From contig CM119377.1 of the NCBI GenBank assembly GCA_051294905.1, positions 7,750,001 through 7,814,000 on the forward strand: a stretch of DNA of 64,000 nt, written 5' to 3'. The position numbers and the translations under genes are program-made. The notes under the pieces are model-generated. The model saw only the letters and a list, made by a program, of their open reading frames with translations. It did not search any database and was not told the DNA's origin. The stretch is from Botryllus schlosseri. Lineage: Eukaryota. Below are positions 1-64,000 of this stretch, one piece after another; the first letter of the stretch is position 1, and the number at the start of each line of letters is the position of its first letter.

Positions 1-271
1 CGCAGACATTACGAAGTCACCCTGATTGCCGTTACTATCCCCATATTTTTAGTTTTTCCACAAACCCCAACAAAACGTCTCTAAACAGCAATATGTTTGT
101 ATCAGCAGGTTATTGGAAAACTGGCAATGAAAATGAGTTTCCCCGCTACGATAGGTCATGTCAGACGATTATGATGATGATATGAGTCATGAGGTTTTAG
201 CAGTTGTGGTGCGAAACTGGCTCATGCTTTCTCAAATAAAAAATATCATAAAAATTAGTTTATCAACCGTT

Positions 272-355
272 TTAAAAATTTAGAGGTCTCGCGGACCCCC
301 TGAAATTGCTTCGCGGACCCCTAGGGGTCCGCGGACCCCCGGTTGAGAACCGCTG
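272..355. mobile_element. Right end of a hAT-like (Charlie/Buster-type) MITE, partial
   Basis: Ends in GGTTGAGAACCGCTG (reverse complement CAGCGGTTCTCAACC, a typical hAT TIR). Repeated CGCGGACCCC motifs include a perfect 22-bp palindrome at 312-333. Left end and TSD not found. Confidence 0.55.
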
Positions 356-1029
356 TTCTAGACTCCTCTTCCCTCGAGTCGCTGTTCTTACTGCGACAAA
401 AAAGCCTTGATAAAGACCCGATGATAGAGCGCACTCACAATGAATGGAAAGGGCAAGAGCCACTGAATAGAGACTAACGTCGAAAAAAGGAATTAGGCCG
501 AGGTGGGTGCCAGTTTGAAAGACCGCAACTGGTCGTTCAATACCCTCCTATATGTCCATAACCTCGCATGTCTTTTGCATCGTACATGTACATTGTGTGT
601 GTCTTGTTGGAATGAAAATATAATCTGACGATTATTGATATTATTATTATTGAGAAAGGCGGTTAAAATATCAAAGACCGAGCACTGCTACGTCGGTAAT
701 TATAGGCCGAGCTGGATATTGGATATACCGTACATGTTCATTTCGACATCCTTCAACCTGCTTATTGCATCACATTGTGCCTCGTGTAATTGCATCGCAC
801 ATCTTGAGCTGATGGATTTCTACAGACCAACAATACACAGGAACTATATGAACTACGGCCAACTGACTGTGAGCTAACTGTGCGTACACCGTACATGTGC
901 AGTTGTGCACTGTGGTGTGCACTGTGCAGTGCGCAGCCACTGAATGCCGATGTGGAGCTGAGTTGAGCACTAATTTGGATCTGAAAAATAGGATTTTGAT
1001 ATGCATTTATGATTATGTCGAAGCTGGAT

Positions 1030-1520
1030 TTCATTAGATCGGTTAATTATTATCGTTCGTCAGTCCAATCGAAGTTACAATATGGCATCCTCTGTTGCTC
1101 TGTTGGGGGCTGCCAGTAAAACTGCACTCGAGCCACTGTAAAAACTACAACATAACGTACTCCGTATCGTAGCTGACCCAAAGGGGCCTGATTGTCAATC
1201 CAACAAGCCGCTGCTGATGAGATTCGATGTCCTAAACATAGAAGATATGCGGAGCCTATGAAATCGCAAAGTTTATGTATCAGTCATCGCCATTGCGGTC
1301 ATTGCCCCGAATATTTCAATGACTTCTTTACCTCAAAATAAAAAGCGCACAAGTACAACATACGCGCGTCCACGCCGTCCAAATATCATATGATCGACCG
1401 AAAAGATCATCACTTCATCAAATATGCCGGACCTGACGTGTGGAACAGTATCCCGCCAACAGTCGACGAGAATGTCCACATTCAAGTCAAAAACACAAGC
1501 AATTCATACTATATAAATTC
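1030..1520 (+). mobile_element. Decayed 3' fragment of a CR1/L2-like LINE ORF2
   Basis: Frameshifted translation gives ..QSKLQYGIL..ASKTALEPL*KLQHNVLRIV..KFMY..H.YN.R..IKYAGPDVWNSIP, matching the recalled C-terminal region of CR1/L2 reverse transcriptase ORFs. Contains stops and frameshifts. Confidence 0.65.
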
Positions 1521-2544
1521 TAGTCCGCCCTCAAGATTACCGGACCAGGACCTGACCCATCGATTTCGCCTTCCGTGACATGTCAACCTATTTTGTCGCT
1601 TGCTTTGTATACCATCTTCTTTTACTTTTCATTCAGTGCACATTGCACTGTACAATGTGCATGCCTCCTCTTTACATCGCCTAGGCCCTAGGCCAAGGTG
1701 GGTGTCTGATTCCAGAGACTACTCCAAGTCGTTTCGACATCTTCCTATCTTTCCATTGTATCACAATTTTTTGTGGTGTATTGAACTGATGAAAATTGCT
1801 AATAAAGAAATAAACCGAACTGAACACTAGTGAACCTTAGATTACGAAACCTCCGGTGGAGGACGCTATATACCCTTTGTCATGATAACATGAATAAGCA
1901 TATTATGCTACGAAATGCTTCACCCAGATTCTCGACTAAATCGTAGGGCCAAGGCAGTGCTGTAGCTGGACGAATTGTAGGCTGATTGAAAATACTTGGC
2001 GATCTAATCATTGAAATCTAGCGTAGTCTGTAACGTGATGAATTGATGAAGCAACAGGCCTACATAGAATGGATACTGTATGAGTTACCGGTATTTCTTG
2101 AAGTGTTCACAAAGTGACGTTTTTGCTATATATGTAAGCACTATATGCGTCTATGCCCCATGTCAGAATATTCGGAGTGTAGGTATACATGAGAGACTGT
2201 GAAATGTAAAAGTCTACTAGCCGATAACGGGTGGTACGAGATAATTTGAACGAGTAGCTCATTCCTCATATAATGTAGAAATACTAGGTTTCTAAAGTCT
2301 CCCAGACACCTAGGTAAATGCATAATTACTCAGCTATTCAATTCGGCACAAGTTGTAAATCTGATCGCACTGATATATTTTCAAGTAAATGCATGGAACT
2401 TATAGATTCATGAACAGGAAATGTAACATCACAAGAGACGAGTTGGCATCCCATAGCTGCAATTCTCAGTATTGTACATCTATACAATGTTGACACACGA
2501 TATTCTGATCTTCTATCATTCAGGCATATCAAGAGAGTGTAATT

Positions 2545-3162
2545 ATGTCTATATTGGAGTATAACGGTGGCGCAGTCATGGCTATGAAAGGCAAAGGCTG
2601 CGTAGCTATTGCATCAGATCTCCGCTATGGCGTACAAGCACAAACTGTGCATATGGATTTTGAAAAACTGTTTCCAATGGGAGAAAGACTCTACATTGGA
2701 CTAGCAGGGCTCGCCACCGACGTGCAAACGGTATCAAGCAAACTCAATTTCCGTCGTAAATTGTATGAACTGCGAGAAAACCGAGCAATCAAACCCAAAA
2801 CATTCATGAGCGTTGTATCGAATCTATTGTACGAGAGAAGATTTGGTCCGTTCTTTGTGGAGCCTGTTATCGCTGGATTAGATCCAAAGACAGATGAGCC
2901 ATACATCGGCTCGCTTGATTTGATTGGATGCCCGATGGAACCAGAAGATTTTGTTGTAAGTGGAACCTGTTCTGAACAAATGTACGGGATGTGTGAAGTT
3001 TTATGGAGGCCCGAAATGAACCCAGATGAACTTTTTGAATGTATTTCCCAATCGCTCCTTAACGCTGTCGACAGAGATGCTGTGTCCGGCTGGGGGGCCG
3101 TTGTTCATGTCATTGAAAAAGACAAGATTACAACTAGGAAACTGAAGGGGAGGATGGACTAA
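2545..3162 (+). CDS. PSMB3: Proteasome subunit beta type-3, single coding exon, 205 aa
   Basis: Intact [32 protein letters not shown]...DRDAVSGWG...[11 protein letters not shown], full length for the family. A candidate splice acceptor (ctatcattcag, ending 2523) lies 21 nt upstream of the ATG. Confidence 0.97.
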
Positions 3163-3563
3163 TTCCAATCAGTAAATCTTCGGATATAATATACCGTATC
3201 TGATGTTGACGCACGGATTGTACATTATCGAAGTTTGTGGAAATTTTTGGATAAGTGTTCTACCTTGTGCCAGGTGTTCGCAAGTTTCTGTGTACGCTTT
3301 TTTGGTAATATTGTCACATTGCGCATACCTGCATTAAAGCAGTTAGTAGGAATTCTTGGGACTACTGATTCAATTTGTTTCCTTCCCCTACAGCATAACA
3401 TGTGGGTCAAATTTCAACAGTAGACATGCAAGTCGTTTGTTACTAGCATGATCGCAGCTATTCGAATATTTGATCATTGTAGTCGTAGATTTATCCTACT
3501 CGCCATTGACCAATACCATTATTGTGAATCGCAAACAACCTGGCATTGTTTGTGAACGTCATG

Positions 3564-6500
3564 TCATGATGGTGGTTGGTCCTCTGCCTCTCCTGGTATT
3601 TTGAAACGAATCGATGATATTCTTTGAGTAGAGTGTCCGTCAGTGACCTGTCCTACAGAATCATTGATATCATTAGCTTGCATCTCAGAGAAATGGTTAG
3701 TATTTCTGCGAAAAGAAAGAATACTCTCGTCCAGGAATTTGGATGGTATTTTAGGTTGTTTTCGTGGAAACCAATTTTGGGAGATGTCCTGCTGTACCCT
3801 GTTCAATCTTATTCTAATCGCTTCACGTAATGATTTGGGTGCTGACACGTCACGGCTGTTGACATCTTGAATTCCAGCCAATACCCATTCCATCAACAGA
3901 AGAACGAATCCGGTCCCCATTGCCAGAGCTACAAAGTAGAATACACCTGCTAGCTCTTCGAACTGCAGTCTCTTGTAATTCGCATCATTGGCTGTAGTTT
4001 GTCTGATGCATTCACCCAGTTCGCTGAAATATCTCTCCCAAAGAACTGTCATGTAGCCGGATTCTTTTAATCGCAGAATGTTCCTAGAGAAGACAGGCTT
4101 CAAAGGAGAATTTTTTGTGAATGCAGCGGCATACGCAACTCCCCCAAATCCTACGTTGACAGTCCGTAGCTGGCAGTTGGATTTTGAAGCTTCCAGGTCC
4201 AAAACTAACGAGTCCCAGAAAAACGCGTAGCTCCCGTTCCCCACTCTTTCCATGCCCTTGTCGGTCGAGGACACCATAAACCTGTCTGGATCAGATTGCA
4301 GATAGTTATATATGCTAGTCGCAACCTTAACTCCAGACGATTTGAAAATGAATTCAACCGAACTGTCGGAAACGGTCCCGTAGTCGATTTTAGTTTGAGA
4401 AACCAGGTCCGAAACGGAATCCCACGCTGTGATGTCCATTTGGTTCGACGCAACAAAGGCTACCATGTTAGCTGTGTAAGACGCGACAAAGACAACTGCA
4501 GAGAGATACCAAACCGCAGTCAGAATGCGTGCGGAAGGCGCACGGGGAACCGTTTCTGGTGTCTGCCAAAACAAGGACGCCCACACGAAGAACAACACAT
4601 TGCTCATTCCCATCCTGGTATCAGCGTTTTCTTTCTCTTCCCGTAGTTTCTTAACCTCATCTTTGCGGTTGGATTTCACGTTCCATTCTGACGCGCTGAG
4701 GTTGCTATAACTAGATGTCTTCCTTCGAAATTTGTCAGCTCTAGGGCCAAGGTAGAAATGTCCTCTCGCTCCGTACGGGCTGAGACGAGAGAGCAAGTTC
4801 AAGAATGATGCCAGACACAATACACATATGGCTATAGCAAGATATAACGAATTTTGAAACGGAAGTAGAAATCCAAACGCTGACGGCTCTGCTTTAACAT
4901 GAGAAGTCAAATTAGCGATTGCGGACGCGTTAATGATATATTTCAGGCCTATATCAACAAAAGCTGTGGAAAAGTCAACCACAGCCGCTCGCTCCGCCGT
5001 CACAGTGATAGGGGCTACAGCCGCATGAGATTTCCCTCGTTTGACATCGCCTATTATGCCGTTCCACAGGCCTGAATCACTGTCGTACCCTCCATACTTC
5101 GAATCCTCCACTAGTCTGAGCGTGTACCGCAACCCTGCGTTCTCACTAATCTTTTGCAGCATATCTACGCAATAACCGCTCAGCTCAACATCCATGCCTG
5201 GTTTTCTATCGCCTAACGGGACCGAATCAGTGTAAACTCGATTCGACAAAATCTCGCCTTTATACGATGTGTTCTGACTGCCCAGCATTACGAACGGAGG
5301 CTCGAGAATCGTGACGACATGCACGATCGGAACGTCGGAGCTTTCCTCGCCATTTGCTTGCCTTGGCCTTGGAGTATTCATCCTGGATGCTCTCAAAGAT
5401 TTTGAAAAATTCAAGAACAAAAGCGATGACATGTTCAGTTTTGTCACCGATTTCCAATCTCCCATTTCTGTCCACTTACCGCTCTTTGAAAGCAGTATGT
5501 CGTAATTTGTAGAGTTGATCTTTCCGTCTGGGTCGAACAACAGAGGACTGGTAAGTCCCGACGCGTTCGCACGCAAGATGGCGTTGCGCAGTTGCAAACC
5601 ATCAAATTCTTTGGCTGGTAGTCCTTGATGCTGCAACATAATCGATATACAATTACACATAGTCGCAACAACGACAGGAAATGTACTTGTTTGAAGTGCG
5701 CGATATTGTTATTTGTTACAGACACACCTTGCTTCGATAACCTTCGACACCGTGCGCAACGCTCAACATTCCATCAATGTATTTTTCTAATCCTAATCCT
5801 AGCTCATTTTGAAAATCCGAATTCGGTCCAATGTTTCTGTCATCCCAAAATGACTTCAAATCGCGTAGCAGATTACCCCCCGAAGCCGCAGGTCTTGTCC
5901 CGATCAGACCTTTGAAAATACAGATTAAATTCCAACTATTTGAAAATCCAACAGTCGTAAACATGGAAACTAATATTCGTACCATCGAAATTAGTTTTCT
6001 GTAAATCGCCATTTGATGTCGTGTATTCAACCTTCAACACATCCGGTGCTATCAGTCCGTCCAGCAATATCCAAACCCAATTTTTAGACACGACCAATCC
6101 TCTTTGAAACGCTTCTTGCAAGAGATAAGCTCCAGAGTCTTCATTGGTCGCGACGGCGATGGGGTGGGCTTTGAGATCCCGTAACTGATTGAGTACTTGC
6201 GTGATTTCTTCGACGAAATACGATCGCTCGGTCTGCGTTACAAAAGCCGGAGAGACAAAAACATACGGCAACGGTTTGCACAGTATAGTGTACCGATACT
6301 GCTAGCTCAGGAAATACACCTATGGACTTTATTGAAAGCGATTACTAATGCATATTTCGGCGTAATATAGGCAATCGAAAATTATTGAAATTTTAAGCTC
6401 CTGGGCGGCTAGGCCACTTGGTTGATAACTGTATAACTCTAACACTTTGCATCATGAATTAGGGTGGACTGAATATAGAGAATTTATAGCCTTAATTGTC

Positions 6501-9500
6501 ACAGTCCTACTTTTTGTGCTCCAATGCAAGTGAATTTCATTTCACATTTTGCGGTGGTTACTGTGGGGTATATGCGGTCTGTGTCTTTATTTATCCTTCA
6601 AAGGATATCCTTCAAATGACATCACCAGTGAATTTTCAAAGCTAATACCATGAACGCATCTCATCCACAGACGAAATGCTATGTTTGCGACTAGCCAGTT
6701 ACGTGCAGGTACAAAACATCACCGCGGTTTTCTCGTTGAGATATGGTGACAATGACAAGTTCGCTGTGTACAATAACCTAAGACCTAACATGGTACGGCG
6801 TATTGCATGACGGTATCCCAAACCAAACGTGGGATCATATCACAATTCACAAGTCACTTAGTGATATACGACGCCATGGATTCCGCAGTCACGGTTCGCA
6901 AGAAGTGTATGGACATGGACAATGCTTTTGTGCAGAACAATGATACTGCAAAATCTCACGGCCACCTGATTTCAAGGGGGCGGAAACTTGATTGTTACAC
7001 AGTTGTGAAACGAATCTACAAAGTACACTTCAGTGTGCACTATATATACATTGTGTAGGATTACTCGTAAACTACGTCCCTGTGAGTGATAATACCGCGA
7101 ACTTTTGCCTGGTTTTACCGACCCATTATCAAAGAAAGTTTGCGCTATCCTATTCACCGCGTTTAGAATCCGGAGCTACTATCGTAAGCGTTTCGGGTAA
7201 CGTTGCTATGTAAATTCGGATCGCTCAGATACTCACGGTCACAGTGTGACATGTTGATTAGATTAGGTTCGGTTGGGAGAGCGACAAAATAACTCGATTA
7301 GAAAAATCAAACAGCACCTTGCAACCTAATATTCTTGTGATTGACAACTGAATGTTTCCGGCTGAGCCGGCTTGACTGACAATCAATATTCGACGTTACA
7401 GACGGGCAAAAATTTCGGATTTGACTGCATAATTTATCAACAACTGGCAAAGCTGCCGAGTATGATACAATTCTGGTCAAGAGTCACGAATCTTTCAACT
7501 ATTGTTTTTCAAGTCGAGTAACTGGGAAATTAAAAATTAATCTCAGGGAAAATCCGCTCGTAAAATTCGACCGTGCTTTACCATCTTGAAAAGCTACCCC
7601 GTGGCTGTGTCATTTCGCTAATGAAAACACACTTCGGCGAGTTATACAATGTTGAACGCCACATATAGCATGAAGTTGAACCGCGCCAAGGCCAAGGGAT
7701 TAAAGTCAAACACTTGACACGTCAGCTTGGTTTTACGGATACGTTAAATCAGCGAAACGGTAGATTTATTTTATGCCTGCATCGAGAGGTATATAGTTAC
7801 ATGTTATGTTTTGTATATAAACAGAGTATTTTATGCGGGCACCAAAATTCACGATAACACCTAAAACGGGTGCATGGTTCGTCAGCTAACATATATACAT
7901 TGGCTTGCGATTATATATTAACCATCGCACGAAAACCATTTCAAAATTGCGCGCTCAATGCGCAAATATGCCATTATATCACAATGCACTATTACAATAC
8001 TTTGATCATCAACGGACGTGTTTGTACGGCTGTCAAATTCATTGCGTAACACCGATTCTCAAACACGAAAACCAATTATTCATAAGTCCTTTGAATTACG
8101 TATTGGCGACGACTAAACGATACACCTCGTCACTGGACGTACGCTGTTATCGAAGCATTTTGCATCAATTAGGATGATAAGCGATAGTCCGTAACGACCG
8201 AGTAATTGTGTTTTCAGGCTATTTCGTGTCTCCGTAAATCGTCAAATTTCGGTTTTACGAAGCAATACCGGGCACGATTCATCTTGAGTTCGATATTCAA
8301 ACGTTCAGCGTGTGGCGGCTGTGTTATTATGTTACGGTACTGAACGAAACGGTTTGACACACAGAACTCTTTATATAAACATTAAACACATACCATCAAC
8401 TCAACATACTGTACTCTAAAAACATAAGTGCCACTGTACTGGTGCATTGCGTCTGCTCGGAATGTACTATAATGGGTTTTATACTTTTTACACCCCGAGT
8501 TCGTAACTGCATGTCCCGGCGCGTAAATTTCGCGTGAAGCGCTATATATTTTGCTGGCATTACGATGTCAACACAAATATCGTATGTACGTTGACATCCG
8601 ATAAAATTTATTGCAAACTCCCGATGAGTGAAGTATATGCCTAAGTTCACAGAAACCCGCGGTGCGTCCGGTGGTCCGAACATTTGAAATGAGGATATCC
8701 ACATATGGCTTTCGTGTGGCTTGTTTTGTGTGGAAACGACTATCATTGAATAGTATATTCATATTGAAATGAACCCGAGTATTTTCGGCTGACACTCGTC
8801 AGGGGTAACCGTCAACAGCTAGTAGAGAAATGGAAGTACATTGCATATCTACAATCGTATCACGACTATCAAGACGAAAATGCTCGGCGTCAAAGAGAGG
8901 CGGCATTTCTTTAACCAACATGATTATTGTGATTTGTGAGAGAAATTTCATTTTGGTTGTTTCTGCAGTTCGAGGTTCAGGCCCAAGATCGAAACAATTG
9001 AAATTTTGCATAATTTCGGACAATGAAATGATGACTCCAGTTTTATACGCACGATCAATTGATCATTGATCACGCATGATAATTGTAGACTAATTGAATA
9101 GGGTGTTTCTTAACGTTCAAATGCATTTCGGTTTGCATCGTAAACGTGTATGTATATCCTAATCCAAAATATCAACAATCTTATAAGAGGCCGATATCTA
9201 CCATCTTGGACAACCAGTCAACCGAATTTATAATTTTAGTCCGATTCTAATTTCCTCGACGCATTCCAAATAGCGAGTGTCAAAACAATGAATATCTTCA
9301 ACATATCGAGTGTCACAATAACGTGTCATTCAAAATAACCCAGCCTAACCTTACACAATACACATATCCCTTAACCCAACACCTGTAAACCTATGCCAGG
9401 TTAACTCTAACACTAATTTAGTATTTGGAACAACTCCCTCGCTATTTAGAATAGTATCAATAAACACCGATTTCAAACACATTTTGCCTTACCTTCAATC

Positions 9501-10695
9501 GCGTAACGACCTCCAATTTGATTCTACGGTTCATTGCCAGGGTCATCAAAGCATCCTCGACACCAAATCCGTAATCGTTGTCCGTCGTTATGATCGACAG
9601 ACACTCCCAGCCGTAAAACTGCAGGATATCCAGAACCGCCTGTAACGATGGGGTTTATGAAACTCGCAATCAGATTTTAGGACTTGAAGGAAAATTGATA
9701 ATGGAATGTGGTTTGGTGGGATCGGCTCTTTGGGGTTATCGGAAGCCCTTCCATTTCAAACTTGAAACTTCGATTCTATCTCCAATATTTCTCAGCTCAT
9801 GTTAAAATCAGTGATTCGTATTATCAGTTATTTAGTTAGTTGTGTTTTAGTTAGTTCGTTGCGGATTTTCAAAGGTTGATAGCTGTAGTTCTAGCTCTAG
9901 TTGCGAGTTCTGAAAGGTGAGTAGTTCTAGTTCTAGTTCAAAATCCAGTAGTTTGTGCAAGCTTGTCAATCTCCGTCTCCCTAACTTAGATGGTATTTAA
10001 TATTAACAATAAGAATGTTTTTTTTTAAAGCTTACCTGTGTCTGATATGTGTCAGGCGGTGACAGACGTACCATCAAAGGAAATCGCTTGGTCTGGCGCA
10101 ATGCTGGGTCCGTTGCAAACGGAAGAACATGGGGCACGTCCTTCTTGACCGCATACGGATGCATCTGCAAATCTTGTATTTTGAGAAGTGCTTGTCGTTA
10201 GACTAGTTGGTGCATACGTCGGCGCGACTATAATTCGACTCACAAGTTTAGAAGAGGTGCTGGAGCCTGGTCCCACGATTGCTTGTATATTTAGGTTATC
10301 CATATTTGTTGCAATCCTGTACAATCCAGACCCCGTTACATCTTGCAATAGATAATTATCGTTTTCGGAAGGTAACAGCCTAAACAGCAAAAAAGTCGCG
10401 TTCGATATCGTGAATTCGCGGAGACTGATGTATGACACATAATTATAATTAGTCATGAACTCGTATAAACCATAGTCAATAGGCATGTCCGTTACCTGAC
10501 TTCCATCTTCCATCCCTCAGAAAGTATGATGTTATTGACGAAGCTCAAGACCAGATCCAAGGCCTGTATAGTTTTGTTCCCATTCACCGGCGCACCCACC
10601 AAGGCCACGCCTATTGTTTTTGACTCATTCGAATCGATTTCTGCTTTTATGATTGCAGACAAAAGCACAAATCCTGTCAAGATTCTCCACAGCAT
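3564..10695 (-). CDS. Divergent ionotropic glutamate receptor subunit (signal peptide, LIVBP-like ATD, S1/S2, M1-M4), ~1051 aa, 7 exons
   Basis: GT-AG exon model, all in phase: 10496-10695, 10244-10424, 10036-10164, 9493-9639, 5983-6232, 5728-5909, 3564-5630 (3156 nt). ATD motifs AIVGPGSS, RLSPPDTYQ, ILQFYGW, DNDYG; S1 APITVTAER; M3 SYTANMVAF; S2 YGTV..SSV and AFFWDS. Confidence 0.9.
8746..8860 (+). repeat. Dispersed repeat family E (unclassified)
   Basis: AATAGTATATTCATATTGAAATGAAC..TCGGCTGACACTCGTCAGGGGTAA..CTAGTAGAGAA. Related copies or fragments at ~38521-38600 (+), ~40070-40125 (+), ~40270-40330 (-), ~41680-41735 (-), ~51780-51890 (-), ~53915-53942 (-). Confidence 0.75.
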
Positions 10696-11025
10696 GACGT
10701 CTGACTATAGTCGCTATAAATTTGATCGACATGACGACTGCATCAACCATTCGCATGGATCCTTAGCTTTGTTACGTCATTAACGTATGTATATGTGTAC
10801 TGTTTGTGACGAATTGTAAACTAACGTACTCATGTCTGTTTTGTTTACATAATACATATAGATAACTATAACAAGTAACCACTTCAGCTGGTTTTCGTAG
10901 GTGCTCCCTCATTTTCATTCTGGAGGCGTAAACGTTGTCTACGGCTTCACACAGGATCGATTACTTTCAGAAGTTGATACTATTTTCATACAACGTACGT
11001 TGGCATAAAATGTGAGATTAAACAG

Positions 11026-12870
11026 TAGGGCTCTTCAAAAATGACTTTTTTTCTCAAATCGTACTGGCTACTTGATAAGATTGTAAAGCCCGTATCAGAC
11101 GAGGCGATGTCGGCGAAGCGTTAGTGTTTGTTTTATCATCGCTGCCATCGGCCGAATCGCCGGCGATTTTAATTGACAGTGTCAATTAACTCGGCGACAT
11201 CGCCGGCGATGAGAGAAGTGGAAGATGCGCTCATGCGTATCCATATACAAACCAGTGTCGAGACTTGAAAAGCGTCACTTTTGCTCAAGCCGTTTGGCAG
11301 ACGGACCTTCTGGCGAGGCATTGCGAAACGAATTACTGCGATGTAGTACTAAATTATTGAGCTGCTTCACTTATCCAGTATAGGCCGGCATTGCAAAATC
11401 GGATGCACCCACCACCTTCGAGTAGCACCAGCACGCGCACATTCTTCTGCAGCTATCATGGCAGTCAAATCAAAACTCGTGCTACTTTCAACTGTTTTGA
11501 CCAACCCTTACAAATACCATACTACCATGGTTCTGAGAAGGTTTCATTCGACAAGACATTGTAGCATGAACACATTAGACAGGCATCATAACCATATTGC
11601 AGAATTAGTTTCGAATATTTTCGGCTAGTTGTTGCTTTGTTTCTGGATAATTTTGATCAGACGTGACGTGACTTTTAACTTCAAGTTGAAAACAAAAATC
11701 GTCAGCTCGACAACCAAAACGGACAGTGTACCCCTTGTTATAGGACTGATGGCACTCTTAAGTTGTTCTGTCAAAGGTCCAAGCAAATATAAACCGGCCA
11801 ACTCTAGGCCCTAAATGTATGTAGCTCCGCTGCGCAATTGGGATTCTTCGGAATGTTTATTCTGTTCGGATTTTCTGGATTATGGACAAGATTTTTCAGA
11901 TTTGCATGGGTATTTGGATGAGACTGTTCGTATTCGGAAGGATTGCTCCTCAGAGCTTTGAGCTGTCGGATGGATTCGGATTCTCAGAAATCACTATCCG
12001 CCCATCACTGATCATAATACGGTAGTATGACAATGTAGTACACAGTGTGCCTGACCTGTACAACAACAAAAAACCGATTCGCAGATGTCAATCATCCCAA
12101 AGTCACTCAACTATGACATAGTCATAGTTGAGTGACTTTGAATCATCCATGAGCAGGTTTAAATGCAACGGGTCAACGCCTTCTGAAACTAATCAAGTGC
12201 AACGATCTCTCACATGATAGTAGAGAAATTATCGGCCGACATCGCCGGCATCGCCTCGTCTGATACGGCCTTTAGGTTACCTAATTTAAGCCTACACACA
12301 AAATTTGGTTCAATTCCAGCCAGTAACCGTTTTGCTACAGGAGAAGAAAGTTTCTATTTATTATATAAAAATAAATAATAAAAAATTTAAAAATTTTCTG
12401 TTCACCCCATGAAGGTGTTAGGCTGTCTATAGAAACGATCCTCACCAAATTTGGTTCAATTCCAACCAGTGGAAGCGGAGTTATTGCCGTCGAAAAATTT
12501 TGATTTAAATAAAATAGTATTTACGGTGAGCACAACTATAATAAATAAAGAAAGAATCGGCCACCGTAAACACTATTTTATTCAAATTTTTCGACGGCAA
12601 TAACTCCGCTTCCACTGGTCGGAATTGAACCAAATTTGGTGAGCATCGTTTCTGTAGACAGCCTAACACTTTCATGGGGTGAACAGGAAATTTTCAAATT
12701 TTTTGTTATTTATTTTTATATAATAAATAGAAACTTTCTTCTCCTGTAGCAAAGCGGTTACTGGCTGGAATTGAACCAAATTTTGTGTGTAGGCTTAAAT
12801 TAGGTAACCTAACAATTTTATCAAGTAGCCAGTACGATTTGAGAAAAACAGTCATTTTTGAAGAGTCCTA
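11026..12870. mobile_element. Foldback element family C (hAT-like termini), copy 1, interrupted by a nested insertion
   Basis: Termini TAGGGCTCTTCAAAAATGAC / GTCATTTTTGAAGAGTCCTA; perfect 8-bp TSD TTAAACAG (11018-11025, 12871-12878). Segment 12272-12812 is a near-perfect hairpin. Homologous to 46568-47228. Confidence 0.9.
11087..12271 (-). mobile_element. PIF/Harbinger-derived non-autonomous element nested in foldback C1
   Basis: ~23-bp TIR AG(C/G)CCGTATCAGACGAGGCGATG; 3-bp TSD TAA/TTA at the TTA site of the uninterrupted copy. The minus strand near 11370-11460 encodes RRWWVHPIL, the recalled N-terminal motif of Harbinger transposases, followed by a stop. Confidence 0.75.
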
Positions 12871-15545
12871 TTAAACAGTAAACGCACAAATATATACTTG
12901 TACATTGCGATACAGCATGAAATTGCAAGACGAATTAGGTGAATACTTGTGAGGTAATAGCAAATTTGATTATTGGCAGATCGCAATCGCACTGGGTATT
13001 TGTTTTGTTGTATATATGTATTATATGTAGGAGCGTCGAGCGTATGTGATCAGTTGCTAGATTGATGTCCGGGTACATTCACAGTCATCATCATCATCAT
13101 TGGTTTATTAGCAATTTTATCAGTTCAATGCACCACAAAAAATGCGATACAATGAAAAGAAAGGAAGATGTCGAAGCGACTAGGAGTTGTCTATGGAATC
13201 AAACACCCACCTTGCCCTATGCGATGTAAGAGGAGGCATGCACACTGAATGAAAGTAAGAAAGATAGTATAGAAAAAGGAAGCGACAAGAAATAGGGCGG
13301 CATGTCATGGCAAGCGAGTCATGTGCTAAAGTCAGCTAGATTTTTTATCAGCATGTCGACGATTATGTAATACATTAACCCTGTACGTGTAATTATGAAC
13401 CCTGAAGTCTACGATGACGACTCGTTTGTACGCAAGACGCGAATACGAATAAATTGTGATTTGATTGAGAACTTTTCTAACATTAAAAATCTATTATGTC
13501 ATGGGTACGGTGTAGTGAAGTCGGCGCTGGCCATCTCTACAATTCTCTGCTACGGGTTTGTGTTATACGCTGACCATGAAATGCGGAACACACTGACTTT
13601 TGTTAGGAATAACTCCGGCAGTGATGCGAACAATACGAATGTTATTATGAGTTCATGACCAAGAGTATGTTGAAGTTATTTACTACTGCGTGTTTCTTTG
13701 GAATAACTGTGATAGTAGGCTACAAATGAACAGATCACTCTTAAATTACCACACTGTCATTCAATGGTATCCTGGTGACAGGTAGAAAACGACATGTCCG
13801 CTGTAGAATTCACAATTGTGCAACGCTATGCTTAGTCACGCTCAATGCCTGTATCTCCTAAATCAGTGAAATTTACTAAACAAACCAGGAGTAACCGAAA
13901 TCGAGATACTACAGATCAAATAGTATGAAGGCCAGTTGGTGGGCTACACAATTTATCGACGCCTCAGACGAATGATCCCATGCTATGAAACTTGGATTGG
14001 CGTAGTTTTGCATCGTCTTCCGGGTCGTTCTACCCTTCTCGTTATTTCGACTATACCTAAATCACCAACAAATCGGAATCAGTTGGATAGCCATGCTTGA
14101 AACATTGTGTAAACTTTATCCAGCAGATTGTCTACGATGGTAAATTTTGAGTCGCGTTAAAATTGTAAGAAACTATTTATTTAGCTTAGGATGATGAAAT
14201 CCGCTATCTGATTTGATCGACACACAGCGCCTCGTTGAGATCATTAGCCGAACTGCTCAAGCAAACGATTTCCAGTGACCTGAACAGGTTTATAGAACTG
14301 GAAACCAACAAAATATTAAGGTTCAAAATTTCTTCATGGACGGCATTTACACCGCCATATCTGACATGTGACATGAATTTGCGGCTTTATTACGGTACCA
14401 TATCAGCAATAAACTGTAAAGTGTGTGATATCGTCGGTATATATTTTTAGGCGGACAAGTCTTCCAATAACGATTTGTAGCGTCCCTGGTACGGCATGTC
14501 AAGACCTAACACAAACTACCTTGTATTTGTGGGTTCTGTATCTTGTCTTTTTGCAATTGCCGTCATCAGTAGGCCTAACACAAGTCTCTATGGTGTTATA
14601 CGTATATTTGCATATTCACGCAGCATAACAAAAACACAGCGACCCACTCAAAACAATACAACCTACTTTTCACACACAATACCCACAAATCCATACACAC
14701 ACCCCACTTGCCTCGTCACTCCCAGACACTTCTGCACTACCCTACTTCAACCCCGCAATATACTCACACAAACCAACTCTAGTCCCGCTCTCAGCCAGAC
14801 TATTGCAATAACCAATCCCCCGTGTAGCTTATAGGCTACATTCACAGAAATTTCCCGTGCATTCTGGAAAGAGGTCGATGACAACTCAAGGCGATTACCT
14901 GGGCGTTACATATAATCATTCAGGAAATGGGATCACATTATGTATAAATGCCATATGATTTATTGAAAATCGGAAATGAAACGTTGAACTTGTACCAAGA
15001 GCACAGACGCAATAATGTTGTTTAATCGGCAATAAATAACCTGCTAAGAATTATTGAGGAAGTTGTCGATCGTTGTTCGTTAAGTCCTGTATAGATCTGT
15101 TTTTGTCAGGAAATCATAGCCACGCGATCATCGTGTTGCTATTGGTCAGATAAAAATACATATGTCAATAAATTTCCATGCCGGATTATGTACCTACACA
15201 GTTCGCATATGAATAAGACAGGAGCTTTGACCATTACGGTCAACCCGTTAAAACACTGTCTGGGTCAGGACATAGTAAACAGAAATAGATAATAAGATGC
15301 GGAACAATGAATATGGTAGAAAGACGACGTCACGATGTTCGAAAAATTGCTAGGCGCGATATCAAATTCCGATATTGTAAAAATGTAAGTGATGAGAATC
15401 ATAGCAACCACGTGACGCCACAATTCAAAAAAAAATATGTTAGAACGTTCCGAATCGGCAGCTTGCGAAGGACAGTCTTTCGACCGCGGGCCTGCCACAG
15501 GAGCCCGTGTATAGCAAATTCTCTGGCTATCACGCATACGGCGGA

Positions 15546-18500
15546 TCAGGCAATCGACGTTCTTTTCAGTTTAAAGCCTTTTCTGATATCTTTCAATAAG
15601 TTGTCGACGATGCAACCGCCCTGTTCTTCTTCCTGCACCAGTTGTAGCGAGGACTTTGCGGCTTGCTCTGGATTTTTCGCGTCCTTCTGCTCTTTCAGCG
15701 ACTTCTGTTTCTCCAGCAGCTCCTGCCGCTTTCTTCGCTTTTCTTCTTGTACCGCTCGCTCTTTGTTTTCCTTGACCGCCATTTTCACCTAAGAGAGAGA
15801 GACAGGCAATCATTATTCAATCATCCAACCGAGATACATGACAAACAAAAAGCATCAATGATGATGCAGAAGAAAAAAAACGCATATAAATTATTCTGTA
15901 TCAGAGTGATCGATACTGTAGGGCTACAGGCACAATGATTCCAGTACCCGAATCTGGATCGAGTATAAATTCTAATGATTCGAGTTGAGTAGTGACAGAT
16001 GATCTCTTGGAGTATACTGAGATTATACGCTCCTTGTCATTGTAATAGCCAATTCAAAATCCACCAATTAAAATTATAGTTTCGATAGTGTTTTAAACTG
16101 TGGAAGCCCTGAAACCTCGATGGACCGTATCGATGCACAGTGCACCTGCACACGAAACATGTATAGCAATAGGTATACTAAAATAATACTCGATTGCGAA
16201 TCGAATCATTCTGGTACTCGATTTTGTCCCGCCCTAATCGATACGACCTTAAAGTCTGATCCCACCCGCATCAAACAAGTAGCCTACGCTGCCTCTACAC
16301 CAGGGGTCACCAATTCAAAGCGGTTCGCGGGCCACATTTCAAATTTCGTAGAGGCCGCGAGCCGCATGAATTCAATATCGAGATAAAATAGGCCACACAG
16401 TTTAACACCACGTTTTTAAAACTGTACGTCAGTACACCGTTGTGCATTCTGACATGGGCGACGGGCATGGTTACCACAAAATAAATAATATTTTATTAAA
16501 AAATAAATATATATACAACAAAGCTATCACGATCATCACTTTCGTTCAATTTTAAACTATGAGCTTCTCGCGATACCTAACAATACTTCGCAGCGACTAA
16601 AGAATCGATATTGGCATTAGCTATCCACGAAGAATTAAATAACAAATATCAAACATGTAAAATTAGAAGCAACGTCAGGGTTAAGAATAGAGCAACAGTG
16701 CTTTTACCTGGGCGACGAATTTCGCGCACGTCTGCAGGCAATCTTCCAGCTTGAATTTCTTCTCGTCCTCGACGAAGTAATTGGCGAGCTGCGCGTGCAG
16801 GTCGTTCATTTCCGTCACTTCGTCGTTCACCTTTCCCATTTCGGCTTTCGCGTTTTCCAAAAACGGCAGGAACTGCTCCTTCATGTCGTCGTTGGAGTTT
16901 TCGATTTTCTGCGCGAGGTTCTTCAGATCCGAGTTCAGTTTCGTCACAGCCGACTTTATGTTATCGATCGATACTGACTGGCATTTCACGACCGGTTCTA
17001 ATTCGTCTATGACTTTCAGCAAGCCAGGGTGCTTCTTTTCAGCCTCTTCGACAACGTAATGCAGCAAAGTCATACGGGGTTTGTTGGATTTTGTCTCGGC
17101 GAGACGCAGTAGTGAGGAGAACGTAAACGCGTCGGCGTTTCCGGAGTAAGCCCCGAAATTCAAAAAGTTCCCCATTTTCAGTATAATCGCCAACATATCG
17201 GCCAGATTTTTAGACCCTTTGATGACCCTGCCCGCCGCGAGCACTTTTGACAGGTCAGTGTTCGCGTCGGTATACGCTTCGCGGAATTCCCGTTGCATTA
17301 TCATAGCGTCTAACCGAAGCATGCAGTGCGGGATGCCAATCAAGTTTATTAAATAGTCCTCGGCTTTGCCTAACTTTGCCCTATCTCCCTTGAACGAGCG
17401 CAGCGTCTCCGCCTCGTATTGATCCGGATATAGCTTCTTCATGTTTTTCAGTCTTTCCTCCGTTATCGTGTCGTTGGTCGCGTTCGATTTTATGAGCGCT
17501 ATGATTTCCGCGTTGGGAAGTTTGAACTGTTTTAAGAAGATGTTAATATTCAAACTTCTTTTCCCGTCGATCAAGGTGATCTCAGTAGGCTCGGTTTTCT
17601 TCGTTTGAGCCTTTTCCTTCTTTTGTATGACTTTCTGCGCGAACAGCTCCTCGATCGTATTAAAATCTGGTTCTAAATTCGACTTATCGCTTTCGGGACT
17701 GCTTAACGAGCTCCACACCGACCCTTTGTTTCCAGAAACGCGAGATGACGGTATCTTTTGCCAGTTAAACTTTCTTAGCTTCGCTTTGGGCTTGGGTACT
17801 GAAGATGCTCTTTGTAATGGAGGGGCTCCGTAGCTTCCCCCTGGCGGAGGGGGCGGTGGCGGTGCCCCTGGTACGCCAGGTGGTGGCGGTGGAGGGGGTG
17901 GGGCACCGGGAACACCAGGAGGGGGTGGTGGGGGTGGGGGTCCAGGAACACCGGGAGGAGGTGGTGGTGGTGGTACAGGAACGCCAGGCGGAGGTGGTGG
18001 GGGTGGGGGTGCAGGAACACCAGGAGGAGGTGGTGGGGACGGTGGTCCGGGAACACCAGGCGGTGGTGGTGGCGGCGGTGGTGGTGGTGGTACGGGAACA
18101 CCAGGAGGTGGTGGCGGCGGGGGTGGTGGCGGCGGCGCGGGGGGTGCAGTGGGAATAACTGGAGGGGGAGGTGGGGCTGGTGGTGCAGTGGGGACACCTG
18201 TTGGGGGTGGTGGTGGAGGCGGTGGTGCAGGTGGAGCCCGGAGACCGTTGGTAGGAGGTGGTGGAGGGGAAGAATTGTTTGACAGTGGCACTAACAAAGG
18301 AGCCATAGGGATATTCTTATGGGGAGGTGCTTGAGAGGGCGTTAGAGTAAGAATATCGCAATCCGCTGAGAAGTCAATCAACGGGTCTTCTGACGAACAC
18401 GAAGAGGCATACGACGGCTGAAAGGTTTTCACTTCGTTCTCAAGAGTCTTTTGAATGTCAGCCTCTGTTTTTTTGATACTAACTTTTTGTGAAAACGTGT

Positions 18501-19458
18501 GAATGGCCTTCCATACGAGATCAGCCTCTTTCTCGTCCGGCTCAAGTTGCAAGAGGCATTGCAGTATGTTTAGAAAATAGCCGCCCTGGGCGTTATTACA
18601 CACTTTGTTGTATATCGCCTCGAATACGTCCTTGTGATCGTCGAGATTGATTGATTTACTGCCGGTCAACGCACCGAAGTCGTCGTCATCCTCGAGTTTA
18701 CTTTCCTCGAAAACGTCGATTTGGATGAGCAGGTCTTCGACGTCTTCGTTACGCAATTTCTTGAGCACATCCAGAATATCCAAAGCTATAAATTCGTTTC
18801 GGATCTGCATGCGCTTAGGTAAATTTTCGGTGGATATAATAATTGCATTAATGAAAGACAGTATCGAGATTTGATATGGATTGTTGTCCGCATCCCTCAG
18901 CTCATTCACGACGACGCTAAAGCGATGACGCAACAATTTAGCTCGCATGAAGTTCTCCATTGCGTCCACGGCTCTTCGCCTGCCCTTTTCAGTGTAGATG
19001 GACAGGGCTGCCATTAATTCGAAAACTTGTTTCTTTATCATGATATTTGGCGTGTCCAAGGCTGACGACAGCTTTCTCGTGTACCCATCGTGGCTAACGA
19101 TATGATCCAATCCTACCTTAGAGTTCATGACTGTTTTCACACATTCTACGCACTGCAAAATCTCCATCGATCTATTCCATGAGAAAGTTTTGTTCTCGGC
19201 GCTTCGTTTCGACAAACGATCCAAGGTGCTGAACAAAGCGTCCAAGCCGTCTTGTTCCAAAAAGGACAGCATCCATTGCACGTCGGCGGTCTTGATCTTG
19301 TGTTTGAATCCGGAGAAATTTTGCATGGACGGATATTGCAAGAGTTTGATGCATAGCTCCGGGTCGGCGTTTTCCAGATTAGCCACTTGCTCCTCCAATT
19401 CCTCTTTTTCCTTATGCGCCTTTTTAATGGCGGTAGCCCACATCCGCTTGCCCAACAT
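15546..19458 (-). CDS. INF2: Inverted formin-2 (DID, FH1, FH2, WH2/DAD), 997 aa, 2 coding exons
   Basis: Exons 16708-19458 and 15546-15788 (phase 0, GT-AG). N-terminal ANLENADPELCIKLLQYPS and LDTPNIMIKKQVFELMAAL, polyproline FH1, FH2 starting KLRKFNWQKIP, C-terminal CIVDNLLKDIRKGFKLKRT. Confidence 0.93.
15917..16236. mobile_element. Possible hAT-like MITE in the INF2 intron
   Basis: TAGGGC at the left (with 2 extra nt) and GCCCTA at the right, flanked by a direct 8-bp repeat ATCGATAC (15909-15916, 16237-16244). TIR similarity is weak. Confidence 0.35.
16301..16410 (+). mobile_element. hAT-like element end fragment (CAGGGGTC...GCGGGCCAC)
   Basis: ~110 bp homologous to the inverted copy at ~24040-24149. 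The CAGGGGT start and GCGGGCC motif are typical of hAT MITEs. Confidence 0.6.
17838..18262 (-). repeat. Coding polyproline repeat (FH1), units of (P)n-GVP/GAP
   Basis: G-rich GGT/GGC/GGG tract on the + strand, translating to PPPPPPPPGVP(G/A/V)P units inside INF2. Confidence 0.9.
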
Positions 19459-22400
19459 ATCGCTCAGAATAGTCCGAGATTATTAACAGAAACTGACTAC
19501 ATTCCAGGTCAAAGACAGAAGTCCCAGTATGATATATGCGCTATAACTTCTGTGCCGAATTTCAAAAGTGCAGTTAATGTGTAACTGATTGCCAGAACGA
19601 CGAAGTTCACTTTATAGCCACGCATTAAGTATATCTCTTCTACCTACGGCTACGCCATATAGGAACCGTTTCACGCGCGTAGACGCTCATTTGATGGATT
19701 GGCAATTCATGCAAAACTTGGGCTACTCGACGTTGAAAAGTATGACAACATATTAAGGTGCTAAGTGTTAAATCAGCAAAATCGAACCTCCAATCGGTTA
19801 GCAATATCGTGACCTGCTGACCAAGTAAAATGTTACACACTTCAGTTCAATCCTAATTACACCGCACTCACGCGCTTGCTGTCTAAATATGATTCAACAT
19901 GATACAGCTCCTACTTAATTCTTCGAGTTTGTGATATTAGTTTCAGTTGTACTCGTTAATTTAATGTCAATATTTTCATCTTCGCCCCATATAATATATC
20001 ATTAGCATTGCTACTCGGCGAATCGCTAGATCATCGGGATCTGCCGTAAAGCCATCGTGATCTGCCGGGAATGGCTTCGCGATCTACGGCAGACCGCAAT
20101 ATCTGTACTGAGCAGTATGCGCACTGCGCAGTGAGCACCGAATGGCTACATAATAGCCGACTTCCTAAAAAGTATTCAATTATAGCTGATAAACCCGGAT
20201 TTATATATTGGTAAAAGGCAGCGCCATCAAACAAATTTCAGAGTAAAGTAATATGATTCAAATCAGCCAGCATTTGCGTTCTCGATTTGGGTATGTTAGG
20301 CCTGCCTGTACACCTGTAATACTTAATTACTTATATACACATTACACATTTGTCCGATAATAACGCGGACGATAAAACACGCCGATAAACCCGATTACGA
20401 CGAATAATTTGCTGTATTTCGCCAACATCAAGACGTAACGCCTAACGCCATAATTTTAAGAGGACACTGCTGGGGCAATTTCGTTTTACGCCCCTACAAA
20501 TACACCTTCGGGCGCTACGTCCTACGTCATGTAGGCTACACATAACTTTCGTTCAACGCGGAGATTTTCAAGTAGTCAAAATATTTCAACATTTCGATGG
20601 TACTTCTACCACCATTGAAGATGAAACAAAATCTGAAACCGATGAAGCGTCAAAGCATTCCACCCTAGACAAATACTTTGCTGACTAATCGGACAGCAGC
20701 GTATAAAGAAGCGTATAAAGAACTTTACGATTTTCTGCCTCTGGCGTCAGCACGTTACACAAAAACCGGCAAGTGTAGCGTGATAGCTGTAATTATTAAA
20801 CGATCTTCGGGCTTTAATGTGCTTTAAGGCACGTCATACAACTCGAGATATGAAATAGGTGGGACGGAATGTAGGAAGAGCGAACCTATACAATACGATA
20901 CTGATACGATATGCACAGCTTTCTCGGTGATCAAATTTGTACAGAAGTCACTAACGGTTGAGGGATGTCGCCTTTCACTTCACACCCCATAGATACTATA
21001 CATACATCAGCATCAATAAAGACACACGTTCCAATAACAAAATCTGTTTACCTTAGCGAACATCGAAAACAAGCTTTCCTATCGCGATATGTGTTGCTGG
21101 ACAACATATAGCCTACGTATAATCGTAATTAGTTATTCACCAAACCAGCTTCGGACAGTGAAAGACACTACTTAGCTATCGCGCTTCTCTGCTGGCCATT
21201 TGCAGTCGTATTGACCAGCACGACCATATTAGCGAGCTGTAAACCCTCACAACATTTCACGATCTAAGCTCATGGTTTATGGCAGCGCGGACTGTTGCGA
21301 TGTAACATTTACATTAGTATTTTTCACTGACCTATATAATCACATCTTTACAGATTTGTTAGCGTCACCTTGCGGGTAGCATGTCTGCGCGATAACTGAT
21401 GGAAGAACCATGAGATATTTGGGGTGACAACCTTTCAACTTCCTATATACACCTAGAAAGAGTCGTGTCGTAAATATCGTGTATAATCTACCTAGAAGGG
21501 TAATGTCCTTGCCATGTCTATTTCACACTTATCTTACCAACATATGTCATCTACCATAGCTATAACATTGTTTATGATTTAGGATTACCATACTTTGGCA
21601 GTGTGCGAGTACTTTCCGGATGACGAACATACCGCGATCAGGCGATCTACCGATTCTAATTCTTTCTTAAACATATTCTAAAGTCTGGTCGGCTAGCCGC
21701 CTTTTATAGCTGCGTTAAACCCGAATACGGCGGACATTTTCATTACATCGCAGACTTGAAGACATATAACGCCACAATTTCAACATGTCAATATACGACC
21801 TATACTTGGAAAAATTGGCAATTTCGTTTTCCACCCAGGCTTTATATATAGCTTCAAGTGCTATAGGACTGTCCCGAGTAATATAGACAGATCTAGATTT
21901 CGACGCAATAACTGCTAGCCTACTTTCATTTCCGTCGAATGTGAAAGAAGCACTTATACCGAATATTTTGAAAATCGATGAAGCGTCAAAACATTGCACC
22001 CAAGTTAAGATAAAGACTTTTCTGACTGGTCGGTCTGTAACGTAGGCCTTCGCATAACTTTATTTGAACTCAGGACTGACATAGCATCAAACATTTGGTA
22101 TTGTTATACGTTAGGCTATAGTTTTTCTCGTACAAATCGAGATTTGCTATTGTATCCTTGTTACTAGTGAATTATGCTTTAATATTCTCTTGGCAGACTG
22201 TAGGCTATTATAAGTGTATCTGTATAATTATTAATTATACTCCTGGTCTCTGGCAAGCCATGAAAATGATTTTAATATCACTTCCATTCCCATCAACGTT
22301 CCAAGGGTGAACGATATGAGCGTGTGCATTGAGCATTGAGCGAGAATCACCATGTAGCCTACCTTGTGTATTGTTGTAATTCCACCTGTCGAATATCCTA

Positions 22401-22694
22401 TCCTATTGACATGTTCAGATATACATTTCCATGGTTTTGTTACGATCCGATACCAAATCATATATGACAATTATTCGCTGCGAATAATTGCTTTGTGATC
22501 CTCTACATACGTAGATATGGGTTATAAATTGATCGAGTTCAAGTTTATTCATAAAATTTCATCACTTCAAAACATCACAAGACTGTAATAGGAAGATACC
22601 GAAACCACTAGGAGTAGTCTTAAGATCAGATACCCACCTGGGCCTAGGCAGGCAACTTCTCCAGTGGGCGGGCCGGATACAGGAAAATGAAGTA

Positions 22695-22903
22695 GGGGAG
22701 ATGTGGTACCAATGGATCACTGGGGCCGCAAATACTTAGAAAATTCTCTATGATAATTCCATGATTACACTCCGTGAACTTGTCTGCAATTGCTCGGTGG
22801 CAAAATCTTTCCTCACATAAAAAGAAATTCGACGTGCGCGAGCTATGGGGTCTCTCACAGATGTTTTTTTGTTTTGGGGGATGTAAAGTAAATTTATATC
22901 GAC

Positions 22904-22940
<37 letters not shown>

Positions 22941-23721
22941 TATGATATTCTTTTTCGCCTGCACCATCGATACATTTTTCTTTGTAACCCTCAACACGAA
23001 CAAACCAGCAATCATTTTTATTGTGACGTGCAGGGCTTGTATCAGGCTATATAATGGCACCTATTATTTTTTTCAGTACTTTCCTTGAGTGGAATTTTTT
23101 TCGATTAATATATAAAATTCTAGGGGTGGGGACCGATGATACCATAGCCAAATCAAGCAAAATAATGAAGCATACTAATCATAAAACAAATGAAACAAGC
23201 CTACGTACAGAAAATCTTTATGTAATAATTGCATATGATATTTCATCGCTATAACGAGGTGTTTGGAAGTCACACTGTCGATTTTCGGGCAATATCTATG
23301 TACCCTCAAATTTATAAGTCCGAGCCTAAATCGAAACGTGATTTTATGACAACATTTGAGTAAATATTTATTCTATTTCTTGACGGTTGCGATCAAACAT
23401 TCTTCTTTGGCTTACTGTAGCTTAGATTATAATACTGAGCAAGAACAGTTGTCACATCTGAGGCATTTAGGGTATATGTGTCATAGGTCCCCGGGTCGTG
23501 TGCCATTGGACCCACAGGGTGGGGACCGATGACACGTTCGAGCAACAAATTTTGAACCTCCATAAATATTTTTTGAAAAGACGGATATTCATGTATATGT
23601 GCGCGATAGGTATAGCTTGTATCAAAGTGCTGAGTAAGCAAAAGACCTGCTGTTTTCGGCTGAACATTTTGGGGCCAGCGATCATTTTCCAATTTTTGAT
23701 CCATCGGTACCACATCTCCCC
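22695..23721. mobile_element. TA-flanked MITE (Tc1/mariner-pogo type)
   Basis: TIR GGGGAGATGTGGTACC(A/G)ATGGATCA at both ends; TA on both flanks (22693-22694, 23722-23723). No recognisable transposase ORF. Confidence 0.75.
22904..22940. repeat. Compound (TA)n(GA)n microsatellite
   Basis: Seen directly: an ATATAT run followed by a GAGAGA run, inside the TA-flanked MITE. Confidence 0.95.
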
Positions 23722-24039
23722 TACTAATTGGCGGCCGGATTGCTGAATCGATACATTATTGCCTTATTTATCCACATATACAAGGTGTAAATAGTATTTA
23801 TTGAATGTATTTTAACGACAGCAATGTCACTTTAAAGCCATTTCTCGCCGATAATGACGAAGAAAATGTGGATTTGAGAACAGAATCGTCATACAGGCGC
23901 CGCCCTGTCTGCTTCTCTCTGATCAATCAACACACGGTGCAATCACTAATTAAGATTTCAAGGCGTTCGATAAGCCCGCGGTACCCCAAATTTACCAAGA
24001 TATCAATTCATTAGGGCTGAGTGGGTGATGAGATAGGGT

Positions 24040-24149
24040 CGTTGTTCAACTGTGTGGCCTATTTTATCTCGATATTGAATTCATGCGAACCATGGCTTCT
24101 ACGACATTTGAAAAGTGGCCCGCGACCCATTTTGAGTTGGCGACCCCTG
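24040..24149 (-). mobile_element. hAT-like element end fragment, inverted homolog of 16301-16410
   Basis: Reverse complement CAGGGGTCGCCAACTCAAAATGGGTCGCGGGCCAC...TCGAGATAAAATAGGCCACACAGTT. Confidence 0.6.
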
Positions 24150-24291
24150 GCGGCGTCTTACAAAAGCCTGGAAGTGTGCCGTGCCACAAGTTGGCGGCTA
24201 CGGAATCAAAAATAAGAAATATCGGTCTGGTGTAAATGACCATAGTAGTCGACAAACACCATGATTACCACAAACGATATTAGGGTTGAGT

Positions 24292-24762
24292 CAGAGATGA
24301 GCGGATTTGAAATTTCTATGTCCTAATCCAATCCAAATCCGAACCTTTGAATCCATATCTAAATCCTAATCCATAACTTTTTCATATTCAAGTCCATGTC
24401 CAATCCTAATCCGATTTCAACTGGAAATTCAGAAAATATACTAATTTATGCAATGGAGGGATTCGAAAATTTTCTTTCACAACCAACGATTCACTTGATT
24501 CAAGATAACTTAGTAACCATAAGTACATTAATAACTGATCTGAATAAAGTTTGTCGACATCCTTTATAGGCCATATCGTCACCTCCAGTCAACTTTTTAT
24601 GTTTGACGAAACAATAAATGTCTGTCTGTCAAATGTCTGTCATTCGCCACACGACATTTCAATCTCCCAGAAAATAGGTAAATCCAATCCAAATCCGACA
24701 AGATTTCACAAATCCTGTTTTTTCAAAACCTAATCCTAGTCCATGCTCATTGCTCATCTCTG
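24292..24762. mobile_element. hAT MITE family G (AATCC subterminal repeats)
   Basis: TIR CAGAGATGAGC / GCTCATCTCTG; perfect TSD GGTTGAGT (24284-24291, 24763-24770); many AATCC/ATCCAA motifs near both ends. Confidence 0.88.
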
Positions 24763-25000
24763 GGTTGAGTACATCGTAAATGCCGACAATGCCAGTCTTC
24801 CCGCTTCGACGAAGTTACGCGTAAGCTTCACTCCCGCACGCTGCGTAGTGCGCTTTTACATGTATAGAATAACATACAGTCACTAAAATTTGACGTAGTA
24901 AGCAAGTAGCGGGGGATATCGGCAGACTGTAGCCGCGGGCCACATTATTAAGACGGAAAACTGTCCGCGGGCCGGACAAACTCCCGTCGCGGTCCGGATC

Positions 25001-26528
25001 CAGGGTTGTAACCAAGTCACATTGTTCCGAGTCACGAGTCAATCTTACTTTTGCGGTTTTGACTCGAGTCAAGTCGAGTCATTTTCAATTCATCACCGAG
25101 TCGAGTCCGAGTCCAAGTCACCGTTTGAAGGCTCAAGTCCGAGTCATAGTGTTATGACTCGAGTCGAGTCCAAGTCACAGTATTGAAGTCATGTTCGCCT
25201 CATGTTTTCAATCCTGAACTGGCTTATAGCTAAAAAAGGTCAGCTTTCCTGCTCAGCTCCCGAAATAGCCGCCGGAGCGTTACTAATATGAGAGGAAAAT
25301 TTGGATTAACTACAAATAGAGATTTTCGAATTTTACCGGCCACCTCATGATATTGTTATATGGTGTAAAAATATGATTGATAGCAAATTTGGCTCAATTC
25401 CAACTAGAAAAAGCGAATTTATTAGAGTGGAATATTTTGGATATGAAAAGATAGTCGGCTTACTACTAGCATGTAATTATATTATATGAAATAATTTTTC
25501 ACCAAAAACACTCCCTTTATTTTCAAATATATAATTTTCTCCTCTCATATCATTGATTGTACTTTTTAAAATTAAGCCAGATTCAGAGTTCTTTCCATGC
25601 AACATAACAATTTCACCAAGTAGCCACCCAGTAAAATAAATAAGAAGTTATTTTTGAATAACCCTATTGTACAAACATCACACAACATTAACCATTCATT
25701 ATTATTCACGTGCACAATGCACATACCTAACAACACGTCAAATGGATGGATTGTATTGTGTGTTTTCACTGACAGCAGATCAAATCAATGATGAGTTACA
25801 ATTCAAAAATACTAAAGTGGAAAGGAGATACTCATATATGTTATAGCGGCATGGCCTTAGAATAAATCCACATCAACTGAACACGTTCCACTGGTGCACT
25901 AGATACAGGAATTGACAAGCATTTTTGAACCACATTGAAGAGCATTGGATACTCATTATTTCTGGTCGCCCAATAATGCAAAGAATCATCGCCTTCAAAT
26001 CTACACATGAGCTTATCAGTCTCTTCGAAGTACTTGGCCATCTGAGTCATTTCATTGGCGCTAATTGAACTTTGCTTCGATTGTTTGCTTGTATAATTGA
26101 AAAGTCTCGAGTACTTTGATTGCGGAGGATCTATTACTTTCATTACAGGATGATTTTGTACTATGGATTGCTACTATATGTGCCATTTTCTGTTGTTTTT
26201 ACGGCGACATATCTGATATCAGACGTGTGCAACGAAAGTAGTGGCGAAAAATAGCGATATCGACAGAATTCGTCATATGCGTTGATCTAGCCAGTACGAT
26301 TCGCAAATTTCTTCATCTTCAAGTCATATAAAATATGCCGAGTCAATGACTTGGGTCGAGTCATGCGTAATGACTCGAGTTCAAGTCGAGTCAATCCAAA
26401 TATTGACTTGAGTCGAGTCGAGTCAATTTCCTTTTTCAAGAAAATGACTCGAGTCAAGTCGAGTCACCAAAAATTCGTGACTCGAGTCTGACTCGAGTCG
26501 AGTCATGACTCGAGTCATTACAACCCTG
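25001..26528 (-). mobile_element. Internally deleted hAT transposon, family A, longest copy (1528 bp)
   Basis: TIR CAGGGTTGTAA / TTACAACCCTG; perfect TSD TCCGGATC; dense GACTCGAGTC subterminal repeats; contains a transposase remnant. Confidence 0.92.
25785..26143 (-). pseudogene. hAT transposase C-terminal dimerisation domain remnant
   Basis: DSLHYWATRNNEYPMLFNVVQKCLSIPVSSAPVERV, then across frameshifts and stops FS*CGFILRP...LSTLVFLNCN. Matches the recalled W..YP.L..LSIP.SSA..ER.FS...L.FL..N signature. Confidence 0.85.
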
Positions 26529-27103
26529 TCCGGATCCGGCCGAGGTGGATGTTAAATTAAAAGGATCGCTACGGATGCGTGTCGTTTGACATCCTCCTAT
26601 CTGTTCATGACATCGCATTGTGTCTTATCGCGCTGTACATTGTATGTGACTTATTCAGTTGAAAAATATAACTCAACGATTATCGTATATTTCTTTTGAG
26701 TTTCATAATGCATACATTTTAGGTGATTACTTTTTGGACTCATTTCGATTTTTGAAGGTTCATCGGTCCGCAAAATTGGTTTTGAAATTTTAAATGTCCC
26801 AAAATTCATAAAAGGTTGACTACAACGGCGTCTATAGTCTGTATAGTACCACTGAGTCTTACACTCTCGTTGAAATATGGTCTCTCAAGTATTTTTACAG
26901 CTCAGTGATCACTCATGTCATAAATCTTCGTAACTGCATTTTCCGCCAGAACCAACGTAGTTGAAGTTAGATTTCTCTTTCCCGCCCTATCTACTCAGCA
27001 AATACCTTATGAAGTAAGATGGAATTTTACGCCGTCTAGTTTAACCAAGTTCATTGTCAATTCCTCGCATTCGATTCAAGCGTCTTCCTAAACATTGTTC
27101 GCC

Positions 27104-30100
27104 ATGGATTCCGAAGTCGATCATTCATTGCTGTTCAAAAATGTTCGATTTTATACAGTTGGAGATATACAAGAACAGGTTTGTGTGATGATAGTGACTA
27201 GTGAGCGAATGTCAATGAATGATAAGATATGATTTTGCTAAGCCTTGGGTAAGCTAAGGTATCATCATAGCTTGGTAAATTTTCATCATACATGTAATAT
27301 ATAGTATAGTATAGTATATGTAACATCACTAACATGCTACCTTTCGCCCAAGACTCAAACGTTGTTGGAAAGCGGAGGGGCGAAAAGGGAGAGCTATTTG
27401 TCAGCCATTGTAACTCACGCGATAGTTACCGATTTCGATAGTGTTGATTTGGAGGAAGCGCAAGATTGTTGGCAAACACCGACAGTTACAGTGAGTGTGC
27501 ATTATTTTGTATTATTTAATCATTATGAATAGTGTGAATATATTACTCTCTTCTACTAGACGTTGATTTTTTGTATTCATTTCTGGATTCAGTGGATTGC
27601 ATATTTTCACATAATTGATTTGAAGTTATGTTGCAGTAATCGTAATCTACTGTTTGAATATCAGCTCTAGGCCTTGAAATTAAGTTGTTGCTATCCTTAT
27701 CCAAATTACATAGGACGCTTGCATGAGAAATAGGTACGATGAGGCTAATCCTTTGGCGCAATTCTGTTATACTAGTATATTCTGATCTACAATATGGTCG
27801 TTCTTGATATTCCGTGTTTGAAACCATCCAGCAAAAGGCTTTTATTGAAGCAATAGTCTTGGAAATTTTCCTGTCTAATATTATTATTTCTCCTTGTTTA
27901 TTTACTCCTTCTACTCGTCTACTCGTAGTGATCACTGGTAGGAGGCATTATTTTATTACTGATTATCCCAATTTTCCAAATAATCTAACATCGTGATCCT
28001 AGAATAGGTTTTGTGTCCGGCTATAAAATATTTATCATAGATAAATTGTTTATTTCAGGAACGATGGGTGCATCTCAGCTCAAAATGCAAGAAACTACTG
28101 CCGTATCCTTTTATTCTATCACATTGTGAGCTTTTTCATGTTAAATACGCTCTATGATGACCATAGAGTTATGATCCGTGTAAATTTATTCAAATTACAT
28201 TCGGAGGGTAGGCCTACTTCCTCAGAATTTGACATATAGATTAGCTTGCAGACTGCCTGCAGAATCCTTAGTTGTGCATTCAAATCCATCATTCGTCAAA
28301 GTCATACGTTCAAACGTTCTGCAACCCTACCCGTTCCTGTTATAAATTTATTCCATTAAGTAGTATGAATCGAAAATGTTGATGCCTCTCGTCACCTCTC
28401 AATGGGTATTGATGTTTGATTGCCTCCTATGGCGAGCCATGCACAATATGCAATAGTTTATATTTGCATCATTGATTCCTTTGATCATAAACACCGATTC
28501 CTAATGTAAGCAAGCTTCAAATGGCACAGAACTTCAATATTGCAGCATACAATATATTCAAATTACAAAATTGTTCAGAGTGAATGAATTTACCAATGGA
28601 TAGCCTGTATTGTTTGTTGGAATTAGTGATTATTTCCTCCATCAGATTCTAACATGCCACTAAAACCAAGTGCTGCATTTCAAGCATGTTTTGTCTCCTT
28701 GACATTCGACATCCACAGTACAGAAGCCTTCACACCCTCCCACGCACAACTGTTCTCAAAACTAGTATTCTGCCCGTCTCAACTATCCAAGAGAGACAGA
28801 GACTTGATATGGGGCTGCGTGACATTTTACGGGGGATCGTGTCAATTGTCGCTGAATGACAAATGCACGCATTTGATCGTGCCTAGAACTGTCGGGGTGA
28901 GTGCGATGTTCTTCGTATGAATTTATTTACAAATCTACATCCGATATTTGTTACTGTGAAGGCGAAATATGAAGAAGCTTTGAAGCATTCTGATGTCATA
29001 ACCGTTGTGACTCCAGATTTTATCCTGGATTCTGTCAAGTCCAAAAAGTTGGAAGACGCTAAAAAGTATCATCCCTCTTTGGTGATCGAACCCAAGCCAG
29101 GTTTGTTGCGTGTGCTGTCTGGCTGAACCTTATCTTCAGATTAGTTGTTGTCGGAGTCAATTAAGTAGTAGGCCTACTCTGATATGTTTGTCTTGGAATG
29201 AAAGTAAAATTGCTATTTTTTACTGGAAAGTGATTCTATGAAAATACCAATTGTCGCCCAAGCATTCACTTGTACTTTTACAAATAGTCATACCTCCATT
29301 TGGGAGATTTTCTCGACAATAACATGTCACAGATCTGCTGTACAGTAGTCGAAACAGTTGATGAAGTGGAAAAGATGCATTTTTTCTCCTGGTTACCCCC
29401 CTTTCTTCAGTGATATAAAATTTTCATGGAGCTCTGATAAAAGTTTTTCGTCTCAAGCCAGTATAACTTGGAAAAGTTGATCGAATGATTCTCGCCGGCC
29501 CACCAAAATAGTAAAATATGTTCGTTTTTAAATGTCGAATAGCTAACAGTGCTATGAAAGATACCATTCCATCATGTAAAGTTTTACGATATTGTACTGC
29601 GGAGCTAATGTCATGGGAAATGTTGTAGTTTATGGGCACGGCTCTTAAGTGTGATTTAGGAAATGACAATTACTTTTAGAAATTGAAACGTCTGCCGACA
29701 CGCAGCCATCGCAGGATTTGATAGCGTCGAGCTTACAGAGTGTCGCTATAACCACGGCAGCAGGTTTGCAAATGAATAATGCGCTACGATACATTTCAAT
29801 TGCAGCTTGTTATTTTCACAGATGCGCCCAATCCCGCTTCACAGGCATCATTACCACCACCTTTCACATCTGAAAGCATTGCGACGGTATTACAGATTTG
29901 ACCCATGATCCCATTGCGTGATGTTACGATTTTTTTCTCTTTCTCAGACGTTGGTCACCACTGCCCCGCCGCCTGTCACAATGCAGCAACATGTCATCAA
30001 CAGGGCCGTGCCGAGTCAGCAACCGATTGCGATGTCGCAGCCGCACAACGTGATGGTCACATCAACCACGGGTGGCAGCGAGTCGATATCGCATTCGATT

Positions 30101-33100
30101 ATATCACAGGGCGGACAACAGTATTACATCACCGGGCCTAACGCAGGAAACGCGCAAGCGATGGTGATGCAGCAATTTCAAATGCAGAGGCATCCGATAC
30201 AGCAACCGCACCAGCAGAGGTATGTAGGCTACTTTATAGTGTGCCGGTGTACATGATGATGGGTCGTTGATCGATGTGACCAATGTTCTAACGATGCTGA
30301 AATTTCCAGAGGTCGTCAAAGTAGTCGTCATTAGTACTCGGGTAGAAGTAGAAGAGGGGTTGCAATGACTCGAGTCGCAACTTTTTTGTTGACTCAACTC
30401 GACTCGAGTCATTTTCTTTTCTTCGACTGGATTCAATTTATTTATCAACTCTACTCGAGTCATTTTGCATGACTCTACCAAGTCATATGACTCGACACAT
30501 TTTATGTGACTTATTCAAGTCTCGTATATCGGGTCCGATTATTGAAAGAGGCCCAGAAACTGTCCTACTCTGTTTGAAGGAACATGCGTAGAGTGAGAAA
30601 AAGGAGTATATGATAAATTTGAGACCTTTTATGTCATTGAACTAACGTGAACTCGGCACTCAACACTGTGACTTGGACTCGACTCAGTACTCCCTTACTC
30701 AGACTTGACTCGGTGTTGAATTGAAAATGACTCGACTTTACTCGAGGCAAAACTTAAGAAGTAAAATGGTCTTGTGACTCGGAACCTTGTGACTTGGTTA
30801 CAGCCCTGAGTAGAAGCAGCTATTTATCACGTAGTAGAAGTAGTTTAAGTGGCACAAGTAGACGAAACTGTTTGACTACTCCGAATAGTAGTTTGTTACT
30901 GACCTCCCATCACCGTTGGTCTAAGATCTCAGGATATTGCCCATGGAATTGTTCAGTTTGAAATATCACTTTATGAGGAGATATCGACGTAGCGTAAGGG
31001 TTGGACGGTTCAGCTTCCTAATAGGCCGGCTGTTGGTTGGAATACCGGCTTGGCCTGGCTCGAGACTCGCTTGTAAAACTTGAGTGCCTGTGGCGTCCTT
31101 GCTAGGCTGTCGGCAATACCGCGGAGAGGAAAATGACGTTACTGACTTGATATCCTTGTGGTTGTAGCATTGTATCGCTAATCAGCCGTATTTTGCTTAA
31201 TGGGTATTTATTATCGCGACTCCTACAGTCCATGATTATTTTGGTGAATGTGCGATGTGCAAGTGCGCGATTGCGTGCTGCAAAATGTTGATCAATACTA
31301 ATGATCATTTATCAATTCACTTTTAGCACTGTATTTCCTAGATTTGCCGCGCCTACTATGCAGCAGCAACGCTTTCAAAGCCCGAGCAATCCGAATCAGG
31401 CATCTCCGCGGCAGGCTACCCCGAATCAGAAGAAGCCGAAGAAGAGACGGGCATCTACTAAATCGAAAGCCAACGCAAAATCAACAAGTAAGTTGCACTG
31501 CACCATGGTACAAATCCGCGCCACATAGTATTATTGAAAATGCTTCTAACAAATATGCCGAAGTGCTGTATTTTAAGTGACATACTGCAACCCCGAATGT
31601 TTTTGAAGACAAGTATATTAATATTTGATTATTCAACTATGTAGCCAAATTAGAATCAAATTTTGAGTAGATTGCTTCATTTTCATTCATGGAATTGACG
31701 CGACCTGTGATTGTTGCCTAGTAGTATCATGATCACAAATATACTTTCAATTTTCACATGATTCATGACAAACCGAGATATTTCTACTTGAGTATGAGTA
31801 GGGCGCCTTGCTCTCGACTCGATCACCGCTAAGTATTCTGTCACTGAGAGCACACTTGAATGTAATTGTGAATTGTGATGCTGTCCCAAATGTATCTGAT
31901 ATCATAATCGCTCTGTACTGGCAGTTCGCTTCCAGTTCAAATCTGCCATATATTATAGGCTTTCAAACTTTGTTTCTTTATTCTACTTTTTCGTGTTGGG
32001 TTTTGTGATGGCGTGGCAATGATACCGAGTATTTTCATGCGGCTTTGCATGCTTTTATTCCGGACGATTATAGAATGCTCGGCTAGATGCTGTGTCGTCA
32101 GTTGTTATATTTAAAAAAAAAAAAACTTCTCATTTTGTTGGAATATTGGTGCATATTTTGTGAAATTGGAGAGCTTTATACTCAAAATATGCCTTCATCC
32201 CATTTACAACAACACAGTTTTACTATTCGTCTGTAGGTTTGTATCATAAGAAACACACTCTTCTACAGGTGCCAGCGTGCCTTCCTCGCCCATGCACACC
32301 AACCAAATGACCATGATGACGCAGCAGCAGTTTATGCAACAGCAAAACCAGCAAATGCTACTGAACCAGCACCGAATGCCCATGATGCACCAACAGACGG
32401 GCCAGCACGGCAAGGTCAACTTCATGCCGCCACAGCAAATGTACCAGACCCAGCACTTTCAAGCCGCCATGCACGGCAAGCCCCAAGGCACAACGCAAAC
32501 TTCGCCGCAAAAGCAGCACATGATAACCGATCAAACCGGTATGAGGCACTTTATTCCTGGCACGTTCCAGCAAGGGAATATGATGCGCATGCAGCAACAG
32601 CAGCCCAGGCAAGCGAACCAGCAGATGATGCCGGTGCAGTTTAACACACAGATGCAGCAGCAGATTACGCAGCACCAAATCAAAATGACGGCCCAGCCGC
32701 AACAGAGACCGCAAATGACGATACAGCAGCGGCCCGTTATGATGGGTCAAGGGATTACCATGCAGAATCAAATGCAGGGGATGAACACCGCCGTGAAAAT
32801 GCAATCCAGAATGCAGGCCCCGCAACAAGCTATGATGCCGCAACAACAACCATCGCCAAAAGACGGATTATCTCCACAGCAGGTGCCGATGTCCTTGCAG
32901 CAATCTCCTATCAAGCAAACAAACCAGGTTGCACCGCAGCCTGTCATGACACCGCAACAGAGGCAGGTCGTGATGCAACAGATGCATCAGAGACAGATGC
33001 AGTTACAGCAACAACAGCAATCGCATATGATGCAGAATCAAGGGCAGCTGCCGCCAGGCGGACACAAGCATACATCCCCCTCGTCTTCTCACGTGAGTTT

Positions 33101-36100
33101 TGCTATGTTTTTGTTTCTATGTGGTAAGAGACGAAGTGTTTCTACAGTTTCAAAATATTCCTGCATGAGCAGATTGTCGGTTTTGTGGCACTTGGTTAGA
33201 TTTTAAACTGCCGCTGGCCTTTACGCTTTTAAAATTTTGTCTGGTGGAAAGTGATTCAGAGATATGGATTTACATTGCGCGTTTCCTAGGCAATGATGTG
33301 GTTCCCTTAAACTAAGACGCTCTTGTAGTCACTTTTTCGTATAAAAACACGACGCTAGGAGGGCCTATTTTAATGGGTGTCTAATGTTTCAGGTATTTCA
33401 TGTGTTAGGGTAGGTCTACTTTTTGGAGCCCATCACTAGCAGGCAAGGTACAACTACAATAGTAGGATTAAGGACAGTGTTTTGCTTGAAAAGTCCTCTA
33501 TTCTTTCTCGCATTACTGGTCTTAAGTGAGTTGCAGGCTTAATCTTATTCAGTTTGGCACTTGCACTTGCAGTCATTGTGACATGGGTTAAGTTGAAAGT
33601 AGACCATGATGACTCTATCACATCACAAAGCATTTTAAGTTTCTAAATCAGTTTAAACTTGAGTGTTTTATTTCTCGAATTAGTGGACAAGTGTTCAACC
33701 TCTTAGATTCCTGGTACCTAATAGAAAATAAAATTGAAGCATTGAGCAAGCAGTAACCCCTGTTATACAGCACAGACCCGACTTCCTCAAAGGCGTTAAC
33801 GTTGGTTGCCCATTGTCCACAGTTGTTTCAAAATGACTCTTTCAGCTACCCTTTCATTCCTCCCATGTTACGCTTCTACTGGACTCGTTTTGGCTTTGAT
33901 TCAGGCACAGTGGAGTAGTGTAGAGTGTAGCATTTGAACCTTTTTCGAGAGTATATGTGATCACTTTGACCCCCTCTTCATCTAGGCCTCCATAAACGTC
34001 GGCGGAATGGGAGCTATCTCACCCACGGCGCTGCAGCAGGGACTGATGATGGCGCAAGCCCAGCAGAATTCCACTTTCCAGCAGCCGCTGATCCACCCGA
34101 GCCTGCAGACGCCGCAGGACTACGGCAAGGGTGAGTGGGTGGACGGGTTCGTTGACCTTACAATAATCGCGATCCAGTTACTGTCCCAGGGGGAAGCACG
34201 AAGTCTAGAAGGCTGAAATCGAGGAAGAATAAAGATGGGGATGAGAATACGGATGGCAAGGCGAAGACGAAGGGCCGCACTAGACCAAAGGTACATTATT
34301 TCTAATTGTAGTGTCCGATTTTATTACAAGCGCTGACCAATATCGTGCAGCCAAGTGATTCTTTCTTGCTTACACATAATAAGGGTAATGGTATGCAAAT
34401 TATGAACATCTGAAGGAAATTAACATAGCGGATAAAATACCACCGTCTAATTGCAGGTTTCATTTTCTTCTCAGCACAACTATAGTAATTTTGTTTCGTT
34501 TAACTATCACAAAGCAGATGTTCTTTTTCCAATCATCAACCACAATTTATAACCTTGGCTCTTTCGCACAATGCTTCGGTTAACCTACTGAAGTTGTGTG
34601 GAACTTGTAGGAAATAATCGTGGGTTCTCCGAACCAAGTTTTTGAATTGTCTTCATTTCCAAGTTTTCAAGTGCTTAATTATTCTGAGTTATGTTGATGA
34701 TGTACAGCTCTGCTGAAATTGCCGCATTCGGTTTCTTCAATTCTGAGGTTCGAGCGTTGATTTAACTTCATATTTATGCCCTTGCTCCTATATATATTTT
34801 TCGTTTTATCATCACTGCTTGTTATTTGTCCTCCAGCTATTTGAAGTCAAACCGATAACTCGGTATCTTATGACAAAATCAGCGAGATAGAGGAATTTCT
34901 GTCGGATAATCTGACATGGAATATTTGACCGTGTGTACATGCCTTCGATGAATAATTCACCGTTTCGAAACTGTTTACTGTTTACCACCGATACACTGGA
35001 ACATAAGATACAGCCATGTTCCGCAAAGTTGAATTCAGATTATTCTGTTCTTCCGGTTGCATAACTAACACCTCGTGCGAGGATTTGTTTGTGTTTTTCT
35101 GGATGCGTATTGCTTGGGTTCTGCGATACAAGATGTCTTTCTGGGATTGACTACTGCAGTTACAACATGTGACAAGACAAAATGTTTTAACCAACCCAGC
35201 ACTGATTAAAATAGAATAGAAAAACAGTGAAACTGTCAATAACCAGACCAGTCAGTTTGACTTTCGCTTGTATTTTTGGAAAAAAAATAACAAGATGTTG
35301 GAACAATTGTATAGAGTCCCACAGCACCTTGGAAACAAACTGCAAGTTTATGTACGTGGCTAGAGAGGATGATCAATCAAACCCCCCCCCCCCCGACTCA
35401 TTCTATTATAATTTAGCAAATTTTTTGACATTTGTAATGCGTACCCTCAGAATTGTCCAATATTTACAAATGTTTTTCTTTTTTAAATTCTAGGTACAGT
35501 AAAAAAAATAAATCGAAAAATTTCCAGCGGTTCACAAGATAATGCGATTCAAAATTCTCTTGTCACTAGGTGGTGCTGCATGCAAAAATCTTCAAATTCA
35601 TATTTTTTGCTTTAATACTGGTGGTGAATCAATTGAAATGTCTGATTACACAATTCTGGGGCCAAGGAATTAAAAAAAAACTTTTTTGCTCGAAACTCAA
35701 AGGAAAAAAGTTACAGATGAAAAAATATTATAACAACTACGCAATGCAAAGAATTTTTTGTGTGATTTCGTTGGGGAATAGAGAATATTTTGAAAATCCA
35801 ATTTTTTATATCAGTCATACTGCTTCAAAGTACATTTTGCATGTAGCGCCACCTACTGACTAGAGGATTTTGAATTGCATCATCTTTTGAACCGCTGGAA
35901 TTTTTTCAATTTTATTTTTTTTAATGTACCCAACATTTGTAAATATTGGCCAAGTCTGAGGGTATGCAGTACAGCCCTTGCCAAGTTATAATGGATTTGG
36001 CCCCTCACGAAATCGCAATTCCTCGTGCTGTTGAAATTTATGTTGAATATAGTTTTATTGATTTTATTTCATTTTCAGAAGTCATCGCAGAGTCCCGCCT

Positions 36101-39100
36101 CTTCGTCGCCGGGAAGCAAAAAACTGCCGCAACCTTCCCCCGGCATGGGCACGGTCCCGGCATACTATCAAACCCCGATGAACGCGATGACCCCGCCCCC
36201 GAACCACAGTGCCTCTGTCGATTACGTCGGTAACAAACACATGTTCGCCACGCCCAACCCTACCGCGAGTCCGTTAGCTGCTACCGAGAATACGTTTGGG
36301 CAAGCGCAACGAACGATCTCGCAAACCAGCCCCAAAATGGAAACGAGATTTTTACCCCAACCTACCCCGACACCTACCCCACCGCCGAGGGGGTTGTTTG
36401 TCGATCCGCTTGAATCATTTCCGGAATCTTTTCAAGGAAAGTATTTTGGCCACGACCCTGCCGAGAATGGTAAGCCGTTGAAAGCTTTTGTTTGAAATTG
36501 GATTTGAACTCTAACTTGTCTTGCAGTTCCTAGGGAATTATGTCTCCTGGGGTGCGTTTTCGTGATCGCAGAGTACCAAGACACTGTGCCTGATAGCAAG
36601 ATTATTGAACACTGGAAAAAGGTGGGCGTAGTTGACTTGGTTGCTGTACATCGTCCGTAACAGACGGTTGTGTTATTTTGATATAATTGTGTTTTTTAAT
36701 GTTTTGCTCTATCATTAATCTAATCTTATGGCACAAGACTCAGGGTTGTAATTGTAATGACTCGACTCGAGTCACGATTTTCTGATGACTAAACTTCACT
36801 CGAGTCATTTTCTCAAAATATGAAAATGACTCAACTCGACTCGAGTCAATTTGTGTATTGACTCGACTTGTACTCGAGTCATTGCGGATGACTCGAACCA
36901 AGTCATATGACTCGAGACTCAGCCGGCCAAGACCGGCATTTCATTGTAGTTTCGAAGAATAGTAAAGTGACCACACTATTAGGATTTCGTCTATTGGCAC
37001 TGGTACTTGATAATACAACCAAAAACTGCTAAAAGTGAGAGAAATTAGTATATTAAAATCATTCGTTATCTTCAAATAGAGTTATAAAAAGTGTGTTTAA
37101 CAAGACTTTAACTGGAAACTGAGCAGTCAACACAATGACTTGGACTCGGACTCAAGTCATAATACCATGACTCGGACTCGGCCCTCTGCTTGCTGACTTG
37201 GACTCTGACTTGACCCGGTAGTGCATTGAAAATGACTCGACTGGACTCGAGTCAAAACTATGAAAGTGAGATTGACTTGTGACTCGGAGACTTGTGACTT
37301 GGTTACAACCCTGATAAGACTTGCACCCAGGGTTGTAACCTCTCACTTTTATAGTTTTGACTCGAGTCAAGTCGAGTCATTTTCAGTTCACCGTCAAGTC
37401 CATGTCGTCGAGTCCGAGTCATAGTGTTGTGACTTGAGTCTGAGTCATTGTGTTCATTGTTCAATTTTGAGTTGAGTATGTTCAACCCACTTTTTCGACT
37501 ATGTTCAGTTGGTATAGAATCCCTCACATTTACAAAACGGTAATTTCCCTTGCACTCAACAGTTTCTGGCCATATCTTCCAAGTACCAGCACTGATAGAC
37601 GAAATACCAATAATGTGATAGCTTTACTATTATTCGAAGTTACAATGAAAAGTCTATCTTGGCCGTCCTAGTCTCCAGTCGTATGATTAGGTCGAGTCAT
37701 GCGCAATGACTCGAGTAAATGTCGAGTCAATACACAAATTGACACGAGTCGAGTCGTTACAAGCCTGCAGTCAACTAAGTAGCGCAAGTAAGCTGAACCT
37801 ACTTGAATTTTGAATTTTTACGTCTGCAATTCTTTGTCCATCCTCCCACCCGATTTCTAGCGTTGAGCCAACGTTTTCAAATGCTTGCGTTTGATTTTTC
37901 GCAGATAATAAGCAAATTCGGGGGCATCGTCGAAGAGGAATACAACATGTGCACATGCACGCATATTCTTTGCATCAGCCAAACCACGTCTCTTTTCAAG
38001 TAATCATATCTTTACCAGCCTCCCGCGTAGTACAACGATTCCCATCGATTCTTTTCAGAAACGCACTTTTGGAGGGTAAAAGGTGCGTTACCGTTTACTG
38101 GTTGAACGACGTGTTACTGGTACGGAGATTGCAACCGCCTTGGCTAGCCATACACATACCCACTCCGTTTTCGCCTTCGGAAAAACCAGCCTCGAATCAC
38201 GTAATTTGTCTGCATGCGAATCTCTTTACTGGTATGCTAAGAAGCTGTTGTTCCGTGCAGGCCGTAAGTTACACGGGATTTCATCAGAAAGAGCGTGAAA
38301 GAATTCGAATGATGGCTAGCGTGTGCGGGTGCAGTGTCTCCGGGTCTTTGAGTCGCAATAATTCAGTGTTGATATGTAAAGGGTAGGTGTCTTTCTTTGG
38401 TGCGTAATAAGTGCGTTCATCTCAAATTTTCTTGTTGCTATATCGATAGCACAGTGCTTAAGGGATGTAGAAAATGAATAAAAGATCTGAAATTCAATAT
38501 GACTAATCTTCCAAGATATATTTTGAATAGTATATTCATATTGAAATGAACCCGAATATTGTCGGCTGACACTCGTCAGGGGTAATCGTCAGCAACTAGT
38601 CTATTTACATATAGTGTCAAATATTTCCAGTAAAAACTTGGTTGCATAAAAATTTACATGAAAAAATGAAGAAAAGCTGGAAAGGTAGAAGTCCTCTGTT
38701 ACTGTTCACCTATGCCAATAGGAGATAGGACTAATCATGACTTGCGTGTTCCTCGCGTAGATTTTTTTATGCAAACTGCTGTCGCTTCCTCTCCAGAACG
38801 CTAAGCCTGAAATACAACAAAGCCAGGGAGTGGAAGATATCGTGCGTCACCGTGCGTTGGTTGAGGGACGTCCTGCTCGGCGATGCCGCCGCCGTAGCCG
38901 ATCCCGGCCAATCGAAATATCAGAATTTTGACGACAATTGCCAGGACCTTTTCAGCCTTGACGAGAGCCGGGTGCAAAAGATACTCGGTAAGAATTTTCG
39001 AGCATAATCATGGCTCCACGTGAACTGTTTTCAAAGACTGTTCACCTAGTATTGTCAGCAGAAAGTAGCTTCGGACATGTTTTGGCCCTTTAAAAGATTC

Positions 39101-42100
39101 AAATCATCTTGAAAACCAGTGGTTATAACATTTTATAGTTATGCAATTGCTTAAATAGCTGGTTCGTGGCACATAACTTGAAGTTAGCTTTTGATACAAC
39201 ATCGATTGTAGTCAAATATTTCCTGAACTTCAACACTTTTTGGTTGCGTCTTTTCAAGAGTTAACCGCACACTGATGGGATTGAAATATAGACTTGAAAA
39301 CAAAACCAAAAAGGCAAAGCGTGACGTAACAATCAGAATTACGTACCATGAGATCCGCTATTAAACTTTGGAACATGCTTTTAAGTCCGTTTAAATCCCT
39401 TTAGTGTGCCGTTAACTCTTGAAAAAAGGCACCCGAAAAGTCTTTGACTTCGATACATATTTTACTACAATGGATGTTGTATTGAAAGTTGTGCTATTAC
39501 ACGTATTTGCAGCACCACTGATTGTTGTTAGTTCTGGATGGAGTCGTTGTTAGATCTGGGGGAAATCGCGTGTCTGGATGATTCTGAATGAAGTATTAGA
39601 CATAGAGTAGGACATTCTAGTATCATTCAATATGTATGGATGATGTTTAAGAATTAAAAAATGTACCTCTTCCGCGACCTCGAATAACATAATGCCAATT
39701 TTACACCACTTGCAGATAATTTGGTATATTTTTGCGATAATGCCGCGTGTTGATCACCACAAAAATGTAATTTTCACCACTACAAATAGCTGGATTTAGT
39801 TAGGTTTCGGTAACTTCCTGTTCAGATTCCTGGCGCGTGCCTGTGCGGGTCACACTCGACTGCATGCAGAGGGCGAGGGTCAAACGGAAAAGCAGCGCTC
39901 CCGAGTCGAACCTGCCCGTGGCGAAACGCAGTCGCATGGAGGGGTCCTATCAGTCGCTGCCAAGGGTGTGCTTTACTGGGTTGCCTCCGAAACAAGTCGG
40001 GGAACTGCAGAAGGTGAACTTGTAGGCGTGAAAAATACTTAATGACATAGACTTGCGTCAATTATTTTCGCCAGCAACTAGTAGAGAATTGGAGAGTACA
40101 TTTTGGATATACAATTATCTCCCTAACTCTCTAGCAAAGTTCTAAGCAAGTCACGAGTCGAGTCAATACTAAAAATTGACTCGAGTCATTTTACGTGTTT
40201 GAAAAAATGACTCCAGTCGAGTCACCAAAAAATCGTGACTCGATTCGGAATCGAGTCATTGCAACCCTGCTCTCTAGTTGCCGACGATTATCCTCGACGA
40301 GAATCAGCCGAAAACATTCGTGTTCATTTGTGTATAATGAAGTTCTGTAACTCCCAGGAGTCTTTTAAAGTAAGTATTCCAGGCCTAGTTTAATAGAACG
40401 AAAACAGTTTGAAATGTTGACAGCTTGAGTAAGTAATGCGAGTAGGCATAACTTACTCGGGTGCTCCAAAAAAGTCGAAGTACTAGCTTGATGACCACGC
40501 CTGCTTGAAAAAAGCGGGAAAGACCTGCTCTAAATCAACTCTTGCGGTGAATCGAGATGACTTGTTACTCGGAGGTAGAAGAGTGGCCATTCGTTCTTCC
40601 ATTTGTGTTGTGGTCGTTTTATCGGAATCCGCCAGCCTTGTTAGTGCCTACCAGAATAGAGGTCGACCGATATTGATTTTTACAGGCCGATACCGATATA
40701 TCGGCTCACTCACAAGGCCGATACTGATGTCATAGGCCGATATTAATATGGAGGCAGCAGAGAACAATTTCACCAAAAATATTATATATTAGGCAAGATG
40801 GCACTTGTACATGCCACAGAAAGCTGAACGAGAAAACTGAAATTGAAAGGAATTATTGCTTAATTGTGCACATTTGATGAAATTCGGTGTAACCCAAAAA
40901 GCAAAATATGATATAGAATTGCAGATCAGTCCAGAAAAGGTAGATTGTAATACAGGAAGCATTGGTTCTCTGCATGCTCACCCAGCTAAACTCGTCCGGC
41001 AAGGGTAAATCTGTCATATATCGCCCTTTGCGTTGTCGATTTCTTGGAGATTGAGAACACTGAGCATTGAATTTCCGAAATTTTTGAATTTTTTTTTTTA
41101 TATAAAATATCGGCCGCTATGTCGGCCTTCATAGGCCGATATTGATAATCGGGAAAGCTCGAAATATCAGCCTCGATAATCGGCCATGTTGATAATCGGT
41201 CGACCTCTATACCAGACATCTCATTGTAACTTCGAAGAATAGTTAAGTCAGAACATGATTGGTGCTTCGTCTATCAGTCCTGATACTTTTGAAATAGGGC
41301 CAGAAACTGTTAGGACTGAGGAAAATTACAATATTATGAATGCTTATGTCACTCGAGTAAAGTTGAAAACAGTGGGTTGAACTCAAAACCGAACATTGAA
41401 CGCACTGACTTGGACTCGAGTCACAACCCTATGACTCAGACTCGACCCTCTACTCACGGACTTGGACTTGACCCGGTAGTGAATTGAAAATAACTCGAGG
41501 CAAAACTATAAAAGTGAGATTTACTTGCGACTCGGAACCTTGTGACTTGATTACGACCCTGGTGTCAACAAGAGGAGTTTGTGTAGAATCTAAAAATAGT
41601 ATATTGAGCTGCTGTTCTCGAATATTTATAATTCCATGCCGGAAGCATTGATATTTTGCGATACGAGTGTTGATACGCAATGTTCTTTCCAATTCTCTAC
41701 TAGTTGCCGACGATAACTCCGAGTGTCAGATGAAAATATTTATTTATAATTAGGACGATCAAATAAGTCAAATTTTGTTAAATTGCTGGGTATGGTATGA
41801 CAGTCCCAACCAGAGATTAAGATCATTAATGTAATTCTTGCGTTATGTGCGAAAACGCCTAATATATATGCATGAGGGAAAATTCTGTCAAAATTGAGTT
41901 GTTTTTTTAAGTAAAAAAATGTCAAAAGTTTGAATATTCAGGTCAAAATCCTCCGTGTCTCAGGTTAAAAAAATTGCTTAGCTTCTAATAATATATCTCA
42001 TTCATTTCAATGCGAATAGATTATTCAGCAGTATGGTAGAAGGTGACGAATGATCCTGACACGCCACGCGTTTCAGATTTTGGAATCCTTGCAAGGGCAG

Positions 42101-45100
42101 GTCTGCAAAAACGTGAGGCTCAGCACGCATCTGGTAGCGGAACGAGTCTCGAGAACGGTCAAGTTTCTGTGCGCGGTCTCCGCATGCCAATACATCGTGA
42201 CCCCGGAATGGATCGAGGAGAGCGCCAAAAGCAAGTGGCTTCTCGGTAATTGCGTTGCGATTTTGGCGTTCGCGCGGCGGTGTCGAGCATCCGTCTGTTT
42301 TGTGCAGATGAGGAAAAGTATCTCTTGAACGATAACGTGGCCGAAGAGAAGTTTGAGTTTTCGCTCGGAGAATCCTTGAAGAAGGCAAAGGCGAAACCAC
42401 TGTTCAAAGTGAGTTGTTATTGCGGAGTACTCTGGTACGAGTGGGGCTTTTGCCAAAAATTTGAGTACTGTACTCGATATTTATTGTAATGGTTCAAGTG
42501 GAGTAATGAGTACTGCAATTTTAAGCATGGTTGCAATGACTCAACTCAAGTCCGACTTGAGTCACGATTCTTTGATGAGTCGAGTCATTTTTTCGAATGC
42601 GTAAATGACTAGACTTGAGTTGAGTCAATTTGTATGTTGACTCGACTTGTACTCGAGTCATTGTGAACAGTCTCGAGTCATATGACTTGGTTCGTCGTAA
42701 TTTTGAAGAATAGTAAAGTTGCCAGAGCGACTCGAGCAGAGTTGAAAAAGTGGGTTGAACTCAAAACTGAACAGTGAACACTATGACTCGGACTCGATCC
42801 TCTACTTACTTGGACTCGACTCGGTTGTGAATTGAAAATGACTCGACTTGACTCGAAACTATAAAAGTGAGATTGACTTGTGACTCGGAACCTTTCGACT
42901 TGGTCACAACCCCGAATTTCAGTTTCCGTGCTCCCACTCTCCCTCTCTGCCATCCGTGAAAGCCTTGAAACGTAGATCGGTCATTTCACAGCGTTCATAC
43001 GATGACCAGTGACCAGGCGACAGTAATGTCTCAAAAGCTCAATGAAATTGACATGATCGAAAATATCCCAAAAACTCTGAAATTTTTTAGATTTGAACAT
43101 TCCAAATCATCTATACCGCTATGATATATTAATGTGTGATAGTGTTGCTTGTCTTGATTTAGCCCGATCTCCTAATTTCAAGTAGGAGCAGGATTTCCAA
43201 GACGTATCAATATTACTTGAAGCAGAAGATATATGGTCTGAGAAATCCTCGGGTAGCTTGAAGAAGACGAGCCTTCCCAGATTTTTTCCAGGCAATTGCT
43301 GGTGACATCTTTTAAAATCGCGAATTACGATCCGCGAGCATAATCGGGCACTGCGTTTGTGCGGTCTCCGTGACGAATTGAGTAATGTGAACGATGCGAA
43401 GCCCTTGCAAAACTACTTCTAATAAAGATTGCCGTAAAAAACTGTAGGAGTAAAAGTGGATGCAGCGTAAAATCATAACTAGAGCTTGATAGGAAGTCGG
43501 TGAACAATAATTCTTGACCGCTAGACTGGAAATATTGCTATATTTCGTATAGCTTACACTTTCAAAGTGCTCAGATTCATCCTTTCTAGTCTATATCATG
43601 TGCAAGTACGACAATGGCTGTAAAGTTGTTGAAATGATTGCTCTGAAGTTTTGAAAATGCGCCTTTTGAGGTAGATTCCACCTTATTTGAATATCGGCTG
43701 AATATATCGGTGTTATTGGTGAAGATGTTAGATATCGGTTTTATCGGTATCGGCCCAAAAATCGGTCGGGCTCTAATAACCACCTACTTGAGTACTTTGA
43801 AAAAGTAAGATTACTTTGTTTCTAACCACCTTTGAACACTACCATGTGCTTTACTTATTTGTGGGGGAAACCCACTTGAGTATTTTCAAAAAGTAGAATT
43901 GCTTGGTTTCCAGCAATCTTTGAACACTAAAATGGGCTTTACCTTGTTTTTAGTGAAAGTCAGAGAGTAGCCGTGCTCAGTTTCCGAGCGCCGCCGCGTG
44001 TTCAACCGTACTGATCGTTTGTCGAATTTTCAGGGGTACATATTCTGCATAACCGACAACGTGGTGCCGGACAGAAAAATTCTGGCGGAAATCGTTGAGT
44101 GCGCCGGCGGCAAGGTAGTCGAAAAGATTCCGACCGTGCCCATGTTGAAACGCTTGAAATCGAGACAGGTGAGTTTGCGGCTGTCTCCAAGACGCGTAGT
44201 CGTAACCCAGTAACGAAGTGTAGTGAATGACGTAAATCTCTGCCCAACTCGAGGGGGACGGTAGTCGTTCAGGCTATTCGAGACCTGTTAAAACTGCTTA
44301 AAAATCAAAAACAGGTTTGAAACGTATCCGGGTAAGTGAAATGTCCCTTTTGCAACTGATGCAGAATGATTAATTCAGCCACGAATATGTTTTCTATTCA
44401 ATATGTTACTTTTGAGTAGTTGGAATTCCAGTAATTTCTGATTAATGATAGTAGTCTTATAGGTTAGGGTTACCATACTTTTGAGAAGATTTGTCCTCTT
44501 TTTTTGAAAGTCTCCTCGGAGAACGCCCTTTTTTTCCTCTTTTTTGAGATTTTGTCCTTTTTTTTATAATTTTGGTCTAATTTACGGCCAAATTCGAGTG
44601 ATATACCGTGAATCGGCCCTGAAGTAACGCTCCGGCGGGTCCTTCGGGAACTGAGCCGGAAAGTTGACGAACTTTTTTCTTTCCTAATCACCCACCCGAT
44701 AATGTGAAACAAAAACTGTATTTTGGGCACTGACCGAGAAAGTCGACTTTTTTTTCAGGCTTTTCTTCTGGTTTTGCGAGTTTGAAAAAGTGGCCCCTTT
44801 TCAGATTTCCAAAATACGGTAACCGTGTTATAGGTAGAAATGGAAGACTTGTGGACTACTGATGATCTCACATGTGGCGGTTGGTCAAAAATAGGTTTAG
44901 CTTGAAAATCAGGCCAGTCAAGCCTTAAGAGCTGATATGACAAAATCTTATATGCAAACTGCGTGTGCAATGTGCATATATTGGTTGTTTTCCCAGTGAT
45001 TGATTTGTTTTCATCAGAATGGTTAGGAAGCACATCCTACAATACGTCAAGAATGCGTGGGCAAAGTGTGTTCGGTTTACATATTGTATCGTCTCGAAAC

Positions 45101-45411
45101 ATCGGTTGCCTACCGGCCTAGCCTCAGCTGCCCATCCGACAAACAGTTACACCCTTTGTGACCATGGCATGATATGTATATTGAACATGATTAGAACACG
45201 AGATGTATCGCACAATAACAATCAGACAAGATACTACACAACTCATTTTTGTATCCAGGCTCCAAACAACCACCTGCTCCTCGTGTCCTGCCCGGCAGAC
45301 GAGGATCTCGTAATAAAATGGAAGCAAGAAGGCATCCCGGTACACAACGCCGAGATCATCTTGAGCGGAGTTCTCAAACAAGAAGTCAACGAGGCGATAT
45401 ATCAGCTTTGA
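27104..45411 (+). CDS. PAXIP1: PAX-interacting protein 1 / PTIP (BRCT x2, Q-rich region, BRCT x4), ~1302 aa, 22 exons
   Basis: Exons in phase: 27104-27178, 27353-27490, 28059-28102, 28719-28896, 28962-29100, 29822-29886, 29948-30219, 31342-31487, 32269-33092, 33986-34130, 34190-34290, 36079-36469, 36527-36621, 37905-37999, 38059-38200, 38261-38382, 38797-38987, 39826-40013, 42077-42245, 42308-42408, 44034-44168, 45259-45411 (3909 nt). Motifs [71 protein letters not shown]. The low-complexity middle exons are less certain. Confidence 0.9.
28103..28718 (+). other. U12-type (minor spliceosome) GT-AG intron, PAXIP1 intron 3
   Basis: Donor GTATCCTTTT at 28103; branch site TCCTTGAC at 28696-28703, with the branch A 16 nt before the AG. 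Splicing joins ..KLLP|TEAFTP.. in frame. Confidence 0.88.
30355..30808. mobile_element. hAT MITE family A copy
   Basis: Degenerate TIRs (AGGGGTTGCAA / TTACAGCCCTG); TSD AGTAGAAG on both sides; GACTCGAGTC arrays. Confidence 0.85.
34930..35330 (-). mobile_element. Possible decayed LINE (Rex/Babar-like) ORF2 C-terminal fragment
   Basis: The minus-strand peptide LFFYSILISAGLVKTFCLVTCCNCSSQSQKDILYRRTQAIRI loosely resembles the recalled LFY.SII.S.LTFCI..W.G.C.....K.L.R motif. Weak match. Confidence 0.3.
35433..35973. mobile_element. Long-TIR MITE/foldback family D
   Basis: ~150-bp imperfect inverted arms (TACCCTCAGA..CCAATATTTACAAATGTT..TTCCAGCGGTTCA..CTAGGTGG..CATGCAAAA). No clear TSD. Confidence 0.75.
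36741..37313. mobile_element. hAT MITE family A copy
   Basis: CAGGGTTGTAA ... TTACAACCCTG; TSD ACAAGACT/ATAAGACT (7/8). Confidence 0.88.
37328..37767. mobile_element. hAT MITE family A copy, inverted relative to 36741-37313
   Basis: Starts CAGGGTTGTAACC 14 bp after the previous copy and ends TTACAAGCCTG. No TSD recognised. Confidence 0.82.
40147..40269. mobile_element. hAT family A end fragment
   Basis: GAGTC arrays ending GAGTCATTGCAACCCTG. Confidence 0.75.
40657..41209. mobile_element. hAT MITE family B (CCGAT/ATCGG subterminal repeats)
   Basis: Perfect 15-bp TIR TAGAGGTCGACCGAT / ATCGGTCGACCTCTA; TSD TACCAGAA/TACCAGAC (7/8). A related right end (ATCGGTCGGGCTCTA) lies near 43760-43776. 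Confidence 0.87.
41220..41561. mobile_element. hAT family A partial copy
   Basis: Family-A internal sequence ending GACTTGATTACGACCCTG. Confidence 0.75.
42526..42914. mobile_element. hAT MITE family A copy (degenerate TIRs)
   Basis: CATGGTTGCAATGACTC ... GGTCACAACCCCG; flanks ATTTTAAG/AATTTCAG (6/8). Confidence 0.75.
43781..43905 (+). repeat. Short dispersed CCCACTTGAGTA...AAAAAGTA repeat family
   Basis: Copies near 43783, 43871, 50139, 56338 and 58303, often next to GTAGAAGTAG motifs. Boundaries unclear. Confidence 0.55.
44465..44827. mobile_element. hAT MITE family J
   Basis: TAGGGTTACCATA / TACGGTAACCGTG; perfect TSD TTATAGGT. Confidence 0.85.
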
Positions 45412-45476
45412 GTCGCTGCCCGTTTCAATTCCAGAAGCAATCAAGATCCATTCTTTCACACTTCGTTTCAGCACGC

Positions 45477-48400
45477 TCATGTTAGCTCTGACGTTTCTCT
45501 TTCTAAATAAAATATTTTAAGCGGGTCTTCCTCTTTCCAATACGTTTCCTGCACCGCCTCCAAGTCCATGTCGAGAGCGAGAGGCTGAAAAAGTAGAGGA
45601 ATTTGTTTCATCACGTTATCGCCGGACAGCTTCAAGGCGGTTACTTTGTATTCCTCCTCATGGTACACGTAGATGTCGTATTGTTTGTCTGTCTGCGTCG
45701 GGTCTTCTAATGAGTTCTTGTTGTTGGCCCTGGATTCCAGATTGATTCGGACCTTCACAAATTCTGCCAGGTGGCTTACTGTGGCTTGGATTGACGTTTT
45801 GATGTACCTGTACGGTGACGTATTGAGTTAGGGTCTTGGATCACGTCTGGCAGCACAATTCATAGCAAACTAAGGCAACTGATCTATCAATAAGCAGGCT
45901 GGCCCATGCAATATGTATTTGTTACGTAGAGAACAGCAGTTTCATTGACTGGAGGATTTCAAAATATTGCTGTACACATGCTCCAACTACTCACCTAACT
46001 GCCTTTTTAGAATCGGGGCCCTTTTGGTCAGGGTGCGGTTTGAATATCATTTCAACCGACGACATATCGATTGACTCGTCCGAGTCGGTGGATTGCATCT
46101 CGGGTTTTTCCTCGGTTTTGGGGGATTCCTTCGGAGCGCTCGCCGAAGGTTGGGGATCGGTTTTGGGGTCCTGTTTCACGTGAGAGGGCTTGTCGAGGTG
46201 AATCTTTTTGCTCGGAGGCGGCGCCGTTGTGTCACAATGCCCTGCAATGCAATGAATATCCAGAGGTTGACATCGTTATACTTGAAGCAATATTGCAAAT
46301 GTCAACTTGAACAGAAGTAGCAATTCCTGAGTAATTAAAAGTACACTGGCCAAGTTTTGTCTAGAACAGAAAATTAAGTTAAAGTTCATTAAGTTAAAGA
46401 TCATAACCAATTGAGTAATACAGTGCGAGTAGGTAAAACCAATTAGAGTATTATGAAAAAGTAAAAGTAGTTCGTTACTGATCACCTTGTGAATACCCAC
46501 TGTGTGATGCATGTCAAAAAGTTGAAAAAATTTGAAAATCCCGAATCTAGATTCAAAACAAATACAGTAAGGCTCTTCAAAAATAACTTTTTTGCTCAAA
46601 TCATACTGGTTACTTGATAAAATTGTTAGGTTACCTAATTTAAGCCTACACACAAAATTTGGTTCAATTCCAGCCAGTAACCGCTTTGCTACAGGAGAAG
46701 AAAGTTTCTATTTATTATGAAAATAAATAATAAAAAATTTGAAAATTTTCTGTTCACCCGATGAAAGTGTTAGGCTGTCTATAGAAACGATGCTCACAAA
46801 ATTTGGTTCAATTTCAACACGTGGAAGCGGAGTTATTGCCGTCGAAAAATTTGGATTTGAATAAAATAGTATTTACGGTGACCGATTCTTTGTTTATTTA
46901 TTATAGTTGTGCTCACCGTAAATGCTATTTTATTCAAATCCAAATTTTTCGACTGCAATAACTCCGCTTCCATTGGTTGGAATTGAACCAAATTTGGTGA
47001 GCATCGTTTCTATAAAGAGCCTAACACTTTCATGGGGTGAACAGAAAATTTTCAAATTTTTTATTACTCATTTTTATATAGTAAATAGAAACTTTCTTCT
47101 CCTGTAGCAAAGTGGTTACTGGCTGGAATTGAACCAAATTTTGTGTGTAGGCTTAAATTAGGTAACCTAACAATTTTATCAAGTAGCCAGTACGATTTGA
47201 GAAAAAAAGTCATTTTTGAAGAGCCCTAAAATACAGTGCAAATATTGGAAATAATTTTGGGGAGAGAAAAACATAGTTTCCAATTCCCAAGGAAGAAGTC
47301 CATAAACGTATCTTTTATGATGCGTGCCACTTACAGATCAACATTCGCTCATAACTTTTCATATATTAACAGAAACAAATATAATGGTATGAGCTGGCTG
47401 GCAGGCAGAGTATCCAATAATGTAGTAGCAAAGCAGGCTACTCCATTCCAAATTATATAGCCTACTGGCTGAAATGATTGACCAACCCTGTTTTGCCGGT
47501 CCCCTCTTCAACATGGCTGCTGCGTTTTCACAAGCCTTGGCCGCCATCATATTGTCGTGTTTCCTAATCTTTTGAAGCCTGCCAACGACAAAAACTTCAG
47601 ATCATAAAACAGCCTACAACTATACGCGGCATAACCTACCTGTTCATTGCTTGCGACTTGAGACCTTCTTCTACGCTAGCGCTGAGCGCATTTCCGTTGT
47701 GATGCTTGGTGAGACTCTGCAGCATTCTCTCTTGGTGTTTTTCATATTCGTCGCGGGACGGGTAGATTTTCGAAATCAACGCGTCGAAATTGGGATCTGG
47801 TCTCAATGATCTACGCGACACGAGCTTTTTCCGGCACGTCGGACATTCCTTGTTTCTGAAATTAGTTGGAAATTGATGAGTATTGGAAGTGGATTTGATA
47901 TCGAAGACAGGACTGGAGAACAAGAAAGTTGACAAGTTTTCCGAACAAGATTAGAATTAAATGAATATGGAGAAATCTAAATTCCAAATTTGAGAATTAG
48001 AAAGAAATGCAATAAAAATCAAGTTATTTCTCAATGTTGGCAATTGTCTGCACACCAGGGTTGTAATGACTTGACCCAAGTCACAATATTCTTATGACTC
48101 GAGTCATTTTCTCAAAATAAGTAAATGACTTGACTAGAGTCATTGGGCCCAAGTCATATGACTCGAGACTCAGACAGCCAAGACCGGCATTTAATTGCAA
48201 TTTCAAATAGTAAAGTAACCACACTATTGGGATTTCCTCTATTGGTACTGGCATAGACTACTTGAAAACGCGACAAGCAACTGCAAAAAGTGAGGAAAAT
48301 TAGTATGTTATAAATGCGAACTACCCAATATCATCAAACAGATTTAAAAGTAAGAGTAAAAGTAAAAGCGGATGACTCGAACTCAAGTCACAATACCATG

Positions 48401-49017
48401 ACTCGGACTCGACCCTCTGGTCGCTGACTTGGACTCGGTGGTGAATTCAAAATGACTCGAGTCAGAACTATAAAAGTGAGATTGACTTGTGACTCGGAGC
48501 CTTGTGACTTGGTTACAACCCTGCTGCACACCAAGCTTGACTAATTTCTCGCTAATTTTGTAGCATTTTCAAGAAAACCAGAGATTTTAATTAGATCATA
48601 TAAAAATATCAAAAATTAGAATAGCATTAGATTGCTGGTATTTTTCTCTAATTATAGACGACAAAAATTATCTAGTTGTCCAAGTTTGAACAAAGACAAC
48701 GTCTTACCCGCTTCTTAAAGCCGTGGTTATGCATTCGGCACAAAAACGATGCAAGCACTCTTTGGTGGTCATTGTGTTCCGCAGCATATCCAGACAAATC
48801 GGGCACATCAACTCATTGTGTAGACTTCGAGGCGAAACTGCAATCTCCGTGTTGTCCGTAATCACCTCCTAGGATAAGAAGATACCGAAGTTTTTCAAGT
48901 TGCCCGAGTCCTTGGCAATAGATATAGTCATACCTGAGGTGTGCGCTGGAGTTCATATGGAGTTAAGTCCCAACTTTTTGTTGACTGGAGAGCACTGGCG
49001 ACAGCAGATTGAGACAT
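45477..49017 (-). CDS. RNF2: Polycomb PRC1 E3 ligase RING1/RNF2 (RING finger + RAWUL), ~356 aa, 7 coding exons
   Basis: Exons 48934-49017, 48708-48868, 47640-47855, 47487-47578, 45995-46241, 45645-45807, 45477-45584, all in phase (1071 nt). [90 protein letters not shown]. Candidate 5' UTR exon donor at 49272. Confidence 0.93.
46568..47228. mobile_element. Foldback element family C, copy 2 (intact, ~315-bp arms)
   Basis: Almost entirely self-complementary 661 bp; perfect TSD AAATACAG (46560-46567, 47229-47236). Lies in RING1 intron 46242-47486. Confidence 0.92.
48056..48523. mobile_element. hAT MITE family A copy
   Basis: Perfect TIR CAGGGTTGTAA / TTACAACCCTG; perfect TSD CTGCACAC. In a RING1 intron. 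Confidence 0.92.
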
Positions 49018-49272
49018 TGCCGCTATCGATCATAAGAACCGAGGAAGTATATAGGCTTACTGGGCAGAATGGTAACAGATTGAATACAACTTTAGGAAGT
49101 CTGAAATCACTTCAATTTCTATATATTATACGTAGGATACTATAATTTTATCGTATCGCAATCTTGTGGTTTTCGAAATGATCAAATTATCAATAAACTC
49201 ATCTTAACAACAAGCTAAAACAATCATAATCCAGTGCTATCGCTTGACATCTGCTGCTGAACTGAACTCACC

Positions 49273-49680
49273 GCGGGTCAGGTGTACGCTGACGGGGCTG
49301 ACGAGAATGACGGATACAGCGATCTCCAAGTTAGAATCGAGCTCGCGTTTACGGTAACTGTGACTAATCCGATCATTTTAGTGATCGTATTTAACAATTT
49401 CGGTGTCAATTAATATAAATTAGACAGTAAAGGCACATAAGTAGATAAGTGCGAACCTGGACCAGAACCAGAATCCTTTTCGGTGTATTCATCATGTTTA
49501 CTTTTCCTATCTTGATCCTACATAGTGTGGATTTCATGCCTCAGTAACTCTAAATTTGTTGCAATAATCCGTCCTTACGATCAATGTTTCAGAAATTGAC
49601 TTTTCGCGGCAAATTGCGTTTGATGTGAAAGTTGTGTTTTGGAGGAGTGTCGTTCAGCGTTTCCCCAATTTCTGCGGATT
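49273..49680. promoter_or_regulatory. Putative bidirectional promoter / 5' UTR region shared by RING1 and mitofusin
   Basis: Head-to-head genes with only ~408 bp between the RING1 5' UTR donor (49272) and the mitofusin ATG (49681). Inferred from position; no TSS data. Confidence 0.55.
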
Positions 49681-52600
49681 ATGTTGAAAACTGGATATGG
49701 CGGAAGCGGGGATGGATCTTCACCATTGAAGTTATTTACCAACGCGAAGAAAAAGATCAATTCAATTTATGGAGACATTGGAAAGTATGTCGGAGATTTC
49801 GAGAAATTCACGGAAAAAGTGAAAACGAGCGAAGAAAAAGAGCTGATTGAAAAGGTTTGTGCGTAGAATGATGATATTACATTTGCAACACTGGATTATG
49901 ATAATTGAATCGGAACAGTTGCTTTGATTATTCTATGAGGATTGAGGTGGGTTGGTGCGATTGAGCGCAAAATTAGGACAATCGGTACGTGTGCACCATA
50001 AGGACATTCCATGCACAAGTTACAGATATGCAGTTCAACTTCAGATCCAAGTTCGCCCATCATTTTCCTAACTCCAAATCTAAATTTTGCTGTTGAAACA
50101 GATGTAAAAGTATTCTAAAACGGGATACACGGCAGTACACCCACTTGAGTACTTCAAAAAAGTAGAAATACCGTTTCTGTTGGTGACTGTCCTTAGCCTA
50201 TTATTCGCGTAGCGACTACTATATTGTACATGTAGAGACTTCACTTCTTTTGAACCCACTGATGGTATTGGATAGTATAAATACCTGTACTTGTTTTGAA
50301 CACACTGTTCTCATTGTACATTTAGCGGTTATACTTAATTAGCACATACTGTTTTTACTGTACATATTTTGCACACACAGTTCTTATTGTGCAAAAAGCG
50401 AACCTGTCCTTATTTTATAGCCACTACTCTAATCATACACATATTACTGTCCTTATTGTATGGTTCATCTTGAGAAAAATATAAAATTTCGAATATATAT
50501 TTTGTATTTTGATTTACTTGAAAATTTCGGCGATTGTCTTTATTCTGCAAGTAGCGACATCTGTCAATATTGAAACATCTTTAGAATCAGGATTTGCCGA
50601 TTTCGATCCATGTTCAGATAGGGGCTCTGCATTTAAATGCCAACATAGAAAAAGTAAAATTTGGACTCGATCCAAGACCTTCCTTATTGTGCACTCAGTC
50701 ACACCAACCCCAAGACTTTTATAGTTTTCAAGCAACGTATTAGCTGCCAAAACCGGTGTTTGCACTCTACCCAATAGCTACATTCCGGATACTGTGATTT
50801 TACCATATTTCATTAATTCATTGCAATAAACTTCAGGATCTGGACGATCATATTGTGACATGTCTGCAAAAAGTCAGCGGGATCAGAGACATGCTCCTGC
50901 GGGATCATATGAAGGTAAAGTCTTACCAGTTTCGTTAACATTGTAACTCTCAATGTAGTGCATTGTCATACATCTTTATAACAAGCATTATCTCGTGCAT
51001 GACCATTAACCACACCTGAAGATTTATGAAGTAGGATTCGATTGAAAGCTGTTTGCAGACTTATTCTGATGGCGAAAGTATCGGCTTCTAACATGAACCA
51101 GAAACCTCCCGAACACATAAATATTCATAGTCCCAAACAATCAACTTAAATTTTTTGGTTATGGACAATTAAATGTGAGCTGATAGATATGTGTACTCGA
51201 ACCTAAATTTAATAACGGTATCAATCAAAAGCTACTATCTCTTTGTCTATTTTCGTTGCAAAAGATTACAATTCATCAAGTTATTATTGATGAGAAAATT
51301 CCTATGTGAAATAGCGCTGTAAAATCAGACGTTCTCGTTATCGAGTCAATAGTGGCAATGACTCACATAGGCCTACTTAGTTTGATTTACCATCATTCCA
51401 TCAACGAGCATCTTTTGTACACATAAAGAATTTTGAAATACGAATATTAGCAGTCCGGTTCTATATTGCCAAAAGTTTCCTCTCCAAATCCATTAATCTA
51501 ATGCAATCGAATATAGAATAAAATAGTATATTCATTAGGGTGGTTCAAAAATAACCTTTTTTCCTGAATCTTGCAGGTTACTTGATTAAATCGTTAGGTT
51601 GCCTTAAAAAACGACGCACACCAAATTTGAATTCATTCCAACCAATATTCGCGGATTTCGTAGAGTTTGAAAATTTTGAATTTGCCTAAAAATGCAAAAA
51701 AAAATTTTTTTCAAATTTTCCTTCCAACCTTATGAAATTGTTGCGCTGTCTTCAAAAACGATGGAAAACAAATTGTGATACGGTTGTTGATATAAAATGT
51801 TCTTTCCAATTCTCTTCTTGTTGCTGATGATTACCCCTGACGAGTGTCAGCCGAAAAATTCACGTTCATTTCAATTTGAATATACTGTTCAGCTGTATAT
51901 TGACGCTCTGTACCTCCAAAAAGCTCTTCAATTGAATATAGATGACCAGTCTTAATCGATACTCCTGATACATTGAATGCAGATATACCGTTTTCTGAGA
52001 CAGTCCACTGAATCTTTACTTTAGGCATCGTGCATTCCAGTATCTATATCAACTTAACGTTTCTTCTCTGCTGACAGGTCGTATTTTTCGGTCGAACGAG
52101 CAACGGAAAAAGCACGGTGATCAACGCTATGCTGTGCGATAAAATATTGCCGAGCGGACTGGGGCACACCACCAATTGTTTCCTGTCGATCGAAGGGTGC
52201 AAGGATAAGGACGGGGCTTATTTGCTATGCGCGGGCTCGGATGAGAAGCGAAATGTTCAAAGTGTTTCACAACTTGGGCACGCTTTGTCCCAAGAGAGCA
52301 TGTCGAACGATAGCTTGATACGGGTATGGGAGTTCATATGTGTACTTTTTATGTGGCCACAAAATAAATCATGCCCTCCGAAACTAATCAAAATTAGTCT
52401 CTCTTTGTTTACACAACAATGTTATATCTTCGCGAGATACAATACCAAGGGTCAATCACTATTTCAGCACATTGTGCCGGTCAATCAAGGTTTCCGAGCT
52501 CGCATGTTTTGAAAAAGTACCACAATGATAATTATTGTTGGTAAAATATATCTTAGCCGCAAACAGCATGTAATTTCGGTACTCAAGAACGCTGATTAGT

Positions 52601-55600
52601 AGGGCAAGTTTTTGTTGCAGTTAAATCCGTGGAAAGTTGCATTTATTTTTGAAAAAAGTTAAAAAGTTGCAGTAGTTGCAATTTTGACCACATTTTGCTC
52701 GGTTGACTAAAAAAATAGTCAATTTTCCGGCTCATCTACCGAAATACCCGTGAAAGCGTTACTTCGGTGCTGATTTACGGTGATTCAGTCGAATATGGCC
52801 GTGTATTTCACCAGAATCGAAAATACTTTCATGAAAAATCGAAAAAGCTGCAAAATGTGCAAAAAGTTGCATGAAAAAAATGGACAAAAGTTGCAAAAAG
52901 TTGCACTATAAGATTCCTTCAAACAGCATTCCACATATCTTACGAGTATTTAGGAAGTTGCCGGAAGCTGTAAAAAAAAGTAGCAAAAACTTGCCCTACT
53001 GATTAGCTCAATATTCGACTTGAATCGTAAAAATTGATACTCAATTCGAGTTCGAGCTTTACTAGTCATTTCTGAGCATTCCACATATCTTACGAGTATT
53101 TAGGAGGTTGCCGGAAGCTGTAAAAAAAAGTAGCAAAGGCTTGCCCTACTGATTAGCTCAATATTCGACTTGAATCGTAAAAATTGATACTCAATTCGAG
53201 TTCGAGCTTTATTAGTCATTTCTGAGCATTCCACATATCTTACGAGTATTTAGGAAGTTGCCGGAAGCTGTAAAAAAGAGTAGCAAAAACTTGCCCTACT
53301 GATTCCTCAATATTCGACTTGAATCGTAAAAATTGATACTCAATTCGAATTCGAGCCTTACTAGTCATTGCTGAAATGTGTTTTGTGTGTTTTGTGATCT
53401 GAAAATTTCATAGTTATGAAGTGATAATCATGTCAGTAATTCATGAATTTTCAAAAAGATTTTTTAATCTCAGATCATGTGGCCCAAAAATAAATGCACA
53501 TTACTGAAGCACGAAGTGGTCTTGGTGGACAGCCCGGGAATTGACGTCACGGAAGACATGGACAATTGGATCGATCAGTAAGTGCGCATTGTCTGATATG
53601 CTCTCGGGCGTTTTGTCACCCCTGAAATATTACCGCAGGTACTGCCTCGACGCGGACGTGTTTGTCTTGGTGGCGAACGCGGAGTCTACGTTGATGTTGG
53701 CGGAGAAGAAATTTTTCCACAAGGTCAACACGAGACTTTCGAAACCGAATATTTTCATCTTGAACAACAGGTGGGACGCTTCAGCCGCGGAGCCGGAATT
53801 GATGGAACAGGTAACCTCGATTTATGTGTTTTTGCCTTGGTTTCGACCAGAGATCGAGATTACGTAACATATTTGGTGGTAGGACTGTTGATATACAAAG
53901 TTCTTTTAAAATCTCGACTTGTTGCTGACGATTACCCCTGACTATTCAGTTCTTTTTTCAATATTATTCAATTGCGTATTGAAGTTAGGTAGCCTACCTA
54001 CAAGGATCGCCTCTGAATTTGTCTGGGAATCGTAATCGTTCAAATTTCATATGTAATCAATAACCGCAAAATATTTGCATATATTAGGGCTACCGTACTC
54101 CCTCTTTTAAGGTGATTTGTACTCTTTTTTTAAAGTGTCTTCGAAAGATGCCCAAATGTCCTTTTTTTAAAGATTTTATCCTCTTTTTTGAGAATTTTGG
54201 TTAAATACAGTGTCATTTTCAGGATTTTCCTCCGGTATTGCAAGTCGTGAGTCCTTTTTTCAGAATTCCAAAATGGTAACCCTAGCATATATTGACTAGC
54301 AGTTTATGCGACCTGGGAAGAATTTTTACCATACCTTTATTGTGCCGATATCGGACACGGTATTTGAATAGTCAAGGCAAATTGAACAAAACAATAGAAA
54401 AGTCCTTATTCTCCTGTTTCCGTTATCCGTCTAAGACGATCTTACCTTCTAGCTTTGTAAGTATATGTGACTATCCTGCACTATGATTTTGACTCTGCCT
54501 TTCCTTTTCAAAAGGGTTTGGTATTGAGATTTAGATATTCGCTTACATTTTGACAAAATTTCGCACTCATTGCTACACCTTTCGTTGTTCGTGTTAGACC
54601 CCGAGTATTGACTTGTATTTTACTTGTGTTGATATAACTGTGAAGTGACTGAAGCGCATCCGAATATAATTTATTAGTTTGCTTCTTACGATTTTCATAT
54701 ACTTATTTAGTCGGAGTGTCGTAATTGAGATATGTAATATCTGTCAAAATGTGAATACCGCAGACCAGAAAGAAAACGATAGGAGATACATATCAGTGAA
54801 TTAATCCAATTCGATTTATTTTGTCTCAGGTCAGAGCGCAGCATTTGAAGCGCGGAATATCGTTTCTCGCCGACGAGCTGGGAGTCGTGTCAGCGCAACA
54901 AGCTGAAGACCGAGTATTTTTCGTATCTGCGAAAGAGGCGTTAAATGCGAGGCTTCAAAAACTTCGAGGTTCGCTCGGACATGTTGAGATTCCCGCCGTT
55001 TTTTTGTAATAGTTTCGTCGATAGGCATGCCCGAATCGGGAGGTGCGTTGGCCGAAGGCTTCAAGGCACGTCTCTTGGAGTTCTGTACGTTCGAACACAA
55101 TTTCGAGGAATGCATATCGCGATCTGCGACGCGGACAAAGTTCCATCAGCACACGCAGGGCGCGCAGAGTATTGTCGACAGCTTCACGGAGTACGCCTCC
55201 AATTTACTCGTGAGTTTGAAGTCTTTTCGTCAAGGTGTAGAAGAAATTGGTATGATACAATAGAATACGCAGACGTAGTCGGCGTTTGTACTGATGTAGA
55301 AGTAGGCTTTTCGAAGTACAGAACTTCAATATTGCAGCAAACAATACGTTCATATTGCCAAACTTATTCCACTGGTAGCTTTTCGAACTTGGTTAACCTC
55401 ATTTTCTGGCGTTCACTGCTGAAAAGAGCCAGTCGAAAAGCTTCCAGTGGATTAAATTTGGCAATATGAACGTATTGTTTCATGTAGAAGTAGAAGTGAT
55501 TCCATGAATTCCTACTTAGTTACTAGCCTGCAAGAAATAAAGATTTCCAAGACAGGTCAAAACTGCTTTGAGTGGACGTAGAAAATTGATTGCTGAAAAC

Positions 55601-58600
55601 TACCCAACTAATTAGTTTGAAAAAGTTGATTTGATCCATGGCTTGCTTACTTTCTGCAGTTAATCGAAAGTGGCTATGGCTACTTTATTAAATGTGACCA
55701 GGCGACCAGGGTTCCAAGTCAATCTCACTTTTATAGTTTTGACTCGAGTCAAGTCCAAGTCAGCTATTAGATGGTCGAGTTCGAGTTTAGTCCGAGTCCA
55801 AGTCATTATGTTGACCATTCAGTTTTCAATTCAATTCGGCTCAACCCACTTCTTCAACTATGCTCGAGCGATATAGAATAGCTCGCATACATAATACAGT
55901 AATTTTGCTCAGTTTTAGGCCTAACAGTTTCTGGCCTTATTTTCCAAGTATCAGGACTGATAGACGAAGTACCAATAACATGGTGACTTTACTATTCTTC
56001 GAAGTTACAATGAAATGTCGGTCTTGGCTGTCCTAGAGTCGAGTCATATGACTTGGTTCGAGTCATGCGCAATGACTCGAGTACAGGTCGAGTCATCTTG
56101 CGCATTTGAAAAAATGAGACACCAAAAATCGCTGATCGGGCTCGAGTCATTACAACCCTGCTAGTGACACTACAAGTAGCTGCAATTGTTGAAAACCTAT
56201 TCAGTTACCGTAATGCAAGGGTTATTTTGCCCAGTAGTCTAAAAAATTGGTAGTAGGCTACCTCGCAATATTGTCGAGTAGAAATTGAACTAGTCTCGAA
56301 AAAGTAACTGCTTCGGTAATTCGCACAAGCAGGCAACACCCACTTGAGTAACTCTGAAAAGGTGAAATTACTTTGATACCGACCTTCTGATCTTCTCAGG
56401 ATAAGGCGTCGAATATGAAGGCAGAGTGTGACGGGTGCAATGAAGAAGTGGAATTGAAAATAGCCTTTATTGGTAAGTGGGTTGTTCTACAGGTTGAAAG
56501 CGATTTGGATTTCAAAATACACGTTTGTCGTCCCTGACGTTTTCTCCCGGCGATCTATTTGCGGTTCGTGTTTACAGATCGTAAACAGCGCCATAGTCAC
56601 CAAACTCAAATTTCATATCGTTGCTCTGAAACGGTATGACCTGAAGATCACATTGCTCAATATCAGCAAACAGCGTCATTGGCGATCCAGGAATGGTCAA
56701 CGTTGTCATGTTATTTCGTCCGGTTTTATCACAATAATATCCCTTGTAAAAGTGCTGAAGAGTTATACGAAAACTACTTTTTGCTTTAATAAATCAAAAA
56801 TAAGTAACTTTCCTTGAAAAAGCCTGTGTAGAATTTGAAGTTGTCCGAAAACGTATCTGCTTGAGTGAGTAGCGCACGGCATAGCATACTTTTGGTAGTA
56901 AGCCACGAAAGAGCTAATGTAGAAATGGAAAGATGCATCTTCGCAACTAAAGCAAAATCACTGATCGTTGCATTTTTCAATAGATATGCGGTTACCGTGA
57001 CAACAGGGGTTGTTTCGTTTGAATTTCGCTTATAAAAGTGATGCAGACTCATCAAAAAACTACTTATCGCCTTGCAAAACCAAAAGTAAGTAATTTTGCT
57101 TGAAAAGCCCTGAAATAGAATTGGACGTAGTCCGATAATATGTCTGAGGGAGTAGGGCACGGAGCCGCATACAAAATCGGTCAAAAGTAAGTAGCTTTTC
57201 TGCAAAATTTGTTCGCTAAAAGGGGAAGTAGTCTGTTACAACGTCTTCACTTTATAATAAAGATTCGGCTTTGTTGCTAGCAGGGGCTATTTCACTATGG
57301 CTTGGCAGAAATGTCTCTTGTAAAAGTGATGCAGATGTGTTTCTAAACTCTATTTCTCTTCACAAAATCAAAAGTAAAAGGCTTTGCTACTAAAAGCGTA
57401 GAAGTGGAATTAGTCTACATATAAGCATATCTCCTTGATTGAGTATCGTAAGTAGGTAAACAGTTGATGGCGCTTCGATACTGACAGCCCCTGTCGTTTT
57501 TCGACCTTTTAGAGAAGAATATCAAATTGCTAACGGCGCAAGTCAAGGAGGCGATCACGCGGCTTGTCGAAGAGACCGAGTTTCAGGTGCGGCAGGCCAT
57601 GTCGGACGAAATCCGACGCCTCTCGCTGCTGGTCGACGAGTTCGACAAGCCCTTCCACCAAAATCAAATGGTACTGCAGGTGTACAAGGACGAGCTTTAC
57701 CGACACGTGGAAGAAGGTGAGTCCTAGGCCTGTGGCTGCTTTGAAATGTAGTTTCGACCGACCTTTTTTTTGTCAACTTCGCCTGGTTCTTATTACAATT
57801 TGACACGAAAGTGACTCTACATTCTAATCTACAAAAAAGAGATAAAATTCAGGATTTTTTCCAAAAAAAACTGCTGAAGTAGAAGTGGAGATAGTCTCAA
57901 AATATGACATCTCGAGCGGGTAGTGTTTTTTTGTAACTGATTTGAGCGCCAGAGTTTTTTGTACTCTTCACAATTTGACAAAAAAGTGATGCAGACTTTT
58001 CTAAAGACATGAAAAGAGGTTGTATTGCCTAAGAAAGTGGATGCGGATACTGGATATTAGTCTAAAAGTGTAAACGACTTGAGGAAACTTTTTGAGGCCG
58101 TGATTTTTTTCTCAATATTGATATTCTCCAACAGAGATGGTCGAAGGTGTTTATTGTTGGTACTCAAGTAGTACTCATTGTGGAATTCTTCTCAAGTACA
58201 TATAATAGTAGAGAACTTCAACTGAATAACAGGTAGGTATTTCAGGCCTAGCTCTGCCCAAGAAACTGTGAAGTAGAAGTAGAAATAGTTTAAAATCCTA
58301 TATCCACTTGAGTACTTGAAAAAATTGACCAAAATTGAGAAATTTTTAATGATTGATTATTGTTTATCATTGACACCTGTGTTTTATCTGTCAACTTCGC
58401 AGTTTTGGGACGCAATCTGGCCACGAGATGCTCGGCGTCGCTGAAAATTCAAATCAATCTCAGCAAGGAACGTATGGTCAAAGAGGCGCAGCCGTTGTTC
58501 GACTGTAAAAGTAACGGAAACGGTATGTGACTCTCTGAGGTTGACGCACAGTTGCTAAACTTTGTTGTGTATGTCGTAACTGGATTCGGTTGCAGAGATT

Positions 58601-61600
58601 TTCATGTTCTTGAAAGCGCATCAACTAGTAGAAAAAATCTTAAGCTTAGTATCAAGCCCGTGATGAATAGTAGTTTGTTAAAGATTTTTTTATTTCAACT
58701 CTACCCTTCTTTCCTTAGATGTGATACTATCATATTTCTGTGTACTCGAATAGATATACCGCTAGTTTAGTTCTGTTGCTCTACTGCTCGGATAGTGTAG
58801 AAGTAAACATGTTACCGAAAACAATAGCGGTTCCCTCGCGAAAACATCTGGAACACGTCGTTCTGATGTAGCCTACTTTATGATGCTAGTCGGGTACTTC
58901 CGAATCTTCAACTTGTATCAGGATTATAACCGAGTCATAGACTCCGAGTCACAAGTCAATCCTCACTTCTATAGTTTTGACTCGAGTCAAGTCGAGTCAT
59001 TTTCAATTCACCACCGAGTCAAGTCCAAGTCAATGTGCAGACGGTCGTGTCTGAGTCATGGTATTATGACTCGAGTCCGAGTCCAAGTCATTGTGCTGAC
59101 TGCTCAGTTTCCAGTTAAAGTCTTGTTAAACCCACTTTTTATAACTCATTTATAATATACTAATTTTCCTCGCTTTTAACAGTCGCATTTTCAAGTACCA
59201 GTACCAATAGACGAAATCCCAATAGTGTAGTTACTTTACTATTCTTTGAAATTACAATGAAATGCCGGTCTTGGCCGTCTGAGTCTCGAGTCGTACGACT
59301 TGGTTCGAGTCATGCGCAATGACTCGAGTCCGAGTCAAGTCAATATACAGATTGACTCGAGTCGAGTCGTTTCCGTATTTTGAGAAAAAAAATCTGATGA
59401 AGTCGAGTCATAAGAAAACCGTGACTCGAGTCATTGCAACCCTGACTTGGATGTAGTTTTGGCTGAAATTCACTATTTCTATGTGAGCTCATTGGTTGCG
59501 CACAGAAGAGTGATCAATGATCTGTTCCTACTTATATTGCATCTTGTGTGGCCGTATCATGATATCAGTTTGAGATATTGGATTTTGTAATATAACGAAA
59601 GCGTTGCTGTCACAGAAACGCAGCTGCAAATCCCGGAGTCGACGTTTGAAGTTTCCTACGATATCAACTGCTCAAATTTATGCAGCGACTTTCGCGAGGA
59701 TATCGAGTTCAAATTTTCTCTCGGCTTCCGCTGTTTGATAAACAGGTGGGCGGTTGATCGTTGTTACGATCAATTGGGTATTACAGTGTGTGGTTGGTTT
59801 TCTTGTGTGTGTCAGACTTGGAAAACATTTTGTAGATAAGTTCCATGAGTGAACGGCTTGAAGGTAGACAATGCCTGACAGGCTGCAGGCGAAATACTGC
59901 TTAGCAATTTTGGTCTGTCGTACTTGTTAGAGCTTTGCATCTTGTCATTGTAATTATAATACTTACACTGCCCATATGATAATACCATTTTTGAGTAACC
60001 GCGTATGTGCTGGAAACAGCCACATGATCACTGCGGGAAATCTGTTATATGTTATGGTATTACAAATCTGTCTTTGAATAGCGAGAAGCTTGCTATAAAT
60101 CGGCACCGGTATGATCTTCCATGGCAGATTCCAAACAGCCTTGAGTGAAATGACGCATTCGCTGTGTTTTCTGCGCTACAAAACTCTTAGAGCTGTTCTA
60201 TGACCTTTGCACTGGGCTATATTCATGCGACAGTTAACCTAGTTTACCAATATCATTTTGTGTGTTCGTCATGTTGCATTAATAATTTTCATTCGATATA
60301 GAAATCCTAATATTTTATTTTCTGTTTCAGATTTATCGGTGGACGTCGTCCATTGGCCGTAAGCGATTCTCCTGTGCCTCGTCCGTTGCCTACCTCCCAG
60401 GGTGAGTATTCGCACCTTAGATTTTGCGGTATCATTATCCAGTTATTTATAAAGTGACAAACTCATCATTTATGTCAGAAGTGCTTGCCATGTCAACATA
60501 GCAACAACCCAACACTGATTTTATGATCCTGCGGGCAAGTTCGTTATTGATAATATACTGTATTCATGCTAGGTATGTAGAACTACGTTGTTTTCATTTT
60601 GATAGAATAAGCCAAAGATATCGTATGATTCGTATGTAATGCATGATTGACATAAAGCAAGACAGGCGCACATTTGAAACATTTGGTGGGTTAGTGATTT
60701 TTTGTCTGACAACGGGTTGTCTAAACAGCAGCAACTTTCCAAATTGTAAATTTTGCGAGTGTCAAATCACCTTGTTCAAAACGCCGTTTGTCATGATGGC
60801 AAGGCATTCAGAAAGTGAGCATCATAATAGGCAGGCCTTCAAAATAACGAGTGTCCTAATACCTAGGCACTCTAAAGTCAAAATAGGAGTGACATGACAG
60901 TGGGTCATTCAAAATAACCCAAACTTTACACCCAACCATAACGCAAGCTAACCTTGACCGAACCCAAAACCTTATCCTAATCCTAAACTGACCCTTAATC
61001 AGGTATAAGCTGCTGTTATACCAAATCCTGACCCTAGCCCTCGCTGATTTGGTACTTGCTATTTTTAAATTCGAAAGCCTTCCTATTGTCGACATCGGAA
61101 TTTTGCCCGAATGCTTTATTCATATCCGATCGTTTTCGCAGAAATGACGCCTCGGCAAAGTGACGGCACGTCGATGGAAGACGTGGCCTGGGGAATCGCC
61201 GCCGGGTACATCAAAACTAAGGGCAAAAATTCTGCCAGCCTTGCCCTAGGCGTAGGTGGGTGCTGTGTCCTTATTCCTTGTGACATTTGTCGATATCCGG
61301 TCGCGTTGTGATTCAGTGATGGTTCCGTACGCGCTCTACAAAACTGTCGGCTGGAGAATTTTGGTGTTTGGCGTCGCGTCGTACGGCGCTCTTTATCTGT
61401 ACGAGCGGTTGACATGGACGTCTCGCGCTCAGGAGAAAGCGTTGAAGCGACAGTTCGTGGAGCACGCCTCTGAGAAACTGGATCTCGTCACTAGTTTCAC
61501 AAGCTCCAATTGTTCGCACCAGGTGAGTGTTCGGCTGAGGTAGTCACTAACGGAGTAGGCCTACTTCTACTTATTAGTTTCAATCGAGGTTTTTTATACT

Positions 61601-63018
61601 CGTACGACTTGAGTGGTTCTATTTTTAGACTGCTTTCCAGGGTTTCAATGACTCGAGTCGCGATTTTTTGGTGACTCGACTTGACTGGAGTCAGTTTTTC
61701 AAGTGCGTGAAATGACTCGACTCGAGTCTATTTGTGTATTGACTCGACTTGTACTCGAGTCATTGTGCATGACTCGATACTAGGACGGCCAAGAAAGACA
61801 TTTCATTGTAACTTCAAAAAATAGTAAAGTCACCACGTTATTGGTATTTCGTCTATCAGTCCTGATACCTGGAAAAGAAGGCCAGGAACTGTTAAAACTA
61901 AGGAAAATTACTATGTTATGAATGCCAGCCATTCTATATCACCCGGGCAGAGTTGAAAAAAGTGGGTTGAACCGGGTTGAACTGAAAACTGAACAGTGAA
62001 CATAATGACTCAAACTCGGACTCAACCCTCTACTAGCTGACTTGGACCCGGGCTTGACTCGGTGGCGAATTGAAAATGACTCGACTTGACTCGAGTCAAA
62101 ACTACAAAAGTGAGATTTACTTGTGACTCGGAGCCTTGTGACTTGGTTACAACCCTGAGTATGGAACATATTTTCTGCATGGTGTCATAATAGAGAGTTC
62201 TTGGTCCACTTTGAGCGTACGTCACAATGCTGCAAGGGCTGTACGAGACCGTTTAAAAGTAGCTACAAGGTAGTTTTGCTCAAGTTATGTGAAACCAACA
62301 GATACTTTAACATAAATTCGTTACATTGCGACACTAGGCATAATAATGGGGTCTACAACAAACTGCAAAGTCGCATTTCTTGCAAAAGAATCGAATATTA
62401 ACAATCAAGTTAGTGATACTAGATGACTGTGCCGGCTTCTAGCAGAAACTGCAGTAGAACCTCGTCTAAATATATAATATAAAAAAGGCAGCAATAAATG
62501 AAATTTCCAATTATTACATTTGAAGTGCTTCTTGGAGGTACAGATCTTCAATATACAATTGAATAGAACATTTGAATCGCATACATTTGTCACCAGTAAA
62601 TTTAGGGTAAATTTTGATTTTTCAAGTCCACGAGATCAAAATGGTTGAGAACCAATGGCGTAGGGCTTAGGGTAGAGTTTTTCGCTCGAGCTGTTGTATG
62701 TGACGTCATCCTTGTTGACTGCGTCACGGTGAATTTGTGACGTCGCGAGATCGTTAAAAACAAATTTGCCCCTGTCCCTCTAAGACTGTACAATCCAATC
62801 GCCAGGTTCAGCAAGAGCTTTCGACCGGCTTCGCGCAAATCTGCCACAAAGTCGACGAAATCAATAAGGAGCTGCGCGCCGAGTCGGAGGACCTGAAAAG
62901 TAAAAGCGACCGGCTCGCCGCCTTGCAGTCGGAATTGAAAACGTTACGTAACAAGGCGCATTTCCTATCGAGCGACATCGGCGGTTTCGTCGCTAACTAT
63001 CTTAAAATGGATCTGTAA
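49681..63018 (+). CDS. MFN2: Mitofusin (MFN1/MFN2 co-ortholog), ~742 aa, 15 exons
   Basis: Exons in phase: 49681-49854, 50837-50914, 52078-52323, 53474-53577, 53639-53810, 54830-54968, 55025-55209, 56400-56472, 57513-57716, 58403-58522, 59616-59745, 60331-60401, 61142-61255, 61317-61522, 62806-63018 (2229 nt). [56 protein letters not shown]. The start codon is the best guess. Confidence 0.92.
52600..52998. mobile_element. hAT MITE family H (AAAGTTGCA subterminal repeats)
   Basis: TIR TAGGGCAAGTTTTTG / CAAAAACTTGCCCTA; perfect TSD CTGATTAG (52592-52599, 52999-53006). Confidence 0.88.
52925..53373 (+). repeat. Tandem repeat, 3 x ~150 bp
   Basis: Units start AGCATTCCACATATCTTACGAG at 52925, 53075 and 53225, nearly identical. 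Each unit spans the MITE right end, the TSD and flanking DNA. Confidence 0.95.
54085..54284. mobile_element. hAT MITE family J (200 bp)
   Basis: TAGGGCTACC / GGTAACCCTA; perfect TSD GCATATAT. Confidence 0.87.
55699..56160. mobile_element. hAT MITE family A copy
   Basis: Family-A body ending GAGTCATTACAACCCTG; left end eroded. Confidence 0.8.
58919..59444. mobile_element. hAT MITE family A copy
   Basis: CAGGATTATAA ... TTGCAACCCTG; TSD ACTTGTAT/ACTTGGAT (7/8). Confidence 0.87.
61638..62157. mobile_element. hAT MITE family A copy
   Basis: CAGGGTTTCAATGACTCGAGTC ... GGTTACAACCCTG; no TSD recognised. Confidence 0.85.
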
Positions 63019-64000
63019 CCTGCGTTTATTGTTTTCTCACCATGCCCTTATTTATTACTGTCTTCATGTTCATGTTCGCAACGGTATTACAAAGTCTGTT
63101 TCAATTATGATGTTTTGATTCCACTTGGTTTTCGGGTCATATTTTCTGTCGGAGTAAGGATGCTAGTCTAAAAACCACGATCGGTTCTAACATTTGTTTG
63201 ATCAGCTCACGATATACAATTCACAATGCGATGTAGCAGTTCTGGTATTACCACGTAGAGAGCTCTTCGCGTGAACTTTGGTCGGCACACGGCAGGGAAC
63301 TGTGAGCTTATGTTATTGTTCAACGTTTGGCCTCAATTAAATATCAGTAGCCAGCTGAAAAAGTGAGGGTGGTTGACATGGAAGTGGGGTTTGCATTGTT
63401 TTAAATTTACCGTTATAGCAATAATTCATTAGCGTCAAGTACATCGCACGTGCGTAAACGGCGATTATACAAGCTTTCCGTGTTATCAATAATCGTCAGA
63501 TTGTGTACAATGCGATGTAATGAACAGATAGGCTGCCAAACGACCAGTTGTGGTCTGTGAAACTGGCGGCCACCTCGACCGATGTCTCAGTTCATTTTAG
63601 ATCTCTACGCGGCACTTCCTTGCACTTTCCATTCCTTGTGAGTGCGTTCTTTCATCAGGTCTTTTTTGTCACCGTAAGAACGGCGACGCGGGAAGAGGAG
63701 CCCAAATAAACCTCCAACGCGGAATCGAACCCGCTTATCGTCACCTCAACGCTAGCTTTTGCGTAGGACAGTGTCGAGCGTTGAGGTTCGTAGCTGGTAA
63801 AAGGCACTGACCCACGTCACCCACCTCATACACACATACCAAAATACGCAAGTACCTGATGAAGATACGCAGAGATGTGAATAACAACAGCAGCAAGAGA
63901 AAGCGAGTAGGAGAGACCATTTTCTCCGCACCCTGTTGGCCCTTGCAATTCACCGATACATATTTCATTTTTTTCGTTAGTGAAATATGCAGTTATTTGT

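What the first reader, a model, noticed from the sequence alone, without database searches (positions are those of the whole stretch)
3564..5630. Glutamate-receptor homolog with a glycine/D-serine-type binding pocket and a Trp-Gln-Thr pore tip
Seen: S2 reads YGTVSDSSV (4356-4364) and AFFWDSLVL (4209-4217); S1 keeps the PxTxTxxR motif; M2 reads WASLFWQTPETVPRAPSAR (WQT at 4560-4568); M3 reads SYTANMVAF. Known: glutamate-binding subunits have Thr and Glu where this protein has Val and Trp-Asp, the pattern of glycine-binding GluN1 (V689/W731/D732) and similar to GluD2. It lacks the NMDA loop-1 cysteines, so it is not a plain GluN1. Aligned to AMPA (FMQQG), the Q/R/N site is Trp and the conserved Gly is Thr, reminiscent of GluN3 LFGRT, and SYTANLAAF has L6M and A7V changes. 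Inference: a glycine/D-serine-sensing receptor of an invertebrate iGluR clade (epsilon/phi/delta-like) with unusual permeation, or a modulatory or non-conducting subunit.
Basis: partly seen in the sequence, partly recalled or inferred. Interest (0 to 1): 0.7.

Follow-up and report, generated by a model that had tools for sequence, protein, structure and literature searches.

The report
Sea-squirt Epsilon receptor with tryptophan pore
This is an intact sea-squirt gene for a glutamate-receptor-family ion channel of the known "Epsilon" group; it probably senses glycine-like small amino acids rather than glutamate, and like all its sea-squirt relatives it has a tryptophan at the key pore position, a change that made a rat channel bind its internal polyamine blocker thousands of times more tightly.

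Summary
Window 3564-5630 (minus strand) is the last, 2,067-nt exon of an intact 7-exon, about 1,036-aa iGluR gene (ATG at 10695) in a tunicate genome. SSV (4356-4364), WDS (4209-4217), WQT (4560-4568), SYTANMVAF and PxTxTxxR are all present. Ungapped alignment to GluA2 puts W on Q586 (the Q/R/N site), Q on Q587, T on G588 and E on D590.

The gene belongs to a tunicate-only clade that appears to include the two Ciona genes published as GluE1/GluE2 (Epsilon subfamily, Ramos-Vicente 2018; matched here by species and length only). In my trees this clade lies outside AKDF and NMDA. Its nearest relatives are amphioxus, hemichordate and placozoan Epsilon-type receptors.

All 13 clade members examined share W586-Q587-(T/S)-P-(E/D) and nearly all share SYTANMV, and the pore is their best-conserved segment. 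This rules out a sequencing error or gene decay. None of about 130 other representative iGluRs has W at this site.

The pocket (SSV plus WD) is the published glycine-type signature, but ligand prediction from motifs is unreliable; D-serine, alanine or GABA remain possible. The GluK2 Q590W mutant is functional, with a 190 pM spermine Kd. I therefore predict a small-amino-acid-gated cation channel with extreme polyamine block.

Verdict: a known family with an untested natural pore variant, of moderate interest.

The parts
3564..10695 (-). Whole iGluR gene: 7 coding exons, about 1,036 aa (1,045 with the alternative exon-5 acceptor)
   Evidence: tblastn of the Styela clava homolog P0002 covers residues 32-978 in collinear pieces. 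Splice-junction search gives GT..AG at every intron, and the assembled CDS has a single terminal stop.
10496..10695 (-). Exon 1: ATG at 10695, hydrophobic signal-peptide-like start (MLWRILTGFVLLSAIIKA), beginning of the amino-terminal domain
10244..10379 (-). Exon 2 (amino-terminal domain)
10036..10164 (-). Exon 3 (amino-terminal domain)
9468..9639 (-). Exon 4 (amino-terminal domain). It is followed by a 3.2-kb intron with no sizeable ORF or repeat. The donor is at 9467, or 9465 in the alternative model.
5983..6207 (-). Exon 5 (amino-terminal domain). The acceptor is uncertain: 6207 fits Styela best, while 6232 has the better polypyrimidine/CAG acceptor.
5728..5909 (-). Exon 6 (end of the amino-terminal domain)
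3564..5630 (-).
4878..5327 (-). S1 half of the ligand-binding domain. It holds Y450-equivalent (KYGGY, 5085-5099) and P478/T480/R485 equivalents (APITVTAER, 4989-5015), has no NMDA-type loop-1 cysteines, and carries a loop-1 insert of about 25 aa shared with its closest orthologs.
4614..4769 (-). Long M1-M2 cytoplasmic loop: 52 aa against about 20 in GluA2, starting with the clade motif SPYGxRGHF
   Evidence: HMMER leaves query 297-340 against GluA2 543-553 unaligned. See also alignment A1. An insertion in this loop is the published hallmark of Epsilon proteins.
4527..4583 (-). M2 end and pore loop WASLFWQTPETVPRAPSAR. Positions: W586 (TGG), Q587 (CAG), T588 (ACA) at 4560-4568, then P589 and E590 (the +4 acid).
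   Evidence: In the AF2 model the M2 helix ends two residues before W.
4455..4481 (-). M3 gate motif SYTANMVAF (L620M, A621V; the Lurcher Ala is kept)
3969..4445 (-). S2 half of the ligand-binding domain. It holds the alphaF motif S653-S654-V655 (4356-4364), the beta10/alphaI motif W704-D705 (within 4209-4217), the Y732 equivalent, and the conserved S2 disulfide cysteines.
3867..3968 (-). M4 region
3567..3866 (-). Cytoplasmic C-terminal tail, the least conserved part (76% identity to P0001 against 95% for the pore)

Best explanation
The stretch is the last exon of an intact gene for an Epsilon-subfamily ionotropic glutamate receptor subunit of an ascidian. It is the GluE1-type counterpart of the published Ciona GluE1/GluE2 genes.

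Shown: the gene has a full iGluR architecture (signal peptide, amino-terminal domain, S1/S2 clamshell, M1-M4). It has the long M1-M2 loop typical of Epsilon receptors. It sits phylogenetically in a tunicate-only clade outside AKDF and NMDA.

Inferred, ligand: the binding pocket keeps the residues that hold an alpha-amino acid backbone (R485, D705). It also has the S653/S654/V655 plus W704 combination that closes off the glutamate side-chain site. The agonist is therefore most likely glycine or another small neutral amino acid (D-serine, alanine), as for GluN1, GluD2 and amphioxus GluE1.

Inferred, pore: every tunicate member has Trp at the Q/R/N position with the +4 acidic residue kept. By analogy with the rat GluK2 Q590W mutant, four indole rings would point into the central cavity and form an aromatic cage. 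The channel would still conduct cations, but cytoplasmic polyamines would block it with very high affinity, so it would rectify inward extremely strongly.

The Thr replacing G588 and the M/V changes in SYTANLAAF probably further alter the filter and gate, but their effect cannot be predicted here.
For: Domains and alignment: Pfam finds Lig_chan-Glu_bd and Lig_chan. The GluA2 alignment is ungapped from M2 to M3. The fold matches AMPA and kainate LBD-TMD structures.

Intact gene: 7 exons, all GT..AG, one stop.

Family: the homologs are tunicate proteins from Styela, Ciona and Clavelina. Ciona P0005 (928 aa) and P0007 (1,039 aa) match GluE1_Cin (927 aa) and GluE2_Cin (1,032 aa, with a very long TMD) of Ramos-Vicente 2018.

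Phylogeny: an exhaustive profile search was followed by trees. The tunicate clade has support 100/97, AKDF 100/99, NMDA 100/97, and NMDA+AKDF 99/95 excluding the tunicates. The nearest non-tunicate hits are Branchiostoma, Ptychodera and Trichoplax TRIADDRAFT_55165, which at 915 aa matches GluE1_Tad.

Conservation: the motif table shows W586-Q587-(T/S)-P-(E/D) in 13 of 13 tunicate members and in none of the other sequences. SYTANMV is in 11 of 13, S(S/A)V in 11 of 13, and W(D/E) in 13 of 13. A word search of the M2-M3 region against 5.8 billion proteins returns tunicates only. The pore is the best-conserved segment: 80% identity to Styela against 52% overall. Synteny with the proteasome gene is kept in two other species.

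Literature: S653 plus W704 predicted glycine gating, which was confirmed for amphioxus GluE1. SSV/SAV and WD are 'typical glycine-selective motifs'. GluR6 Q590W is functional, with a spermine Kd(0) of 190 pM (6,600-fold tighter than wild type) and an aromatic-cage model; the +4 Glu is required for high-affinity block.
Against: No functional, expression or structural data exist for any tunicate Epsilon receptor in the literature I could search.

Ligand prediction from these motifs is explicitly unreliable. Closely related amphioxus Epsilon paralogs are gated by alanine/glycine, GABA or glutamate, and delta receptors with SAV/WD respond to GABA. Position 732 is Tyr, not the Phe of the five-residue glycine rule.

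The Q590W result comes from a kainate receptor with Gly at 588 and Ser at 589. Here those positions are Thr and Pro, so the cage geometry may differ.

The trees have no Lambda, plant or bacterial outgroup. An AU test does not reject the tunicate clade as sister to all AKDF (p = 0.10).

The monomer AF2 model is only moderate (pLDDT 67) and cannot show side-chain orientation in a tetramer.
Confidence: 0.6

Rival explanations
1. Non-conducting or purely modulatory receptor. Four bulky Trp residues at the narrowest point, Thr instead of the filter Gly and Val in the gate keep the pore shut or permanently plugged. The protein would then work like vertebrate GluD, as a ligand-dependent signalling or adhesion scaffold, or only as an accessory subunit.
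For: W586, T588 and V621 are all bulkier than the canonical residues. With a picomolar polyamine Kd the GluK2 Q590W mutant needed ramps to very negative voltages to show current. Vertebrate delta receptors with a similar pocket carry no ligand-gated current. Amphioxus GluE7 gave no currents.
Against: Q590W channels do conduct. All known tunicate paralogs carry W, so no Q-type partner exists within the clade. The pore loop, the +4 acid and the SYTAN gate are the most strongly conserved parts, which suggests selection on permeation. Plant GLRs with Phe or Tyr at this site conduct.
Confidence: 0.2
2. The agonist is not glycine or D-serine but GABA, alanine or another small molecule; the SSV/WD signature only excludes glutamate.
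For: Invertebrate delta receptors (SAV/WD-type) and amphioxus GluE8 are best activated by GABA. [quoted passage not shown] GluA2 carrying GST-to-SSV prefers alanine. Tyr at 732 departs from the strict glycine rule.
Against: GluN1 has the identical SSV/WD combination and binds glycine and D-serine. Amphioxus GluE1, with S653 and W704, is highly glycine-selective.
Confidence: 0.25
3. It is a divergent AKDF receptor (delta- or phi-like), not Epsilon.
For: The best PDB sequence hits are AMPA and kainate receptors, and the S2 half ties between GluD2 and GluK2. The AU test does not reject tunicate+AKDF as one clade (p = 0.10). NCBI names these proteins 'kainate 2-like' or 'glutamate receptor 3-like'.
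Against: AKDF excluding the tunicate clade has 100/99 support, and NMDA+AKDF excluding it has 99/95. The highest-scoring non-tunicate hits are amphioxus, hemichordate and placozoan Epsilon-type proteins. The M1-M2 insertion is the Epsilon hallmark. Ramos-Vicente 2018, with wider sampling, named the Ciona members GluE and found phi absent from urochordates.
Confidence: 0.07
4. The functional Q/R/N residue is really the neighbouring Gln (CAG, position 587). The Trp would be the last pore-helix residue packed into the protein, leaving a near-normal Q-type pore that might be regulated by A-to-I editing.
For: Q587 is invariant in the clade. In NMDA GluN2 the N+1 residue contributes to the constriction (established knowledge, not tested here). 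The AF2 helix ends close to the Trp.
Against: All alignments are ungapped between M2 and the PR/SYTAN anchors and put W at 586 with the acid at exactly +4. There is no unusual RNA secondary structure around the CAG (z = +0.47). The exon has no downstream intron to supply an editing complementary sequence.
Confidence: 0.1
5. Pseudogene decay or sequencing error produced the odd codons.
For: None found.
Against: The CDS is intact at 3.1 kb with canonical splice sites. The same residues occur in 13 proteins from at least four named or unnamed tunicate sources. The pore is the most conserved region.
Confidence: 0.01

Closest known systems
Ciona intestinalis GluE1_Cin / GluE2_Cin (Epsilon subfamily, Ramos-Vicente et al. 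2018, eLife, PMC6307864)
   Same: They fall in the same tunicate clade in my trees. They share the W-Q-(T/S)-P-(E/D) pore tip, SYTANMV, S(S/A)V plus W(D/E) and the long M1-M2 loop. The window gene groups with the GluE1-type branch.
   Different: Identity is only 39% (GluE1-type, P0005) and 31% (GluE2-type, P0007). The window gene and its closest orthologs carry an extra loop-1 insert in S1. The match of P0005 and P0007 to the published names rests on species and length, not on accession numbers.
Branchiostoma lanceolatum GluE1 (a functionally characterised Epsilon receptor)
   Same: Epsilon subfamily. S653 and W704 predicted glycine gating, which was confirmed. It forms a homomeric channel with strong inward rectification and has an acidic +4 residue.
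   Different: Its Q/R/N residue is reported as Gln or Phe, not Trp. It has the canonical SYTANLAAF. The amphioxus representatives in my set have Q-(Q/L/I)-G-P-E.
Vertebrate GluN1 (glycine-binding NMDA subunit)
   Same: It has identical selectivity residues: P-T-R in S1, S-S-V and W-D in S2.
   Different: It belongs to a different subfamily (NMDA clade support 100/97). The window gene has no loop-1 cysteines. Y replaces F at positions 450 and 732, W replaces the N-site Asn, the pore loop is one residue shorter, and the M1-M2 loop is long.
GluD2 / delta receptors
   Same: The pocket is S-A-V plus W-D. The GluD2 LBD is the joint best PDB hit for the S2 half.
   Different: Delta receptors are nested in AKDF and the window gene is not. 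Delta receptors have Q-Q-G at the pore tip.
Rat GluK2 (GluR6) Q590W engineered mutant (Panchenko et al. 1999; 2001 J Gen Physiol, PMC2217257)
   Same: It has Trp at the Q/R site with Glu at +4. That combination gave a functional channel with a 190 pM spermine Kd.
   Different: It is an artificial point mutant in a kainate receptor with Gly and Ser at +2 and +3. Here the Trp is natural, ancient and accompanied by Thr and Pro at +2 and +3 and by M/V changes in M3.
Plant GLRs
   Same: They have an aromatic residue (Phe or Tyr) at the Q/R/N position and an acidic +4 residue, and they conduct cations (statement in PMC12226733).
   Different: They are distant in sequence and lineage and have no Trp. 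This comparison was not examined here.

Membership tests
Ionotropic glutamate receptor superfamily | Bipartite S1/S2 ligand-binding clamshell interrupted by a channel with M1, a re-entrant M2 pore loop and M3, followed by M4 | tested here: met
   Pfam PF10613 and PF00060. HMMER alignment to GluA2 over S1-M1 and M2-M4. Foldseek E about 1e-27 to AMPA LBD-TMD structures.
Ionotropic glutamate receptor superfamily | Amino-terminal domain (ANF_receptor type) and signal peptide | tested here: met
   Exons 1-6 align to residues 32-348 of Styela P0002, which carries PF01094. A hydrophobic N-terminus follows the ATG. Pfam was not run on the spliced ATD itself.
Ionotropic glutamate receptor superfamily | SYTANLAAF gating motif in M3 | tested here: met
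   The motif is SYTANMVAF. The core residues Y, T, A, N and the Lurcher Ala are kept, and positions 6 and 7 are changed.
Epsilon subfamily (Ramos-Vicente 2018) | Phylogenetic placement outside AKDF, NMDA and Lambda, together with Epsilon proteins | tested here: inconclusive
   The clade is outside AKDF (100/99) and NMDA (100/97), and NMDA+AKDF join at 99/95 without it. The nearest relatives are amphioxus, hemichordate and placozoan Epsilon-type proteins. However, no Lambda sequence or outgroup was included, the Epsilon candidates form a grade in the unrooted tree, and the AU test does not reject a position as sister to AKDF (p = 0.10). The published tree names the Ciona members GluE.
Epsilon subfamily (Ramos-Vicente 2018) | Insertion in the M1-M2 intracellular loop | tested here: met
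   The loop is 52 aa against about 20 in GluA2. About 43 query residues face 10 GluA2 residues between the HMMER domains. The feature is described.
Epsilon subfamily (Ramos-Vicente 2018) | No loop-1 disulfide cysteines (true of non-ctenophore Epsilon proteins) | tested here: met
   Alignment A1 against GluN1.
Glycine/D-serine-type iGluR binding pocket | R485 and an acidic residue at 705 to hold the amino-acid backbone | tested here: met
   R in APITVTAER and D in FWDS.
Glycine/D-serine-type iGluR binding pocket | [quoted passage not shown] | tested here: met
   S-S-V at 4356-4364. The rule is given.
Glycine/D-serine-type iGluR binding pocket | Trp at 704 (beta10/alphaI WD) | tested here: met
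   W-D.
Glycine/D-serine-type iGluR binding pocket | Phe at 732 | tested here: not met
   The equivalent position has Tyr. Wang 2026 reports glycine-selective receptors with Y or F here, so this residue is weakly diagnostic.
Glycine/D-serine-type iGluR binding pocket | Actual activation by glycine or D-serine and not by glutamate | not testable with these tools
   Needs electrophysiology or binding assays.
NMDA GluN1 | Membership of the NMDA clade, loop-1 cysteines and Asn at the N site | tested here: not met
   The NMDA clade excludes it (100/97). It has no loop-1 cysteines. W sits at the N site.
Delta / Phi (AKDF classes) | Nested within the AKDF clade | tested here: not met
   AKDF is monophyletic without the tunicate clade at 100/99.
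Aromatic-cage (Q590W-like) pore | Trp at the Q/R/N position with an acidic residue at +4 | tested here: met
   W586 and E590 by ungapped alignment.
Aromatic-cage (Q590W-like) pore | Picomolar polyamine block or extreme inward rectification | not testable with these tools
   Known only for the GluK2 mutant.

The most novel reading that the evidence does not exclude
Tunicate Epsilon receptors are natural aromatic-cage channels: excitatory, glycine-type-gated cation channels in which four Trp residues at the Q/R/N site give near-irreversible cytoplasmic polyamine block. They would then conduct only at strongly negative voltages or when polyamine levels fall. This permeation regime has so far been seen only in an engineered kainate-receptor mutant, and here it would be fixed across the tunicates sampled, the closest invertebrate relatives of vertebrates.
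Probability: 0.3. Interest if true: 0.7.

Novelty: new variant of a known kind. Interest (0 to 1): 0.5.

Why it matters
The Q/R/N site is the most studied single position in glutamate-receptor pores. It sets calcium permeability, conductance and polyamine block, and in mammals it is controlled by RNA editing.

A Trp at this site, fixed in every tunicate Epsilon receptor found, is a natural version of the Q590W mutant that gave picomolar spermine affinity. It offers a ready test of whether the aromatic cage exists in a native channel and what physiology it serves.

It would also add an excitatory receptor for glycine-type transmitters to the small, well-mapped nervous system of ascidian larvae, where glycine is usually treated as inhibitory (my own background knowledge). 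If the channel instead proves silent, it would parallel the loss of current in vertebrate delta receptors.

The family assignment and the glycine-type pocket are not new in themselves.

Tried and rejected
- **Ka/Ks against the 88%-identical ortholog P0001:** its contig DNA could not be fetched. The next ortholog with DNA (L001, 49% aa identity) is too diverged for dS. I used domain-wise identity instead.
- **Reading GluE_Cin pore residues from the Ramos-Vicente alignment:** the stored supplement is truncated and lacks those rows.
- **Reading Panchenko 1999:** not held. The 2001 follow-up was used.
- **Naming the unnamed clade members:** P0131, P0004, P0006, P0008, P0018 and P0021-23 carry no source names. 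The taxonomic breadth beyond Styela, Ciona and Clavelina, and the identity of the long-branch P0131, stay unknown.
- **AU test of tunicate+AKDF:** not rejected (p = 0.10), so I do not claim a formally proven Epsilon placement.
- **RNA-editing hairpin around the CAG:** nothing unusual. One inverted-repeat call failed on a strand argument and was not repeated.
- **PDB search with S2 alone:** it ties between GluD2 and GluK2 and is uninformative on ligand.
- **The 3.2-kb intron 4:** no ORF or repeat of note.
- **Earlier scan notes:** no other iGluR notes on this genome.
Full report
**1. What is there**

The window is eukaryotic DNA of about 41% GC. On the minus strand a 698-codon ORF (3564-5660) carries the Pfam domains Lig_chan-Glu_bd (2.8e-26) and Lig_chan (5e-25). 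It aligns to GluA2 structures at E = 6e-58.

tblastn with the closest full-length homolog, Styela clava 'glutamate receptor 3-like' (P0002, 1,081 aa), finds six further collinear pieces upstream, up to 10608. A splice-junction search gives a clean 7-exon model:
- 10695-10496
- 10379-10244
- 10164-10036
- 9639-9468
- 6207-5983 (alternative acceptor at 6232)
- 5909-5728
- 5630-3564

Every intron is GT..AG. The CDS is 3,111 nt with a single terminal stop, and the protein starts with a hydrophobic signal-peptide-like segment.

**2. The observation**

All quoted motifs and coordinates are correct: SSV at 4356-4364, WDS at 4209-4217, WQT (TGG CAG ACA) at 4560-4568, SYTANMVAF at 4455-4481 and APITVTAER at 4989-5015.

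The HMMER alignment to GluA2 has no gap from the M2 helix through M3. It places W on Q586 (the Q/R site), Q on Q587, T on G588, P on C589 and E on D590. It places S-V on S654-T655 and W-D on L704-E705.

A primate GluN1 turned up among the hits (P0010). Against it the pocket residues are identical (P-T-R, S-S-V, W-D), the Trp falls on the N-site Asn, and the four GluN1 loop-1 cysteines are absent. The comparison to vertebrate GluN3 was not tested.

**3. Which family**

The only close relatives in 5.8 billion proteins are tunicate proteins:
- an unnamed 88%-identical protein (P0001)
- Styela clava (52%)
- two Ciona intestinalis proteins called 'kainate 2-like' (P0005, 928 aa, 39%; P0007, 1,039 aa, 31%)
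- Clavelina lepadiformis

Ramos-Vicente et al. 2018 list exactly two Ciona proteins of 'unreported classes': GluE1_Cin (927 aa) and GluE2_Cin (1,032 aa, with an unusually long transmembrane region). Both are Epsilon-subfamily members. Lengths and the very long M1-M2 loop of P0007 match these, although I could not match accession numbers.

An exhaustive profile search of 1.84 billion representatives shows a sharp score gap after the tunicate group. The next-best hits are from Branchiostoma, Ptychodera flava, Trichoplax (TRIADDRAFT_55165, 915 aa, the length of GluE1_Tad) and a few spiralians.

Trees of 141 sequences (FastTree) and of 58 sequences (IQ-TREE, LG+C20 PMSF) agree. Support values (ultrafast bootstrap / SH-aLRT) are:

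| Grouping | Support |
|---|---|
| Tunicate clade | 100/97 |
| AKDF | 100/99 |
| NMDA | 100/97 |
| NMDA+AKDF, excluding the tunicates | 99/95 |

The tunicates sit among the Epsilon-type sequences. There are three caveats. I had no Lambda or non-animal outgroup. The Epsilon candidates form a grade in the unrooted tree. An AU test does not reject the tunicate clade as sister to all AKDF (p = 0.10).

The clade also has the published Epsilon hallmark, an insertion in the M1-M2 loop (52 aa here against about 20 in GluA2). Delta- or phi-class membership is excluded, because AKDF is monophyletic without the tunicate clade. Ramos-Vicente also report phi as absent from urochordates.

**4. The odd residues are clade-wide and selected**

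Thirteen tunicate members were compared with 45 other iGluRs:

| Feature | Tunicate members | Other iGluRs |
|---|---|---|
| W586 | 13/13 | 0 |
| Q587 | 13/13 | not counted |
| T or S at 588 | 13/13 | not counted |
| P589 | 13/13 | not counted |
| E or D at 590 | 13/13 | not counted |
| YTANMV | 11/13 | 0 exact (one AKDF sequence has YTANMA) |
| S(S/A)V | 11/13 | present in GluN1 and a delta-like sequence |
| W(D/E) | 13/13 | present in many others |

The simple motif scan of all 161 retrieved proteins gives the same picture. A word search restricted to the M2-M3 segment returns seven proteins, all tunicate or unnamed members of this clade.

The pore segment is the best-conserved part of the protein. 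Identity is 95% to P0001 and 80% to Styela, against 88% and 52% overall. The C-terminal tail is the least conserved.

The gene's tail-to-tail neighbour, an intronless proteasome beta subunit gene (2545-3162), is in the same position on the contigs of P0001 and P0003. These are therefore orthologous loci. Sequencing error or pseudogene decay is excluded.

**5. Ligand**

The backbone-binding residues are kept (R485, D705). The side-chain selectors are S653, S654, V655 and W704.

Ramos-Vicente used S653 and W704 to predict glycine gating of amphioxus GluE1 and confirmed it by patch clamp. Wang et al. 2026 call SSV/SAV and WD 'typical glycine-selective motifs'. GluN1 has the identical set.

Against a firm call, the same 2026 paper shows closely related amphioxus Epsilon paralogs gated by alanine/glycine, GABA or glutamate, and warns that motif-based prediction is unreliable. 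Invertebrate delta receptors with SAV/WD are GABA-gated. Position 732 here is Tyr, not the Phe of the five-residue rule.

I conclude that glutamate is unlikely. A small neutral amino acid is likely, with glycine first and D-serine or alanine next. GABA is not excluded.

**6. Pore**

In rat GluK2 (GluR6), replacing the Q/R-site Gln with Trp (Q590W) leaves a functional channel. Its spermine affinity rises 6,600-fold to Kd(0) = 190 pM, an effect unique to that position in a 37-residue Trp scan. It was explained by four indole rings pointing into the central cavity as an aromatic cage. [quoted passage not shown]

The tunicate receptors combine W at that site with a conserved +4 acid. The most likely consequence is a conducting cation channel with extremely strong inward rectification from polyamine block.

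Amphioxus GluE1 already rectifies strongly. Plant GLRs are reported to tolerate Phe or Tyr at this site.

Several things remain uncertain:
- The Gly-to-Thr change at 588 and the Pro at 589 may reshape the filter.
- Val at the A621 gate position and Met at L620 may change gating (inference from GluA2 gate anatomy, my own knowledge).
- The monomer AF2 model (pLDDT 67; M2 helix ending two residues before the Trp) cannot show side-chain orientation in a tetramer.

A silent, GluD-like receptor remains a real alternative.

**7. Novelty**

The Epsilon family, its glycine-type members, its M1-M2 insertion and the variability of its Q/R/N residue are all published. The Ciona members were in that data set.

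I found no paper that mentions a Trp at this site in tunicate receptors or that has expressed any tunicate Epsilon receptor.

The gene is thus a new member of a known family that carries an unstudied, clade-wide natural variant of the best-known pore position, with a specific and testable biophysical prediction. I rate it of moderate interest (0.5).

Noticed in passing
window 2545-3162 (+): An intronless 205-aa proteasome beta-type subunit gene (PF00227, 1.5e-42) lies tail-to-tail with the iGluR gene, with the stop codons 401 bp apart. The same neighbour arrangement occurs on the contigs carrying P0001 and P0003, so the microsynteny is conserved across ascidian species.
   Followed up: partly
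P0131 (unnamed ENA contig, 1,115 aa): A very long-branch member of the tunicate clade with a CWQSPE pore tip, but SYTANLVAF, alphaF 'SVA' and WE. It could come from a fast-evolving tunicate lineage, which would date the Trp to early tunicates. Its source organism is unknown.
   Followed up: partly
P0007 (Ciona) and P0009 (Clavelina), GluE2-type: Their M1-M2 cytoplasmic loops are about 100 aa long and rich in Ser, Arg and Glu, far longer than in the GluE1-type members. P0007 has W-E rather than W-D at positions 704-705.
   Followed up: no
window 5983-6232 (-): Exon 5 has two possible acceptors. 6207 fits the Styela protein best. 6232 adds 9 residues overall (with its paired exon-4 donor at 9465) and has the better polypyrimidine/CAG signal. 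This could be alternative splicing or simply an unresolved model.
   Followed up: partly
window 5150-5250 (-), S1 loop 1: The window gene and its closest orthologs (P0001-P0004) share an insert of about 25 aa in LBD loop 1 (consensus NRxxx..D.xP....PGM.V) that the Ciona GluE1/GluE2-type members lack. In NMDA receptors this loop contributes to subunit contacts.
   Followed up: no
window 6208-9467: Intron 4 is 3.2 kb, far longer than the other introns (61-396 nt). It contains no ORF over 116 aa and no notable repeats.
   Followed up: partly
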